From IMG/VR virus record IMGVR_UViG_2778261177_000008: a DNA stretch of 8,953 nucleotides. One strand, written 5' to 3'. Source of the DNA: a virus (lineage: Duplodnaviria; Heunggongvirae; Uroviricota; Caudoviricetes). The notes under the pieces are model-generated. The model did not search any database. It had not been told where the DNA came from and saw only the letters and a program-made list of their open reading frames with translations. Position numbers and translations under genes: made by a program. Below are positions 1-8,953 of this stretch, piece by piece. How positions within the stretch are numbered: position 1 is the first letter of the stretch; every line of letters starts with the position of its first letter.

Positions 1-438
1 TTCACGCAAAGACTTATTGATAAATCCGTGATTGAACGCAGCAGCAAGACGGCTGGCGGTATAGTTAATCCCCTCGTTGCGTGCTTCCGCACGAATTTCA
101 GCCAGAAAAGCATCGGTGGCTGGGGTGTCAACACGGATACTGTCGCGCAAGATGAAAAATGCATTGAGCATCCCAGTCTCCGGCACTTCATCCTGATACT
201 TCTCATACGTATCAAGAGCCTTCATCATCTCAGGTCCGAATGGTTGAGGGTGCGCAGATTTCAGCCCCGCATTCTCCGCTGCCAGCGCATTAGCACGCAC
301 CAGTTGCACTTCCAGTTGCGTTGCCAAATCGCTGATCAGCTTTGCCACACTGCGCATATCAACGGCACCACATTCTGCTTTCAGTTCCGAAGCCATCTCA
401 TGCCCGGCGGCAACTAACCCTTTGATATTACTTTCCAT
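1..438 (-). CDS. Hypothetical phage protein, partial (3' end beyond window)
   Basis: Minus-strand ORF with ATG at 438-436 and an SD-like GAGGG 5-6 nt upstream. It is open in frame to position 1 (146 codons; N-terminus MESNIKGLVAAGHEMASELKAEC..., last residues ...NHGFINKSLRE). It was absent from the ORF track because no stop lies in the window; the listed plus-strand ORF 28..417 is its shadow. No family recognised. Confidence 0.5.
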   Translation of the reverse strand, partial: MESNIKGLVAAGHEMASELKAECGAVDMRSVAKLISDLATQLEVQLVRANALAAENAGLKSAHPQPFGPEMMKALDTYEKYQDEVPETGMLNAFFILRDSIRVDTPATDAFLAEIRAEARNEGINYTASRLAAAFNHGFINKSLRE

Positions 439-499
439 CTTTACCCTCGCTTATCCACATAACTTATTGATTACATTGATAACTAAAAAGATCGTCGAT

Positions 500-847
500 T
501 CAGAACTCTTCGATGTTCCAGCCACCACCTGCTTTCTTTGGCTTAACCGTTACCCCGATGATTCGGAACGGATACTGATCTGCGGCGACTTTGGTTTTCA
601 CTCTGGCGTCATCGGTCCAGAATCCCCCTTTCACTTCGTGCAGCTCCATCTCGCCGGTGGCGAGCATCACAGCGAAATCGGGCGTATAGAACGTGTTATT
701 AGCTAACCGCATCTTGATACCCTCGAACCGATACCAGGCGATTTCCCCTGCACGTTTACGCTGCTCAAGGTGCTGGCAATACGCAGATTCTGTTTTGTTC
801 ATCTGGCCTGTTTTGAGTCGACCAAGAGCCTGTATCTGTTTTCTCAT
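500..847 (-). CDS. Small PD-(D/E)xK-type nuclease, possibly DUF1064-like (tentative)
   Basis: 115-aa ORF with ATG at 847-845 and SD AGGGG about 6 nt upstream. Carries a PD...(D/E)xK-like motif (YTPDF ... ELHEVK). Sits downstream of the P-like gene, where lambdoid phages carry nin-region recombination/resolvase genes. Family assignment is from memory. Confidence 0.55.
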   Translation of the reverse strand: MRKQIQALGRLKTGQMNKTESAYCQHLEQRKRAGEIAWYRFEGIKMRLANNTFYTPDFAVMLATGEMELHEVKGGFWTDDARVKTKVAADQYPFRIIGVTVKPKKAGGGWNIEEF

Positions 848-850
848 GAT

Positions 851-927
851 TTACCCCTGAGGTAATTAAAAACCACATAAGACACGAAATCAATAGATTT
901 TAGAATATTTTATTACCCAAAAGGTAA
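851..927 (-). promoter_or_regulatory. Promoter/operator module: two TTACC-N5-GGTAA palindromes flanking a -35-like TTGATT
   Basis: Perfect palindromes at 851-865 (TTACCcctgaGGTAA) and 913-927 (TTACCcaaaaGGTAA). On the minus strand the order is operator, 19 nt, TTGATT (plus 888-893), 22 nt, operator, then RBS and ATG of the 500..847 gene. An AT-rich -10-like TTTAAT lies 17 nt after the -35. Confidence 0.6.
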
Positions 928-964
928 TTATCGAGACGTAAAAAAATGCGCTATCGCGCTGGTA

Positions 965-1741
965 TTACTTGATAAATCCTGCCGCCTTTCCCCGCCTGTA
1001 TTCCTCCATCAGCCACTGCGCCGGTGTTATTCCCCCAAGGGTGGCGGCGTTAGGCATGCACCCGAAACTTCGCCATGGTGGATGGTAAACGTCTCTCCCT
1101 GTGTCCGGAGGTGTACTCATGGGTTCTGGCTTTGCCTGTATGCTGATCACCGGATCGGGTATCTGCTGTCCGGAAGCCACCTTTTTCGCCCAATCATCGA
1201 GCAGCCTGCGAGCGTGTTTCTCAACCTCAATCTCGCTAAGCTGGCGCTGATACATTGCACGGCGGGTATCACATACGACCCAGTACATAACCGGATGTCG
1301 CCACGGGAATATTTCGGGACCACCAGGATATAAACTTTTTTCCTTGCTGTACCGGTGAAACTCCGCCATCACATCGTCAATGGTGACGCCAAGAACCATC
1401 TTGCTGTCTTTACACCACTTGATGAATTGCCCTGGCGACGGCCAGAACGGAGATTCACTGGCGCGGGCGTGGCGCATACCAGCGTTAACCTGTTCCATTG
1501 TAGTGATCCCATTCTCCAGAAACGCAAGCATCCATTGCTTACGGAATTCATTAAGTTTGTTCTGCTCCCTTATGGTCGAAACGCTTGCAGGAAATGCAGC
1601 CTGTAACTGGACAAATAGTTCATTGAAAATTCTAGCAACCTGCTCCTTTTTGCCATTGCTGTCACGCCGCTCTTCATGCACAGCAACACCATGCTCACGT
1701 AAGCGATCGTACTCATTGAGAAGTTCTGGAGTTGATTTCAT
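965..1741 (-). CDS. Replication protein P-like (DnaB helicase loader)
   Basis: 258-aa ORF. The segment FPASVSTIREQNKLNEFRKQWMLAFLENGITTMEQVNAGMRHARASESPFWPSPGQFIKWC closely parallels lambda P as I recall it (FPAS...QW.LAF.ENGITTMEQVNAGMR...PF.PSPGQF..WC). SD AAGGGG 6 nt upstream of ATG (1741-1739). Start overlaps the upstream O-like gene by 29 nt. Confidence 0.85.
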   Translation of the reverse strand: MKSTPELLNEYDRLREHGVAVHEERRDSNGKKEQVARIFNELFVQLQAAFPASVSTIREQNKLNEFRKQWMLAFLENGITTMEQVNAGMRHARASESPFWPSPGQFIKWCKDSKMVLGVTIDDVMAEFHRYSKEKSLYPGGPEIFPWRHPVMYWVVCDTRRAMYQRQLSEIEVEKHARRLLDDWAKKVASGQQIPDPVISIQAKPEPMSTPPDTGRDVYHPPWRSFGCMPNAATLGGITPAQWLMEEYRRGKAAGFIK

Positions 1742-2543
1742 CCCACACCCCTTCTATCCAGTCAGTGTTATTCCAGTCAAGCTCATCGCTTTTCCCGGCA
1801 TTTTTTGATTTTCCCCTGATATGATTTACGTGCCTGGCGAATTTTTGTTCCCACTGAACCTGCGTGAACACTTTGCCCTCAGCCATCCAGTAATCCCGGA
1901 ATGCAGCAAGTTCAGCAGGTGTAAATTCCGGTTCCGGCAGGGCCGTTCCCCACAGCGCAGCACGCCGCCGAAAATCTGGCGACGGTAGCCAGCCATCTGT
2001 CATCGGAAATTTCCCGATGGGTTCACTCAGGCCATCCAGAAATTCAGGTTCTGCCACCTGCAACGGCGTACTGTTCGCTTCACTGGTCGGAGCACCCTCG
2101 CGCACGTGCGCTATGTGTGGGGTTTTATATATATCCTCCTCTTCCTCTTCCTCTGGTAACTCCTTTTGTAACGCTGTTGGCGTTACTTTTTGCGTTACTC
2201 GTTTTCGATGCTCTGCCACTCTTCTATTCGTAAGTGCACGTTTTTTCGATGATTCTCCATTGTGTCGCTCAAAGTTTGGAAGAATTAGTTTGCCGTCATG
2301 ATAAGCAAGCCATCCGACGCTAATGAGGGCGTCAGCAAATCCTGTAATAAAAGCGAGTCTATCAAGTACTCCTTTTGTAACGCTGCCAGCGTTACCGTCT
2401 ATTGTTTGCTGGTCAGCCCATGCCCATATACGAACCAGCTTTCCAAGAACAGCATCTGGATCAATACCCAGAATTTCTGCTATCTGAAAAATTTCAGGTT
2501 TATCAGGAGTGATAACTTCAACCTTAATCCAGCTGCTTGCCAT
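1713..2543 (-). CDS. Replication initiator / replisome organizer (O-equivalent) with DnaT-like C-terminal domain
   Basis: ORF track gives 1713..2561 with a GTG start; I prefer ATG at 2543-2541 (MASSWIKV...), which has SD GAGGGG about 6 nt upstream. The C-terminal GKFPMTDGWLPSPDFRRRAALWGTALPEPEFTPAELAAFRDYWMAEGKVFTQVQWEQKFARHV closely matches E. coli DnaT as I recall it ([26 protein letters not shown]...[20 protein letters not shown]). An acidic EEEEEED linker separates the two halves. Sits immediately upstream of the P-like gene, as O does in lambda. Confidence 0.8.
   Translation of the reverse strand: MASSWIKVEVITPDKPEIFQIAEILGIDPDAVLGKLVRIWAWADQQTIDGNAGSVTKGVLDRLAFITGFADALISVGWLAYHDGKLILPNFERHNGESSKKRALTNRRVAEHRKRVTQKVTPTALQKELPEEEEEEDIYKTPHIAHVREGAPTSEANSTPLQVAEPEFLDGLSEPIGKFPMTDGWLPSPDFRRRAALWGTALPEPEFTPAELAAFRDYWMAEGKVFTQVQWEQKFARHVNHIRGKSKNAGKSDELDWNNTDWIEGVWDEINSRTSQ
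2160..2405. repeat. Iteron-like repeats (putative replication origin) inside the O-equivalent gene
   Basis: Two perfect 19-bp palindromes GTAACGC-N5-GCGTTAC at 2168-2186 and 2387-2405, plus an extra GCGTTAC at 2192-2198. Both palindromes sit in a shared 17-bp direct repeat ctccttttgtaacgctg (2160-2176 and 2379-2395). A short AT-rich tract TTTTATATATAT lies at 2123-2134. Confidence 0.6.
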
Positions 2544-2736
2544 AGGTTTCCCCTCTTGCACTCTTTAGTGCACAAGCAAATTCATTACGATGGCGGTTGG
2601 CGCTATTCATTGCACATTCAACACATGTTCCGTTCAGAACATACCTTTCAGAGAGATGGCCGTGACGGCACCGCTTTCCTGTGAAATAGCGATTTAACCC
2701 GGCTTTTGCGGCCTCCATTCTGGTTACTATCTTCAA
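2524..2736 (-). CDS. Small putative zinc-binding protein in the cII-equivalent position
   Basis: 64-70 aa ORF; start is either TTG at 2736-2734 (SD AAGGGG about 8 nt upstream) or ATG at 2718-2716. Cys/His cluster CRHGHLSERYVLNGTCVEC suggests a zinc ribbon. Overlaps the start of the O-like gene by 20 nt. No confident family match. Confidence 0.45.
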   Translation of the reverse strand: MKIVTRMEAAKAGLNRYFTGKRCRHGHLSERYVLNGTCVECAMNSANRHRNEFACALKSARGETYGKQLD

Positions 2737-2814
2737 TTTTTCCGCCCCTTTTTGTTATTGATATTGGCTATTTTGCACAATTGGAAAATTTGATCAACCA
2801 GATTTGGTTTTTTA

Positions 2815-2829
2815 TTACCTTTGAGGTAC
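2815..2829. promoter_or_regulatory. Isolated operator-like palindrome TTACCtttgaGGTAC (one arm imperfect)
   Basis: Member of the TTACC-N5-GGTAA family. On the minus strand it is followed after 17 nt by a -35-like TTGATC, upstream of the zinc-binding ORF. Confidence 0.45.
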
Positions 2830-2840
2830 GAATAGATATG

Positions 2841-2864
2841 AAAAGACCGCCGGATGGCGGTCTA
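2841..2864 (-). terminator. Putative intrinsic terminator downstream of the cro-like gene (tR1-like position)
   Basis: Inverted repeat AGACCGCC (2845-2852), loop GGAT, GGCGGTCT (2857-2864). On the minus-strand transcript the hairpin is followed by UUUU then CAUAUC. Lies about 20 nt past the cro-like stop codon (2885-2887). Confidence 0.55.
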
Positions 2865-2884
2865 CAGAGGGTTGTGGCTGGATA

Positions 2885-3115
2885 TCATGAGTAGAAGAAG
2901 TATGCCAGTTCTGCTTTTGAGCGCAGCCATTGTCTTGTTTTACAGGCTTTAAAAAGCCCATTCATCAATACCTTACCTGGCATTTTGCGCTTACCTGTTA
3001 AGTGAGTCTGGATATAGTGACTCGTCGTTCCGGCTTCCTGTGCGAAGGCTTCACGCTCATCCGGAGTAAGTGCAAGCCAGTGCTTTTTGAAATCAAAATG
3101 TCCGTTATCGCTCAT
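2885..3115 (-). CDS. Cro-like small HTH DNA-binding regulator
   Basis: 76-aa ORF with a helix-turn-helix-like segment (REAFAQEAGTTSHYIQTHLTGKRK). Transcribed divergently from the repressor gene across an operator-rich intergenic region and followed by a terminator, as for lambda cro. Confidence 0.6.
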   Translation of the reverse strand: MSDNGHFDFKKHWLALTPDEREAFAQEAGTTSHYIQTHLTGKRKMPGKVLMNGLFKACKTRQWLRSKAELAYFFYS

Positions 3116-3140
3116 AGCTATTGCCTGATATTTATTTCAG

Positions 3141-3214
3141 ATAATAAATATTCACCCATAAGGTAACAAAAATCAAGGATAGTTACCTATGAGGTGCATT
3201 TACCTGATGGGTAA
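3141..3214. promoter_or_regulatory. Divergent promoter/operator region (OR-like) between the cro-like and repressor genes
   Basis: Three operator-like palindromes: 3152-3166 (TCACCcataaGGTAA), 3183-3197 (TTACCtatgaGGTGC) and 3200-3214 (TTACCtgatgGGTAA, perfect). Centres are spaced 31 and 17 bp apart. Leftward promoter candidates on the minus strand: -35 TTGATT (plus 3171-3176) or TTGTTA (plus 3164-3169), with -10 TATTAT (plus 3141-3146). The site at 3152-3166 overlaps the -35/spacer. Confidence 0.6.
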
Positions 3215-3269
3215 TATTGCTTTAAATTGAATCATCTACTGATTCATATATGAGGCGATTTTCCAGAAA

Positions 3270-3854
3270 ATGAAAAGTATCCAGGACGTCCGCAGGCAAA
3301 ATCTCAACGACTTGATCGACCGTGAATTCAATGGTGTTCAGACGCGGATGGCAGAAAAACTTGGAACTCAGGCAAATCTGGTAAACCGCTGGGCTCTTGG
3401 CAAGAAGGTTATCGGCGACCAGGTTGCGCGAAAAATTGAAGCTGCCGCCAATAAACCCCGTAACTGGCTTGATATCGATCGCTCGCTTTCTCAGGAAGGT
3501 TTTCAGCCTGTCGGCCCAAGCGACATTGGCCAGCTGGCGGCTCACAACCTGGAACGCTGGATGAGCGAAAGCCGCGACCTTTCAACACAGGGAAAACTTC
3601 ACCGCGCATCCGGCGTAGCCCAGGTGACAATCAGCCGCCTGTTAAACAATGAGGTCAGCGTTTCCATTTCCACCCTGGAGAATGTTGCATCCGCATTCGG
3701 GCGTCACGGCTATGAATTACTGATTCACCCGCACGACCCTGCGACCATCAACTATGATCGCTCGCGCTACGCATTGTTACCCGAAACCGAGAAAGCAAAG
3801 ATCGAAAGTTACATTGAATTTGTCATCAACCAGAACGAAAAAAGCAAACAATAA
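3270..3854 (+). CDS. Putative prophage repressor (CI-equivalent) with two tandem HTH_XRE-type domains
   Basis: 194-aa ORF with two HTH-like segments (GVQTRMAEKLGTQANLVNRWALGKK and LHRASGVAQVTISRLLNNEVS). No recognisable LexA-like S24 peptidase domain. Sits between the operator cluster and a strong terminator, divergent from the cro-like gene. No good SD: GAGG is 14 nt upstream of the ATG. Confidence 0.7.
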   Translation: MKSIQDVRRQNLNDLIDREFNGVQTRMAEKLGTQANLVNRWALGKKVIGDQVARKIEAAANKPRNWLDIDRSLSQEGFQPVGPSDIGQLAAHNLERWMSESRDLSTQGKLHRASGVAQVTISRLLNNEVSVSISTLENVASAFGRHGYELLIHPHDPATINYDRSRYALLPETEKAKIESYIEFVINQNEKSKQ

Positions 3855-3874
3855 AACTATAGTTTTCAGCAAGT

Positions 3875-3898
3875 AAGCCGCCTCATGGCGGCTTTTTT
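3875..3898 (+). terminator. Rho-independent terminator after the repressor gene
   Basis: GC-rich 8-bp stem AAGCCGCC (3875-3882), loop TCAT, GGCGGCTT (3887-3894), running into TTTTTT (3893-3898). Lies 20 nt downstream of the repressor stop TAA (3852-3854). Confidence 0.75.
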
Positions 3899-3911
3899 AT
3901 TGCCAGATAGA

Positions 3912-3988
3912 TTACCTTACGGGTAATTTTTTTAACTCATATCTATTGACACCAAACCAAATAAGCATAATTATTACCTCAACGGTAA
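3912..3988 (+). promoter_or_regulatory. pL-like early-left promoter with two flanking operators
   Basis: Perfect palindromes at 3912-3926 (TTACCttacgGGTAA) and 3974-3988 (TTACCtcaacGGTAA), with consensus -35 TTGACA at 3946-3951. The -10 is AT-rich (AATTAT at 3969-3974 with a 17-nt spacer) and overlaps the second operator. A GGTAA half-site lies at 3996-4000. Spacing is operator, 19 nt, -35, 22 nt, operator. Confidence 0.65.
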
Positions 3989-4007
3989 CAAACCGAGGTA
4001 ACAAGTT

Positions 4008-4160
4008 ATGCAGTGGAAAATCATCAACGGTTGGTACTGCGTTACTGCATGCGGATTCATGAGCTGGAAGTTCCGCACCTTACAGGAAGGCATTAAGTGG
4101 GCTTTCGTCAGCAAAGAAGCTCGCGATGTGGCCAACGATAACGAGATATGGGAGGGCTGA
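4008..4160 (+). CDS. Small hypothetical protein (50 aa), first ORF of the early-left operon
   Basis: ATG at 4008 with GAGG 9 nt upstream; 50 codons, stop TGA at 4158-4160. Sequence MQWKIINGWYCVTACGFMSWKFRTLQEGIKWAFVSKEARDVANDNEIWEG is Trp-rich with a hydrophobic N-terminal segment. Too short for the ORF track. Not Arg-rich, so not N-like. Confidence 0.4.
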   Translation: MQWKIINGWYCVTACGFMSWKFRTLQEGIKWAFVSKEARDVANDNEIWEG

Positions 4161-4162
4161 TA

Positions 4163-4462
4163 ATGAACGTTAATCAGCAGAAAAATCTTCAAAAAATCAT
4201 GCTGGCATTCGACAAGGACTACCGTCTGTCAGAACAGCTATATGACCGACAAGTTGAACTGATTGAGAGTATCCGGCTTCATCAACTGGCATCAACTTTC
4301 GACGTTGTAACAGTTAAAGGCGTTCGCCAGGAAGTACTGGAGGCCGCTAAAGACAGCCCTGAGTTCGAAGAACTGATGGATTCCTACCGGCGCGAGGCAA
4401 TGGCAATTATCGCCCGCTGGGATCTGGCTGATCAGCTTGATGGGCAGAGGGACGCGGCATGA
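4163..4462 (+). CDS. Hypothetical phage protein (99 aa)
   Basis: ORF track starts at 4148, but ATG 4163 has a strong SD GGAGGG (4151-4156) and begins 2 nt after the upstream stop. The stop overlaps the exonuclease start (ATGA at 4459-4462). No family recognised. Confidence 0.55.
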   Translation: MNVNQQKNLQKIMLAFDKDYRLSEQLYDRQVELIESIRLHQLASTFDVVTVKGVRQEVLEAAKDSPEFEELMDSYRREAMAIIARWDLADQLDGQRDAA

Positions 4463-5280
4463 ATCCGGGAATTTATTTCGATATCAGCAACGAGGACTAC
4501 CACGCCGGTGACGGCGTGAGTAAGTCGCAGCTAGATATGGTGGCTAAGAACCCTGCCCTTCTGAAATGGGTGAAGGCTGCTCCGGAAGACGAAGAGAAGA
4601 AGTCTGCACTGGACATGGGTACTGCTCTGCACTGTCTGCTTCTGGAACCTGGAGAGTTTGACAAACGCTTCATCGTTTCACCGAAATTCGATCGTCGGAC
4701 AAAACAAGGTAAAGCTGACGAAGAGGCATTTATTCGTGATGTAGCGGATATGGGGATTTCGGTACTTGATGCAGAGCAGTGGCGAAAACTGGAGCTGATG
4801 CGTGATAGCGCAATGGCTCACCCGGCGGCACGCTGGATGTTGGAAGCACCTGGTTACTGCGAAGCATCAATGTACTGGAACGATGAAGAGACGGGTGAGT
4901 TGTGCCGAATTCGTCCAGACAAATGGCTGAACGAGCACAACGTGATCGTCGACGTGAAAAAGGTTGCAGATATGGACCGTTTTGCACGCCACATCGAGGA
5001 ATTCCGCTACCACGTGCAGGACGCAATGTACCGCGAAGGCGCAATGAGGGTTACTGGTCAGCCGCATGGTTTTTTCTTTCTTGCCGTGAGCGAAAGCATT
5101 GATTGTGGTCGGTATCCGGTACGCGTGTTCGAGCTGGATGCGCCAGATGTCGATGCTGGGCACGCTCTGTTCCGCCGGGATCTGAATACCTATCACGAAT
5201 GCCGCATCAACGATGAATGGGGCGGAGTGGAAATTATTAAACGCCCTGACTGGGCACGTAAACAGGATATGTACGTATGA
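4459..5280 (+). CDS. PD-(D/E)xK-family exonuclease (RecE / exodeoxyribonuclease VIII-like domain), recombination partner of the annealase
   Basis: 273-aa ORF. N-terminal GIYFDISNEDYHAGDGVSKSQLDMV and the motif IRPDKW...VIVDVKK are characteristic of the RecE-like PDDEXK exonuclease family found in prophages (from memory). Translationally coupled to the downstream annealase gene (ATGA at 5277-5280). SD GAGGGA about 8 nt upstream. Confidence 0.7.
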   Translation: MNPGIYFDISNEDYHAGDGVSKSQLDMVAKNPALLKWVKAAPEDEEKKSALDMGTALHCLLLEPGEFDKRFIVSPKFDRRTKQGKADEEAFIRDVADMGISVLDAEQWRKLELMRDSAMAHPAARWMLEAPGYCEASMYWNDEETGELCRIRPDKWLNEHNVIVDVKKVADMDRFARHIEEFRYHVQDAMYREGAMRVTGQPHGFFFLAVSESIDCGRYPVRVFELDAPDVDAGHALFRRDLNTYHECRINDEWGGVEIIKRPDWARKQDMYV

Positions 5281-6158
5281 GCAATGATATCGCAATCACA
5301 TCACAACCAGGCGCAACTGTAGGCACTGCTGCGGCAATCTTCAGCCCCGAGGGCATGAATCAACTGGTGCGTTTCGCGGAGTTGATGTCACAAAGCAAAG
5401 CGACTGTACCGAAACATCTTGAAGGCAAACCTGCCGATTGCCTGGCGGTGACCATGCAGGCGGCACAGTGGGGAATGAACCCTTTCGCCGTGGCGCAGAA
5501 AACGCATGTGGTAAACGGAACGTTAGGCTACGAAGCACAGTTGGTAAACGCGGTCGTATCCTCTTCCAGCCTGCTGGCGACACGCCTGAATTATCGCTGG
5601 AGCGGTGACTGGTCGAATGTTAACGGCAAAACAGATAAATCACCGAATCTGACGGTAACTGTGTCAGCAGTTCTTAAAGGAGAAGCAGAACCCCGTGAGC
5701 TTACCATCAGTATGGCGCAAGCCGGAGTGCGTAACTCTCCATTGTGGGAACAGGATCCGCGCCAGCAACTTGCCTATCTTTGCACGAAACGATGGGCTCG
5801 CCTGCACGCTCCTGATGTACTTCTCGGTGTTTACACCCCAGACGAATTACAGGAAACGGCACCGCGCGTTGAGCGAGACATTACTCCGCAAACGACCACT
5901 GCTGCGGGAATGAACAGTCTGATCAACGCTAAACCAGCGAAAAAGCCTGATGAGCAAACGCGTAAAGCGGATAGCCGTGATCCAGAAGAAATGCTGATGG
6001 CCTTTACCAGCGCAGCGATGAATTACAGCACTGTCTCCGAACTGGATAAGGCTTACAAATACATTGCACAAAAACTTTCAGATGATGACGAACTGCTGGC
6101 AAAAGCCACCGACGTTTACAGCGTTCGTCGGGAAGAATTAAACGAAACATCTATGTAA
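5277..6158 (+). CDS. Single-strand annealing recombinase, Bet/Red-beta-like
   Basis: 293-aa ORF. Shares with lambda Bet, as I recall it, the N-terminal pattern ...A.Q.G.NP... (CLAVTMQAAQWGMNPFAV) and the C-terminal ERDITP motif (VERDITPQ here, PERDITPV in Bet). Immediately follows, and is coupled to, the exonuclease gene. Confidence 0.75.
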   Translation: MSNDIAITSQPGATVGTAAAIFSPEGMNQLVRFAELMSQSKATVPKHLEGKPADCLAVTMQAAQWGMNPFAVAQKTHVVNGTLGYEAQLVNAVVSSSSLLATRLNYRWSGDWSNVNGKTDKSPNLTVTVSAVLKGEAEPRELTISMAQAGVRNSPLWEQDPRQQLAYLCTKRWARLHAPDVLLGVYTPDELQETAPRVERDITPQTTTAAGMNSLINAKPAKKPDEQTRKADSRDPEEMLMAFTSAAMNYSTVSELDKAYKYIAQKLSDDDELLAKATDVYSVRREELNETSM

Positions 6159-6207
6159 CCACCACCGCGGCGCCATACGCGCCGCACTGCAACCAAGAGA
6201 GGTATTT

Positions 6208-6456
6208 ATGAAAGGTGCATTAGGTAAGAAGGAACTCCTGGCGGTGGTGCCACTGTCATGGAGCACTATCGACCGTATGGAGCGCGCAGGGGAATTTCCT
6301 AAACGCTGGTATATCACCGATAAACGCTGCGCATGGAACCGTGATGAAGTTGAGCGTTGGCTTGATGAACGTCAGGCAGCAAGCCCGGCAGAGTTCCAGG
6401 GTAAAAAACCTCCTGTTCAGCAACGTGTATATCGTCCCGTGAGCAACGCGGCATGA
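6208..6456 (+). CDS. AlpA-family prophage regulatory protein / putative excisionase (MerR-like HTH)
   Basis: 82-aa ORF with SD AGAGAGG 5 nt upstream. The pattern LSWSTIDRMERAGEFPKRWYITDKRCAWNRDEVERWLDERQ fits the AlpA/Xis-like winged-helix family (FP+..........W...E...W...R). Lies between the recombination genes and the integrase side, as xis does in lambda. Confidence 0.7.
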   Translation: MKGALGKKELLAVVPLSWSTIDRMERAGEFPKRWYITDKRCAWNRDEVERWLDERQAASPAEFQGKKPPVQQRVYRPVSNAA

Positions 6457-6565
6457 GTGTGCTGCTAAGGCACTGGAGCAAATGGTCAGGATGGTACTTA
6501 TTCCTAGCCTCTGTTTCAGCATGGCTTTATCTGCTGGCATTAATTTTCAGAGAGGGTTGGATTAA

Positions 6566-6865
6566 GTGAGAAAGTTAAGCCGACTTGAAAAATATCACAT
6601 GAACAAGGTTTCAATGCGCAGTCCGTCAAAGATTGTCGCCGTTACTCCTGCGGCGATAGAGATCGAAAAACGCGCGATTGAAAGAGAGAAAAAAGGGCAG
6701 TTCCGCATTGCCGCTCACCTTTGGCTTCAGTGTATGGATGTTGCTTCTGGTGATGTTGAGCGTGCAAGGATCGCGGTTCGCAGGGACCAATGTATCACAA
6801 AAGGTAACGGCCTTCGCCGTGGCGACTATAGCGGCATAGGATGTTGTGGGGTGGTTTATGACTAA
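6566..6865 (+). CDS. Small regulatory protein, PerC-like (tentative)
   Basis: 99-aa ORF; GTG start at 6566 with GAGGG about 9 nt upstream (alternative ATG at 6599). The segment EKKGQFRIAAHLWLQCMDVA...ERARIAVRRDQCI resembles the PerC-family motif as I remember it (LE..G.WRRAA..W...M...RR..C); unverified. Stop TAA 6863-6865 overlaps the methyltransferase start. Confidence 0.4.
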   Translation: MRKLSRLEKYHMNKVSMRSPSKIVAVTPAAIEIEKRAIEREKKGQFRIAAHLWLQCMDVASGDVERARIAVRRDQCITKGNGLRRGDYSGIGCCGVVYD

Positions 6866-7508
6866 GAAATACACACTAATCTATGCAGATCCACCCTGGG
6901 TATACCGGGACAAAGCCGCAGATGGTAATCGCGGTGCCGGTTTTAAATATCCGGTTATGAGTGTGCTGGACATCTGCCGCCTTCCTGTGTGGGATTTGGC
7001 CGATGAAAACTGTCTGTTGGCCATGTGGTGGGTGCCAACACAACCACTCGAAGCACTTAAAGTTGTTGAAGCATGGGGATTCCGTCTGATGACCATGAAG
7101 GGCTTCACGTGGATAAAATGTGGTAGTCGACAACCAGATAAACTGGTTATGGGTATGGGTCACATGACTCGCGCCAATAGTGAAGATTGCCTGTTTGCGG
7201 TAAAGGGAAAACTACCTACGCGCATTAATGCAGGGATCGTTCAGTCATTTACCGCACCGCGGCTTGAGCATTCAAGAAAACCAGATATCGTTCGTGAAAA
7301 ACTTGTGCAATTGTTAGGCGATGTTTCTCGCATTGAACTGTTCGCCCGCCAGTCATCTCATGGTTTCGATGTTTGGGGTAATCAGTGCGAAGACCCGGCA
7401 GTGCAACTACATCCTGGATACGCGTTGGATATTGGCGGATTAACAAATGCATTCAGCAATGCTCCGCTGTCACCAACAGACAACCAGGGGCAGGAGCGTG
7501 CAGCATGA
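6858..7508 (+). CDS. MT-A70-family DNA N6-adenine methyltransferase (orphan, phage-type)
   Basis: The N-terminal YTLIYADPPW contains the canonical DPPW catalytic motif of N6-adenine methyltransferases, and the length and layout fit phage MT-A70 enzymes. Start is ATG 6858, or GTG 6846 as in the ORF track. No restriction endonuclease gene is adjacent. Stop TGA 7506-7508 overlaps the next ATG. Confidence 0.8.
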   Translation: MTKKYTLIYADPPWVYRDKAADGNRGAGFKYPVMSVLDICRLPVWDLADENCLLAMWWVPTQPLEALKVVEAWGFRLMTMKGFTWIKCGSRQPDKLVMGMGHMTRANSEDCLFAVKGKLPTRINAGIVQSFTAPRLEHSRKPDIVREKLVQLLGDVSRIELFARQSSHGFDVWGNQCEDPAVQLHPGYALDIGGLTNAFSNAPLSPTDNQGQERAA

Positions 7509-7699
7509 ACAGGACATCACCAGCAGATTTAAGGAAATGCCTTGAAACTGCAAACATGCTTGCACACAGCGGGATCAGGTTTGTTCCAATTCCCGCTGTC
7601 ACTGATGCTGAATTTGCAACACTGTCAGCAATATTCGCAGATAAAATTGAATCACTGGCAGCAGAAGCCGAGATGGAAGAAAATCAGCAGAATAATTAA
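7505..7699 (+). CDS. Small hypothetical protein (64 aa) coupled to the methyltransferase
   Basis: ATG 7505 overlaps the methyltransferase stop (ATGA), with SD AGGAG 8 nt upstream. Sequence MNRTSPADLRKCLETANMLAHSGIRFVPIPAVTDAEFATLSAIFADKIESLAAEAEMEENQQNN has an acidic C-terminus. The ORF track's 7385 start lies inside the methyltransferase gene. No family recognised. Confidence 0.45.
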   Translation: MNRTSPADLRKCLETANMLAHSGIRFVPIPAVTDAEFATLSAIFADKIESLAAEAEMEENQQNN

Positions 7700-7702
7700 A
7701 CG

Positions 7703-8953
7703 TTATTCCCCCGCCATCCACTTCTCAAACTTCGACGGGGAGAACGGAATCAGATCCGTATGCTCCCCGTTAATCCATGAATCAATCATATCGGCCCACT
7801 GCTGCAACATGTAGGCGCGCTGTCTGGCGTATTCCGCTTTGTTATATACGGCGCGCACACCTTTCTGCTCATGTGCCAGAGCCTTTTCAATCCAGTCTGA
7901 AGGATAACCAGCCTCATGCAACAACGTACTGGCTGTACGGCGCATATCGTGTACGGTGAAGTCCTGAATATGCTCACCATCTTCCTTTATTATTTTCACC
8001 GTTCTGTCGATCAGAGAGTTCAGCGCGGCATTAGATAATGGCTTCCGGAAGTTGTAACGACCAGGAACCAGATATTCACTTCCACCAGCGCACATCTGCA
8101 ACCCGACCAATATATCCTGTGCCTGTTTAGGCAGGTAAATAACGTGCGCCCGGCTTCCCTTCATGCGGTCTGAAGGAATTGTCCATGTCCATTTTTTAAA
8201 ATCTATTTCGTCCCACGTTGCATTGGTGAATTCGCCTTTACGAACCATAGTGATAAGCACCAGCTTTAAAGCCATTTTCATAGTGCCCATAGCACCAATG
8301 GCATCCAGCGTGCGGAAGAACAGGCCAATTTCTTCTGGTGTCAGTGTTCGCTCTCGTGGTTTAAATATGGCGATAGACGAAGGTTTAATGTCAGCCGCAG
8401 GATTAAACAAACCATGACCACGGTCATTGGCGTGACGGTATACGCTGCTGATGATCTCCCTGGCCTGCACTGCTGTTGCCCGGCCACCGCGTTCGACAAT
8501 CCGGTCACACAAATCACGAACCATCGATGTGGTAATTTCAGCCATCATTTTGTTGCCAAGAACCGGAAGTATGTCACGGTCGATCACTGCCTGCTTCATT
8601 GCGCGGGTACTTTCAGCCAGGATGACGTGTTTCATATAACTGTCGGTATGTACCGCAAACGTCTCGGCACCACGAATCTTTTTTATACCGTCACGTTTAG
8701 CCGCAGCCGGTGACTGGCCTGCTTTAAGCAGCTTCTTTGCAGCAATCAGTTCTTCTCGCGCTTCTGCCAGGCTGATACCGTCACTCCCATACTGCCCGAT
8801 TACCAGCGTTTCGCGGCGACCGTTGATACGGTAGTCGTAGCGAAACGAGACCGTGCCTGACGTAAGCACAGCTACATACAGCCCATCACGATCGGAGACC
8901 TTGTACAGTTTGTCCTGCGGCTTGAGGTTTTTTAATTTTGTATCGGTAAGCAC
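7703..8953 (-). CDS. int: Tyrosine recombinase / integrase, P4 (CP4-57 IntA-like) family; 5' end at or just beyond the window edge
   Basis: 416 codons, open to the window end. The N-terminal LTDTKLKNLKPQDKLYKVSDRDGLYVAVLTSG matches the arm-binding domain of P4-type integrases. The C-terminal region has the HxxR box (HDMRRT) and conserved Tyr-containing region of tyrosine recombinases. The first codon in the window is GTG, so a few N-terminal residues probably lie outside. Confidence 0.9.
   Translation of the reverse strand: MLTDTKLKNLKPQDKLYKVSDRDGLYVAVLTSGTVSFRYDYRINGRRETLVIGQYGSDGISLAEAREELIAAKKLLKAGQSPAAAKRDGIKKIRGAETFAVHTDSYMKHVILAESTRAMKQAVIDRDILPVLGNKMMAEITTSMVRDLCDRIVERGGRATAVQAREIISSVYRHANDRGHGLFNPAADIKPSSIAIFKPRERTLTPEEIGLFFRTLDAIGAMGTMKMALKLVLITMVRKGEFTNATWDEIDFKKWTWTIPSDRMKGSRAHVIYLPKQAQDILVGLQMCAGGSEYLVPGRYNFRKPLSNAALNSLIDRTVKIIKEDGEHIQDFTVHDMRRTASTLLHEAGYPSDWIEKALAHEQKGVRAVYNKAEYARQRAYMLQQWADMIDSWINGEHTDLIPFSPSKFEKWMAGE

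Follow-up and report, generated by a model that had tools for sequence, protein, structure and literature searches.

Introduction

Described counterparts of the locus studied here are known from the Salmonella phages ε15 and SPC32H. The RefSeq record of ε15 (NC_004775.2) carries features of the type "protein_bind / repressor / lysogeny" at positions 12-27, 2931-2947, 19895-19911, 32479-32494, 32554-32570, 32616-32632 and 35906-35922. Their reported source is Kropinski et al. 2007 (Virology 369:234), and as far as could be checked, they are predictions and not footprints. The records of phiV10 and of Escherichia phage vB_EcoP_ZX5 (ZX5) hold no operator annotation.

The Rep-Ant switch between lysis and lysogeny in SPC32H (PDB 5D50/5D4Z) was reportedly worked out by Kim & Ryu 2013 and Kim et al. 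2016. According to PMC9638917, SPC32H Rep is a tetramer on palindromic DNA with DNA-binding pairs that are built across dimers, and it is released by the tetrameric antirepressor Ant instead of being cleaved. PMC9986798 describes its tetramerisation domain as a fold associated with DNA looping (the TetDloop fold, in common with Rco), places the paired domains about 100 Å apart and shows the tetramers packed as octamers in the crystal; the structural mechanism of repression is said there to have "not been extensively characterized". These two secondary sources on SPC32H (PMC9638917, PMC9986798) treat the switch and the protein architecture and not a promoter downstream of the replication genes. 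For ZX5, over-expression of the repressor lowered the transcript levels of endolysin and holin by over 99.9%, and the same paper defines no operators (PMC9782041).

Here we analyse a predicted promoter/operator module of an E. coli phage of this group. It is located at 851-927 on the minus strand of a DNA stretch of 8,953 bp, which we call the window, and had been proposed before from the letters of the window alone (the sequence-only reading).

Results

Gene Organization of the Window

The window comes from a temperate podophage of the ε15/phiV10 type (genus Uetakevirus) and holds that part of its early region which extends from the integrase to the accessory genes. Identity to ZX5 was 98% across 98% of the window. 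The values were about 96-97% for TL-2011b and phiV10 and ~80% for the Salmonella phages SPN1S and SPC32H. Related sequence was found in 622 of 5,426 complete E. coli genomes.

The integrase gene (7703-8953) is encoded on the minus strand. The plus strand carries genes for an adenine methylase (6846-7508), a PerC-like activator (6566-6865), an AlpA/excisionase-like protein (6208-6456), RecT (5277-6158) and an exonuclease (4459-5280) as well as two small ORFs (4008-4462). The pL-type module (3912-3988, plus strand) is preceded by the strong terminator of the rep gene (3875-3894, plus strand; -19 kcal/mol, z = -4.6), and rep itself (3270-3854, plus strand) encodes the immunity repressor of 194 aa. 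Between rep and the cro-like gene (2885-3115, minus strand; product of 76 aa) we find the OR region (3152-3214) with operators at 3152-3166 (one mismatch), 3176-3190 (two mismatches) and 3200-3214, which are 24 bp apart.

The cro-like gene is followed on the minus strand by a strong terminator (2844-2863). Just past this terminator lies a single operator, TTACCTTTGAGGTAC (2815-2829, one mismatch), and after it a candidate promoter for the replication genes, TTGATC-17-AAAATA on the minus strand. The same arrangement of a single operator and a candidate replication-gene promoter is present in SPC32H. A 70-aa ORF (2524-2736), the gene for a DnaT-like initiator (1713-2561) and a lambda P-like replication gene (965-1741; Pfam Phage_lambda_P, E = 5.3e-55) follow on the minus strand, the latter being the last gene of the upstream (pR) unit. 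Within the DnaT-like gene we noticed two 28-bp repeats (2159-2186 and 2368-2395), each with GTAACGC-N5-GCGTTAC, which may be origin repeats. Downstream of the module in question, the minus strand encodes a DUF1064 protein of 115 aa (500-847), the first gene of the putatively regulated unit, and an Ea-like gene (up to about 438). Judged by its matches to Pfam DUF1064 and to PHROG 190 "Holliday junction resolvase" (E = 8.8e-43), the DUF1064 protein is likely a Holliday-junction resolvase or nuclease.

The Repressor Belongs to the SPC32H Rep Type

The product of 3270-3854 matched SPC32H Rep (PDB 5D50, chain 5D50_A) with E = 3.5e-42 over residues 1-190 in a phmmer search. Its identity to the repressors of SPC32H and ε15 is 43%, and the sequence NLVNRW in the N-terminal domain is conserved. 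Pfam assigned two HTH-like domains only; the S24 cleavage domain is absent. By homology to SPC32H Rep (PMC9638917, PMC9986798) the protein should form a tetramer with two DNA-binding units. It is the presumed ligand of all operators described here. All full-length relatives of Rep, which were found in Erwinia, Klebsiella, Citrobacter, Scandinavium and Salmonella, go along with the same operator half-sites. No enriched palindrome family was found with relatives that share the N-terminal domain only (Paraburkholderia, Hydrogenovibrio and Thiomicrospira; L089-L093).

The lambda frame in which the region had been placed holds for the order of the early genes, which is alike in both. It is misleading for the repressor, which is of the SPC32H Rep type, lacks the S24 domain and, going by PMC9638917, would be released by an antirepressor. 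The statement that no N-like gene is visible was borne out: the early ORFs showed no match to an N-like or antiterminator family in Pfam or PHROG, and Rfam revealed no antitermination RNA, nor any other known RNA element, in the whole window.

Two Modules with a Common Layout

The operator is the palindrome TTACC-N5-GGTAA. When at most one mismatch was allowed, TTACCNNNNNGGTAA had 7 matches in the window compared to 0.17 expected, and 7 matches were reached in none of 200 shuffles. The OR site at 3176-3190, with its two mismatches, is an eighth copy.

In an ungapped alignment of the reverse complement of 851-927 with 3912-3988, both modules were 77 nt long and had the layout operator (15), 19 nt, -35 (6), 22 nt, operator (15). 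The operators are 62 bp apart in both (starts at 851/913 and at 3912/3974). On these two points the sequence-only reading was correct. In the pL-type module the operators are located at 3912-3926 and 3974-3988, the -35 hexamer TTGACA at 3946-3951 and the -10 hexamer AATTAT at 3969-3974. Its promoter matches the consensus at 10 of 12 positions, and the order of the elements behind the strong rep terminator is the same as in the 851-927 cassette. The operators of the two modules are identical at 13 of 15 positions at each end. Between the operators, the -35 hexamers follow TTGAYW (TTGATT at 851-927, TTGACA at 3912-3988; 4/6 identical) and are both preceded by ATCTA. We also considered ATCTATT as a separate motif. 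It had 4 matches in the ZX5 genome compared to 2.4 expected, and the ZX5 module has CTCTATTGA; it was thus rejected as a motif and is -35 context only.

The two modules have the contiguous 9-mer ATCTATTGA in common. A longer string that had been quoted as shared, TAATTACCTCA, occurs exactly in the 851 module only; the 3912 module has TTATTACCTCA, and the string that is truly common is ATTACCTCA. Between the operators 22 of 47 positions are identical, where shuffles gave 15.0 +/- 2.95 (P = 0.015); ATCTATTGA accounts for almost the whole excess. An independent repeat finder gave 890-928 / 3911-3949, the distal halves of both modules, as the top inverted repeat of the window. With 22/47 identity between the operators, the modules share an architecture and not a duplicated sequence, and the term "mirror-image copy" of the pL-type module goes too far. 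The sequence TATGTGGTT just upstream of the -10 region also speaks against a copy of pL, as it is absent from the pL-type module and present in late-gene promoters. Likewise, the promoter cannot be counted as the "third" one under repressor control: the operator at 2815-2829 had been missed and is a fourth operator location in the window, and there are ~14 sites genome-wide.

Anatomy of the 851-927 Cassette

Read along the minus strand, the cassette starts with the stop codon of the P-like gene (965), the hairpin (959-940), ~9 variable nt and the distal operator (927-913). An A/T-rich tract, CTATTGATT with the -35 hexamer (893-888), a spacer of 17 bp and TTTAAT (870-865) follow. The proximal operator (865-851), which contains the Shine-Dalgarno sequence GGGG, and the ATG at 847 complete the cassette.

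The hairpin (940-959, minus strand) that immediately follows the P-like stop codon is terminator-like, with GCGC-GAUA-GCGC followed by A and U7. The phiV10 RefSeq record labels it "putative rho-independent terminator". Its GC stem has only 4 bp and it is weak (about -6.6 kcal/mol; z = -1.6 and -0.3), so that the resolvase and accessory genes may to a large part be expressed by read-through from pR.

Both predicted Rep operators match the motif perfectly. The distal one (913-927) reads TTACCCAAAAGGTAA on the plus strand, and its center is ~62 bp upstream of the predicted start site. The proximal one (851-865) reads TTACCCCTGAGGTAA on the plus strand. Within its span fall the predicted start site, the Shine-Dalgarno sequence (854-858) and the final base of the -10 hexamer. 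The -35 hexamer TTGATT (888-893, minus strand) lies within the conserved CTATTGA and aligns with TTGACA of the pL-type module. At a distance of 17 bp we find the candidate -10 hexamer TTTAAT (865-870, minus strand), which is preceded by the conserved TGTGG and aligns with AATTAT of the pL-type promoter. Compared to the sigma-70 consensus, TTGATT-17-TTTAAT matches at 4/6 and 5/6 positions and has no A at -11; it was not listed by the consensus promoter scan. The candidate -10 hexamer of the Salmonella phages, TTAAAT, also lacks the A at -11. The predicted leader would be only ~12 nt long, with the Shine-Dalgarno sequence at its extreme 5' end. A promoter match on the plus strand, AAGACA-16-TAGAAT (879-906), is not conserved in the Salmonella phages and was regarded as a chance match.

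The sequence TATGTGGTT next to the -10 region of the module is found again in ZX5, upstream of the tail-fibre and head genes, and in ε15, upstream of the head and lysis genes. It is always located on the coding strand, 46-58 bp after an operator. Versions with one mismatch are found before the lysis cassette of ZX5 and, as TTTGTGGTT, in ε15's own copy of the 851-927 module. TATGTGGTT looks like an extended -10 (TGTGg) element.

Conservation of the Operator Pair

All relatives that we looked at have the module in the corresponding position. Equivalents are present in SPC32H (L001 2642/2704), ZX5 (L002 16109/16171) and ε15 (L003 35907/35969), all with a spacing of 62 bp, and the pL-type pairs of these three phages are likewise exactly 62 bp apart. 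Prophages of Erwinia dacicola, Klebsiella pneumoniae, Citrobacter werkmanii and C. braakii have the module downstream of the replication genes with 62 bp, and in Scandinavium the distance is 61 bp. Their pL-type pairs (Erwinia, Klebsiella, the two Citrobacter and Scandinavium) are 61-63 bp apart. Across seven genera the spacing of the operator pairs is thus 61-63 bp and mostly 62 bp in both modules.

An alignment of eight taxa revealed which parts of the cassette are invariant. These are the GCGC...GCGC stem with T7AC, both pairs of half-sites, GGTAATA, CTATTGA, GG with the A/T block before the proximal operator, and the ATG; the other columns drift. The loop of the hairpin varies while the stem and T7AC stay fixed. 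In every taxon of this alignment the downstream gene has the proximal operator fixed on its Shine-Dalgarno sequence and start site. The genes on both sides are less constant. The gene behind the cassette encodes either a DUF1064 protein or an unrelated RuvC-like resolvase (ε15, Erwinia and C. werkmanii), and the replication cassette before it is a mosaic, which in E. coli phages comes in at least 3 alternatives and has its breakpoints near 1495 and 2792.

Among 80 IMG/VR loci with a Rep that is 99-100% identical, 78 had enough flanking sequence, and the operator pair was present in 77 of these E. coli viral loci (the exception is L053). No indels were found among the 78 E. coli copies of the module, although the copies together with SPC32H, ZX5 and ε15 comprised 67 distinct module sequences. 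Nucleotide diversity (pi) was determined from 73 aligned loci. It was 0.004 for the half-sites of the four module operators and 0.006 for codon positions 1+2, indicating that purifying selection on the half-sites is as strong as on protein sequence. The 47-bp segments between the operators had a pi of 0.04-0.05, and four-fold degenerate sites a pi of 0.070.

Both distal operators are hypervariable in the 5-bp spacer and in ~8-10 bp on the terminator side. For the same 73 loci, the 15-bp window starting at 918 showed 45 haplotypes (block median 4) and that starting at 3906 showed 24 haplotypes (median 3). We counted 33 and 13 distinct spacers at the two distal operators, compared to 2-9 for every other operator class. 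Mean pi at the distal spacers and flanks was 0.32-0.34, about 4.7 times the value of four-fold sites, and loci with identical 150-bp flanks could differ at 6 of 26 positions. Relaxed constraint alone does not seem to be sufficient to explain this variability.

Relation to the Annotated Sites of ε15

ε15 has a homologous repressor and the same hyphenated palindrome of 15-17 bp (ATTACC-N5-GGTAAT). Its feature at 35906-35922, located between the replication gene gp42 and the resolvase gene gp43, aligns column for column with 913-927 of the window, and 3912/3974 has its orthologue in the annotated pair 32554/32616. The site at 851-927 is therefore less new than had been assumed, since the orthologue of its distal operator is already marked. 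The proximal site (35969-35983) and the three OR sites are unmarked in the ε15 record, which also contains no promoter and no spacing rule. As far as could be checked, the proximal site of the pair, the annotation of operators in the E. coli members and the strict 62-bp rule appear to be unrecorded.

A scan of the whole ZX5 genome revealed about 14 operator sites, and ε15 has a similar set. In ZX5 they are located near the antirepressor/tail-fibre region, before the integrase gene, at OL and OR, after the cro-like gene, in the 851-type module, immediately before the terminase gene and before the head genes. Dispersed direct control by the repressor is the known regulatory style of ε15-type phages, and the 851-927 promoter is one instance of it. 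Our finding is confirmatory and largely a rediscovery, as the basic idea is already contained in the ε15 annotation.

Discussion

We consider it probable, at roughly 0.7, that the module marks a boundary between two transcription units, at which a terminator is followed by a Rep-flanked promoter for the resolvase and accessory genes, whose operators would be bridged by Rep and which would be released by Ant with no need for N. Transcription from pR would pass the cro-like and replication genes and meet the short, weak terminator after the P-like gene. A promoter of the sigma-70 type (CTATTGATT, 17 bp, TTTAAT) would then read into the DUF1064 resolvase gene and the Ea/nin-like accessory genes. 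Two Rep operators are predicted to bracket this promoter, one over the -10 edge, the start site and the ribosome-binding site, and one centered ~62 bp upstream. The distance of the distal operator corresponds to six helical turns and would place it on the same face of the DNA as the proximal one. In the lysogen, Rep on both operators would shut the promoter. The distal operator would most plausibly add cooperativity through bridging by the Rep tetramer, and most likely a single tetramer or cooperating tetramers would hold the promoter segment of 47 bp clamped in a small loop. Once DNA is damaged, Ant would strip Rep from the DNA and the promoter would fire together with the leftward and rightward early promoters. 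As it would fire on its own, no N-type antitermination would be needed for these genes.

The proposal that the repressor directly controls a separate promoter at this locus, made by the sequence-only reading, is supported in its core by conservation, by purifying selection on the half-sites and by the orthologous ε15 site, and we regard Rep control of the 851-927 promoter as well supported on these comparative grounds; its description as a third promoter and as a copy of pL has to be dropped. From the motif, its geometry and conservation, the selection on it and the homology of the repressor we infer that Rep would bind at both sites, that the promoter and its start point lie where we have placed them, and that the bound sites would be bridged or looped. 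Part of what looping would call for, two operators in helical phase that bracket the predicted promoter at a selected spacing, is found here. Looping by one tetramer is purely our conjecture, and 62 bp would make a very short loop.

The weakness of the hairpin makes read-through from pR plausible, and with it an explanation by which the module contains no promoter at all: the operators together with the weak terminator would act as a roadblock or insulator that stops read-through in the lysogen, and lytic expression would depend solely on read-through from pR. The poor -10 hexamer and the promoter scan, which called no promoter from TTGATT, fit this explanation, as do the pre-terminase operators of ZX5 (19625/19643), behind which the ATG at 19660 follows too closely for a promoter to fit in. 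Some sites in ε15-type phages may well act on the elongating polymerase. At 851-927, however, CTATTGA and an A/T-rich -10 block keep a fixed distance to both operators and do not vary across eight taxa, the 47-bp segment between the operators is below neutral diversity (pi of 0.05 compared to 0.07), for which a pure roadblock has no need, and the pL-type module, built by the same grammar, contains a promoter matching the consensus at 10 of 12 positions. We therefore consider a roadblock without a promoter unlikely.

The sole minus-strand match of the promoter scan within the module was TCGATA-16-TAAAAT (934-907), with 9/12 consensus positions, A at -11 and T at -7. If this promoter were active, alone or in tandem with TTGATT, the distal operator would serve as its spacer, and a leader of ~60 nt containing the proximal operator would result, a length that would be better for translation. 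Its TAAAAT is part of GGTAATAAAAT, which is conserved in most taxa. The -35 hexamer, however, lies in the hypervariable flank and changes between taxa (TCGATA, TCAACA, TATATG, CAATGA and others), the pL-type module has a T-run instead of a counterpart, and the conserved A/T tract could just as well be an UP-like element that belongs to the TTGATT promoter. Activity of this promoter is quite unlikely in our view. The operator pair could also be mainly an anchor for long-range looping that stabilizes Rep at OR/OL, ~2.3 kb away, as in the octamer loop between OL and OR of lambda. Rep tetramers do pack as octamers in the crystal (PMC9986798), and most relatives keep a distance of about 2.3-2.7 kb to OR. 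This distance simply reflects gene content, however, and is 3.4 kb in Scandinavium, and the proximal operator is locked onto the downstream start site and Shine-Dalgarno sequence in every taxon. As the main function of the pair, a long-range anchor is highly improbable; it is not mutually exclusive with local promoter control. That the resemblance arose by chance, or that the module is a non-functional remnant left by duplication of the pL region, is effectively refuted. Outside the operators and ATCTATTGA the modules are indeed no more alike than shuffled sequence, but the motif count was reached in 0 of 200 shuffles, and the module is kept across seven genera with fixed spacing and with half-sites under strong purifying selection.

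Beyond the Rep-flanked promoter that we favour, a more far-reaching version can be formulated, which we offer tentatively and hold to be rather unlikely. The 62-bp pair would be a phase-locked "promoter clamp", closed as a 47-bp loop by a single Rep tetramer at two early promoters, the distal operators would be tuning knobs shaped by diversifying selection or local hypermutation, and the promoter would be a hybrid of an early-type -35 region and a late TGTGG element. If the distal operators do act as tuning knobs, closely related prophages would differ in the ease with which each unit is derepressed.

The Rep-flanked promoter at 851-927 and its sister module illustrate the way in which a prophage family that is common in E. 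coli and Salmonella may silence and release its early genes. Each transcription unit would have its own cassette of terminator, operator and promoter, and one tetrameric, antirepressor-sensitive repressor would serve all of them, with no antitermination of the lambda style. For the annotation of phiV10-type records a simple rule results, TTACC-N5-GGTAA in pairs 62 bp apart, and the strict spacing leads to a concrete prediction on how the Rep tetramer would bridge the operators. Further interest attaches mainly to the conserved spacing of 62 bp and to the hypervariability of the distal operators.

The geometry of the module recalls systems in which operators flank a promoter. In gal (OE/OI), in lac (O1/O3) and with Rco of pLS20, whose operators are 75 bp apart, tetrameric repressors act from promoter-flanking operators by DNA looping. 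The 851-927 module is similar in that two operators bracket the promoter in helical phase, 62 bp being about 5.9 turns, and in that its repressor, by homology, would be a tetramer with two DNA-binding pairs set apart from each other. It differs in that the predicted loop is unusually short and in that one operator itself occludes the predicted start site. Because of this direct occlusion, looping may not be required.

In lambda, three adjacent operators overlap each promoter, the CI repressor is cleaved with the help of RecA, and the nin region is reached by N-dependent read-through. The likeness of the window to lambda OL/pL and OR/pR lies in a repressor gene between divergent early promoters and in the cro-like, replication and recombination/nin-type genes. 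Unlike in lambda, the operators of the module flank the promoter at a distance of 62 bp and are not arranged in tandem over the -35 and -10 regions, the repressor has no cleavage domain, and each unit starts with its own cassette of terminator, operator and promoter.

The "stoperators" of mycobacteriophage L5 are asymmetric and orientation-dependent and act on elongation within transcribed regions. L5, like N15, PY54 and phiKO2 with their CB sites, uses one repressor at many dispersed sites (cf. PMC1934351, PMC4488713). The phages studied here resemble the L5 and N15 types in having one repressor with many sites across the genome, by which several transcription units would be silenced directly. 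Unlike the stoperators of L5, the sites are symmetric palindromes and, in the 851-927 module, they are centered on a predicted promoter.

A sequence motif shared with late-gene promoters

The module downstream of the replication genes (851-927, minus strand) carries TATGTGGTT at 871-879, directly 5' of its predicted -10 element. The same sequence, or a version of it with one mismatch, was found at positions 2469, 5899, 16157 and 22814 of the genome of phage ZX5 (L002) and at positions 2990, 24753 and 35955 of phage ε15 (L003). Besides the module, it precedes the tail-fibre and head genes of ZX5 and the head and lysis genes of ε15. It was located on the coding strand every time, 46-58 bp past a predicted operator of the immunity repressor Rep (palindrome TTACC-N5-GGTAA). 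Versions with one mismatch are present before the lysis cassette of ZX5 and in the ε15 copy of the module. The pL-type module (3912-3988, plus strand) does not contain TATGTGGTT. The motif may represent an extended -10 element (TGTGg) belonging to a shared promoter class.

The module was missing from one of the 78 loci with enough flanking sequence, L053 (IMGVR_UViG_2778261300_000004). In this locus, rep and the terminase operators are just about 3.5 kb apart. This short distance suggests that the replication and accessory region was lost by deletion, and L053 might represent a defective prophage.

A further operator and variation within operators

In the region 2736-2885 (minus strand), a strong terminator (2863-2844) lies 3' of the cro-like gene. 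Beyond it are a single operator with one mismatch (2815-2829) and then a candidate promoter (TTGATC-17-AAAATA) that precedes the 70-aa ORF and the replication genes. SPC32H, a related Salmonella phage, keeps this order of terminator, single operator and candidate promoter. The predicted location at 2815-2829 is the fourth under Rep control and was missing from the sequence-only reading.

Among near-identical E. coli prophages, the spacer and the terminator-side flank of both distal operators (912-937 and 3903-3922) were hypervariable. We counted 45 and 24 haplotypes per 15-bp window, respectively, compared to a block median of 3-4, and 33 and 13 distinct spacers, compared to 2-9 at the remaining operators. 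Mean pi was 0.32-0.34 in the spacer and flank, versus 0.07 at four-fold degenerate sites. All of this variation consisted of substitutions; indels were absent, and the half-sites did not vary.

The rep-proximal operator of OR (3200-3214) has the spacer TGATG in the window, while 80 of 81 related loci have TGTTG, so the window carries a rare variant. In the pL leader (3971-4004), pairing is possible between TTACCTC, a segment of the proximal operator, and GAGGTAA, within which the first leftward gene has its Shine-Dalgarno sequence. This pairing was reported by the scan as a hairpin of 13 pairs on the opposite strand, and it could influence how the 50-aa ORF is translated.

Repeats and mosaic structure of the replication genes

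Two 28-bp direct repeats (2159-2186 and 2368-2395; 89% identity) are located 209 bp apart within the DnaT-like initiator gene. Both contain the palindrome GTAACGC-N5-GCGTTAC and are candidate origin or initiator-binding repeats. In phages with 99-100% identical repressor, sharp mosaic breakpoints were seen at about 1495 and about 2792. Between them, the 70-aa ORF, the DnaT-like gene and the segment coding for the N-terminal part of the P-like protein are swapped for at least two other cassettes. The flanking stretches 400-1495 and 2792-4462 remain 94-98% identical.

Operators in ZX5 and ε15

In ZX5, the region 5' of the small terminase gene (L002 19585-19660) comprises a terminator, two operators (19625 and 19643) and then the ATG (19660), leaving no room for a promoter between operators and ATG. 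Transcription may enter the late genes by read-through, and Rep might serve as a roadblock at this position.

The RefSeq record of ε15 has seven annotated repressor sites but includes neither the three sites of OR, which separate the genes for the repressor and the cro-like protein (L003 33341-33402), nor the proximal operator of the module downstream of the replication genes (L003 35969-35983). All of these unannotated sites fit the operator motif with at most one mismatch.

Follow-up and report, generated by a model that had tools for sequence, protein, structure and literature searches.

The 8953-nt stretch of viral DNA analyzed here (the window) carries two perfect copies of the palindrome GTAACGC-N5-GCGTTAC within the gene for a replication initiator, and homologous loci from several bacterial phyla, ~170 of which were compared overall, keep the same 7-mer half-site at both places. 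The palindromes are probably binding sites for the initiator that constitute the phage origin of replication inside the initiator gene itself, and the best reading of the comparative evidence is an origin that would be bipartite and initiator-specific, lying within the gene that encodes its own initiator. That an origin may lie inside an initiator gene is a classical principle, and the element described here therefore adds in scope and architecture, not in kind. Its notable features are a bipartite layout encoded by the gene itself, deep conservation, and clean covariation of the sites with the DNA-binding domain.

Palindromes in the initiator gene

The two perfect copies reported in the initial annotation are present at 2168-2186 (site 1, spacer TGTTG) and at 2377-2395 (site 2, spacer TGCCA), and no third copy with up to two mismatches was found in the window. 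The number of copies expected is 0.03, and none of 200 dinucleotide-preserving shuffles contained two or more. The exact 7-mer half-site occurs six times in the window against 0.94 expected, with five of the six occurrences falling within 2168-2395, and no further palindrome or half-site cluster was found elsewhere in the complete 39.5-kb genome of ZX5, a phage 99.7% identical to the window. The identical 17-mer that had been noticed at both sites is part of an exact 18-mer, ACTCCTTTTGTAACGCTG, located at 2159-2176 and 2368-2385 and embedded in a 28-nt repeat of 89% identity. The spacing, which the initial annotation gave as 219 bp, is actually 209 bp from start to start; because 209 mod 3 = 2, the two sites are read in different frames of the same ORF. 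On the minus (coding) strand they yield T-A-L-Q-K-E at site 1 and G-S-V-T-K-G at site 2, in agreement with the translation of the repeat as A-L-Q-K-E and S-V-T-K-G described before.

Site 2 is the proximal and site 1 the distal site with respect to the start codon. The distal site is an array of four half-sites, because the palindrome is accompanied by an extra GCGTTAC and by the one-mismatch GTAACtC; the half-sites (GTAACtC 2156-2162, GTAACGC 2168-2174, GCGTTAC 2180-2186 and GCGTTAC 2192-2198), at steps of exactly 12 bp, are arranged symmetrically about 2177, two in each orientation. The extra half-site at 2192-2198 had been recognized from the start, and the fourth one had been overlooked. 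The AT-rich tract that had been mentioned nearby is also present and, together with the adjoining homopurine tract, forms a candidate DNA-unwinding element at 2123-2154 (Table 1). Homology to phages with other C-domains stops at ~2100-2135, just downstream (in the coding sense) of these tracts.

Table 1. Features of the initiator gene, its product and the putative origin (positions in the window unless given as residues)
Feature	Position	Strand	Details
Replication initiator gene	2543..1713	minus	276 aa from ATG at 2543
Initiator winged-helix N-domain	~residues 10-118		
Initiator disordered linker	~residues 120-175		
Initiator DnaT-like ssDNA-binding C-domain	~residues 178-250		
Lambda P-like helicase-loader gene	965..1741	minus	PF06992 (E 5e-55), PHROG 109; overlaps the end of the initiator gene
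Proximal palindrome GTAACGC-TGCCA-GCGTTAC	2377..2395		codons 50-56 (G-N-A-G-S-V-T), N-domain loop (AlphaFold2 model for the loop)
A-rich spacer and degenerate half-site-like GTACTC	2366..2376		flanks the proximal palindrome; part of the 18-mer common to site 1
Distal array of four half-sites	2156..2198		12-bp steps; linker codons (R-V-T-Q-K-V-T-P-T-A-L-Q-K-E-L-P)
Homopurine (coding strand)/homopyrimidine tract	2134..2154		21 nt, (GAGGAA)n, encodes EEEEEE
AT-rich tract TTTTATATATAT	2123..2134		12 nt
Perfect GC-rich palindrome GCGCACGTGCGC	2100..2111		borders the AT-rich tract

Initiator protein and gene neighborhood

Homologues of the initiator begin at the ATG equivalent to position 2543. The C-terminal part of the protein matches the DnaT DNA-binding domain (PF17948, E 1.6e-18) and the whole protein matches PHROG 2509, 'replication initiation protein'; for the N-terminal 140 residues no match was found in Pfam or NCBIfam. 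In an AlphaFold2 model built on 43 homologues, the N-domain is predicted with confidence (pLDDT blocks of 81-97) and comprises four helices (16-25, 29-46, 57-64, 69-76) followed by a beta hairpin (80-87) and a long basic helix (99-118). The C-domain is confident as well, and the linker at ~120-175 is of low confidence (pLDDT <50 from residue 124). According to this model, the codons of the proximal site encode the loop between helices 29-46 and 57-64, and the distal array corresponds to codons ~116-130, where the low-confidence linker begins.

Upstream of the initiator gene lie an ORF for a 70-aa Zn-ribbon-like protein (2524-2736), a cro-like gene and a divergent CI-like repressor gene, and the region is 97.6-99.8% identical to the temperate E. 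coli podoviruses HEMP4, vB_EcoP_ZX5 and TL-2011b. The designation of the gene as an O-equivalent holds by position, with the cro-like gene and the small ORF before it and the P-like gene after it, and by probable role; it does not extend to homology with lambda O, for which there was neither a PF04492 match (Pfam E <= 0.01) nor an appreciable hhalign probability (0.1).

Conservation of the sites in homologous loci

Homologous loci were collected by tblastn with the N-domain against phage genomes, which gave 60 records with identity down to 27%, by two collection scans, which gave 160 loci from bacterial genomes and viral contigs, and by retrieval of additional phage loci one by one. The N-domain family as a whole comprises 7,116 representative clusters (50% identity) at E <= 1e-3 and 4,783 at E <= 1e-10. 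Among the loci with the GTAACGC half-site, amino-acid identity to the window initiator ranges from 43 to 100%, and the hosts include Enterobacteriaceae, Pseudomonas, Xanthomonas, Burkholderiales, Planctomycetes (Stieleria), Verrucomicrobia (including an Akkermansia MAG) and an Ignavibacteria MAG. Enterobacter phage BUCT554 and a Klebsiella prophage (~80-85% nucleotide identity) retain both palindromes, the proximal one invariant including its spacer, the distal one with invariant arms and a variable spacer.

The positions are conserved along with the sequence. The proximal palindrome starts at +148 from the ATG in nearly all loci, or at +160/+172 where the loop is longer, and the second copy is found at +343 to +393. 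In 84 non-redundant loci, 176 exact half-sites fall in +100..199 and 187 in +300..399, compared with 17 in +400..499, 28 in -100..-1 and about one in each of the remaining 100-nt bins (~5.4 kb per locus). In Rac-like, Serratia and Yersinia relatives, a third palindrome precedes the ATG, at -32..-44; no counterpart of it with up to two mismatches was found in the window. The distance between the two clusters is 195-237 bp in the family, with values of 198, 207-210, 216-221 and 228-231 (Rayleigh R 0.58 at 10.5 bp); helical phasing of the clusters was nevertheless set aside as evidence, because it is inseparable from the 12-nt steps of the repeat unit and from common ancestry.

Constraint on the DNA and on the peptide

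The initial annotation proposed that the repeats are conserved at the DNA level, and their fate under synonymous drift in homologues had been set beforehand as the test; in the ~170 loci the palindromes are kept despite such drift and their wobble positions are frozen. Codon choice was analyzed in 89 sequences of <93% mutual identity, with the rest of the same genes as background. At the proximal site, which follows the pattern xGT-AAC-GCx-xxx-xxC-GTT-ACx, Gly is encoded by GGT in 77 of 78 cases (25% elsewhere in the same genes), Asn by AAC in 88/88 (67% elsewhere), Ser by AGC in 70/70 (28%) and Val by GTT in 86/89 (34%). The respective Fisher p-values, from 7e-15 to 2e-43, overstate independence because the sequences share ancestry; this problem does not affect the comparison with the remaining wobble positions of the alignment. 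In the codon-aligned profile, the third position carries more than 1.8 bits of information only at Trp and Met codons and at codons 50, 51, 54 and 55, and the values at the invariant Gly34 and Gly96 are 0.13 and 0.19 bits, respectively.

Amino acid replacements at the proximal site follow the same constraint. The first codon encodes G, C or S (xGT) and is changed solely via its first base, which lies outside the half-site, and the fifth encodes S, G, R, T, N or I with the final C always kept (xxC). In an enterobacterial group with a loop longer by 4 aa, the insertion is exactly one 12-nt half-site unit, so that GTAACGC occurs at +148 and +160 and GCGTTAC at +172; related lineages have a full third half-site beside the proximal palindrome, and in one MAG an 8-aa loop insertion corresponds to a whole second palindrome. 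For the distal palindrome, 64 non-redundant lineages use frame 1, and the window is among the 21 that use frame 0. Since the wobble positions of the half-sites are fixed, the loop insertions are half-site units and the distal motif occurs in two frames, the peptide is shaped by the DNA motif and not the reverse. These alignments show that the palindromes are conserved at the DNA level and not via the peptide.

Architecture of the distal element

On the coding strand, the complete distal element has a common order across the family. It starts with one to three direct half-sites in 11-12 bp steps, which encode G-N-A-K peptide repeats, and continues with the palindrome, a further GCGTTAC that always gives A-L-P codons, a homopurine tract of the (GAAGAG)n or (GAGGAA)n type, an AT-rich stretch and, often, a C-run or a GCGCGC-type element. 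The homopurine tract is enforced at the codon level family-wide: the median purine run is 20 nt, compared with 7 nt in random 190-nt segments, and arginine within the run is encoded by AGA in 97 of 97 cases as opposed to 104 of 1338 elsewhere in the same genes (p 5e-63). Just past the purine run, the lowest GC content in a 20-nt stretch has a median of 0.25, compared with 0.54 for the genes.

Covariation of half-sites with the N-domain

In divergent subfamilies of the N-domain, the architecture is kept and the half-site is altered in both clusters together, with at least five half-site types, each found in both clusters of its own N-domain subfamily. The type GTCCGC/GCGGAC is shared by epsilon15, Klebsiella phage BUCT711, Pseudomonas phage phiPSA1 and Ralstonia phage RPZH3, with up to four copies at +54..+105 and two to four at ~+333..+395, abutting AGAGAAGAGAAGAG. 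Ralstonia phage Raharianne has GTAGAC/GTCTAC at +141..+177 and +357..+383, and the Planctomycetales MAG L046 has GTTGCGC/GCGCAAC at +148..+199 and +337..+377, with the loop peptide changed to G-C-A-P-S-A-T. In the epsilon15-type phages, Raharianne and MAG L046, the same distal array abuts AGAGAAGAG. Three further divergent members carry GTCAC-type sites.

The neighborhood of the initiator is highly variable. Among 85 non-redundant loci, the downstream gene is P-like in 36, DnaC-like in 13, encodes a 618-aa protein of unannotated type in 10 and is of other types in the rest; the upstream gene falls into 44 clusters; and the initiator C-domain is DnaT-like in 56 and otherwise of at least 10 other types, one of which resembles the C-domain of lambda O. 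Across the loci, the sites have a single constant partner, the N-domain. A host factor is an unlikely binder, because the half-site differs among phages of the same host and is identical across phages from hosts of different phyla. No DnaA box was found near the sites, the only matches in the window being at 451 and 7108, at chance level. The 70-aa Zn-ribbon-like ORF was rejected as a source of the binder, being present in only 8 of the 85 loci, and so was identity of the motif with the CI/Cro operators (3152-3212), which are of the ACCCATAAGGTAA type and differ in sequence.

A putative bipartite origin and alternative explanations

By analogy with lambda O and plasmid Rep proteins, we infer that the sites serve in binding, looping, unwinding and helicase loading, and hence in origin function. 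The N-domain of the initiator, as dimers or higher oligomers, would occupy the half-sites in its own gene, and the distal array would nucleate the complex with the initiator. The proximal palindrome may be bridged to the distal array by looping or may add autoregulation. Binding of the initiator would stress and open the adjoining homopurine/AT-rich stretch, and the DnaT-like C-domain would hold the exposed single strand and/or couple to the complex of the P-like loader with the host DnaB and pass DnaB on from the loader.

An alternative in which the sites bind the initiator for autoregulation only, as operators or roadblocks, with the true origin elsewhere, has a precedent in plasmid Rep proteins, which repress their own genes via inverted repeats, and would suit both the location of the proximal site early in the coding region and the additional upstream palindrome of the Rac-like, Serratia and Yersinia relatives. 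The window, however, has no upstream site, the ZX5 genome has no other half-site cluster anywhere, and the distal array is always fused to homopurine and AT-rich tracts, the former enforced at the codon level, that would be superfluous for this role. Autoregulation as the sole function is thus unlikely; it is plausible as an additional role, since the two are not mutually exclusive. It is decidedly unlikely that the palindromes act instead as hairpins, in mRNA or in single-stranded DNA, or as DNA cruciforms, for example to control translation or stability or to signal primosome assembly. The four-half-site array does fold into a nested structure (-13.7 kcal/mol, z -4.6, for the sense strand; -15.4 kcal/mol, z -5.1, for the antisense strand), its arms stay complementary through the subfamily changes, and the C-domain has the ssDNA-binding DnaT fold. 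Many lineages, though, have unpaired direct copies at an 11-13 bp phase, in arrangements of three direct copies with one inverted, of one with three, or of two separate palindromes, which a single hairpin would not account for; Pseudomonas variants alter the terminal base in one arm alone, the element has no Rfam match, and it is the identity of the half-site, beyond mere complementarity, that is kept across phyla.

Two further explanations were considered. Site 1 was flagged by a consensus scan on the plus strand (2168-2186 followed by TTTTT) as an intrinsic terminator of an antisense transcript within the initiator gene, and the T-run is also present in many homologues, where it results from the spacer encoding Lys. 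The stem is weak (7-8 bp, 4 GC), the same palindrome at site 2 lacks a T-run, no promoter-like site was found upstream on the plus strand, and the flanking half-sites, the proximal cluster and the covariation with the N-domain would be left unexplained, all of which makes a terminator very improbable. That the repeat is a by-product of conserved peptides, or a recent duplication devoid of function, is hardly credible: G-N-A-x-S-V-T is indeed conserved and the linker peptides, such as the G-N-A-K repeats, are repetitive, but the synonymous positions of the half-sites are frozen while amino acids change via bases outside them, the same DNA is read in two frames, and the motif is kept at 45-50% protein identity, where other wobble positions are randomized.

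Implications of a proposed self-encoded origin

A wider reading of the putative initiator-binding origin, possible but held tentatively, is that of an ancient self-contained replicon cassette whose sites are written into the codons of the initiator's DNA-binding domain and linker. Firing might then need bridging over ~210 bp, the half-site 'code' (GTAACGC, GTCCGC, GTAGAC, GTTGCGC, GTCAC and others) might be readable from sequence as a set of natural orthogonal initiator/origin pairs, and the protein sequence might be dictated by the need for binding sites, with loop insertions representing added half-sites. If the sites do constitute the origin, origins would become predictable from sequence in a very large group of temperate phages and prophages whose hosts are Proteobacteria, Planctomycetes and Verrucomicrobia. 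The location of the sites in the codons of the specificity domain would explain why domain and sites stay linked in mosaic exchange, and the family would be a clean natural case of overlapping codes, in which a DNA-level function sets wobble positions, loop insertions and the choice of Arg codons. The co-varying pairs of half-site and N-domain would be candidate orthogonal replicons and a tractable system for the study of winged-helix specificity.

Comparison with known replication systems

The parallel with ori-lambda drawn in the initial annotation stands with respect to layout, and the corresponding origins of other lambdoid phages belong to the same comparison. In both cases the origin, putative in the window, lies within the initiator gene, in codons linking the DNA-binding N-domain to the C-domain, and a purine-biased AT-rich tract of the coding strand comes after initiator-specific repeats that have dyad symmetry; in lambda, four iterons precede ACAAAAGAAAAAAGAAAAGATTATT on the O coding strand, and the order in the window is the same. 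A P-type helicase-loader gene lies directly downstream in both, although the type of loader is not universal in the family of the window initiator, and the specificity module (N-domain and sites) moves as a unit in mosaic exchange. The parallel does not reach the repeats or the protein. Lambda has four tandem 18-bp iterons, whereas the family described here has inverted and direct arrays of 7-bp half-sites at an 11-13 bp phase (12 bp in the window), which do not amount to four or more tandem iterons of ~18-19 bp; these arrays form two clusters ~210 bp apart, one of them within the codons of the DNA-binding domain; and the initiator is unrelated to lambda O, most members of the family having a DnaT-like C-domain and not that of lambda O.

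Iteron plasmid origins of the RepA/pi/TrfA type are similar in having a winged-helix initiator and short, helically phased cognate sites near a region that melts easily; in both systems, inverted copies might also serve in autoregulation. The plasmid iterons, however, are direct repeats of 17-22 bp that lie in non-coding DNA and are usually accompanied by DnaA boxes, in contrast to the window, where the sites are located in coding sequence, are mostly inverted pairs and have no DnaA box nearby. No sequence similarity was found between the initiator and Rep proteins of known structure.

The YdaU/oriJ region of the K-12 Rac prophage (DUF1376) occupies the same position in the lambdoid early-right operon, and K-12 ydaU has intragenic repeats of its own, five copies of about AAGCAGATGTTCAA. 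The initiator is unrelated to K-12 YdaU (b1359; BLASTP E 0.94, hhalign probability 0.09) and K-12 Rac ydaU has no GTAACGC sites, so K-12 Rac oriJ was dropped as experimental support. The literature on oriJ is inapplicable because the 'ydaU' of MN652886 is a mosaic allele of the family described here and not K-12 ydaU. No description of the element was found in the literature searched, in which older papers were covered only in part, and an earlier description is possible; the ZX5 genome paper contains no discussion of the origin.

With E. coli DnaT (primosomal protein I) the initiator shares only the C-domain, its N-terminal half being a different winged-helix domain of presumed sequence specificity. 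Against the NCBIfam DnaT equivalog NF002770, whose cutoff is 201 bits, the protein scores 92.4 bits, with a match confined to residues 171-252. Because only the C-domain is DnaT-like, the name 'primosomal protein I' used in databases is misleading; genes of the family are currently labelled either with this name or as 'hypothetical'.

Exchange of replication modules and the proposed origin

The name ydaU is applied to two different genes. The ydaU gene of E. coli K-12's Rac prophage (b1359, DUF1376) is unrelated to the initiator gene of the window, whereas the "ydaU" of GenBank MN652886.1 ("phage Rac") belongs to the initiator family of the window and not, by comparison with the MG1655 sequence, to the K-12 ydaU family. 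Behind the common name, the replication module has undergone mosaic replacement between MN652886.1 and K-12. In E. coli K-12 MG1655, a 14-nt direct repeat, approximately AAGCAGATGTTCAA, recurs within the b1359 coding sequence (five copies; locus L170, 3261-3563), where an 11-nt perfect inverted pair is also present; these internal repeats may represent the iterons of oriJ.

When the window is compared with BUCT554 and Klebsiella ST11-OXA245phi3.2, which encode a different C-domain, the homology stops at the purine/AT tract (window ~2100-2135; columns ~60-110 of alignment A1). The conserved origin DNA may be the recombination joint at which C-domains and loaders are exchanged. In two other loci of the initiator family (L057 and L081), the N-domain and origin of the window family are joined not to DnaT but to a C-terminal part (...GWAKSVRDMRELDNRDHKEICQLWLWCRKDSF...) that, judged by eye, seems to resemble the lambda O C-terminus.

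Variation of the proposed origin elements

Among the 84 non-redundant loci, the distances between the proximal and distal palindromes group at 198, 207-210, 216-221 and 228-231 bp (Rayleigh R 0.58 for a period of 10.5 bp). This grouping could reflect helical phasing or could merely result from steps of the 12-nt repeat unit combined with shared ancestry.

In Rac-like, Serratia, Yersinia and Pantoea relatives (loci L004, L005, L010, L013, L016-L022 and L118-L164), a third GTAACGC-N5-GCGTTAC is located at -32 to -44 from the initiator ATG; this copy may serve as an operator for autoregulation or as one more site of the origin. No such copy of the palindrome lies upstream of the initiator start codon in the window.

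Several unrelated lineages (loci L002, L018, L020, L062, L070, L085, L129, L172 and L174) carry the element CCCCCC-TNA-CCCCCC-AA-GGGG(G) after the AT-rich tract, ~20-50 nt past the purine tract. It codes for P-P-x-P-P and can form a C/G hairpin; in the window, its place is taken by GCGCACGTGCGC.

Neighboring features of the window

The 70-aa ORF at the cII position occurs only in the closest relatives. No Pfam match was found for this ORF, which matches PHROG 1081, a group of unknown function, and contains a Zn-ribbon-like CxHGH...CxxC pattern. The place of the terminator-like hairpin corresponds to that expected for tR1 in a lambdoid early-right operon.

Features neighboring the initiator gene in the window
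Feature	Position	Strand	Location or remark
70-aa ORF	2524-2736	-	cII position; 20-nt overlap with initiator start
Strong terminator-like hairpin, AGACCGCC-ATCC-GGCGGTCT plus T-run	2844-2863	-	Between cro-like gene and 70-aa ORF
Promoter-like site	3169..3141	-	CI/Cro intergenic region
Operator-like copies (about three), ACCCATAAGGTAA / TTACCTGATGGGT	3152-3212		CI/Cro intergenic region

Follow-up and report, generated by a model that had tools for sequence, protein, structure and literature searches.

The early region and the small gene after cro

The window, a stretch of 8,953 nucleotides, represents the early region of an E. coli prophage of the epsilon15/phiV10 type (Uetakevirus). Between positions 2400 and 3300 it is 99–99.6% identical to the phages vB_EcoP_ZX5, HEMP4 and TL-2011b, and this part was matched in 541 of 5,426 complete E. 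coli genomes. The minus strand carries, in this order, a cro-like gene, a terminator, a small gene with a putative zinc module, a replication initiator, a lambda-P-like loader and a DUF1064 gene (Table 1). The terminator that the initial annotation had assigned to the cro-like gene was confirmed at 2863–2844, and the annotation of phiV10 shows a terminator at the matching place after cro. For the initiator, homologs support a start at ATG 2543 and not at the GTG 2561 chosen by the ORF finder.

The small ORF can be read as 70 aa from TTG 2736 or as 64 aa from ATG 2718, the latter form being the one carried by some databases. All relatives open with M-[KE]-I-[IV]-T-R at one and the same position, whether the start codon is ATG, GTG or TTG, and this shared start, together with the conservation of R6, indicates that the 70-aa form is the correct one. 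The product has a pI of 9.7 and a net charge of +7. The number of non-synonymous changes per site was far below that of synonymous ones (pN << pS) in 55 of 55 pairwise comparisons among 11 homologs (codons 2–47), with pS of 0.65–1.0, which is saturated, and pN of 0.06–0.38; between phiV10 and a Klebsiella phage the values were 0.785 and 0.059, respectively. The gene is under strong purifying selection, and the ORF is therefore a translated gene and no chance reading frame. The conserved start and the 55 concordant comparisons thus bear out the small gene initially proposed between the terminator and the replication gene. A decaying remnant of a homing endonuclease, or a leader ORF that aids translation of the next gene without a function of its own, would also be short, devoid of a nuclease domain and abutting the next gene, but the saturated synonymous sites with such low pN, the invariance of ligand and basic residues and the presence of the gene in every locus examined make this reading extremely unlikely.

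Table 1. Features of the early region, in window coordinates
Feature	Position	Strand	Remarks
DUF1064 gene	500–847	−	
Lambda-P-like loader	965–1741	−	
Replication initiator	1713–2543	−	phrog_2509; DnaT DNA-binding domain at C-terminus
Small gene (putative zinc module), 70 aa	2524–2736	−	PHROG 1081; homolog of epsilon15 gp40 / phiV10 p42
Codons of the predicted zinc site	2614–2670	−	C23 2670–2668; H27 2658–2656; C38 2625–2623; C41 2616–2614
Shine-Dalgarno-like AGGGGCGG	2742–2749	−	Read from sequence; AGGGG 2749–2745, 8 nt 5' of TTG
Promoter-like element of the small gene	2770–2797	−	−35 TTGATC 2797–2792; 16-nt spacer; −10 CAAAAT 2775–2770
Rep-type operator palindrome TTACCTTTGAGGTAC	2815–2829		Centre about 25 bp 5' of the −35 hexamer
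Intrinsic terminator	2838–2863	−	AGACCGCC-ATCC-GGCGGTCT, then TTTTC; 3' of cro-like gene
Cro-like gene, 76 aa	2885–3115	−	phrog_35; divergent from repressor gene
Operator cluster, repressor/cro	3152–3166, 3183–3197, 3200–3214		Same palindrome family as 2815–2829
Prophage repressor, 194 aa	3270–3854	+	Two HTH domains in one chain; homolog of PDB 5D50

The CHCC module and its nuclease-fused relatives

The small protein carries the cluster C-R-H-G-H...C-V-E-C, composed of C23, H25, H27, C38 and C41. The C-x-H-x-H...C-x2-C cluster described initially is therefore present, but its first histidine does not belong to the ligand set: among 517 modules, position 25 is variable (His 31%, Asn 22%, Arg 22%), whereas C23, H27, C38 and C41 are each 99–100% conserved, which defines the set as C-x3-H-x10-C-x2-C (CHCC). 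G26 and R31 are conserved at 95% each. The AlphaFold2 (AF2) model, of high confidence (pLDDT 90.9), contains a short helix (residues 6–11), a β-hairpin (16–22 and 28–32) whose turn is flanked by C23 and H27 in a C-x3-H knuckle, and a long helix (39–67), at whose N-terminus C38 and C41 are placed, so that the C-x2-C pair opens it; there is no catalytic domain. The geometry of the ligands was derived from the secondary structure of the model, and the comparison with treble-clef zinc fingers, in which a β-hairpin knuckle and the first helical turn each contribute two ligands to one zinc, was made at that level. Taken from sequence and model, the protein is predicted to be a single zinc-binding CHCC module.

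Against the profile of PHROG 1081, the protein gave an E-value of 2.2e-27, with residues 1–61 on positions 1–61 of 67, and it shows no difference from the other members. SPN9TCW_043 and phiV10 p42 align with it throughout, and members of the same size and genomic position are found in epsilon15, phiV10, SPN9TCW and TL-2011b. The family has no assigned function, so this membership explains nothing. The small protein had no match in Pfam (E ≤ 1), NCBIfam, PADLOC or PDB, and a Pfam search with 63 family members at E ≤ 10 yielded no recurrent family. Of the analyses suggested by the initial annotation, profile HMM searching matched PHROG 1081 and no well-characterised family, and structure prediction gave a confident model. 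In a BFVD fold search, the significant matches of this model were confined to viral proteins that share the module, some of them stand-alone and others fused to nucleases of the Endonuclease VII, HNH and GIY-YIG type.

A word-indexed profile search retrieved 545 homologs, all annotated as hypothetical and mostly of 60–80 aa, and an exhaustive one retrieved 16,461 representatives of clusters at 50% identity with E ≤ 1e-3, 3,600 of them at E ≤ 1e-10; a profile scan of genome contigs with one family alignment returned only four loci. In the best 149 of the 16,461 exhaustive matches, every protein contains two to four modules in tandem and extends a median of 121 residues beyond the last one, and no partner domains were recognised repeatedly other than HNH (34), HNH_5 (33), Endonuclease_7 (15) and HNH_4 (14). 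In the longer relatives, HNH motifs are located C-terminal to the modules. The 70-aa protein itself has no Pfam HNH or Endonuclease_7 match and does not classify as a His-Me finger nuclease. Two-module proteins of 116–117 aa without a nuclease domain were also seen among the small early genes of metagenomic contigs, where they adjoin primase or primase-helicase genes in unrelated elements.

In lytic phages, including a Jedunavirus, a Jerseyvirus, a Seuratvirus and several Vibrio phages, the module forms the N-terminus of “endonuclease VII” genes of PHROG 1035, which encode 180–250 aa and stand isolated between structural or metabolic genes. The first ~60 residues of Klebsiella phage KpV52 gp08, Salmonella phage VSt10 gp07 and Vibrio phage F89 g1 protein 0066 match PHROG 1081 with E-values of 1e-7 to 1e-19, and they have the same CHCC pattern and N-terminal helix as the small protein, which differs from them in lacking the C-terminal nuclease domain. 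These module-bearing genes share the layout of free-standing homing endonucleases. Homology links the module of the small protein to the tandem modules found at the N-termini of HNH and Endonuclease VII nucleases.

In homing-type enzymes, the N-terminal modules normally supply the binding of the DNA target, and the homology to such modules argues for DNA binding by the small protein. All 102 of the stand-alone members of up to 80 aa are basic, with a median pI of 9.65 and net charges from +2 to +12. From this charge and the fusion partners, we infer that the stand-alone module most probably binds DNA without cutting it. The reading that we favour, and consider moderately probable, is that of a nuclease-less DNA-binding CHCC zinc module that would be made early after derepression or infection.

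A close parallel is with the modules of the NUMOD type, which are small, often in tandem and joined to HNH or GIY-YIG nucleases; the module described here likewise occurs singly or in tandem and fused to homing-type nucleases. At the level of sequence, NUMOD1, NUMOD3 and NUMOD4 gave a single chance-level match among 63 members (NUMOD3, E 0.068). The small protein would correspond to a modular DNA-binding domain of the kind associated with nucleases, one that is found on its own as well, and stand-alone derivatives of nuclease modules acting as DNA-binding proteins have precedents in AP2 and in I-TevI as an autorepressor. F-CphI of cyanophage S-PM2, a free-standing homing endonuclease with an Endo VII catalytic motif at its C-terminus (PMC6083498), was considered as a characterised relative. 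Its translation contains a Cys-rich stretch of the C-x2-C...C-x2-C type ahead of the Endo VII motif, and this N-terminal C4 module is different (hhalign probability 0.8%), so the candidate was rejected. P2 Ogr and P4 Delta are also phage-encoded, about 70 aa long and zinc-dependent, the last being predicted for the small protein, but they differ from it in genomic setting and in cysteine pattern, which in Ogr is C-x2-C-x22-C-x4-C, and Pfam Ogr_Delta matched neither the small protein nor any of 63 members.

Many records already list the protein as hypothetical, and its module is an uncharacterised type within a known architectural class. With no surprising mechanism demonstrated, it is a modest lead and not a discovery. 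The module is very abundant (16,461 representatives), yet without a Pfam, NCBIfam or PDB match, and if it reads DNA sequence, it would add a further recognition unit of modular nucleases to NUMOD, AP2 and zinc-finger modules, with possible use in engineering. In the epsilon15-like phages (SPC32H, SPN1S, phiV10, TL-2011b and ZX5), the small gene is the one invariant early gene without a role, and a function for it would fill a gap in the account of how these phages pass from derepression to replication and on to late expression. No study of epsilon15 gp40, phiV10 p42 or the module came up in the literature searches, and the work on ZX5 covers the repressor, the antirepressor and the integrase, not the small gene (PMC9782041). 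As the module is so abundant and its place so constant within one phage group, it is a reasonable experimental target.

Conservation of the locus and reassortment of alleles

In each of 11 loci, drawn from 10 genera, the small gene comes next after cro and the terminator. Further loci were fetched by cro alone, in order to remove ascertainment bias; 37 phage records matched, and the module gene was at the same spot in all five additional Uetakevirus-type loci inspected, which gives 16 of 16 related loci examined. No module gene is present at that spot in a distantly related Psychrobacter phage whose cro matched only in part. Downstream of the small gene, the arrangement is less constant. The 20-nt overlap that the initial annotation had taken as a translational link to the replication gene is real (2524–2543 on the minus strand, from the initiator ATG at 2543–2541 to the TAA of the small ORF at 2526–2524), but it is not conserved: the junction with the next gene varies from −20 to +42 nt across the 11 loci, and the initiator is the next gene in seven of them. 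A DNA methyltransferase is found between both genes in epsilon15 and in three enterobacterial prophages, and a metallophosphoesterase directly 3' of the small gene in Klebsiella phage BUCT711, which makes the overlap with the initiator incidental.

The initiators of this phage group have a common C-terminal DnaT DNA-binding domain and at least four unrelated N-terminal types (A–D), which start with MASSWIKVEV, MSRHATDWAW, MARIRTIKPEFW and MAGDWIKMR. The small protein of the window, paired with type A, is 69–72% identical to alleles paired with types C and D and 51% identical to the other type A allele. The cro genes of the window and phiV10 are 100% identical, and the small proteins only 48%. 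When tested, neither cro nor the initiator type was found to co-vary with the small protein. Such free reassortment of alleles speaks against a partner linked to the origin, to the initiator or to immunity specificity, and would fit a host component, a conserved site of the phage or a target within the cassette of the gene itself. It also bears on a role as a replication accessory, in which the protein would bind the origin or the initiator and be translationally coupled to the latter. The real overlap, the initiator following in seven of the 11 loci with junctions of −20 to +42 nt, and the two-module relatives beside primase genes in other elements speak for such a role, which is distinctly unlikely in view of the four unrelated initiator types, not tracked by the similarity of the small protein, and of the methyltransferase or metallophosphoesterase genes that intervene in epsilon15, the three prophages and BUCT711.

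The near-identity to phiV10-type phages (97.6–99.2%) extends from 3300 to 2792 and stops at the −35 hexamer of the small gene. This exact end of the phiV10 identity defines the promoter core and the small gene as a mosaic unit of their own, and the break separates the immunity region from the small gene and the replication genes as distinct mosaic blocks.

Reassortment against phage partners would suit a conserved host target, as expected for an adaptor that contacts not DNA but a protein of the host or the phage, such as RNA polymerase or a component of the replisome. Small zinc proteins of phages that bind RNA polymerase do exist, such as those of the DksA/TraR type and Ogr, and they provide this reading with a precedent; it is decidedly improbable given that all recognised fusion partners, in the best 149 of 16,461 matches, are DNA nucleases and that the family is uniformly basic. 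The protein could also act as a decoy or competition factor, either occupying the targets of related homing nucleases for protection or interfering with competing phages. Its homology to the recognition modules of free-standing phage nucleases fits with this, as do alleles that form an independent mosaic unit with its own promoter, in the manner of free-standing homing endonuclease cassettes. The gene, however, is not sporadic but present at a single fixed site in all phages examined from the group, and no cognate intact nuclease was seen at the site, which renders this role very unlikely.

The idea of an RNA feature where the small gene meets the initiator was rejected. The ZX5 genome has been described with one tRNA at complement 14482–14558 (PMC9782041), which by coordinate mapping falls at about 2478–2554 (+) of the window, at this junction. 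ARAGORN and Rfam found nothing at ~2478–2554, the fold z-score against shuffled sequences was −0.07, and the ZX5 tRNA is probably a false call. The junction itself appears to be an insertion hotspot, and the cargo genes located there (a phrog_363 DNA methyltransferase or a metallophosphoesterase) are joined by 4-nt overlaps.

Operators, promoters and probable early expression

The operator-like site at 2815–2829, pointed out initially upstream of the small gene, is one of seven TTACC-N5-GGTAA sites (≤1 mismatch) in the window, where 0.17 are expected. All seven are intergenic and are found at 851–865, 913–927, 2815–2829, 3152–3214, 3912–3926 and 3974–3988, the repressor/cro interval containing two of them plus a third, looser copy at 3183–3197. 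The phiV10 genome contains 14 such sites against 0.73 expected, and these Rep-type operators are located at the promoter regions of most transcription units, including those of the terminase, late operon, tail fibre, lysis genes and integrase. In the epsilon15 RefSeq record, ATTACC-N5-GGTAAT sites, which are part of this operator set, are labelled as repressor binding sites, and the repressor of the window is a full-length homolog of PDB 5D50 “Repressor” (E 3.5e-42). Both facts identify 2815–2829 as a Rep-type operator, and the repressor encoded at 3270–3854 is, from sequence, the protein expected to bind it. With operators at the promoters of most units, and with the epsilon15 annotation, a single repressor appears to gate directly nearly every transcription unit. 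The possibility that 2815–2829 is the small protein's own site was discarded, as the site belongs to the palindrome family of the repressor/cro interval. Moreover, it is altered in Providencia, Pectobacterium and Pantoea, whose Rep and Cro are divergent, while the small protein stays conserved.

The promoter-like element of the small gene agrees with the consensus at 8 of 12 positions, which is below the threshold of the promoter scanner, and it is conserved in 15 phages and prophages; the transcription start that it predicts is near 2763. The block CCAAAT(A/C)TGGTTGATC and its T-run constitute the best-conserved non-coding stretch among 15 phages. In the favoured reading, a transcription unit would begin behind the cro terminator, with the small gene as its first cistron and with a conserved promoter that is preceded closely by a single Rep-type operator. 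A promoter of its own with an adjacent operator suggests early synthesis of the protein, before the products of the replication genes, and an early regulatory or accessory role may be envisaged. As far as sequence can tell, the initially proposed role as a regulator of lysis–lysogeny or of replication would be plausible. In a more specific version, a recognition domain of a homing endonuclease would have been domesticated as the core early transcription factor of all epsilon15-like phages, binding CCAWATRTGG(TT) and timing the early-to-late switch or biasing toward lysogeny. A CCAWATRTGG(TT) block does abut the −35 of the small gene and recurs at late, lysis and nin-like promoters in phiV10 and epsilon15; the probability that we give to this version is low.

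The lysogeny regulator of lambda offers another comparison. The small gene and lambda cII are alike only in position, after cro and tR1 and before the replication genes; CII is a helix-turn-helix protein without zinc, whereas the AF2 model of the small protein comprises a hairpin and a long helix and no helix-turn-helix. The small protein had no match to Pfam Phage_CII and is not related to CII, and no CII-type target repeats were identified. On the plus strand, a promoter-like site at 2861–2888 (TCTACA, 16 nt, TATCAT) overlaps both the stop codon of cro and the terminator behind it; running antisense through cro toward the repressor gene, it is a possible establishment-type promoter. The small protein might be an analogue of CII that activates establishment promoters of the repressor and the integrase and sets the frequency of lysogeny, a reading consistent with its place between the cro terminator and the replication genes, its presence in all temperate epsilon15-type early regions examined, its probable DNA binding and the antisense promoter-like site. 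The independence from cro would permit this role if the targets are in the gene's own cassette, as PRE is in lambda. The reading is unlikely, though, as homology to CII is lacking, strictly lytic phages commonly carry homologs, both stand-alone and fused, the repressor and integrase genes showed no repeated motif of the activator type, and other candidate regulators (PerC-like, AlpA-like and gp49-like) are already encoded. An early nuclease-less DNA-binding module is still the preferred reading.

Three units of the window are built alike. Segments 838–964 (−), 2737–2884 (−) and 3855–4007 (+) have a common layout of terminator, operator, 25–27 bp and −35, with the −35 hexamers TTGATT (893–888), TTGATC (2797–2792) and TTGACA (3946–3951), respectively. 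A second operator covers the start site at the DUF1064 promoter and at the leftward promoter, and the small-gene promoter has the upstream one only. A second motif, ATATGTGGTT / CCAWATRTGG, occurs eight times in phiV10 against 2.48 expected, a number reached in none of 100 shuffles. It is located at 2792–2807 and 871–880 of the window, at 3309, 20922, 24736–24749, 33132 and 35117 of phiV10, and also at the corresponding promoters of epsilon15 (2989, 24752 and 35954 in record L034). The small zinc protein, the gp49-like regulator and a host factor are candidates for binding it. The motif lies 24–57 bp 3' of Rep operators at the late, tail-fibre, lysis, DUF1064 and small-gene promoters.

Follow-up and report, generated by a model that had tools for sequence, protein, structure and literature searches.

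The window analysed here, a stretch of 8,953 bp taken as a whole, is the part of a temperate podovirus prophage of the phiV10/epsilon15 type (genus Uetakevirus) that carries the immunity and early functions. Positions 2400-4300 are 97-99% identical to Escherichia phages HEMP4, ZX5, TL-2011b, and phiV10, and the immunity region was matched in 562 of 5,426 complete E. coli genomes. The genes follow a lambda-like order (int, xis-like, recombination genes, PL, repressor, OR, cro, initiator-like, and P-like replication genes), and are arranged as follows:

After the methylase gene, strand opposite to the PL genes: P4-type integrase
Beyond the repressor gene, plus strand: terminator, PL, and genes for a 50-aa protein, a 104-aa protein, a nuclease, RecT, an AlpA-type excisionase, a PerC-like protein, and a methylase
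4008-4160, plus strand: 50-aa protein, first PL gene, with 5 Trp and 3 Arg
3270-3854, plus strand: repressor gene (194 aa), with two HTH-like regions and a match to PDB 5d50
3141-3214: OR region, with predicted PR on the minus strand (-35 at 3164-3169, -10 at 3141-3146)
3152-3166, 3183-3197, and 3200-3214: the three Rep sites of OR
2885-3115, minus strand: cro-like gene (76 aa), PHROG 35 "transcriptional repressor", E 5.6e-13
2524-2736, minus strand: 70-aa Cys/His-rich protein, PHROG 1081, unknown function; first gene of the predicted P2 unit
1713-2561, minus strand: DnaT-like replication gene, Pfam DnaT match
965-1741, minus strand: lambda-P-like loader gene, Pfam Phage_lambda_P match
After cassette 3 (P3, described below), minus strand: DUF1064 gene

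The repressor is a whole-length homologue of SPC32H Rep (PDB 5d50; E 3.5e-42, residues 1-190). SPC32H Rep is a tetramer with N-terminal DNA-binding, middle dimerization, and C-terminal tetramerization domains, the last of a kind found in DNA-looping regulators, and the two DNA-binding ends of the tetramer are approximately 100 Angstrom apart (PMC9986798). It is inactivated by an antirepressor, not by cleavage (PMC9986798; PMC9638917). On the other side of the OR region, and transcribed away from the repressor gene, is the cro-like gene, the counterpart of phiV10 p41 and epsilon15 gp39, which is the sole gene of the PR unit. The gene for the 70-aa Cys/His-rich protein has a TTG start at 2736 and an AGGGG Shine-Dalgarno sequence at 2745-2749. 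Between these two minus-strand genes lie the following elements:

2844-2863, minus strand: GC-rich hairpin, the stem of the putative cro terminator, with an 8-bp stem, 6 G-C pairs, and a 4-nt loop
2830-2843, minus strand: U-rich tail, TTTCATATCTATTC
2815-2829, palindrome: putative second-tier Rep operator, TTACCTTTGAGGTAC, with one mismatch to TTACC-N5-GGTAA
2796-2809: AACC-N6-GGTT palindrome, AACCAGATTTGGTT, between the operator and the -35 hexamer
2792-2797, minus strand: predicted -35 hexamer of P2, TTGATC, inside the palindrome TTGATCAA
2770-2775, minus strand: predicted -10 hexamer of P2, CAAAAT, after a 16-nt spacer

A preliminary description of this DNA had reported a hairpin followed by a U-tract after the cro-like gene, and both are present. 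The minus strand from 2863 to 2844 reads AGACCGCC-ATCC-GGCGGTCT, followed by TTTCATATCTATTC, and the hairpin starts 21 nt past the last base of the stop codon of the cro-like gene (2885). The predicted RNA fold has an energy of -15 kcal/mol (z = -4.9), and none of 200 shuffled sequences was as stable. A terminator scan of the whole window returned 13 candidates compared to 9.2 expected, indicating no overall enrichment; hairpins with 8 pairs, 6 of them G-C, occur only twice in the window, directly after the repressor gene and directly after the cro-like gene, and each is on the right strand. The tail that follows the post-cro stem, UUUUCAUAUCU, begins with four U and is then interrupted, giving a T-score of 2.9-3.6. 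A function of the hairpin as a terminator for the plus strand was rejected, given that no T-run follows the stem on that strand. Terminator strength was expressed as the d'Aubenton-Carafa discriminant, with the following results:

2844-2863, minus strand, post-cro hairpin of the window: +7 to +17, positive but modest
3875-3894, plus strand, repressor-gene terminator of the window: +23 to +44
Strong control terminator: +30
Post-cro homologues in Cronobacter, Serratia, and Yersinia: +35 to +41
Post-cro homologue in E. asburiae: +25
Post-cro homologue in Pseudocitrobacter: about -8
Post-cro homologues in the Salmonella and Klebsiella phages: -34 to -39

A hairpin occupies the post-cro position in all 13 lineages scored, and in 8 of them the terminator score is positive. 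The TTTCATATCTATTC tail is nearly invariant among the E. coli, Enterobacter, Pseudescherichia, and Pseudocitrobacter lineages, with a single C-to-A variant (L081); Cronobacter, Serratia, and Yersinia have TTTTTTAT in its place. The Salmonella and Klebsiella phages retain the GC hairpin, but their tail is C-rich and lacks a U-tract. Variation within the stem is compatible with an RNA hairpin, with one pair changing in a compensatory manner (A-U, G-U, G-C) and several other changes giving wobble pairs; the covariation signal is weak, with 133 of 500 shuffles doing as well, and the automatic alignment of the distant hairpins is poor. The GenBank record of phiV10 already annotates this hairpin as a putative rho-independent terminator, and the epsilon15 annotation has no terminator at this position. 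These features are consistent with the post-cro hairpin being an intrinsic-type terminator of the cro-like gene, and the strong terminators of Cronobacter, Serratia, and Yersinia imply that the downstream genes in those lineages would need a promoter of their own. The ratio of C to G in the spacer is 3.0-4.0 in the lineages with the weakest U-tracts, 0.8-1.3 in those where the terminators score highest, and 2.6 in the E. coli type. The spacers are richest in C and poorest in G where the U-tract is weakest, which hints, from a small sample of related lineages, that the post-cro stop may be of the Rho type in some of them.

Lambda tR1 is Rho-dependent, is preceded by nutR, and is overridden by N acting at nutR. 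The designation "tR1-like" in the preliminary description therefore holds for position, since in both the lambda cro-nutR-tR1-cII region and the window a terminator stands directly after cro and before the replication-side genes, but not for type. In contrast to lambda, the terminator here is a hairpin of the intrinsic type, before which a nut site would not fit, no nut element or N-like protein is found, and a promoter-like cassette follows the terminator.

The -35-like hexamer TTGATC that had been reported downstream of the hairpin is found on the minus strand at 2797 to 2792. Together with CAAAAT it defines a predicted sigma-70 promoter, P2, for the replication genes, with a start at approximately 2763-2765 and a 27-nt leader to the TTG start at 2736. 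The new 5' end that had been anticipated near 2790-2810 is accordingly placed further downstream, beyond the -10 hexamer at 2770-2775. To the downstream side of the -35 hexamer, the window carries the TL-2011b-type allele, not the phiV10-type. The gap between cro and the next gene was aligned for 14 lineages whose Rep proteins are 41-100% identical. In all 14, the blocks GGTAAT and GGTTGAT are invariant and their flanks have diverged, and the distance from GGTAA to TTGAT is exactly 17 nt, with one base more in SPC32H. A (C/G/T)AAAAT -10 hexamer lies 16-17 nt past the TTGAT(C) hexamer in 12 of the 14; it is absent in Serratia and shifted in Yersinia. In most relatives a TTACC half-site follows this -10, as is the case at PL and P3. 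The 3' end of cro, the hairpin loop, and the leader vary freely across the lineages.

The IMG/VR database held only near-identical copies of the locus (79 loci, 51 distinct full-length spacers), which are informative on polymorphism, not on divergence. Among these, the variation falls in the hairpin loop, in the outer half of the operator, and in the centre of the AACC-N6-GGTT palindrome, and the stem, GGTAA, and CAAAAT are fixed; the -35 hexamer is TTGATC, or TTGATA in a few loci. P2 matches the promoter consensus at 8 of 12 positions, among them TTG in the -35 hexamer and A2 and T6 in the -10 hexamer, which is below the scan threshold of 9. As P2 was missed by the promoter scan for this reason, the case for it is one of conservation only. 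Whether expression of the replication genes depends on leakiness of the terminator or on an internal repressor-controlled promoter had been left as alternatives in the preliminary description; the 14 lineages, with an invariant -35 and operator spacing and a -10 in 12, favor the latter.

Several other candidates within this gap were rejected. A PRE-like promoter on the plus strand, with TTGATC at 2790-2795, was discarded because the plus strand reads AAGATC in phiV10 and other relatives, whereas the minus-strand TTGATC is invariant, and a second plus-strand promoter match, at 2861-2888, is not retained in Tyrion. The natural TTGATA variants weaken the case for Dam regulation via the GATC of the P2 -35. 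For the AACC-N6-GGTT palindrome, GGTT is invariant in 14 of 14 lineages and the CC of the left half is present in 13 (TC in Cronobacter); AACC and GGTT are fixed across the 79 near-identical loci, and any of the four bases occurs at position 5 of the centre. Beside the Rep sites of phiV10, 3 such palindromes were found compared to 0.43 expected. As a site for a second regulator it was nonetheless rejected, since the left half is lost in the Enterobacter/Klebsiella phages and the geometry differs between sites.

The site at 2815-2829 had been described as TTACC-N5-GGTAC on the minus strand. The site itself is present at these positions, but the assignment to a strand is without meaning, as the site is palindromic. 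Its centre lies at about -60 relative to the predicted P2 start. Allowing up to 2 mismatches, TTACC-N5-GGTAA occurs 11 times in the window compared to 2.6 expected, a number reached in none of 200 shuffles, and of the five perfect copies two are at PL (3912, 3974), one is at OR (3200), and two fall between the P-like and the DUF1064 gene (851, 913). Perfect sites from 12 genomes were used to build a weight matrix, with which 8,935 window positions were scored, and eight of these stood clear of a background scoring at most 1. The site at 2815-2829 was seventh of the 8,935, with a score of 14.5 compared to 14.9 for the OR site at 3152, and ranks directly behind the accepted OL, OR, and post-replication operators. 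The homologous post-cro site ranks 6th-9th in 10 of the 12 genomes (from E. coli, Enterobacter, Salmonella, Klebsiella, Pseudescherichia, and Pseudocitrobacter); that of ST512phi13.3 scores only 3.4. These results point to the site as a putative second-tier operator, at which an SPC32H-type Rep would be expected to bind.

All relatives found have the same TTACC half-site, even those whose Rep is only 41% identical, and Cronobacter, Serratia, and Yersinia are among them. The post-cro operator is never perfect, and the imperfection is always in the half proximal to cro; the promoter-proximal half-site (minus strand GGTAAT) does not vary among the 14 lineages, and is all that is left of the operator in Serratia, Yersinia, and Enterobacter asburiae (Rep 41-54% identical). 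In BUCT554 the distal site is lost, and a one-mismatch site lies instead over the -10/+1 region of P2, implying that control of P2 by Rep seems to be the feature retained. Sites of this kind are dispersed over related genomes. The complete phiV10 genome contains 14 with at most 1 mismatch, compared to an expectation of about 1.2 by simple base odds; almost all lie between genes, some precede head, tail-fibre, lysis, and integrase genes, and directly before the terminase genes a hairpin is followed by operators. The curated epsilon15 record marks several TTACC-N5-GGTAA sites as repressor-binding, none of them after the cro-like gene.

The succession of elements after cro recurs elsewhere. Three cassettes in the window have a common order of terminator, operator, 17-19 A/T-rich nt, -35, 16-17 nt, and a -10 that abuts TTACC:

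3875-3988, plus strand: cassette 1 (PL), with the repressor-gene terminator at 3875-3894, distal operator 3912-3926, gap of 19 nt, -35 TTGACA 3946-3951, spacer of 17 nt, -10 AATTAT 3969-3974, and proximal operator 3974-3988
Minus strand: P2 cassette, with the terminator at 2844-2863, operator 2815-2829, gap of 17 nt, TTGATC, 16 nt, and CAAAAT
851-959, minus strand: cassette 3 (P3), with a short hairpin and T7 after the P-like gene at 940-959, distal operator 913-927, gap of 19 nt, -35 TTGATT 888-893, spacer of 17 nt, -10 TTTAAT 865-870, and proximal operator 851-865

At cassette 3, a terminator is annotated in phiV10 and a repressor site in epsilon15. Within the operator pairs of PL and P3 the two sites are 62 bp apart, a distance that most relatives share. 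The proximal site of P2 reads AGCC in the window compared to TTACC in most relatives, and given that its layout is otherwise that of PL and P3, P2 looks like a paralogue of these in which both operators have been weakened. The existence of the post-cro elements, their conservation, and the layout that they share with PL and P3 can be read directly from the aligned sequences.

Based on the data presented above, we favor a model, to which we assign a probability of roughly 0.6, in which the terminator-operator-promoter cassette splits the rightward early region into separate units. PR, starting at about 3134, would produce a message of ~300 nt with the cro-like gene only, and the intrinsic terminator at 2844-2863 with its U-rich tail would end much of this message. 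P2 would separately drive the replication operon, encoding the Cys/His-rich protein, the DnaT-like initiator, and the lambda-P-like loader. The second-tier operator for tetrameric Rep would be positioned ~60 bp upstream of the P2 start, beside an A/T-rich stretch, and in a lysogen Rep bound there would hold P2 down. The one site, at -60, lies clear of the core promoter, so that repression of P2 would require a further mechanism, and Rep at P2 may cooperate with the OR sites, which are 337-385 bp from the post-cro site, or with the degenerate half-site at the -10. Removal of Rep by an antirepressor would activate all four promoters (PR, P2, P3, and PL) directly, making an N-type antiterminator unneeded. 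We infer termination, promoter activity, Rep binding, and the direction of the Rep effect from these sequence comparisons.

The modest score of the E. coli-type terminator, +7 to +17 compared to +23 to +44 for the repressor-gene terminator, and the non-canonical hairpin of the Salmonella and Klebsiella phages also fit a leaky hairpin, with the replication genes expressed mainly from PR transcripts that read through it. TTGATC/CAAAAT would then not be a working promoter, and the Rep site, which lies in the transcribed path 14 nt past the stem, would serve as a stoperator-like roadblock against stray PR read-through in lysogens. The presence of Rep sites before many units in phiV10 and epsilon15 recalls the mycobacteriophage stoperators (PMC9283540). 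We regard such read-through as unlikely to be the main route, as it leaves unexplained the invariant GGTTGAT, its fixed 17-nt distance to GGTAAT, the -10 in 12 of 14 lineages, and the likeness to the layout of PL and P3, and as the strong terminators of Cronobacter, Serratia, and Yersinia would starve the replication genes. Moreover, the site is palindromic and weak, unlike the oriented stoperators.

The stoperators of cluster A phages are asymmetric and act in an orientation-dependent manner, with about 20-30 per genome, and a monomeric repressor bound to them blocks elongation. The sites of the window family, in contrast, are palindromic, number about 14 per genome, and mostly flank promoter hexamers; the palindromic form holds for the post-cro site and for all those related to it. 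What the family has in common with mycobacteriophage L5/cluster A (PMC9283540) is the presence of many repressor sites in short intergenic gaps, including gaps before late genes.

The primary role of the post-cro site could also lie at OR. With the site being weak and ~340 bp from the main operators, a Rep tetramer might bridge the two and enclose cro in a loop, thereby tightening repression of PR or tuning the repressor gene, with any effect on the downstream genes secondary. Phage 186 provides a parallel, in that the FL and FR sites flanking the CI operators, in the work of Dodd and Egan, reportedly tighten PR repression or tune expression of the repressor gene; the two systems would share a weak repressor site ~300 bp beside the main lytic operator and a multimeric repressor capable of bridging. 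The repressor families are unrelated, however, and the site in the window is in fixed register with the downstream promoter, not with OR. For Rep itself, bridging would be in keeping with a tetramer whose DNA-binding ends are ~100 Angstrom apart and whose tetramerization domain is of the looping type (PMC9986798). Against this, the distance from the site to the closest OR site differs between lineages (325, 336, 337, 340, and 341 bp), indicating that helical phasing is not conserved, the register of the site is fixed relative to the P2 -35 instead, and in BUCT554 the good site has moved to the P2 -10. A predominantly flanking function is, in our estimation, improbable. Both read-through and a flanking function are compatible with the cassette model and can coexist with it.

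The preliminary description had also stated that no N-like antiterminator was in sight, that the first PL gene encodes a 50-aa Trp-rich protein and not an Arg-rich N-like one, and that the rest of the prophage should be searched for N- or Q-like genes. Our analysis bears out the first two of these points. The 50-aa protein matches only PHROG 898, of unknown function, and has no Pfam match. Pfam and PHROG scans of 30 proteins (from the window, 19 from phiV10, and one, gp49, from epsilon15) detected no antiterminator family, the annotations of the complete phiV10 and epsilon15 genomes list no antiterminator, and no N, Q, or nut element was found in the window. An Rfam scan of the window returned no match at E up to 1, and boxA-like sequences number 2 compared to 3.85 expected, none at a useful place or on the right strand. 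The gap from the cro stop to the hairpin is 21 nt and the PL leader is about 27 nt, too little for a nut or put element to fit where such elements usually lie. Outside the window, phiV10 and epsilon15 have a 112-aa "transcriptional regulator" (PHROG 536) at the position of lambda Q, directly before a terminator and the late genes. Hidden antitermination, in which an unrecognized factor (the 50-aa Trp-rich, Cys/His-rich, or PerC-like protein, the PHROG 536 regulator, or a cis-acting RNA of the HK022 put type) would carry PR transcripts past the terminator, could draw on several small early proteins without known function and on this regulator at the Q position, but is highly improbable in view of the negative scans for antiterminator families, Rfam elements, and boxA, the lack of space for nut or put, and the fact that each terminator is followed by a promoter-like cassette of its own, which makes antitermination unnecessary. 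The phage thus probably needs no lambda-N-type antiterminator, as far as its gene content and layout indicate.

The region corresponds to the immunity region of phiV10, epsilon15, and SPC32H (the Rep-Ant switch), which has the same gene order, a homologous Rep, and the same TTACC-N5-GGTAA sites as the window. The interpretation of the hairpin as a terminator (phiV10 record) and the dispersed repressor sites (epsilon15 record) are already known. The post-cro operator and P2 are unannotated in the records of phiV10, TL-2011b, Tyrion, BUCT554, epsilon15, SPC32H, PAT1, BUCT711, and ST512-KPC3phi13.3, and for the near-identical phage ZX5 only four predicted promoters are given, with no operator mapping and no mention of terminators (PMC9782041). 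The post-cro operator, P2, and the cassette reading may therefore be new relative to these nine phage records, and they may have been described earlier in the primary SPC32H/epsilon15 papers.

A wider reading, which we put forward tentatively and consider possible rather than probable, is that Uetakeviruses combine a lambda-like gene order without antitermination with a chain of cassettes gated by one antirepressor-sensitive tetrameric Rep, the post-cro stop perhaps having switched between intrinsic and Rho types. As part of this reading, the chain may comprise PL, PR-cro, P2-replication, P3, and units before the terminase, head, tail-fibre, and lysis genes, and the grading of the operators, with perfect pairs 62 bp apart compared to the deliberately weak P2 site, could help to set timing or dosage.

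The locus is an ordinary refinement of a known phage family, and general principles are unchanged by the finding. If the cassette model is correct, the promoter, the weak operator, and the terminator would be handles for engineering in phiV10/epsilon15-type prophages, which include O-antigen-converting phages and phages used for reporters, and the locus would be a compact natural example of transcription units insulated by terminator-operator-promoter cassettes. It would also fill a gap in the wiring of these prophages, with replication proceeding via a Rep-gated promoter, not via antitermination of PR transcripts.

In the complete phiV10 genome (39 kb), 14 sites match the predicted TTACC-N5-GGTAA operator of the Rep repressor with at most one mismatch, compared with about 1.2 expected. 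In addition to those in the immunity region, they lie at 87, 105, 3252, 20497, 20877, 24692 and 26870. Nearly all are intergenic, situated ahead of genes for terminase, head, tail fibre, lysis and integrase, and upstream of the terminase genes a hairpin with a T-run directly precedes the sites. The placement of these sites ahead of late genes, following a hairpin in the case of terminase, suggests that the repressor may gate late units directly. The last gene ahead of a terminator, Rep sites and the terminase genes lies outside the window and encodes a 112-amino-acid protein assigned to PHROG 536 ("transcriptional regulator"; 38766-39104 in phiV10, 39277-39615 in epsilon15), for which there was no Pfam match. 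Its genomic position is the one Q would occupy in lambda, making it a candidate late regulator.

Within the window, predicted Rep operators are also found between the minus-strand lambda-P-like and DUF1064 genes:

851-959, intergenic gap between the lambda-P-like and DUF1064 genes
940-959, short hairpin followed by T7
913-927, predicted Rep operator, perfect match
851-865, predicted Rep operator, perfect match

The two operators are separated by exactly 62 bp, a spacing conserved in most relatives, and flank a promoter-like TTGATT-17 nt-TTTAAT on both sides. The region of PL, the predicted plus-strand early-left promoter (3912-3988), is arranged identically.

The DnaT-like replication gene contains two direct repeats, 209 bp apart, each including a 19-nt palindrome, GTAACGC-N5-GCGTTAC:

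2159-2186, 28-nt direct repeat
2368-2395, 28-nt direct repeat

Lambda ori is located inside gene O, and by analogy these repeats may represent origin or iteron elements.

A further palindrome, AACC-N6-GGTT (2796-2809), adjoins the -35 of P2, the predicted minus-strand promoter of the replication genes. In phiV10, three perfect copies occur (20539, 24736 and 33132, vs 0.43 expected), every one of them 6-30 nt from a Rep site. Among near-identical loci the centre varies while the half-sites are constant; in Enterobacter and Klebsiella phages the left half is not conserved. The predicted -35, TTGATC, also contains a Dam site (GATC, 2792-2795), and the same phage carries an adenine methylase gene (6846-7508). 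A few natural variants have TTGATA instead, so the GATC is not essential. The conserved TTGATC (~2792) is the exact point at which homology to phiV10 ends, and among those of loci L014-L093 whose repressors are at least 99% identical, two unrelated alleles of the leader and replication module meet at this hexamer. The conserved P2 block appears to be a recombination junction between modules.

Across 13 lineages, the C-richness of the gap between the cro-like gene stop and the operator (2830-2884 and homologues) rises as the intrinsic-terminator score falls. Spacer C/G is 3-4 in Salmonella and Klebsiella phages, with scores of about -35, and 0.8-1.3 in Cronobacter, Serratia and Yersinia, with scores of +35 to +41. 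This inverse relation may reflect an exchange between Rho-type and intrinsic termination among lineages.

Follow-up and report, generated by a model that had tools for sequence, protein, structure and literature searches.

The DNA analyzed here, a window of 8,953 nucleotides, carries the short palindrome TTACC-N5-GGTAA, or a close variant, at eight places, which raises the question of which protein reads these sites and what they control. The earlier note had proposed that they are operators on early promoters for a 194-aa helix-turn-helix (HTH) repressor, and this is supported by the homology of that repressor (Rep), by the annotation of phage epsilon15 and by the conserved positions of the sites. 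On this sequence evidence, we consider it very probable that all eight palindromes are operators of the prophage's own Rep.

Sequence comparison assigns the window to a temperate podovirus of the phiV10/epsilon15-like group (Uetakevirus) that is common as an Escherichia coli prophage, and shows that it covers the immunity and early region. The immunity region is 97-99% identical to those of Escherichia phages HEMP4, vB_EcoP_ZX5, TL-2011b and phiV10, and the whole window is found at a coverage of at least 80% in 333 of 5426 complete E. coli genomes. The gene order is that of phiV10, from whose annotation the gene calls were taken by homology:

500-847, minus strand: DUF1064/resolvase-like gene, with its ATG at 847
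940-959, minus strand: weak terminator-like hairpin (GCGC stem, 4-nt loop, GCGC, T run) that ends the replication operon, just upstream of site 913
Beyond the terminator of the 76-aa gene: a 70-aa ORF, followed by the DnaT-like and lambda-P-like replication genes and by a weak terminator
2844-2863, minus strand: intrinsic terminator after the cro-like gene (terminator scan; annotated in phiV10)
2885-3115, minus strand: gene for a 76-aa Cro-like HTH protein, a homologue of epsilon15 gp39 (phrog_35 transcriptional repressor, E 5.6e-13)
3270-3854, plus strand: rep, the 194-aa repressor, with an N-terminal HTH DNA-binding domain, a middle HTH-fold dimerization domain and a C-terminal tetramerization and Ant-binding domain
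3875-3894, plus strand: intrinsic terminator after rep (terminator scan; annotated in phiV10)
4008-7699, plus strand: early-left operon (exonuclease, RecT, AlpA-type protein, PerC-like protein, adenine methylase)
7703-8953, minus strand: integrase gene, as in the phiV10 order

A putative terminator is annotated in phiV10 at the place equivalent to the 940-959 hairpin. Candidate ori repeats are present inside a replication gene, and their sequence differs from TTACC-N5-GGTAA.

An exact search of the window returned five perfect copies of TTACC-N5-GGTAA (starting at 851, 913, 3200, 3912 and 3974), against an expectation of 0.00 derived from 200 dinucleotide-preserving shuffles, none of which contained a perfect site. 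When one mismatch was tolerated, seven sites were found against 0.17 expected (largest shuffle 2), the additions being 2815, with a GGTAC arm, and 3152, with a TCACC arm. Two mismatches gave 11 matches against 2.63 expected, adding 3183 (GGTGC arm) and three matches at 2290, 2991 and 4497. A chance origin of the motif is ruled out by these three comparisons. The mismatch-tolerant search recovered all eight coordinates listed in the earlier note, whose count of four perfect sites has to be raised to five.

The placement of the sites is equally non-random. Non-coding DNA makes up only 685 of the 8953 bases (7.65%), and all seven sites with at most one mismatch, together with 3183, fall within it, for which the probability is approximately 1e-9 under random placement. 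At up to two mismatches, the only matches in coding DNA are those at 2290, 2991 and 4497, which is about the chance number, so the claim that no site lies inside a coding region stands. The same bias is visible for the TTACC half-site, whose density is 11.7 per kb in non-coding DNA versus 1.1 per kb in coding DNA, a roughly tenfold difference.

Base composition was assessed over 46 sites from six genomes. In this sample, arm positions A3, C4 and C5 are conserved at 99-100% and T1 and T2 at about 90%, and the arms extend weakly to ATTACC/GGTAAT. The spacer had been described as lacking a conserved sequence, which is correct, but it is not random: A/T accounts for 76% of its bases and for 94% of the central ones. 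A spacer that is free in sequence yet biased in composition suggests indirect readout.

The sites and the promoter-like elements that they accompany were mapped as follows:

851-865: perfect operator, TTACCCCTGAGGTAA, the downstream member of the Pnin pair; starts at the last -10 base and covers the start site and 5' leader of the DUF1064/resolvase-like gene
865-893, minus strand: Pnin, promoter-like element of the DUF1064/resolvase-like gene, read by eye; TTGATT (893-888), 17-nt spacer, TTTAAT (870-865)
913-927: perfect operator, TTACCCAAAAGGTAA, the upstream partner of 851 in the Pnin pair at a distance of 62 bp; ends 19 nt before the -35
2770-2797, minus strand: conserved promoter-like element; TTGATC (2797-2792), 16-nt spacer, CAAAAT (2775-2770); 17 nt downstream of site 2815
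2815-2829: operator with one mismatch, TTACCTTTGAGGTAC, between the cro-like gene terminator and the 2770-2797 promoter-like element; orthologue in all relatives
3141-3176, minus strand: PR-like promoter of the cro-like gene; TTGTTA (3169-3164), 17-nt spacer, TATTAT (3146-3141), and/or the conserved TTGATT (3176-3171)
3152-3166: operator with one mismatch, TCACCCATAAGGTAA, inside the PR-like promoter core, in its spacer
3183-3197: operator with two mismatches, TTACCTATGAGGTGC; weak here, although the Klebsiella, SPC32H and epsilon15 types have a perfect site in its place
3200-3214: perfect operator, TTACCTGATGGGTAA, 17 bp from 3183 and nearest to rep
3912-3926: perfect operator, TTACCTTACGGGTAA, the upstream partner in the PL-like pair; ends 19 nt before the -35
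3946-3974, plus strand: PL-like promoter of the exo/recT/xis/methylase operon, found by a consensus scan; TTGACA, 17-nt spacer, AATTAT (10/12 consensus matches)
3974-3988: perfect operator, TTACCTCAACGGTAA; starts at the last PL-like -10 base and covers the start site; 62 bp from 3912

The three-site cluster at 3152, 3183 and 3200 had been described as overlapping the leftward promoter, and site 3152 does indeed lie inside a consensus promoter reading towards the 76-aa gene. The block AAAAATCAA, which reads TTGATT on the minus strand (3176-3171) and is the alternative -35 of the PR-like promoter, is invariant in the alignment of this region (A2), as is the PL-like block CTATTGAC in alignment A3. 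The Pnin and PL-like modules share the same geometry and can be aligned despite little other similarity. Pnin was missed by the consensus promoter scan because its -10 lacks an A at position 2, but its -35 block CTATTGA is invariant in alignment A4, in which the 940-959 hairpin is also kept, and the neighboring site 851 has orthologues in Tyrion, Klebsiella, SPC32H and epsilon15. The 2770-2797 element is a predicted promoter whose GGTTGATC sequence is invariant in four phages (A5), and it would read into the 70-aa ORF and the replication genes. For rep itself, no convincing -35/-10 pair was seen in 3215-3269, and none was returned on the plus strand by the consensus scan. The GGTAAC at 3996, downstream of 3974, might be taken for a further half-site, but the ribosome-binding site (GAGG) of a 50-aa ORF is the simpler reading, and the sequence is not conserved in the SPC32H and Klebsiella types.

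Centre-to-centre spacings are 31 and 17 bp within the 3152/3183/3200 cluster and 62 bp within both the 851/913 and 3912/3974 pairs, in agreement with the values of 17, 31 and 62 bp given previously. These had been taken to indicate helical phasing along one face of the DNA. At 10.5 bp per turn, this is true of 31 bp (2.95 turns) and 62 bp (5.9 turns), both of which are in phase, but not of the 17 bp between 3183 and 3200 (1.6 turns) or the 18 bp between paired sites at terS in related phages (1.7 turns). Sites 3183 and 3200 abut exactly when taken as 17-mers, and they lie on different helix faces because 17 bp corresponds to 1.6 turns. That these spacings are retained without indels, not only from one diverged phage to the next but also between two unrelated promoter modules within a genome, is a stronger argument for function than phasing.

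To follow the sites across relatives, we scanned the phages Tyrion, Klebsiella BUCT711, SPC32H and epsilon15, along with prophages of Superficieibacter, Erwinia dacicola, Klebsiella, two Citrobacter species and Scandinavium. The positions and spacings of the sites are conserved in phages and prophages from seven genera, and in the alignments the arms and -35 blocks do not vary, whereas the spacers and flanks do. All scanned relatives have three sites between rep and the cro-like gene (OR), 30/31 and 17 bp apart, and a pair at the early-left promoter (OL) whose members are 62-63 bp apart, or 60 bp in the Scandinavium prophage. Immunity regions of the SPC32H/epsilon15 type, carried by SPC32H and epsilon15 as well as by the two Citrobacter prophages and that of Scandinavium, add a third OL site at a further 76-80 bp. 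Where the flanks are long enough, the single site after the cro terminator is also present, and so is the 62-bp pair ahead of the gene beyond the replication module.

The earlier note had also asked for a genome-wide comparison of observed and expected motif counts. With at most one mismatch, there are 14 sites in phiV10 (39.1 kb) against 0.78 expected and 15 in epsilon15 against 0.63 expected. Every one of these lies in promoter-bearing intergenic DNA, except for one epsilon15 match inside gp14, which equals the chance number. Sites precede terS (as a pair 18 bp apart), gp3, the lysis cassette, int and the nin-like gene, lie beside the ant and tailspike genes, and occupy OL, OR and the position after the cro terminator. 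The annotated terS of phiV10 includes two of its sites (87-119); since an in-frame ATG at 122 gives the length of epsilon15 terS, the annotated phiV10 terS start is probably too early.

A phmmer search against the PDB matched residues 1-190 of Rep to the crystallized Rep of SPC32H (5D50_A, E 3.5e-42). The two proteins are 43% identical, as are this Rep and that of epsilon15, and conserved blocks occur in all three regions. The N-terminal HTH domain spans about residues 1-70, with a recognition helix at N36-W41, and this N36-L-V-N-R-W41 stretch is invariant in five Reps that are 43-78% identical, from phages of E. coli, Enterobacter, Klebsiella and Salmonella (A1). Pfam analysis of Rep indicated HTH families only, namely HTH_3 at 106-147 and a weak YdaS-type HTH at 21-61. 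The same search found no Peptidase_S24 domain in Rep, which therefore does not appear to be a lambda-type RecA-cleaved repressor. An IMG/VR survey with the Rep alignment returned 80 loci whose Reps were all 99-100% identical and thus added no diversity; useful diversity came from a one-genome-per-species collection.

Among the relatives scanned, the motif is present wherever the helix NLVNRW or TLVNRW is present. Conversely, no TTACC-N5-GGTAA was found within 1.5 kb in relatives that share only the N-terminal domain and carry another recognition helix (Paraburkholderia, Hydrogenovibrio and Thiomicrospira). As judged from these genomes, the motif goes with the Rep recognition helix.

Rep is 99.5% identical to the repressors of phiV10 and phage ZX5, and overexpression of the ZX5 repressor shifted that phage towards lysogeny (PMC9782041). 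In the literature that we found, no operator is described for phiV10-type phages; the only relevant paper, on vB_EcoP_ZX5 (PMC9782041), maps none. The phiV10 record, which is the type closest to the window, annotates terminators and no operators. In contrast, the epsilon15 record (AY150271.2) contains seven features labelled 'protein_bind: repressor, lysogeny', and all seven read (A)TTACC-N5-GGTAAT when extracted. The epsilon15 annotation thus carries the same motif, which means that the earlier note had rediscovered the epsilon15 repressor operator in a phiV10-type prophage.

Other origins for the palindromes have to be weighed against this. They could act as RNA hairpins in termination, processing or translation, and sites 851 and 3974 are probably within the first transcript bases, with 851 overlapping the ribosome-binding region of the DUF1064 gene. 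However, a 5-bp stem with a 5-nt AT-rich loop is a marginal hairpin, the nearby real terminators are separate GC-rich hairpins, and sites 913, 3912, 2815, 3183 and 3200 are upstream of promoters and hence outside the relevant transcript. In addition, the arms are invariant without covariation over the 46 sites, and the departures TCACC, GGTGC and GGTAC break pairing with no compensating change, which leaves a role as RNA extremely improbable. Binding by a different factor, such as a host protein, or use as integrase arm sites, replication iterons or a packaging signal, is opposed by the association with the Rep recognition helix described above, and by the dispersal of the motif over about nine promoter regions with no origin- or att-like cluster. 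It is true that the sites always accompany promoters, which would also fit a shared promoter architecture, and that the epsilon15 record annotates IHF sites nearby. Yet the integrase sites in that record are separate and different, the candidate ori repeats do not match the motif, and neither the -35 nor the -10 hexamer is formed by the palindrome. We therefore regard this second group of explanations as highly improbable.

The 76-aa Cro-like protein is a more serious candidate, as it could also bind the same palindromes in competition with Rep, in the manner of Cro in lambda, 434 and P22, or, in the strong form of this proposal, be their main ligand. The protein is a member of the phrog_35 family of phage transcriptional repressors, transcription from the promoter overlapped by site 3152 reaches its gene first, and its HTH can be weakly aligned with the N-terminal HTH of Rep (27% over 41 residues, pairwise E 0.001). 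Identity to epsilon15 gp39 is 76%, and the protein is more conserved across the genus than Rep. Its HTH, AGTTSHYIQTHLTG, is invariant across the genus, so its DNA target must be conserved too, as the TTACC-N5-GGTAA sites are. Against this, the recognition-helix residues differ (TSHYIQTH in the Cro-like protein, QANLVNRW in Rep), and other genus-wide blocks, namely AAAAATCAA, GGTTGATC and CTATTGA, could be its target instead. Furthermore, the Cro-like protein cannot replace Rep as the lysogenic ligand, given that both the epsilon15 annotation and the work on SPC32H assign repression to Rep. Taken as a whole, the proposal is possible but somewhat doubtful, while simple sharing of the Rep operators by the Cro-like protein is plausible from these sequence comparisons.

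With Rep retained as the probable ligand, the geometry of the sites suggests how repression might work. Two N-terminal HTH domains of Rep would bind one palindrome, each reading a TTACC half-site, and since the half-sites are 10 bp apart, they would present successive major grooves with the AT-rich 5-bp spacer between them. Two papers describe SPC32H Rep as a tetramer on palindromic DNA in which each DNA-binding pair comes from subunits of different dimers (PMC9638917; PMC9986798), and one of these assigns DNA binding, dimerization, and tetramerization plus Ant binding to the N-terminal, middle and C-terminal domains, respectively (PMC9986798). The earlier idea of a dimeric HTH protein contacting the outer arms thus holds as regards two HTH domains per palindrome, but the characterized homologue is not a plain dimer. 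If the protein encoded here is a tetramer like its SPC32H homologue, its four DNA-binding domains could hold two palindromes at once, which would explain the fixed site pairs. By analogy, we infer that one tetramer may span a 17-bp pair or a 62-bp loop, and looping between distant sites is plausible on the same grounds. The same paper, from 2023, describes the structural mechanism of repression by SPC32H Rep as still not extensively characterized (PMC9986798).

At the PL-like promoter and Pnin, the 62-bp pair would block access of RNA polymerase and probably hold the DNA in a small loop. In the rep/cro region, site 3152 would act within the PR-like core and the abutting pair 3183/3200 probably also autoregulates rep, while the single site 2815 would act on the conserved promoter-like element that it precedes, just after the cro terminator. 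As the motif stands before nearly every operon in the complete genomes of relatives, including terS and the head, ant/tailspike, lysis and int genes, Rep is probably a direct silencer of almost every transcription unit.

Induction would not involve RecA-stimulated cleavage. According to the literature on SPC32H, the antirepressor Ant inactivates Rep and the ant gene is repressed by LexA. A small, LexA-controlled Ant may likewise bind the Rep C-terminal domain here and break the DNA-bound tetramer. The protein p24 of phiV10 matches SPC32H Ant (PDB 5D50_E, E 2.9e-46), and a canonical LexA box, CTGTATAAATACACAG, is located upstream of p24 at phiV10 20822-20837. The Ant gene and LexA box are seen in relatives, in a region beyond the window.

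These elements can be joined into a single, more ambitious reading. One tetrameric repressor would silence essentially every prophage unit (late, lysis, antirepressor and integrase) directly and without a cascade, by means of fixed 62-bp loop-clamped pairs and abutting 17-18-bp pairs. Approximately 14 dispersed operators would lock the genus (phages of E. coli, Salmonella, Klebsiella, Enterobacter, Citrobacter and others) into one specificity despite 57% repressor divergence, and the Cro-like protein would use the same sites. We consider it rather unlikely that this reading holds in every part.

The operator system itself is already known from epsilon15 and SPC32H; the window holds its orthologue in a prophage that is common in E. 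coli. The modest novelty lies in an explicit map of the sites for the phiV10 type, in the fixed geometry of operators that bracket promoters and in the sharing of one operator specificity by the genus. The main value is for annotation: the sites point to the immunity operators and to the early promoters of a prophage type that occurs in about 6% of complete E. coli genomes, and records of the phiV10 type annotate none of them. The comparative map also supplies a testable geometry for the structurally unusual, tetrameric SPC32H Rep on DNA, with 62-bp promoter-bracketing pairs, abutting 17-bp pairs, sites before nearly every operon and genus-wide specificity, while the basic understanding of phage repression is unchanged.

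The closest comparison is with epsilon15 itself, where the repressor is gp38. The consensus, the 62-bp pair spacing and the repressor family are shared, as are two operator locations, one between rep and the early-left operon and the other ahead of the gene that comes after the replication module. The differences are that epsilon15 has three OL sites instead of two, that the repressor here is only 43% identical to gp38 overall, and that the seven sites in the epsilon15 record omit the three between rep and gp39, as well as several others found by our scan.

The Rep/Ant/LexA switch of SPC32H was reportedly described by Kim and Ryu in 2013 (J Virol) and by Kim et al. in 2016 (PNAS). The window shares with it (PDB 5D50 and 5D4Z) a full-length Rep homologue of three-domain layout with no self-cleavage domain, as well as the operator type and spacing, and the phiV10 type has a close homologue of Ant with a LexA box. 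The middle and C-terminal parts of Rep have diverged between the two. The group to which the window belongs also has an extra CTGA-N8-TCAG palindrome at the cro-like transcript start, which the SPC32H type lacks.

Compared with the CI/Cro systems of lambda, 434 and P22, the general plan is familiar. Three palindromic operators of graded quality (3152, 3183 and 3200) lie between a repressor gene and a cro gene that are transcribed divergently, a terminator follows the repressor gene, a second operator set (3912 and 3974) lies downstream of that gene on the early-left promoter, and binding is probably cooperative. Neighboring operators are 20-24 bp apart in those phages versus 17 bp here. Unlike their repressors, Rep has no S24 protease domain and is not expected to undergo RecA-dependent cleavage; by analogy with SPC32H, it would be a tetramer whose DNA-binding pairs form in trans. 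The 62-bp operator pairs that bracket promoters are a further difference, as are the operators at the late, lysis and int promoters of relatives. Lambdoid phages also have many immunity types, whereas this genus has one operator specificity. From its sequence, then, the layout works like that of lambda, yet Rep lies outside the lambda-type CI protein family.

In its mode of action, Rep may also be compared with the short-loop tetrameric repressors, such as those acting at lac O1/O3 and gal OE/OI, and Rco of pLS20. In these systems, as here, a promoter is flanked by two operators whose separation keeps them in phase (in the window, 62 bp or about 5.9 turns), with a tetramer that is predicted here from the SPC32H homologue. 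The tetramerization domain of SPC32H Rep is reported (PMC9986798) to have the same fold as that of the loop-forming Rco. The putative 62-bp loop would be shorter than that between lac O1 and O3 (92 bp) or that of gal (114 bp).

Between the divergent genes for the 194-aa repressor (rep) and the 76-aa Cro-like protein, the sequence itself reveals a further symmetrical element:

3125-3140, perfect palindrome CTGATATTTATTTCAG, CTGA-N8-TCAG

This palindrome lies directly 3' of the -10 element of the PR-like promoter, where the transcript of the cro-like gene begins. Its CTG-N10-CAG core and its centre, made up of A and T only, are those of a LexA box, but both inner positions are altered relative to that box; LexA or another regulator could bind here. 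Among the immunity regions compared, the palindrome is kept in those of the phiV10 type (Tyrion, Superficieibacter and Erwinia dacicola) and is missing in the epsilon15, SPC32H and Klebsiella types. The protein encoded by this transcript (window 2885-3115, minus strand; compared with L004 33442-33672) is 76% identical to epsilon15 gp39, and across the genus it is far more conserved than the repressor that it opposes (43%). On the other side of the region, the rep ATG (window 3255-3272, ttttccagaaaATG) lacks a recognisable Shine-Dalgarno sequence in front of it, and the DNA upstream of rep yielded no convincing promoter. The rep transcript may be leaderless or nearly so.

Tyrion carries an additional TTACC half-site just 5' of the upstream site of OL, the operator pair on the early-left promoter (L005 5140-5170, GATTACCTGACAATTACCCCACAGGTAAT), apparently a partly duplicated operator arm. 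The immunity region of the window was also observed in two 'phage' records, PP488543.1 (BP9, 138 kb) and PP350014.1 (PH444, 115 kb), whose length is three times that of a Uetakevirus genome. In E. coli plasmids, 211 places match parts of the window.

Comparison with related phages also bears on the gene calls in the phiV10 record. There, the terS start is annotated at 41, which places the repressor sites at 87-101 and 105-119 within the gene (L003, 41-122). An in-frame ATG at 122 would give a terS equal in length to that of epsilon15, in which the repressor sites are directly upstream of the gene start; the annotated start at 41 is probably incorrect. The exonuclease and RecT are encoded by two separate, overlapping ORFs in the window (4459-6158, compared with L001 6668-8428), as they are in TL-2011b and epsilon15, whereas a single fused 'RecET' CDS is annotated in phiV10.

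The DnaT-like replication gene contains two copies of a 28-nt element:

2159-2186, first copy
2368-2395, second copy

The copies are 89% identical, lie 209 bp apart and both contain the palindrome GTAACGC-N5-GCGTTAC. These elements are candidate replication-origin repeats and, like those of lambda, they sit inside the initiator gene.

Follow-up and report, generated by a model that had tools for sequence, protein, structure and literature searches.

How is a prophage released from immunity when its repressor carries no LexA-like autocleavage domain? This question is raised by the gene at 3270-3854 (hereafter rep) in an 8,953-nt stretch of tailed-phage DNA, the whole of which is here called the window. 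The initial annotation, made from the letters and open reading frames, had read the product as a CI-equivalent with tandem HTH segments whose induction might use an antirepressor or another signal. We conclude, with a probability of roughly 0.9, that the product of rep is the immunity repressor, of Rep type, of a prophage resembling epsilon15 and phiV10, and that this prophage is SOS-induced via a LexA-controlled antirepressor, Ant, with no self-cleavage of the repressor.

Early and immunity genes of an epsilon15/phiV10-like (Uetakevirus) prophage make up the window. Read from right to left, it carries the tyrosine integrase; methyltransferase, PerC-like and AlpA-like genes; and RecT with a PD-(D/E)XK exonuclease. 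Further leftward come two small ORFs, rep on the plus strand, a divergent cro-like gene whose position matches that of phiV10p41 and SPC32H_042, DnaT-like and lambda-P-like replication genes, and a DUF1064 gene (Table 1). The 1.4 kb around rep is 97-99% identical to the corresponding region of the phages HEMP4, PAS61, ZX5, phiV10, and TL-2011b, and matches covering at least 80% of the window are present in 333 of 5426 complete Escherichia coli genomes; in the closest of these (702/18), guaA adjoins the prophage. The exonuclease (4459-5280) and RecT (5277-6158) are separate, overlapping genes in the window; the phiV10 record instead annotates a single fused RecE-RecT ORF, p37. An antisense ORF of 107 aa at 3222-3545, which overlaps rep, was taken as spurious: homology on the plus strand already explains this entire stretch, and the PGAP annotation of the closest E. 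coli prophage has no gene at the equivalent place.

Table 1. Features of the rep locus and of the ant loci in relatives; positions refer to the window unless another genome is named
Feature	Position	Strand	Remarks
rep, immunity repressor	3270-3854	+	194 aa; ATG start; intact ORF; stop codon 3852-3854
N-terminal HTH domain of Rep, aa 1-72	3270-3485	+	DNA-binding domain by homology; model helices 4-19, 24-31, 35-43, 50-59
Second HTH-like domain of Rep, aa 89-152	3534-3725	+	equivalent of SPC32H Rep MDD (middle dimerisation domain); HTH_3 at aa 106-147
C-terminal tail of Rep, aa 153-194	3726-3851	+	equivalent of tetramerisation/Ant-binding domain (CAD/TetDloop); aligns to C-terminus of 5D50 and 5D4Z
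cro-like gene	2885-3115	-	76 aa; divergent from rep; phrog_35 'transcriptional repressor', E 5.6e-13
Tyrosine integrase	7703-8953	-	
Candidate operator pair, both perfect	851-865 and 913-927		62 bp apart; between P-like and DUF1064 genes
Leftward sigma-70-like promoter, TTGTTA-17-TATTAT	3141-3169	-	for cro-like and replication genes; consensus match only
Candidate operator TCACCCATAAGGTAA, 1 mismatch	3152-3166		overlaps -35 of leftward lytic promoter; half-sites kept in four phages
Candidate operator TTACCTATGAGGTGC, 2 mismatches	3183-3197		
Candidate rep promoter	3199-3228	+	-35 TTTACC 3199-3204, 18-nt spacer, -10 TAAATT 3223-3228; hexamers kept in SPC32H, Tyrion, BUCT711
Candidate operator TTACCTGATGGGTAA, perfect	3200-3214		overlaps candidate rep -35
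SD-like GAGG	3252-3255	+	13-14 nt upstream of rep ATG; usual spacing 5-9 nt
Intrinsic terminator ending rep transcript	3875-3902	+	also annotated as terminator in phiV10; separates rep from rightward promoter
Candidate operator TTACCTTACGGGTAA, perfect	3912-3926		upstream of rightward early promoter
Rightward early promoter, TTGACA-17-AATTAT	3946-3974	+	10/12 consensus match; recombination genes and genes toward int; kept in relatives
Candidate operator TTACCTCAACGGTAA, perfect	3974-3988		62 bp from 3912 site; abuts -10 and covers expected rightward transcription start
ant homologue, 85 aa	phiV10 20543-20800	-	LexA box 20822-20837
ant homologue	ZX5 2501-2758; E. coli 702/18 locus 10165-10422		

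Domain content and identity of the repressor

No start earlier than the annotated ATG of rep is possible because of an in-frame stop at 3240. The Pfam HTH_3 profile matches the product in two stretches (E 1.2e-9, the best stretch being residues 106-147), and its score of 38.5 bits, against a Pfam gathering cutoff of 23, places the protein in the XRE family; a YdaS/Cro-like HTH match at residues 21-61 (E 3e-4) lies under the curated cutoff. An AlphaFold2 model, built from an alignment of 26 sequences (mean pLDDT 76.5), predicts one helical bundle from helices at 4-59 and a second, separate one from helices at 83-151, with residues 74-84 as a disordered linker and residues 172-193 as a long C-terminal helix; residues 157-166 of the tail, modelled as a monomer, have a pLDDT below 50. 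The two profile stretches and the two bundles of the model together bear out the proposal of two XRE-type HTH segments. These are not the result of a recent duplication, as BLASTP finds no similarity between the N-terminal and middle segments.

The absence of an S24 module, the other half of that proposal, also holds. A Pfam profile search returns no Peptidase_S24 match in Rep even at E<=1, only about 42 residues extend beyond the second helical bundle, and neither an Ala-Gly nor a Cys-Gly dipeptide is present anywhere in the 194-aa sequence. A cryptic S24 module was accordingly rejected. Lambdoid precedent is what could still be invoked for a lambda-CI/LexA-type repressor with a hidden self-cleavage module that is directly inactivated by RecA*, given that the switch of this prophage is divergent as in lambda and that its replication genes include lambda P-like ones. 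Yet the approximately 42 residues after the second helical domain, the stretch available to such a module, align to the tetramerisation/Ant-binding tail of the repressor of the Salmonella phage SPC32H. The review PMC7380047, citing Kim & Ryu 2013, names that phage as one of several Salmonella prophages in which an antirepressor made after LexA self-cleavage brings about induction, with repressor cleavage not being the main route. We therefore give the self-cleavage alternative next to no weight, and RecA-stimulated cleavage of Rep is as unlikely as had been supposed from its domain content.

The repressor itself is a known one. Rep is 100% identical to the HEMP4 repressor and 99.5% identical to phiV10 ORF40, ZX5 ORF21, and the repressors of other E. 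coli Uetakevirus members. The phiV10, ZX5, and TL-2011b repressors, at 99-100% identity and at the same locus, show essentially no difference from it; what differs is only the isolate or prophage in which this one gene is found. In GenBank, the phiV10 entry already carries the annotation [quoted passage not shown]; public records otherwise name rep merely "helix-turn-helix domain-containing protein." When Li et al. (2022, PMC9782041) overexpressed ZX5 ORF21, no free phage remained, and endolysin and holin transcripts dropped by over 99.9%. This block of lytic functions by a 99.5%-identical protein, together with homology to the SPC32H repressor, supports the view of Rep as the CI-equivalent of the prophage.

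The more distant homologue from SPC32H provides the structural frame. Residues 1-190 of Rep match residues 2-197 of SPC32H Rep (5D50_A) over the full length (phmmer, E 3.5e-42), and residues 89-190 align to Rep 92-198 in PDB 5D4Z. By tblastn, the identity to SPC32H rep is 42.7% over 99% of the query, and the overall figure lies at 41-43%, with the highest value in the N-terminal domain (53%), followed by the tail (45%) and then the middle domain (34%). Foldseek with the model likewise places 5D50 and 5D4Z on top, followed by generic XRE HTH domains, and the three-part architecture of SPC32H Rep is matched by the two helical bundles and C-terminal helix of the model. At the level of individual positions, the recognition-helix motif NLVNRW is the same in both proteins, and the tetramer-interface residues Phe187 and Phe190 of SPC32H Rep correspond to Y181 and F184, the latter being invariant in 26 family members. 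SPC32H Rep also occupies the same genomic position, divergent from a cro-like gene, with the same operators and layout.

Crystal structures of SPC32H Rep are available both alone and with the antirepressor Ant (PDB 5D4Z, 5D50). According to PMC9986798, the protein begins with a DNA-binding domain (DBD), continues with a dimerisation domain in the middle (MDD), and ends in a tetramerisation domain (CAD, a p53-like "TetDloop") that also binds Ant; according to PMC9638917, it binds DNA as a tetramer, and an Ant tetramer takes two Rep dimers, thereby breaking the Rep tetramer. The mechanism goes back to Kim & Ryu (2013, J Virol) and to Kim et al. (2016, PNAS) and is cited here from later papers that refer to them; a search of the DdrO paper (PMC6868357) for a description of Rep returned none. 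The three-part composition of DBD, MDD, and tetramerisation/Ant-binding tail is shared by rep, SPC32H Rep, and epsilon15 gp38. The differences from SPC32H Rep lie in the overall identity of 41-43%, which falls to 34% in the middle domain, in the host (Salmonella as against E. coli), and in Ant binding, which for rep would hold by analogy. By the same analogy, rep is expected to behave like SPC32H Rep; at just 41-43% identity, the Ant-Rep contact is therefore an assumption in the case of rep.

Since rep maps onto the domains of SPC32H Rep, its second HTH-like segment is best read as a dimerisation module, and the "tandem HTH" would then not amount to two DNA-binding domains. Were both segments to bind DNA, a single polypeptide could engage a pair of half-sites, or sites of two different classes, and operator recognition would rest on the tandem arrangement itself. 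The middle segment indeed has the stronger HTH_3 match, and the polar residues Q107, Q118, and R123 of its helix-turn-helix are invariant among close relatives; nevertheless, Q107 and Q118 are not kept in SPC32H Rep, where the middle domain serves dimerisation and the N-terminal one is the DBD (PMC9986798). Moreover, the candidate operators described below are simple 15-bp palindromes with one type of half-site, as would be read by paired identical N-terminal domains. We consider two DNA-reading segments very improbable, and retain dimerisation as the role of the second.

Operators, promoters, and the leader of rep

The 15-bp palindrome TTACC-N5-GGTAA occurs as five perfect sites in the window, against none in 200 shuffles; with up to two mismatches there are 11 sites where 2.6 are expected. 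Its distribution relative to the promoters (Table 1), on both sides of rep, is that of a lambda-like bidirectional switch. The half-sites and their spacings of 48, 62, and 337 bp are kept in SPC32H, Tyrion, and BUCT711, the repressors of which are 41-78% identical. The 337-bp spacing is that between the 3152 operator and a one-mismatch site, TTACCTTTGAGGTAC, at 2815-2829, which adjoins a terminator-like hairpin at 2844-2863 on the minus strand, directly downstream of the cro-like gene; its position is kept in phiV10, Tyrion, and an E. coli prophage. Pairs of operators 62 or 63 bp apart recur in an E. coli prophage and in the phages phiV10, SPC32H, Tyrion, and BUCT711. Such a spacing would suit a single Rep tetramer spanning two operators approximately six helical turns apart. 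As one such pair sits between the P-like and DUF1064 genes, Rep probably gates a third transcription unit as well.

In the whole phiV10 genome, 14 operator sites are found at up to one mismatch where 0.65 are expected; some lie close to the terminase start, ahead of the lysis cassette, or upstream of int, among other places. Repression by Rep may extend to far more promoters than that by a lambda-type CI. LexA, on the other hand, appears not to act directly at the rep locus, because the window holds no perfect CTGT-N8-ACAG box, and its five one-mismatch matches against 2.8 expected are not significant.

The start of rep translation had been described as lacking a conventional SD and compared with the leaderless translation of lambda cI. 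The first statement is roughly right, with the qualification that a GAGG, the only SD-like element before rep, does exist at a poor distance; it is not kept in SPC32H, Tyrion, or BUCT711. This weak SD is not distinctive of rep, because that of the cro-like gene is also weak. The second statement fares less well. The mRNA of lambda cI from pRM is leaderless, and the poorly placed, unconserved GAGG would be consistent with the same situation in rep. However, a consensus scan yields no -10-like hexamer ending 6-8 nt before the rep ATG, and the sole nearby match, TTCATA-17-GAAAAT, overlaps the ATG itself. By comparison, the candidate at 3199-3228 is the only promoter-like match kept in all four phages compared, and it predicts a rep transcript with some 35 nt ahead of the start codon. 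A leaderless rep mRNA is accordingly unlikely, as far as promoter prediction can tell, and the weak SD that the cro-like gene shares does not set rep apart as leaderless.

The antirepressor and the route of induction

The proposal that induction uses an antirepressor is upheld by relatives carrying the same repressor and, through the analogy with SPC32H, by the published mechanism. The phiV10 protein p24 (85 aa, "hypothetical") is approximately 88% identical to chain E of 5D50, "Anti-repressor protein" (E 2.9e-46). In the phages phiV10, ZX5, and HEMP4, as in the guaA-linked prophage of E. coli 702/18, the ant gene lies behind a perfect LexA box, TACTGTATAAATA(T/C)ACAGT, about 20 nt upstream of its ATG; this box upstream of ant, TACTGTATAAATATACAGT, reads TACTGTATAAATACACAGT in phiV10 and is nearly identical in the other three. 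By tblastn, Ant is present in 35 phage records, including every record with a full-length Rep except the 138-kb BP9. Homology to SPC32H Rep and the ant gene with its LexA box in the closest complete relatives make LexA-controlled antirepressor induction the published mechanism of this Rep family. Both ant and its box lie outside the 8.9-kb window and were read in relatives at 97-99% nucleotide identity, and for that reason the source prophage is presumed, from its sequence kinship, to carry them. The small Ant is labelled "hypothetical protein" in all E. coli phage and genome records examined.

The mechanism that we propose runs as follows. The N-terminal HTH domain of Rep would read the TTACC-N5-GGTAA operators, the second HTH-like domain would make dimers, and the short strand-helix C-terminal tail would join two dimers into a DNA-binding tetramer, all by homology to SPC32H Rep. 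Rep seated on the three rep/cro intergenic operators and on the 62-bp pair around the rightward promoter would shut both divergent lytic promoters, and with an operator over the candidate rep -35, autoregulation is possible. Induction would proceed without RecA-stimulated self-cleavage of Rep: upon DNA damage, cleavage of the host LexA would derepress ant, which would lie approximately 25-30 kb away from rep. The Ant tetramer, again by homology, would bind the C-terminal domains of Rep, splitting the Rep tetramer into dimers that come off the DNA.

The E. coli phages of this group present a further candidate for the inducing factor in the form of a Bro-N "anti-repressor" (ZX5 3074-3769; phiV10 19551-20230, minus strand), for which no solved structure was found by sequence. 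It was this protein, ORF4, and not the small Ant homologue, that the ZX5 study tested as anti-repressor (PMC9782041). Its overexpression lowered prophage numbers approximately 1000-fold and repressor transcripts by 75% (PMC9782041), and ZX5 lysogens show high spontaneous induction; accordingly, the working inducer in E. coli phiV10-like phages could be Bro-N instead of the small Ant, with induction perhaps not driven by SOS. Against this stands the C-terminal domain of ORF4 itself, which is Ant-like (42% identity to the small Ant, E 1e-19), so that its effect fits the Ant mechanism. Furthermore, the phiV10 Bro-N gene is interrupted in its Ant-like part by a frameshift between p23 and p22, while all relatives examined retain an intact small ant together with its LexA box. 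We regard Bro-N as the main inducer as improbable, if less so than the alternatives weighed above, and the small LexA-controlled Ant as the likely one.

Given the Ant-like C-terminus of Bro-N, E. coli phiV10-like phages encode two Ant-domain proteins; the Salmonella relatives have only one Ant match per genome. In phiV10, a 41-bp perfect palindrome just past ant (20484-20524), GGAGTGCTTATATTTACC-GCAAA-GGTAAATATAAGCACTCC, has a perfect Rep operator at its centre, and a further operator is located upstream of the ant promoter (20877-20891). As these operators flank ant, the ant/Bro-N region is possibly under the control of Rep as well as of LexA. One may tentatively conceive of an undescribed two-tier antirepressor system in the E. 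coli phiV10-like phages, with the LexA-controlled Ant as the primary SOS trigger and the downstream Bro-N as a second tier; because a Rep operator lies between both genes in phiV10, the Bro-N tier could serve either as a feed-forward step under Rep or as an input that does not depend on SOS. A more modest novelty would be some remaining DNA contact by the middle HTH-like domain. We hold such a departure from the known scheme to be possible, though on balance doubtful.

The two partners have diverged unevenly: from phiV10 to SPC32H, and so from E. coli phage to Salmonella phage, Ant keeps approximately 88% identity, whereas Rep is only 41-43% identical (45% in its Ant-binding tail). Despite this divergence of Rep, the operator half-sites and the recognition helix are the same in phiV10 and SPC32H. 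Mosaic exchange of modules is one possibility for the uneven divergence of Ant and Rep.

Relation to other repressor systems and significance

The same logic of induction is known from coliphage 186 (CI/Tum) and from Gifsy/Fels-2, where a LexA-repressed small antirepressor inactivates a non-cleavable repressor by binding (PMC7380047); the searches run found no sequence relationship of the proteins of these systems to Rep or Ant. The cognate Ant of SPC32H itself is represented, at 88% identity and behind a LexA box, in the relatives of rep, and according to PMC9638917 it splits Rep tetramers, unlike an antirepressor competing for the DNA-binding surface. Lambda CI is a functional analogue of Rep: the two share a setting in which lytic promoters diverge from the repressor gene, three operators lie to one side of it and additional ones to the other, and an operator at the repressor's own promoter suggests autoregulation. 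In contrast, self-cleavage and oligomerisation of lambda CI reside in an S24 domain, and its cleavage involves RecA*, whereas rep has neither the domain nor a cleavage site. A likeness of another kind is offered by Rco of the Bacillus plasmid pLS20 (PMC9986798), which combines an N-terminal HTH DBD with a C-terminal strand-helix tetramerisation domain (p53-like TetDloop), and for which DNA looping is proposed and an anti-repressor is known; unlike Rep, it lacks the middle HTH-like dimerisation domain, and the tails of the two share no sequence similarity.

The antirepressor reading of rep is correct but already known: the gene is annotated in phiV10, it was tested in ZX5, and its SPC32H homologue has been solved with Ant. 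What the analysis of rep offers is thus a re-derivation, from sequence alone, of a mechanism that was worked out genetically and structurally for its phage family. Mildly new are the unannotated true Ant in E. coli phages, the second Ant-like domain in Bro-N, the recurrent 62-bp operator pairs, and the 14 operator sites of phiV10. Carrying the Rep/Ant/LexA annotation of SPC32H over to the E. coli records would make the SOS inducibility of such prophages predictable.

Follow-up and report, generated by a model that had tools for sequence, protein, structure and literature searches.

An 8953-bp stretch of viral DNA (IMGVR_UViG_2778261177_000008, hereafter the window) holds, at 3912–3988, two copies of one palindrome with a promoter-like hexamer between them, just downstream of a repressor gene and upstream of a co-directional operon. 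Which protein would recognise the palindromes, which genes would they govern, and does the arrangement work in the manner of the lambda pL promoter, to which a first-pass annotation of the sequence had likened it? The locus was compared with annotated relatives, protein and structure families and published work on related phages. The reading that we favour, with a probability of roughly 85%, is that 3912–3988 is a repressor-controlled sigma-70 early promoter of an epsilon15/phiV10-type podophage, flanked by operators for the phage's own upstream-encoded repressor, Rep.

Results

Identity and gene map of the window

The window is ~98% identical to Escherichia phage vB_EcoP_ZX5 (ZX5) and 96–97% identical to phiV10 and TL-2011b. 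Its sequence places it in an E. coli Uetakevirus, an epsilon15-like temperate podophage, of which it represents the immunity and early region. A gene map was assembled from annotated relatives and from Pfam and PHROG family searches (Table 1), and the same gene order was found in ZX5, phiV10, epsilon15, SPC32H, Tyrion, BUCT554 and BUCT711. The Cro-like gene, placed by its PHROG match, returned nothing in a Pfam search. The 50-aa and 104-aa products at the head of the rightward operon matched, among PHROG families, solely those of unknown function. The repressor gene is closed by a Rho-independent terminator that is annotated as such in phiV10; its stem arms are conserved in relatives, where most changes lie in the loop or preserve the pairing, and it insulates the promoter against read-through from the repressor gene. 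A 161-bp region containing the promoter was present in 503 of 5426 complete E. coli genomes, and on this count we call the prophage common.

Within the DnaT-like replication gene, we also observed a 28-nt direct repeat (2159–2186 and 2368–2395; 89% identical, 209 bp apart), each copy of which holds a 19-nt palindrome, GTAACGCTG...CAGCGTTAC. It is possibly a replication-origin element, by analogy with the lambda origin inside gene O.

Table 1. Genes, promoter elements and operator-type sites. Coordinates refer to the window unless ZX5 is named; a dot marks a feature without strand.
Feature	Position	Strand	Basis or remark
DUF1064/resolvase-like gene	847-500	minus	
Mirror-image promoter	851..927	minus	Two perfect sites 62 bp apart; predicted to drive the DUF1064 gene (847-500)
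Mirror promoter, O-up	927-913	minus	
Mirror promoter, -35 TTGATT	893-888	minus	
Mirror promoter, -10 TTTAAT	870-865	minus	
Mirror promoter, O-down	865-851	minus	
lambda-P-like gene	1741-965	minus	
DnaT-like gene	2561-1713	minus	
One-mismatch site TTACC TTTGA GGTAC	2815..2829	.	Between the terminator of the Cro-like gene and the replication genes
Terminator after Cro-like gene	2863-2844	minus	
Cro-like gene, 76 aa	3115-2885	minus	PHROG 35 'transcriptional repressor', E 5.6e-13
Operator cluster	3152..3214	.	Divergent gap between Cro-like gene and repressor gene
Cluster member	3152-3166	.	1 mismatch
Cluster member	3183-3197	.	2 mismatches
Cluster member	3200-3214	.	Perfect
Repressor gene Rep, 194 aa	3270-3854	plus	'repressor' in the ZX5, phiV10 and epsilon15 annotations
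Rho-independent terminator of repressor gene	3875-3894	plus	Eight-pair stem, 6 G-C pairs, then T run
Promoter under study	3912-3988	plus	
O-up, extended: ATTACC TTACG GGTAAT	3911..3927	.	Perfect site; half-sites invariant; epsilon15 synteny
A+T-rich stretch with T7 tract, O-up to -35	3927..3945	plus	
-35 TTGACA	3946..3951	plus	Top-scoring promoter in the window; CTATTGA context conserved
-10 AATTAT, 17-bp spacer from -35	3969..3974	plus	Consensus scan; register uncertain by 1-2 bp
O-down	3974..3988	.	Abuts -10, spans predicted start (~3981); syntenic with annotated epsilon15 repressor site
Shine-Dalgarno GAGGTAA of first ORF	3995..4001	plus	Contains GGTAA 3997-4001
gp37-like gene, first of operon, 50 aa	4008-4160	plus	PHROG 898, E 1.9e-38
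gp36-like gene, 104-aa product	4148-4462	plus	
RecE-like nuclease	4459-5280	plus	Pfam DUF3799
RecT	5277-6158	plus	
AlpA-type excisionase	6208-6456	plus	
PerC-like activator	6566-6865	plus	
Adenine methylase	6846-7508	plus	
Integrase	8953-7703	minus	
Operator-type sites of ZX5	978, 2043, 2423, 8026, 13048, 13110, 13822, 13870, 14207, 16109, 16171, 19625, 19643, 22756		ZX5 coordinates

Two perfect operator-type sites flank a predicted sigma-70 promoter

Direct reading of the sequence confirmed what the first-pass annotation had described, namely two perfect TTACC-N5-GGTAA palindromes with a TTGACA hexamer between them. The upstream operator (O-up) reads TTACC TTACG GGTAA at 3912–3926 and the downstream one (O-down) TTACC TCAAC GGTAA. 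In a consensus promoter scan the combination TTGACA/17 bp/AATTAT scored 10/12, the top sigma-70 match of the whole window, the -10 hexamer alone being a weak match (4/6). The register of the -10 element within its A+T-rich run is uncertain by 1–2 bp. Two other hexamers were considered and rejected: CATAAT would leave a spacer of 14 bp, which is too short, and TAATTA, at 16 bp, agrees with the consensus at only two of six positions. AATTAT at 17 bp was retained since the geometry is identical in epsilon15 and a Klebsiella phage, where GATTAT ends on the first T of TTACC and the spacer sequences differ.

Transcription would start at about 3981, ~7 nt past the -10 element, which is the centre of the O-down palindrome and ~62 bp 3' of the centre of O-up. 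The downstream operator had been said to overlap both the -10 and the start region; the overlap holds for the predicted start, and for the -10 element it shrinks to a single base, its last T being the first T of the palindrome. Between O-up and the -35 element lies the A+T-rich tract, possibly an UP-element-like or bendable segment, and the T run 3' of GGTAA showed no variation in a 12-sequence alignment. At five of the six early promoters of the window, epsilon15 and the Klebsiella phage, O-up and the -35 element are 19 bp apart; the exception, with 20 bp, is the right promoter of the Klebsiella phage. A minus-strand terminator-like hit at 4004–3971 turned out to be O-down pairing with the ribosome-binding-site region and was discarded.

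A third operator half-site, GGTAA, had been proposed at 3996–4000, just before the first ORF. The motif lies at 3997–4001 and is best read as part of the Shine-Dalgarno sequence of that ORF: GAGGT (3995–3999) stands 8 nt 5' of the ATG at 4008, and a GAGGT occurs 8–9 nt before the ATG in all relatives, epsilon15 included. The trailing AA varies (GAGGTTT in epsilon15, GAGGTAG in ZX5), so that the motif is a conserved ribosome-binding site followed by two non-conserved A's, and we rejected it as an operator remnant. The true third operator of epsilon15, SPC32H and the Klebsiella phage sits in a ~75-bp segment that is missing from the window. As a separate observation, epsilon15 has a ~60-bp leader segment between operators 2 and 3 (4233–4293 of the compared sequence) with an inverted repeat, CCAC...GTGG; the repeat is common to epsilon15 and the Klebsiella phage, and the whole segment is missing in the E. 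coli and Enterobacter lineages.

Half-sites and operator spacing are conserved

A footprint alignment of 12 E. coli and Enterobacter relatives, confined to non-coding columns, showed variation in none of the 20 half-site columns versus 41 of the 99 other columns (Fisher p = 1.4e-4). The two operator spacers differ in this respect. All five columns of the O-up spacer vary, giving seven spacer versions among the 12 sequences; only one of five varies in the O-down spacer, and TTGAC is likewise almost fixed. Half-site changes that compensate one another were not seen in the relatives, the half-site sequence itself being strictly conserved. Between phages whose sequences are otherwise 97–98% identical, variation is greatest in the O-up spacer (3917–3921) and the adjoining 3905–3911. 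A further peculiarity was noted in the Enterobacter phage Tyrion, in which an 11-bp insertion directly 5' of the upstream operator (~4135–4168 of the compared sequence) adds an extra ATTACC half-site.

Eight phages of E. coli, Salmonella, Enterobacter and Klebsiella were then scanned for operators at two early promoters each. Perfect sites were found at the matching syntenic places in all eight, and the operator-to-operator distance was 62 bp in 15 of the 16 promoter instances and 63 bp in the remaining one. When the right and left promoters of the window, epsilon15 and a Klebsiella phage were aligned, 31 columns proved invariant, and few of them fell outside the functional elements: 28 belong to the half-site pairs, CTATTGA and the AT before the O-down TTACC. 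The common layout is operator, 19 bp, -35, 17 bp, -10, operator.

Operator-type sites recur before other transcription units

The window contains five perfect TTACC-N5-GGTAA sites (851, 913, 3200, 3912 and 3974) and two with one mismatch (2815 and 3152). These seven sites, against 0.17 expected by chance, are all intergenic, and seven were reached in none of 200 shuffles.

The pair at 851 and 913 belongs to a second promoter in the opposite orientation. The reverse complement of 851–927 aligned with 3912–3988 without gaps at 48 of 77 positions, with both operators, CTATTGA (-35) and the -10 element in exact register. The earlier claim of a mirror copy therefore stands at the level of architecture, and the comparison singles out neither copy as the template. 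The best-spaced -10 hexamer of the mirror promoter lacks the usual A at position 2, and the equivalent site in epsilon15 is annotated as repressor-binding.

The sites in the divergent gap between the Cro-like gene and the repressor gene are conserved in relatives, and a minus-strand promoter match (TTGTTA/17/TATTAT, 3169–3141) spans the one at 3152–3166. The start of the degenerate member at 3183–3197 (TTACC TATGA GGTGC) precedes that of the perfect one at 3200 by 17 bp. Two tandem sites with this very offset stand at the corresponding place in epsilon15, SPC32H and the Klebsiella phage, and one of the two before the repressor gene seems to have been weakened in the E. coli lineage. The imperfect site at 2815–2829 (GGTAC for GGTAA) shows the identical mismatch in ZX5, phiV10 and Tyrion and may be a deliberately weak site.

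Across the whole ZX5 genome, 14 operator-type sites were found versus 0.57 expected (Table 1). All are intergenic, and they occupy at least nine intergenic regions; some precede the small terminase gene or a head-region gene, and others lie inside the ant operon or upstream of it. The epsilon15 record (AY150271.2) carries seven features labelled 'protein_bind: repressor (lysogeny)', three of them in the interval from the repressor gene to gp37 and one ahead of the resolvase-type gene; annotated site sequences include ATTACCAAAATGGTAAT, ATTACCCAAAAGGTAAT and ATTACCCTTTTGGTAAT. On the basis of the ZX5 sites and the epsilon15 annotation, the repressor appears to control most transcription units directly, without an antitermination cascade.

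Rep is a homologue of an antirepressor-controlled tetrameric repressor

Rep matched the SPC32H repressor over its full length (residues 1–190; PDB 5D50_A, E 3.5e-42), the SPC32H Rep/Ant structures being those of PDB 5D50 and 5D4Z. It has an N-terminal helix-turn-helix (HTH) domain for DNA binding and a C-terminal HTH-like domain for tetramerisation and antirepressor binding. Pfam placed HTH_3 at residues 106–147; HTH families were the only ones matched in this search, a Peptidase_S24 domain being absent. Rep is 43% identical to epsilon15 gp38, and its N-terminal and C-terminal domains are 53% and 39% identical, respectively, to those of SPC32H Rep. The recognition-helix motif NLVNRW is invariant in six of six Rep proteins that are just 42–44% identical overall, and this invariant helix fits the invariant operator half-site.

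A paper that cites the SPC32H work, PMC9638917, gives the biochemistry of that protein: Rep binds palindromic DNA as a tetramer and only weakly as a dimer, the paired DNA-binding domains come from different dimers, and Ant is a tetrameric antirepressor that disassembles the Rep tetramer. A later paper, PMC9986798, assigns the Rep C-terminal domain a p53-like tetramerisation fold and groups it with domains involved in DNA looping. Closer to the window, the ZX5 repressor (ORF21) is 99.5% identical to Rep, and its overexpression abolished free phage and lowered holin and endolysin transcripts by >99.9% (PMC9782041); a search of this paper for operators found none mapped and speculation only. A literature search for footprinting, gel-shift or start-site mapping of this promoter in any E. 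coli member likewise found none.

An Ant homologue is encoded by ZX5. The 84-aa protein QZE12053.1, labelled 'hypothetical protein', matched PDB 5D50_E (E 6.6e-47) and is 88% identical to SPC32H Ant (73/83 residues). It is distinct from the 'anti-repressor' of the ZX5 paper, which is the 231-aa ORF4 (PMC9782041). The ant gene (2089–2346 of ZX5, minus strand) lies behind a perfect LexA box, CTGTATATTTATACAG, at 2368–2383; counterparts of Ant and the LexA box would fall outside the present window. A perfect Rep operator, ATTACCTTTCAGGTAAT (ZX5 2422–2438), was also seen ~40 bp further upstream of the LexA box. Between the E. coli and Salmonella lineages, the 88% identity of Ant stands against 39% for its target, the Rep C-terminal domain, a mismatch that could stem from mosaic recombination or from an interface that is small and conserved.

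A model for repression and its alternatives

The adjacent SPC32H-type Rep homologue, the annotated syntenic sites of epsilon15 and the conservation of half-sites, -35 element and spacings support the operator/promoter reading. From these we infer that the N-terminal HTH domains of Rep would bind, in pairs, to ATTACC-N5-GGTAAT on both sides of the promoter when the phage is in the lysogenic state. Because O-down abuts the -10 element and covers the predicted start, Rep bound there should exclude RNA polymerase. O-up lies ~62 bp away, or 5.9 helical turns, which would put both operators on one face of the DNA, and the four DNA-binding domains of a Rep tetramer, making two pairs, could allow one tetramer to clamp both sites. 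Once free of Rep, the promoter would drive the gp37-like, gp36-like, RecE-like, RecT, excisionase, PerC-like and methylase genes. By homology with SPC32H, for which this mechanism is reported to have been shown, derepression would proceed without RecA-stimulated cleavage, LexA-controlled Ant breaking up the Rep tetramer. The same promoter cassette recurs in mirror orientation at 851–927.

How the two operators would work together is a more tentative matter. Strict conservation of the 62-bp distance favours cooperation between them, and a single-tetramer clamp would explain why it is fixed at both early promoters and across four host genera. Since Reps that are 42–44% identical share exactly the same half-site, Uetakeviruses of the four genera may moreover be cross-immune. 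If they are cross-immune at the operators, immunity specificity would be set by spacer preference, tetramer geometry or Rep–Ant pairing, and the drift of the O-up spacer could be affinity tuning or diversification. Taken jointly, a 62-bp micro-loop clamped by a single tetramer, possible operator-level cross-immunity across four host genera and tuning through the O-up spacer make a proposal that we regard as rather doubtful.

A 62-bp DNA loop is very tight and energetically costly, and the one-tetramer clamp is accordingly just one possible geometry. It is plausible, if short of probable, that the sites act independently and form no loop, O-down alone blocking RNA polymerase and O-up helping as an auxiliary site, whether by raising the local repressor concentration, by blocking an UP element or by aiding cooperative contacts between separate tetramers. 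The position of O-down would suffice for steric repression; the third site 76 bp downstream in epsilon15 and SPC32H suggests that the number of sites is flexible, and the freely drifting O-up spacer suggests a looser constraint. Looping is favoured, on the other hand, by the persistence of the 62-bp distance in all but one promoter instance though the intervening sequence is only ~50–60% conserved, and by the behaviour of SPC32H Rep, for which good DNA binding requires the tetramer and its two domain pairs (PMC9638917).

The palindromes might instead be targets, additionally or mainly, of the Cro-like protein, which would then lower early transcription during lytic growth. The divergent position of its 76-aa gene relative to the repressor gene and its PHROG 35 match fit such a role, and lambdoid switches place both regulators on shared operators. 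We consider this unlikely, as the gene has no Pfam match, the epsilon15 annotators gave the sites to the repressor, and the invariant recognition-helix motif sits in Rep; the idea is, in any case, compatible with Rep binding.

A pL/OL system of the lambda type, with a CI-like repressor cleaved through RecA and an N-type antiterminator driven by the promoter, is very improbable, although the location 3' of the repressor operon and the recombination and excision cargo do resemble pL. A CI-type mechanism was rejected for want of an S24 domain in the Pfam search, and Rep is a homologue of a repressor that Ant inactivates; the two sites stand 62 bp apart in place of three tandem 17-bp operators, the two leading ORFs match families to which no function is assigned, and the individual transcription units seem to be served by operator-bearing regions of their own rather than by antitermination. 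Finally, that the palindromes are chance matches or RNA or DNA hairpins is scarcely credible: short palindromes can fold, but these stems of just 5–6 bp are weak (predicted DNA hairpins of -3.7 and -2.5 kcal/mol) and make neither a hairpin nor a terminator of note, O-up precedes the predicted start and would be outside the transcript, the half-site sequence is conserved beyond its pairing with no compensatory changes, and the shuffles never produced the observed count.

Discussion

The favoured reading of 3912–3988, a Rep-controlled early promoter between two operators, would make the region the switch by which a very common E. coli prophage is kept silent. With operators and promoter known, the rational design of prophage induction, of cross-immunity with relatives in Salmonella and of engineered reporter phages becomes feasible; phiV10, of the same family, has been used as a reporter phage for E. 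coli O157. The motif, its placement and the repressor/antirepressor mechanism are already established in epsilon15 and SPC32H, and little is added to them here. What the E. coli lineage has here is, as far as comparison of sequences goes, an orthologue, so far unannotated, of an operator/promoter system that is known and has been characterised in part. Kropinski et al. reportedly described the epsilon15 genome in 2007 (Virology 369:234), and the Rep/Ant lysis-lysogeny switch of Salmonella phage SPC32H is said to have been the subject of Kim and Ryu in 2013 (J Virol 87:11775) and of Kim et al. in 2016 (PNAS 113:E2480).

The label 'pL-like' in the first-pass annotation is apt for position and cargo and fails for mechanism. 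As at lambda pL, the early promoter lies downstream of, and co-directional with, the repressor operon; its cargo consists of recombination and excision genes (here RecE-like, RecT and an AlpA-type excisionase), and palindromic operators for an immunity repressor, whose binding is predicted here, overlap the promoter. Lambda OL differs in having three tandem operators rather than two flanking sites 62 bp apart, and lambda CI differs from Rep, which is predicted to be tetrameric and inactivated by an antirepressor and is devoid of an S24 protease domain. A PHROG family search recognised no N-type antiterminator among the first genes of the operon, and additional repressor-controlled promoters seem to take the place of antitermination.

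SPC32H is a close counterpart. It has a full-length Rep homologue and the identical operator motif and layout in its genome, and its Ant has a homologue of 88% identity in ZX5, encoded downstream of a perfect LexA box. The difference lies in the repressors themselves, whose N-terminal and C-terminal domains are just 53% and 39% identical.

Several features are shared with epsilon15. The half-sites ATTACC-N5-GGTAAT are identical despite repressors that are just 43% identical; the sites occupy the interval separating the repressor and gp37 genes, with 62 bp from the first to the second; the -35 context in epsilon15 is CTATTGAC, and the last base of the -10 element is the T that opens the downstream site. 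A mirror copy likewise stands ahead of the resolvase-type gene. Apart from the repressors, the window departs from epsilon15 in three respects: the third full operator of epsilon15, which stands 76 bp downstream by the ribosome-binding site, is missing here together with the ~75-bp segment that carries it; the operator spacers are A/T-rich in epsilon15 and mixed in the window; and the sites between the repressor and Cro-like genes are partly degenerate in the window. Further epsilon15 sites precede the terminase, portal-region and tailspike/ant units.

Follow-up and report, generated by a model that had tools for sequence, protein, structure and literature searches.

Two conserved small genes at the head of the early-left operon of a Uetakevirus-type prophage, one encoding a probable remote relative of lambda Gam

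The window, meaning the whole 8,953 bp stretch of DNA analysed here, was identified by DNA searches as the immunity and early region of a prophage of the Uetakevirus type (temperate podoviruses related to phiV10 and epsilon15). Its DNA matches phages HEMP4, phiV10 and TL-2011b at 94-95% identity and prophages in E. coli chromosomes at 98%. The locus was found in 563 of 5426 complete E. coli genomes (~10%), and the integrase end of a closely related E. coli prophage adjoins guaA. The window begins with the replication genes and a cro-like gene on the minus strand. These are followed on the plus strand by the genes for the repressor, ORF1, ORF2, a nuclease, RecT and an AlpA-type excisionase, and then by those for a 38-aa membrane protein, PerC, an MT-A70 methyltransferase and DUF1382, with the integrase gene last on the minus strand. 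The features between the repressor and RecT genes are:

3270..3854, plus strand: prophage repressor with two HTH domains, SPC32H/epsilon15 Rep type (Pfam HTH_3, phrog_8)
3875..3894, plus strand: intrinsic terminator ending the repressor transcript, with a G+C-rich stem of 8 bp and then a T run
3912..3926: operator-like inverted repeat TTACC-N5-GGTAA upstream of the -35 hexamer, exact match
3946..3974, plus strand: early-left (PL-like) sigma-70 promoter, TTGACA at 3946-3951, 17 nt, AATTAT at 3969-3974, 10 of 12 consensus matches
3974..3988: second operator TTACC-N5-GGTAA, overlapping the -10 hexamer and the transcription start region, exact match, conserved in the DNA alignment
4008..4160, plus strand: ORF1, 50 aa with 5 Trp (phiV10 p39, epsilon15 gp37, phrog_898), ATG at 4008, TGA at 4158-4160
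4163..4462, plus strand: ORF2, 99 aa (phiV10 p38, epsilon15 gp36, phrog_856), ATG at 4163, TGA at 4460-4462
4459..5280, plus strand: RecE-like PD-(D/E)XK exonuclease, DUF3799 (Pfam PF12684, E 2e-22; phrog_412, E 4e-125)
5277..6158, plus strand: RecT single-strand annealing protein (Pfam RecT, E 1e-31; phrog_561, E 2e-145)

The repressor is 99.5% identical to phiV10 p40. The replication initiator (1713-2561, minus strand) aligns with that of phiV10 only over the C-terminal ~80 residues (46% identity), unlike the P-like protein and the immunity region, which are close to phiV10; hence, this prophage carries an exchanged replication origin module. The position of lambda cII is occupied by a 70-aa protein (2524-2736, minus strand) with a Cys/His-rich motif, RCRHGH...CVEC, and no HTH, which is kept in all relatives (epsilon15 gp40).

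The initial annotation had placed two small ORFs at the head of an early-left operon. The promoter, the two operators and the repressor terminator all lie directly upstream of ORF1, the phiV10 record annotates a terminator at the position matching 3875-3894, and the curated epsilon15 record marks repressor-binding sites at equivalent places. The placement is therefore correct. The -35 hexamer and the surrounding ATTATTACC are kept in five genera in the DNA alignment. Seven TTACC-N5-GGTAA sites were observed in the window, against 0.17 expected. The five outside PL lie at 851-865, 913-927, 2815-2829, 3152-3166 and 3200-3214: two between the cro-like gene and the repressor gene, two just upstream of the minus-strand gene 500-847, which corresponds by position and size to the phiV10 gene annotated as DUF1064, and one near a terminator-like hairpin at 2844-2863. 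Repressor control may thus reach beyond the two divergent early promoters.

ORF1 and ORF2 are real genes under purifying selection. GAGG at 3995-3998 precedes the start codon of ORF1 and GGAGG at 4151-4155 that of ORF2, only 2 nt separate the two genes, and the stop codon of ORF2 overlaps the start codon of the nuclease gene in an ATGA at 4459. The RecT gene is coupled to the nuclease gene by a further ATGA overlap. Hence, the translational link to downstream recombination genes proposed in the initial annotation holds, except that these encode the RecE-like DUF3799 nuclease and RecT and are not exo and bet. In the phiV10 annotation, nuclease and RecT appear as one fused RecE-RecT protein (phiV10 locus 5601-7361), as against two genes in the window and in RefSeq prophages; the fusion could be genuine or an artefact of sequencing or annotation. 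A longer, 104-aa reading of ORF2 from ATG 4148 was rejected, as the homologues begin at the equivalent MN(I/V)QQ, sometimes with GTG. Substitutions were analysed in nine lineages for ORF1 and eight for ORF2, drawn from Escherichia, Salmonella, Klebsiella, Enterobacter, Citrobacter, Pseudocitrobacter, Scandinavium and 'Ca. Erwinia dacicola'. In a six-frame analysis, frame +1 alone was free of stop codons and had the lowest pN/pS (0.18 for ORF1 codons 1-36 and 0.41 for ORF2), and dN/dS across lineages is ~0.2 for both genes. The antisense ORF 3974-4192 (minus strand), which is annotated instead of ORF1 in phage Tyrion (Tyrion locus 3751-3963, minus strand), did not withstand this analysis; as selection acts on the plus-strand frame, it is a misannotation. 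ORF2 and nearly all of its relatives end in Ala-Ala (RDAA, RNAA or RTAA; window 4451-4462). Unrelated early-left proteins of lambda (Ral, Ea10) and P22 (Kil, gp17) also end in -AA (KAA, HAA, TAA), and this shared end may be a C-terminal degradation signal of short-lived early proteins.

The two genes were found in an identical set of 36 phage records, and relatives occur in 373 (ORF1) and 345 (ORF2) IMG/VR contigs. Both are strongly conserved in related prophages, always in the order ORF1-ORF2, after the repressor gene and before the nuclease and RecT genes. Where complete loci were examined, the nuclease/RecT pair follows ORF2 directly, mostly abutting it, with one inserted ORF between them in three loci. 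The recombination genes themselves vary. No relatives of the window nuclease and RecT (4459-6158) were detected in epsilon15, in a Klebsiella prophage or at the 'Ca. Erwinia dacicola' locus, and in the first two a YqaJ/lambda-Exo-type nuclease and a divergent RecT replace them. ORF1-ORF2 and the AlpA gene, which flank the exchanged module, are unchanged. This exchangeability indicates that ORF1-ORF2 form a unit of their own, bound neither to one nuclease nor to one RecT. The ORF1/ORF2 and ORF2/nuclease junctions also serve as insertion slots for unrelated ORFs that vary by lineage, of 45 aa (CxxC-rich), 57 aa, 84 aa, 96 aa, 101 aa (pI 4.1, phrog_7311) and 330-344 aa (charged coiled-coil, phrog_1376). 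Searches of Pfam, PHROGs, NCBIfam and PADLOC with the 45-, 84-, 101- and 330-344-aa ORFs, and of PADLOC with the 96-aa ORF, gave no known function; anti-defence cargo is plausible. The gene pair, labelled 'hypothetical', is carried by roughly a tenth of complete E. coli genomes and by many genomes of Salmonella, Klebsiella, Citrobacter and Enterobacter.

That neither protein belongs to a recognised family was borne out in every library searched. Using HMMER, no match to either was found in Pfam, NCBIfam, PADLOC or PDB sequences, and in PHROGs each matched, over its full length, only a family of unknown function (ORF1, phrog_898, E 2e-38; ORF2, phrog_856, E 7e-55). No functional study of the proteins turned up in the literature under their accessions, phage names or gene names. 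For ORF2, there was likewise no named relative at HMMER level among 5.8 billion proteins. When 1.84 billion representatives were scanned in full by HMMER with the profile of ORF2, only 34 proteins were recovered, all of them unannotated; 33 of them are no longer than ~136 aa, and the exception is a weakly matched 450-aa repeat protein. The Gam sequence models (Pfam PF06064, phrog_259 and NCBIfam) did not match the window ORF2 at E<=0.1, nor any of 40 ORF2 family members at E<=10; as a control, lambda Gam matched phrog_259 at 4e-59.

A relationship to Gam was indicated by profile comparison and suggested by fold searches. ORF2 is acidic (pI 4.7, net charge -6), and its predicted structure is all-helical with moderate confidence (pLDDT 68, and 75-82 at residues 51-90). 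When the model was searched with Foldseek against 350,542 chains, GamS chains took ranks 1, 2, 6 and 7, with TM scores of 0.44-0.50 and 21% identity at E values of only 1.6-4.5; the viral set BFVD gave nothing below E 1. Profiles were compared by hhalign with a Gam reference alignment of three proteins (lambda, SEN34 and phiSTEC1589). A closely related 40-sequence ORF2 alignment gave P 0.011, and 7 of 400 shuffles were as good. With nine distant sequences added (49 in all), the match reached Prob 54%, P 1.3e-4 and a score of 28.2, which none of 600 column-shuffled controls attained (mean 10.9, sd 2.3, maximum 21.2). A non-redundant ten-sequence set gave Prob 80.5% and P 1.3e-5, and a single family member, P0170, gave Prob 76% over 68 columns. 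The aligned core pairs ORF2 30-85 with GamS 32-89. In a ranking against ORF2 that included 37 early-left decoys from lambda, P22, phi80 and Rac, the Gam homologues were placed 1, 2 and 4. Since the signal rises with the diversity of the family and the register agrees with that of the fold alignments, true remote homology to Gam is indicated. ORF2 and GamS are moreover colinear from end to end with small gaps (99 and 98 aa, each beginning MN), and their common motifs, RH, EL.D, G and D(D/S)xEF(Q/E)E...R....IA...ID, take in most of the invariant positions of the ORF2 family. A short match between residues 1-24 of ORF2 and lambda orf61 (Prob 17-27%), 24 columns in a Q/N-rich stretch, was discarded as spurious, and no relationship was found to phi80 GamL or to P22 Abc1, Abc2 and Arf. 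Nor was either window protein related to RacC, YdaE, KilR, YdaF, YdaG, RcbA, RalR or the RecE N-terminus of Rac.

Thus, ORF2 is probably a previously unrecognised, diverged homologue of lambda Gam. GamS mimics DNA as a dimer and plugs the site at which RecBCD binds DNA ends (PMC5218532). By analogy with GamS (PMC5218532), an ORF2 dimer would occupy the DNA-end site of host RecBCD, and possibly that of SbcCD too. Linear phage DNA would thereby be protected, and DNA ends would be left to the phage's own coupled nuclease/RecT pair. A RecBCD inhibitor is present in 203 of 246 recombination modules of enterobacterial lambdoid phages (PMC12315714), and the phiV10 annotation includes no other known RecBCD inhibitor anywhere in the genome. 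A Gam relative at this position would supply the anti-RecBCD function that the Uetakevirus recombination module otherwise seems to lack. The confidence that ORF2, as a putative inhibitor, does block RecBCD is nevertheless lower than that in its ancestry and falls a little short of even, due to the distribution of Chi sites (GCTGGTGG), which are located as follows:

Window, minus strand: 8082-8089
phiV10, one strand: 6746, 10214, 12016, 15190, 15605, 17437, 18811, 27791
epsilon15 (positions 1-28000): 6443, 15391, 19262, 21457, 27803, 27911

All eight Chi sites of phiV10 are on the strand of the terminase and structural genes. Dinucleotide shuffles predict 1.35 sites and codon shuffles within genes 1.41; the enrichment over the latter is ~5.7-fold, and none of 2000 codon shuffles reached eight. 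The six sites in the first 28 kb of epsilon15 are also confined to a single strand. Lambda, in contrast, has no Chi site (PMC12315714), and among lambdoid phages abundant top-strand Chi accompanies the absence of an anti-RecBCD gene (PMC12315714, Table 1). At least four top-strand Chi sites were reported in 14 of 21 nuclease+SAP phages without an inhibitor, as compared with 8 of 102 lambda-type phages with one (PMC12315714, Table 1). A Chi-poor genome is a correlate of an anti-RecBCD gene and no strict criterion for one, and phiV10 is not Chi-poor. Chi richness thus lowers the confidence in RecBCD inhibition by ORF2, though not in its Gam ancestry. It is possible that these phages are an exception, that ORF2 acts only early or partially, or that it has been retargeted to SbcCD or a defence nuclease. 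A Gam-like gene beside enriched Chi is a testable exception to a recently proposed rule.

The last of these readings, in which ORF2 keeps the Gam fold and ancestry without blocking RecBCD, would have the protein directed at SbcCD or at OLD/Gabija-type systems, or modulating RecBCD, while the phage still exploits Chi-activated RecBCD. The 5.7-fold enriched, strictly co-oriented Chi sites of phiV10, the similar pattern in epsilon15, the inverse relation reported between Chi content and the presence of anti-RecBCD genes (PMC12315714) and a divergence from Gam beyond HMMER detection would all fit it. Yet ORF2 retains the classical position, length and acidity of Gam, and Chi may be selected in the prophage state rather than in lytic growth. 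This reading is considered unlikely. Somewhat less likely again is descent unrelated to Gam, ORF2 being a generic helical recombination accessory (like P22 Arf/Abc1 or T4 UvsY) that acts on the nuclease, RecT or ssDNA. Small helical proteins often give spurious fold matches, T4 UvsY is itself among the weak Foldseek matches (ranks 5 and 13), and the gene lies directly upstream of the nuclease/RecT pair and, in the window, extends over the start codon of the nuclease gene. Constancy while nuclease and RecT types are swapped would not, however, be expected of a partner-specific cofactor, and the Gam profile signal increases with diversity (P from 0.011 to 1.3e-4 to 1.3e-5) and exceeds every shuffle and almost every decoy. 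RecBCD blocking by an ORF2 of the Gam lineage remains the preferred reading. The initial annotation had named anti-RecBCD activity as a candidate function by position; a probable remote Gam homologue in this place gives that proposal real support for ORF2, and the Chi-rich genomes are in tension with it.

ORF1 is distinguished by its conservation. Residues 1-25 (MQWKIINGWYCVTACGLMSWKFRTL) are nearly invariant across genera, with a pN/pS of 0.08 at a pS of 0.47 for codons 1-25, whereas the C-terminal tail is relaxed (pN/pS 0.57) and occurs in two versions. The N-terminal 25-36 residues are extremely constrained in phages whose neighbouring proteins are only ~50% identical, and ORF1 stays unchanged among phages with repressors only 41-45% identical. 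As synonymous sites differ at 47%, the invariance of the 5' half reflects selection at the protein level; a nucleotide-level or RNA cause was dismissed on these grounds, and Rfam gave no match. The family is limited to the same phages and has two invariant Cys residues (CxxxC). With 5 Trp in 50 aa, the protein is Trp-rich, as had been described initially, and the segment described as hydrophobic proved to be mildly so: the highest Kyte-Doolittle mean over 19 residues is 0.57 and the minimum Hessa sum +9 kcal/mol, as compared with 2.52 and -3.5 for Hok and 1.92 and -0.9 for the phage's own 38-aa membrane protein. A membrane peptide or small membrane toxin was thus excluded by a wide margin, and ORF1 is a soluble protein with no membrane helix. 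Its AlphaFold model (pLDDT 56, one long helix, no sheet) was too poor for a fold search. From its sequence, with NG and CG turns set between beta-forming runs and an amphipathic helix after them, ORF1 may form a small domain of sheet plus helix.

ORF1 is the first product of the early-left promoter, at the position of lambda kil. When 21 ORF1 sequences were compared with a three-sequence Kil alignment (lambda/P22-type), hhalign gave Prob 0.3% and a score of 9.7, which 99 of 300 shuffles equalled or bettered, and Kil was rejected as a relative. Profile comparisons with N, Ral, Arf, YdaF, YdaG, KilR and others were all negative. The Kil-like, host-takeover role suggested in the initial annotation has accordingly gained nothing beyond the position of the gene, similarity to Kil having been tested and found absent. 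A host-directed early peptide is still the most economical reading, and is put forward tentatively; a Kil-like division block, one specific version of it, is doubtful. The functional part would be the almost invariant N-terminal ~25-36 residues, and the target would most likely be a highly conserved host component engaged early in lytic growth, with no homology favouring any one target. Alternatively, ORF1 could be a DNA- or RNA-binding early-left regulator, with a three-stranded sheet and a helix as in AP2/integrase N-terminal domains, or a CIII-like protease inhibitor, and not a host-killing peptide. The gene comes first after the promoter, where lambda has the regulator N, its turn motifs and amphipathic helix would suit such a domain, and by eye its N-terminus resembles that of CIII (MQ[WY]xIxxGW). 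The likeness to CIII was not upheld, as hhalign gave Prob 0.5% for lambda CIII and <=0.4% for P22 C3, with no match in Pfam. Nothing was obtained for N or other regulators, and Pfam, PDB and NCBIfam had no match. Moreover, the single helix of the low-confidence AlphaFold model includes no sheet, and ORF1 does not change where the repressors diverge. Either role is regarded as quite improbable.

Taken as a whole, an early-left Gam-lineage ORF2 that blocks RecBCD together with a host-acting, soluble ORF1 is the best explanation, and is favoured slightly on balance. In a more unusual combination, which is thought unlikely, ORF1 would be a new kind of early peptide with an N-terminal warhead against a host machine conserved in Enterobacterales, and ORF2 a retargeted Gam-fold protein alongside selected, co-oriented Chi. 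If so, a retargeted Gam-fold ORF2 with selected Chi would be at odds with the 'one or the other' rule published for phages and RecBCD. The initial observation of two small early-left genes is confirmed, and the guess made from their position is borne out in part. The Chi paradox can be tested and the assignment of ORF2 to Gam is of practical use, though nothing in the locus is categorically new. The assignment can serve annotation and recombineering toolkits, and may help to predict which of the defence systems that sense RecBCD inhibition would be triggered by these phages. ORF1, as a compact and extremely conserved early peptide, is an inexpensive target in the search for a new phage-host interaction.

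Among known systems, the organisation at the head of the operon resembles that of the lambdoid early-left region, with the gene orders kil-gam-bet-exo in lambda and gamL-recT-exo in phi80. Lambda Kil (47 aa, an FtsZ inhibitor) and the Kil proteins of P22, phi80 and Rac (KilR) have, like ORF1, ~50 residues and are expressed from the early-left promoter, and their genes, like ORF1, lie directly upstream of and packed against a gam-type gene. The known Kil proteins are mutually unrelated, and no sequence relationship of theirs to ORF1 was found; position is thus the sole link between Kil and ORF1. The early-left recombination module of the temperate phage P22 similarly includes small proteins, Abc2, Abc1 and Arf (47-97 aa), which have no similarity to ORF1 or ORF2 (Prob <=1.2%). 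Abc2 is basic (pI 8.9), unlike the acidic ORF2, and it hijacks RecBCD rather than blocking it (PMC9836394).

The closest counterpart of ORF2 is lambda Gam (GamS form, residues 41-138; PF06064, phrog_259; PDB 2UUZ and 5MBV), whose fold joins a long N-terminal helix to a helical dimerisation domain. It is acidic, as ORF2 is, and all-helical, as ORF2 is predicted to be, and is likewise encoded directly upstream of a nuclease/annealing-protein pair in a repressor-controlled early-left operon. The two differ in that identity is only ~20% and HMMER Gam models miss ORF2, in that the partners of ORF2 are a RecE-like or YqaJ nuclease followed by RecT, as opposed to bet followed by exo in lambda, and in that ORF2 has no long GamL-type isoform. 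GamL of phi80 (phrog_1050), an inhibitor of host RecBCD and SbcCD, resembles ORF2 in size (93 aa), pI (4.7) and location directly upstream of RecT and exo. It has no detectable similarity to ORF2 (hhalign Prob 0.1-0.8%) and is annotated as toxic without a companion protein (Agt/Mog), of which there is no counterpart beside ORF2. GamL is itself a distant relative of Gam, joined to it by only weak cross-matches between phrog_259 and phrog_1050, which indicates that the Gam lineage can diverge past easy recognition. ORF2 would add to this lineage a third, very divergent branch that current libraries leave unannotated.

Follow-up and report, generated by a model that had tools for sequence, protein, structure and literature searches.

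A PerC-like, methyltransferase and Orf63-type gene cassette at the end of the early operon in phiV10-like Escherichia coli prophages

Near the integrase gene of a tailed-phage sequence (Caudoviricetes; IMG/VR record IMGVR_UViG_2778261177_000008), positions 6566–7699 hold overlapping genes for a PerC-like protein, an MT-A70 methyltransferase and a 64-aa protein. A sequence-only reading of the whole 8,953-nucleotide stretch, which we call the window, took the three for a translationally coupled unit in an accessory-gene position, and proposed that the methyltransferase is an orphan, that the 64-aa protein is its uncharacterised partner, and that the PerC-like protein may regulate genes of the host. 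The locus raises the question of what such a cassette is for: what its enzyme modifies, whether its three products belong together, and whether they serve the phage or the lysogen.

The cassette in its prophage and operon

Over 6100–7760 the window is 98.7–99% identical to phage phiV10 and to the records of typing phages 9 and 10, EC.W1-9 and YDC107_2, all of which order and annotate the genes in the same way, and the stretch is present in 537 of 5426 complete E. coli genomes. As the tail of the early operon in a common, phiV10-like prophage, the cassette is already known and annotated, and mostly ordinary: a routine prophage part carried by about one-tenth of sequenced E. coli. Its genes correspond to PhiV10p34-p33-p32 of phiV10 (NC_007804; 98.7% DNA identity over 6100–7760), where the order is likewise alpA, 38-aa ORF, PerC-like gene, methyltransferase, DUF1382 gene, int. 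The public annotation agrees, except that the RefSeq record starts the PerC-like gene at an internal ATG (6599, giving 88 aa) and shows exo and recT as one fusion protein. Phage epsilon15 shares the order (gp31-gp29), with PerC-like (gp31) and methyltransferase proteins that are each 78% identical to those in the window, but it has an extra 35-aa ORF, a methyltransferase without the C-terminal tail (192 aa), and a 60-aa membrane protein in place of DUF1382.

The three ORFs and their stop-start junctions are as the sequence-only reading described them, but the chain of overlaps to which they belong has five genes, and its three-gene unit missed a 38-aa ORF. The first link is an alpA-type excisionase/regulator gene (6208–6456, + strand; 82 aa), whose product matches Pfam Phage_AlpA (24.2 bits, cut-off 21) and phrog_66 and is 85% identical to epsilon15 gp33. 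The 38-aa predicted membrane ORF (6453–6569, +) overlaps the alpA stop through ATGA and the PerC-like start through GTGA. It is annotated elsewhere as phiV10p35 or epsilon15 gp32, occurs in 11 related loci, and has 79% identity and a dN/dS of 0.16 relative to epsilon15. The PerC-like gene then overlaps the MT-A70 gene by 8 nt (ATGACTAA), which in turn overlaps the 64-aa ORF through ATGA. Shine-Dalgarno-like purine runs are found before 6566 (GAGAGGG), before 6858 (GGGGTGG) and at 7492–7496 (AGGAG). Stops and starts also overlap at other junctions, such as orf104/exo (4459) and exo/recT (5277), and every junction from orf104 to the 64-aa ORF is overlapping or short, so the overlaps are the norm along the operon and no special property of the cassette. 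At its prophage end, 3 nt past the stop of the 64-aa ORF, begins the convergent int gene (7703–8953, −), encoding a 416-aa P4-type tyrosine integrase (Pfam Arm-DNA-bind_3, Phage_int_M and Phage_integrase), with coordinates that match the phiV10 int gene. All the genes are under purifying selection (dN/dS 0.06–0.22 against epsilon15, Tyrion or Stx-phage orthologues, with dS near saturation). The stretch from the PerC-like gene to int is hypervariable among sister prophages, which bears out the accessory-gene position.

By consensus match, the sole promoter-like site on the + strand within 3100–8953 is TTGACA-17-AATTAT at 3946–3974 (+), a candidate early-left promoter that would serve the entire operon down to the cassette. 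It lies just 3' of the repressor gene (3270–3854) and its terminator (3875–3894), at a place where the epsilon15 annotation has repressor operators, and we infer that it is under repressor control. A sequence scan found no promoter-like or terminator-like site on the + strand inside 6100–7700. A G+C-rich stem-loop between recT and alpA (GCGGCGC-CATAC-GCGCCGC, 6167–6185, +) is without a T-run, and its epsilon15 counterpart is annotated 'stem-loop; transcriptional pausing'. Because the nearest promoter-like site on the + strand is the one at 3946–3974, the genes of the cassette are probably silent in the lysogen.

The explanation that we favor, with moderate confidence, is that in a phiV10-like E. 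coli prophage (Uetakevirus, epsilon15-type) the cassette forms the accessory end, farthest from the promoter, of the early-left operon, and that it is expressed early and encodes a DNA-methylating MT-A70 enzyme, a pro-lytic Orf63 homologue and a PerC-type regulator. This end of the operon would correspond to the exo-xis region of lambda. Transcription would run from the repressor-controlled promoter near 3946–3974 through exo, recT, alpA, the 38-aa ORF and the three cassette genes, ribosomes would pass from gene to gene at the overlapping stop and start codons, and the proteins would be made early after infection or induction and not in the quiet lysogen. The methyltransferase would mark replicating phage DNA, letting it escape restriction in new hosts, or alternatively would free the phage from dependence on host Dam. 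The Orf63 homologue would tilt the lysis-lysogeny decision towards lysis, as in lambda and phi24B, and the PerC-family protein may relieve H-NS silencing, by analogy with Pch.

The methyltransferase and its probable substrate

The second cassette gene (6858–7508, +; ATG start, TGA stop) encodes a 216-aa protein that was correctly assigned to the MT-A70 family by the sequence-only reading: it matches Pfam PF05063 over the full profile (79.7 bits, positions 1–172 of 172) and the PADLOC model MTase_II (257 bits), and has the catalytic motif DPPW at residues 11–14 (YADPPW, 9–14). Among solved structures its closest relatives are the MT-A70 family chains 7f4r, 7f4l and 7yi8 (E ~1e-13), which outscore METTL3 (E ~6e-6) and which we take to belong to the ciliate MTA1c DNA 6mA methyltransferase complex. 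By sequence it can be classed with the type II-like, beta-class N6-adenine methyltransferases, and it is partnerless. Its orphan status held up, since its neighbors are the PerC-like gene and the DUF1382 gene, and neither the window nor the phiV10 annotation of the stretch examined shows a cognate endonuclease. Some sister prophages have a PD-(D/E)XK-like ORF directly 5' of the methyltransferase, with a score (23.9 bits) below the cut-off of 26.1.

Over residues 1–187 the protein is 83% identical (E 8e-124) to M.EcoPA8orf6770P from the Stx2a phage PA8 (Gong, Chakraborty and Koudelka, NAR 2024). This enzyme and M.EcoGV from E. coli O104:H4 resemble it in being prophage-borne orphans with an MT-A70 catalytic domain and DPPW motif, encoded upstream of a DUF1382 gene and near int. 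The phages differ, ours being a podovirus of the Uetakevirus lineage whereas those of the Stx enzymes are Sepvirinae, and so do the partners and the tails: upstream of the Stx-phage enzymes is a gene for PNB-2, a winged-helix partner, that has no counterpart here. No relative of PNB-2 was found among the ORFs of the window. We considered the PerC-like protein as a PNB-2 homologue and rejected it, as there was no BLASTP alignment and the hhalign probability was 0.1%. The alignment of the enzymes ends at residue 187, beyond which our protein has a lineage-specific tail (188–216) that is unrelated to the C-terminal ~27 residues of the STEC-type enzyme. Those residues have been proposed to bind PNB-2 (PMC10810198).

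Most likely the enzyme methylates DNA, and by analogy with its close homologue M.EcoGV its target is probably GATC. Methylation of GATC by M.EcoGV in vivo is given in Table 3 of PMC6602927 and in PMC10810198 where it cites Fang 2012, and the same specificity appears in REBASE-type annotation. Another indication comes from sister prophages with the same flanks (alpA and the PerC-like gene on one side, int on the other), in which the slot holds a phage Dam of family PF05869 (loci L134 and L136) or a fusion of a C5-methylase with Dam (L135 and L137). Other neighbors in the slot are also DNA-modification genes, namely DndB (L014) and a PD-(D/E)XK-like nuclease (L009/L015). That the slot is filled by unrelated DNA methyltransferases favors a DNA-modifying role. 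The window contains 31 GATC sites where 35 ± 5.4 are expected, neither depleted nor enriched, so its composition supports neither side on specificity.

In dam+ E. coli, however, another GATC methylase would seem superfluous, which counts against the explanation that we favor.

The same Stx-phage homologue gives rise to an alternative that the sequence-only reading did not contain, namely that the enzyme methylates 16S rRNA (m6A) and not DNA, and adjusts prophage induction by tuning translation. In vitro the Stx-phage enzyme alone was almost inactive on DNA, unmethylated GATC DNA included, while a 1:1 complex with PNB-2, the holoenzyme, acted preferentially on 16S rRNA and 30S subunits, and changing DPPW to APPA abolished the induction and virulence phenotype (PMC10810198). 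The 83% identity spans the whole catalytic domain, and in both phage lineages the gene adjoins a homologue of Orf63, which also affects the lysis-lysogeny balance. Against this, the window has no gene for the specificity subunit PNB-2, to which the PerC-like protein encoded upstream is unrelated, the putative PNB-2-binding residues are replaced by an unrelated tail, the slot in sister prophages belongs to bona fide DNA methyltransferase families, and, by the authors' own remark, the modified base is unmapped (PMC10810198). We consider rRNA to be an unlikely substrate of the enzyme and retain DNA as the most likely one. The protein is a natural variant of the Stx-phage enzyme that lacks both the PNB-2 partner and the matching tail, and as such it offers a clean test case for deciding between DNA (GATC) and 16S rRNA as the substrate of these widespread prophage enzymes.

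The Orf63 homologue in the last slot of the operon

The 64-aa protein (7505–7699, +; ATG start, TAA stop), which the sequence-only reading called uncharacterised, belongs to a known family. It matches Pfam DUF1382 with 102.3 bits (cut-off 27) and lambda Orf63 (PDB 8DSB) with an E-value of 1.8e-12 over residues 3–62, so that 60 of its 64 residues are aligned, including the helix-strand-helix core, at ~45–50% identity. The two genes also share a slot between the recombination and integration genes of the early-left operon, though ours closes the operon, facing a convergent int, and lambda orf63 lies between exo and xis. Lambda Orf63 is an obligate dimer of solved structure and has a pro-lytic effect in lambda and phi24B (PMC10869804). 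By family membership the 64-aa protein would be a dimer of this type, and by analogy it would act in the same pro-lytic direction.

The gene occupies a swappable slot. Searching with the window as query matched only near-identical phiV10-like viral contigs, and in 29 of these 80 contigs (PAS61-type phages) a NinI-type phosphatase takes the place of DUF1382, with homology breaking exactly at the start codon (ATG). In epsilon15 and Tyrion the slot holds unrelated small ORFs, and Klebsiella relatives too have unrelated ORFs there. These replacements bear on the suggestion that the 64-aa protein is an accessory subunit of the methyltransferase. Three things speak for that suggestion: the ATGA overlap gives translational coupling, the order MT-A70 then DUF1382 recurs in Stx2a phages of a different lineage, and an amphipathic helix is bound in a hydrophobic cleft of Orf63 (PMC10869804). 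However, a protein that sister phages replace by a phosphatase is not an obligate partner, and DUF1382 is downstream of none of the 40 MT-A70 loci in a one-genome-per-species sample. To our knowledge, lambda itself has orf63 but no such methyltransferase. In Stx phages, moreover, the partner identified by experiment is the upstream PNB-2 (PMC10810198). A conserved partnership is thus already largely refuted by the distribution of DUF1382, and we regard an accessory-subunit role as very improbable.

The PerC-like gene and phage methyltransferases

The first cassette gene (6566–6865, +; GTG start, TAA stop) encodes a 99-aa protein with a predicted three-helix core at residues 28–85. Profile searches place it in the PerC family, as the sequence-only reading had supposed: like the MT-A70 and DUF1382 matches of the other two proteins, its match to Pfam PF06069 exceeds the curated family cut-off (30.1 bits against 22.6; residues 35–80), and it matches phrog_868 ('transcriptional activator') over its full length (E 5.7e-62, residues 1–99 of 99). 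Its homologues are labelled 'PerC family transcriptional regulator' in their sources. The GTG at 6566 is a better-supported start than the ATG at 6599 of the phiV10 record, because the first 11 residues (xKLxxLEKYH) are conserved in epsilon15 gp31, Tyrion gp32 and ~25 other homologues. The protein also resembles the ANR (AraC negative regulator) family NF033650, with a score (23.6 bits) below the cut-off of 32, and we rejected this assignment.

An AlphaFold2 model of the protein (core pLDDT 85–91) is a MIT/TPR-like three-helix bundle without a helix-turn-helix, which is compatible with a PerC/Pch function and not diagnostic of it. A fold search with this model found only generic MIT/TPR-like three-helix bundles in the PDB (best match E 0.36), so no function can be transferred from them, and the PADLOC defense models had no match to this protein, to the 38-aa protein or to the DUF1382 protein. 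From the model we infer a small three-helix regulator of a protein-binding type.

PerC of EPEC and PchA-C of EHEC are likewise small and horizontally acquired, and have in common with the phage protein a core A..LE.KG.(Y/W)RRAA..W and a predicted helical bundle. They are distant relatives (30 bits), however, alignable only over the ~46-residue core, and the phage subfamily is marked by motifs not shared with them, LEKYH at the N-terminus and RR..CI..N....YSGI at the C-terminus. Could the phage protein nevertheless be a lysogenic-conversion regulator of host adhesion, motility or virulence loci? Pch displaces H-NS, and Pch proteins from prophages de-silence H-NS-bound loci of the host (PMC4764244). 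Membership of PF06069 is above the cut-off, and the element is common in both pathogenic and commensal E. coli. The family half of this claim of the sequence-only reading stands, but probable silence in the lysogen weakens the case for regulating host genes there, as no promoter-like site precedes the gene, which lies beside a methyltransferase deep in a repressor-controlled early operon. Similarity to the PerC family is confined to the three-helix core, and there is no evidence of ler/LEE activation. The gene is also conserved in phages that infect Salmonella, Enterobacter, Klebsiella and Citrobacter, and for the majority of these hosts we know of no targets such as LEE, which speaks for a role inside the phage. 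We think a host-directed role quite unlikely.

A new lead came from the neighborhoods of these genes: in two distinct kinds of phage locus, the gene directly 5' of an orphan DNA methyltransferase repeatedly encodes a PerC-domain protein and often overlaps the methyltransferase gene by 4–43 nt. One setting is that of the window, between alpA and int of Uetakevirus prophages. The other is between a replication gene and rusA in lambdoid phages, where the downstream gene encodes an MT-A70 enzyme (Lonsdalea, Acerihabitans, Dryocola and Buttiauxella), a Dam of family PF05869 (SfV, ST64B, Lys8385Vzw, Stx2a_1447, 720R4 and Kati), or a set of PAPS reductase, Dam and C5 methylase (Sodalis). A PerC-like query of the Acerihabitans type matched one viral contig. 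The module of SfV, ST64B and other lambdoid phages, which we call yfdN-type, resembles the cassette in this arrangement and its PerC-like group aligns with ours at 96% hhalign probability, but it has a PF05869 methyltransferase, its PerC-like protein carries an extra N-terminal MarR-like (winged-helix) domain, and it follows the replication gene, within the nin region. In the species-level sample of 40 MT-A70 loci, a PerC-like ORF is directly upstream in seven and 1–2 genes away in four more. In the SfV record, the -35 and -10 signals of dam are placed inside the PerC-like orf40. Our literature search found no paper tying PerC-like genes to phage DNA methyltransferases.

These arrangements could mean that the two genes form a functional module that moves as a pair and in which the PerC-like protein controls the expression or activity of the methyltransferase, a tentative idea that we hold to be possible rather than probable. 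The methyltransferases concerned come from unrelated families (MT-A70, Dam PF05869 and C5), which argues against specific subunit contact with the PerC-like protein. Phage Ayreon retains a PerC-like gene without any methyltransferase, those of N4-like phages have no methyltransferase neighbor, and most MT-A70 relatives have other genes upstream (NinB, replication genes, SSB or HNH). DUF1317, wHTH, DndB or nuclease genes are often inserted between the two, and the sample is small, with many of its phage examples from one recent module. The recurrent position suggests, alternatively, a conserved operon gene beside which modification genes insert.

A wider proposal, which we put forward as doubtful, is that PerC-domain proteins of temperate enterobacterial phages are dedicated companions of orphan DNA methyltransferases of any family, timing or directing the methylation of phage DNA, in a module that travels between the integration-proximal region of Uetakevirus and the nin region of lambdoid phages. 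Such a companion, a small three-helix protein encoded directly 5' of the modification gene and often translationally coupled to it, may act as a controller-like protein or an adaptor. If the link is functional, it would be the first phage-internal role for a family known only from virulence regulation. If the proposal is true, the 'PerC transcriptional activator' family would be ancestrally phage-internal and linked to DNA modification, and PerC and Pch of pathogens would be later recruits.

A probable repressor-controlled operon of phiV10-like prophages

The segment 6100-7760 is 98.7-99% identical to phiV10, O157 typing phages 9 and 10, EC.W1-9, YDC107_2 and others, and Salmonella phage epsilon15 has an identical gene order with diverged sequences. 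On this evidence the window represents the early-left arm of a Uetakevirus prophage, in which the repressor and the recombination genes are followed by alpA/xis, the cassette and, in convergent orientation, int. Copies that are 95-99% identical to this segment occur in 537 of 5426 complete E. coli genomes, and the RefSeq annotation of phiV10 already covers the set (AlpA family regulator, membrane protein, PerC family transcriptional activator, DNA methyltransferase, DUF1382 family protein and integrase). The cassette is a very common part of phiV10-like prophages, annotated before and already known, and close homologs of two of its three genes have been studied experimentally. The exonuclease (DUF3799 / PD-(D/E)XK, 273 aa; 4459-5280, + strand) and RecT (293 aa; 5277-6158, + strand) are separate ORFs overlapping by ATGA, whereas phiV10 RefSeq annotates one 586-aa RecE-RecT fusion, and epsilon15 and some Klebsiella relatives have a YqaJ-type exonuclease instead. 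In three related loci (L130, L134 and L136) guaA, the gene for GMP synthase, lies just beyond int, and therefore this prophage family integrates next to guaA; the window terminates at the int start codon, with its own attachment site outside view.

All three cassette ORFs are present on the + strand, where the sequence-only reading placed them: the PerC-like gene (6566-6865, GTG start, 99 aa), the MT-A70 methyltransferase gene (6858-7508, ATG start, 216 aa) and the 64-aa ORF (7505-7699). By curated thresholds its PerC-like and MT-A70 calls are correct, with 30.1 bits against a cut-off of 22.6 for PerC and 79.7 bits over the complete MT-A70 profile, DPPW motif included. The 64-aa protein matches DUF1382 at 102.3 bits. 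PHROGs and PADLOC agree with these assignments; a match to the ANR family fell under its curated cut-off.

The overlaps behind the proposed three-gene unit are real, with 8 nt (ATGACTAA) shared by the PerC-like and MT-A70 genes, ATGA shared by the MT-A70 gene and the 64-aa ORF, and a purine-rich Shine-Dalgarno-like run 5-10 nt 5' of each cassette start, but the chain is longer than had been seen. An ATGA overlap joins the alpA-type gene (6208-6456, + strand) to a 38-aa predicted membrane ORF (6453-6569, + strand; hydrophobic core MSVLLRHWSKWSGWYLFLASVSAWLYLLALIFREGWIK), which a GTGA overlap joins to the PerC-like GTG start, so five genes are chained, with alpA first. The same kind of overlap occurs farther upstream at orf104/exo and exo/recT. 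GTG 6566 is a better PerC-like start than the internal ATG 6599, because xKLxxLEKYH, encoded 5' of that ATG, is kept in epsilon15, phage Tyrion and ~25 other homologs. All genes are under purifying selection relative to distant orthologs (dN/dS 0.06-0.22). The 38-aa ORF is itself conserved, being 79% identical in epsilon15 (dN/dS 0.16) and present in 11 related loci.

Between 3100 and 8953, the + strand has a single promoter-like site (TTGACA-17-AATTAT, 3946-3974), preceded by the repressor gene and a terminator (3875-3894); repressor operators are annotated at the corresponding place in epsilon15. No promoter-like or terminator-like sites were found on the + strand at 6100-7700. The cassette would then lie at the far end of an early operon under repressor control and, on the simplest reading of these consensus matches, be silent in the lysogen. 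The idea that the PerC-like protein acts on host genes is weakened because its gene lies deep in a repressed operon. For an Stx phage, a stationary-phase promoter before the gene for PNB-2, a methyltransferase partner protein, is mentioned as a personal communication only (PMC10810198).

The 64-aa protein and possible exchange at gene boundaries

The 64-aa protein had been called uncharacterised, which is wrong, since it is a homolog of lambda Orf63 (PDB 8DSB, E 1.8e-12), on which there is published work. Orf63 is expressed very early, tips development towards lysis, and binds an amphipathic helix in a hydrophobic cleft (Khan et al. 2024, PMC10869804). The distribution of DUF1382 contradicts the suggestion that this protein is a partner of the methyltransferase. 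We compared 80 IMG/VR contigs whose PerC-like gene shows 98% identity or more. All 80 have the MT-A70 gene, and the third slot holds DUF1382 in 46 and a NinI-type (calcineurin-like) phosphatase in 29; homology between these two variants stops exactly three bases past the common junction GGAGCGTGCAGCATG. Different small ORFs stand in place of DUF1382 in epsilon15, Tyrion and Klebsiella relatives, and DUF1382 is downstream of MT-A70 in none of 40 species-level MT-A70 loci. Stx2a phages again have MT-A70 followed by DUF1382, both in the accessory region adjoining xis and int.

In a 102-aa database protein, P0117, a stretch with 100% identity to the first ~46 PerC-like residues runs straight into a DUF1382 domain; at least one genome thus appears to have lost the methyltransferase gene by an in-frame deletion. 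Three window junctions (4454-4462, 6448-6456 and 7500-7508) have in common the motif GCNGCATGA (Ala-Ala-stop overlapping Met), also found at related loci L003, L005, L128 and L134 and usually preceded by GGAG or GGGG; many ORFs in related operons end in ...AA. The DUF1382/NinI swap breakpoint coincides exactly with a GCNGCATGA-type junction, and the shared motif and breakpoint together suggest that conserved gene-boundary sequences may be exchange points for gene cassettes.

DNA or rRNA as methyltransferase substrate

Over residues 1-187 the window methyltransferase is 83% identical to M.EcoPA8orf6770P of Stx2a phage PA8, which increases both virulence and the spontaneous induction of the prophage (Gong, Chakraborty and Koudelka, PMC10810198). 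That enzyme is inactivated by a DPPW-to-APPA mutation, has almost no activity alone on DNA, unmethylated GATC DNA included, and binds PNB-2 in a 1:1 complex. PNB-2 is a winged-helix protein of 143 aa whose gene lies immediately 5' of the methyltransferase gene, and the preferred substrate of the complex is 16S rRNA in 30S subunits (PMC10810198). It could be argued by identity that the window enzyme likewise methylates 16S rRNA and not DNA. However, where PA8 has PNB-2 the window has the unrelated PerC-like gene, and in place of the PA8 tail that the authors tie to PNB-2 binding it has another tail of 29 residues, common to Tyrion and several enterobacterial prophages. As judged from sequence, the window enzyme is without both features linked to rRNA activity.

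Where recT-alpA-PerC...int-guaA likewise forms the surroundings, other E. coli prophages have different genes in place of MT-A70: a phage Dam of the unrelated family PF05869, or a C5 cytosine methylase-Dam fusion. Directly 5' of MT-A70 lie DndB in a Citrobacter werkmanii relative, a PD-(D/E)XK-like protein (below threshold) in Klebsiella and Scandinavium relatives, and elsewhere an HNH endonuclease. These swapped methylases and modification-type neighbors make the MT-A70 slot a DNA-modification slot. The closest solved structures by sequence are the MT-A70 family chains 7f4r, 7f4l and 7yi8 (E ~1e-13), which we take to be the ciliate MTA1c DNA 6mA methyltransferase complex; METTL3 ranks behind them (E ~6e-6). 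Slot context and closest structures therefore lead us to rate DNA methylation by the window enzyme as more likely, and rRNA methylation as less likely. If DNA is the substrate, the target is probably GATC: such enzymes are listed with GATC specificity in REBASE-type tables (PMC6602927), and the close homolog M.EcoGV is cited as methylating GATC in vivo upon over-production (via PMC10810198). GATC frequency across the window is in line with the chance expectation, and the sequence does not decide between DNA and rRNA. Self-protection, as the sequence-only reading proposed, is the most likely candidate role of the methyltransferase, although a rival to it has been published. Lacking PNB-2, this variant lends itself well to testing the DNA-or-rRNA question.

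Five related loci (L009, L015, L131, L132 and L134) have extra ORFs inserted between the PerC-like and methyltransferase genes. One is a 168-192-aa PD-(D/E)XK-like protein (PDDEXK_5 23.9 bits, just under cut-off), and some sister loci could be true restriction-modification pairs. Another (220-246 aa, beginning MKERGMIFN..KTQ(T/V)RR) precedes either MT-A70 or Dam and has no Pfam match. In the window, a 115-aa ORF (500-847, - strand; DUF1064 in the phiV10 annotation) has a PD...E.K-like motif (YTPDF...ELHEVKG) and probably acts as a small nuclease within the replication module; it is 6 kb distant, on the opposite strand, and no candidate for a methyltransferase partner.

PerC-like genes upstream of methyltransferases

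The AlphaFold2 model of the PerC-like protein has a confident three-helix core (residues 28-85, pLDDT 85-91). It has no significant PDB neighbors, only MIT/TPR-like bundles at E >=0.36, and the modeled fold does not resemble a DNA-binding helix-turn-helix. Pch, a characterised PerC family member, displaces H-NS from silenced DNA (PMC4764244).

Orphan methyltransferases lie directly 3' of PerC-domain genes in two unrelated contexts. One is the Uetakevirus prophages, with MT-A70, Dam or C5+Dam. The other is found in lambdoid phages, in the part of the nin region flanked by the replication gene and rusA: here we found PerC-like then MT-A70 in Lonsdalea, Acerihabitans, Dryocola and Buttiauxella (three of the four score 44, 36 and 31 bits with Pfam PerC), PerC-like, PAPS reductase, Dam and C5 methylase in Sodalis, and a winged-helix+PerC protein then Dam in SfV, ST64B, Lys8385Vzw, Stx2a_1447, 720R4 and Kati. 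The two PerC-like groups are linked by hhalign (96% probability). This recurrence could point to a strict functional pair, which we consider unlikely: the adjoining methyltransferases belong to unrelated families, phage Ayreon has a PerC-like gene without a methyltransferase, those of N4-like phages have none nearby, and many of the phage examples have one recent module in common. Among MT-A70 relatives sampled at one genome per species (n = 40), a PerC-like ORF is directly upstream in 7 and within two genes in 4 more, and most MT-A70 genes have other neighbors. Any real functional link between PerC and methyltransferase is likewise doubtful.

In lambdoid loci L023 (3567-4010), L026 (3492-4004) and L138 (2204-2692, SfV orf40) a MarR-like winged helix, matched weakly by Pfam at 14-20 bits, forms the N-terminal part of the same protein as the PerC domain. 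Two further small proteins with a winged helix, PNB-2 of the Stx phage and Tyrion gp30, have their genes immediately 5' of MT-A70. By position, proteins of the small winged-helix and PerC types thus seem to alternate 5' of the methyltransferase.

A literature search joining PerC, adenine methyltransferase and prophage found no paper, and the PerC-methyltransferase synteny is the one new lead. The remaining interest of the cassette lies in this synteny and in the question of whether its methyltransferase acts on DNA or rRNA.
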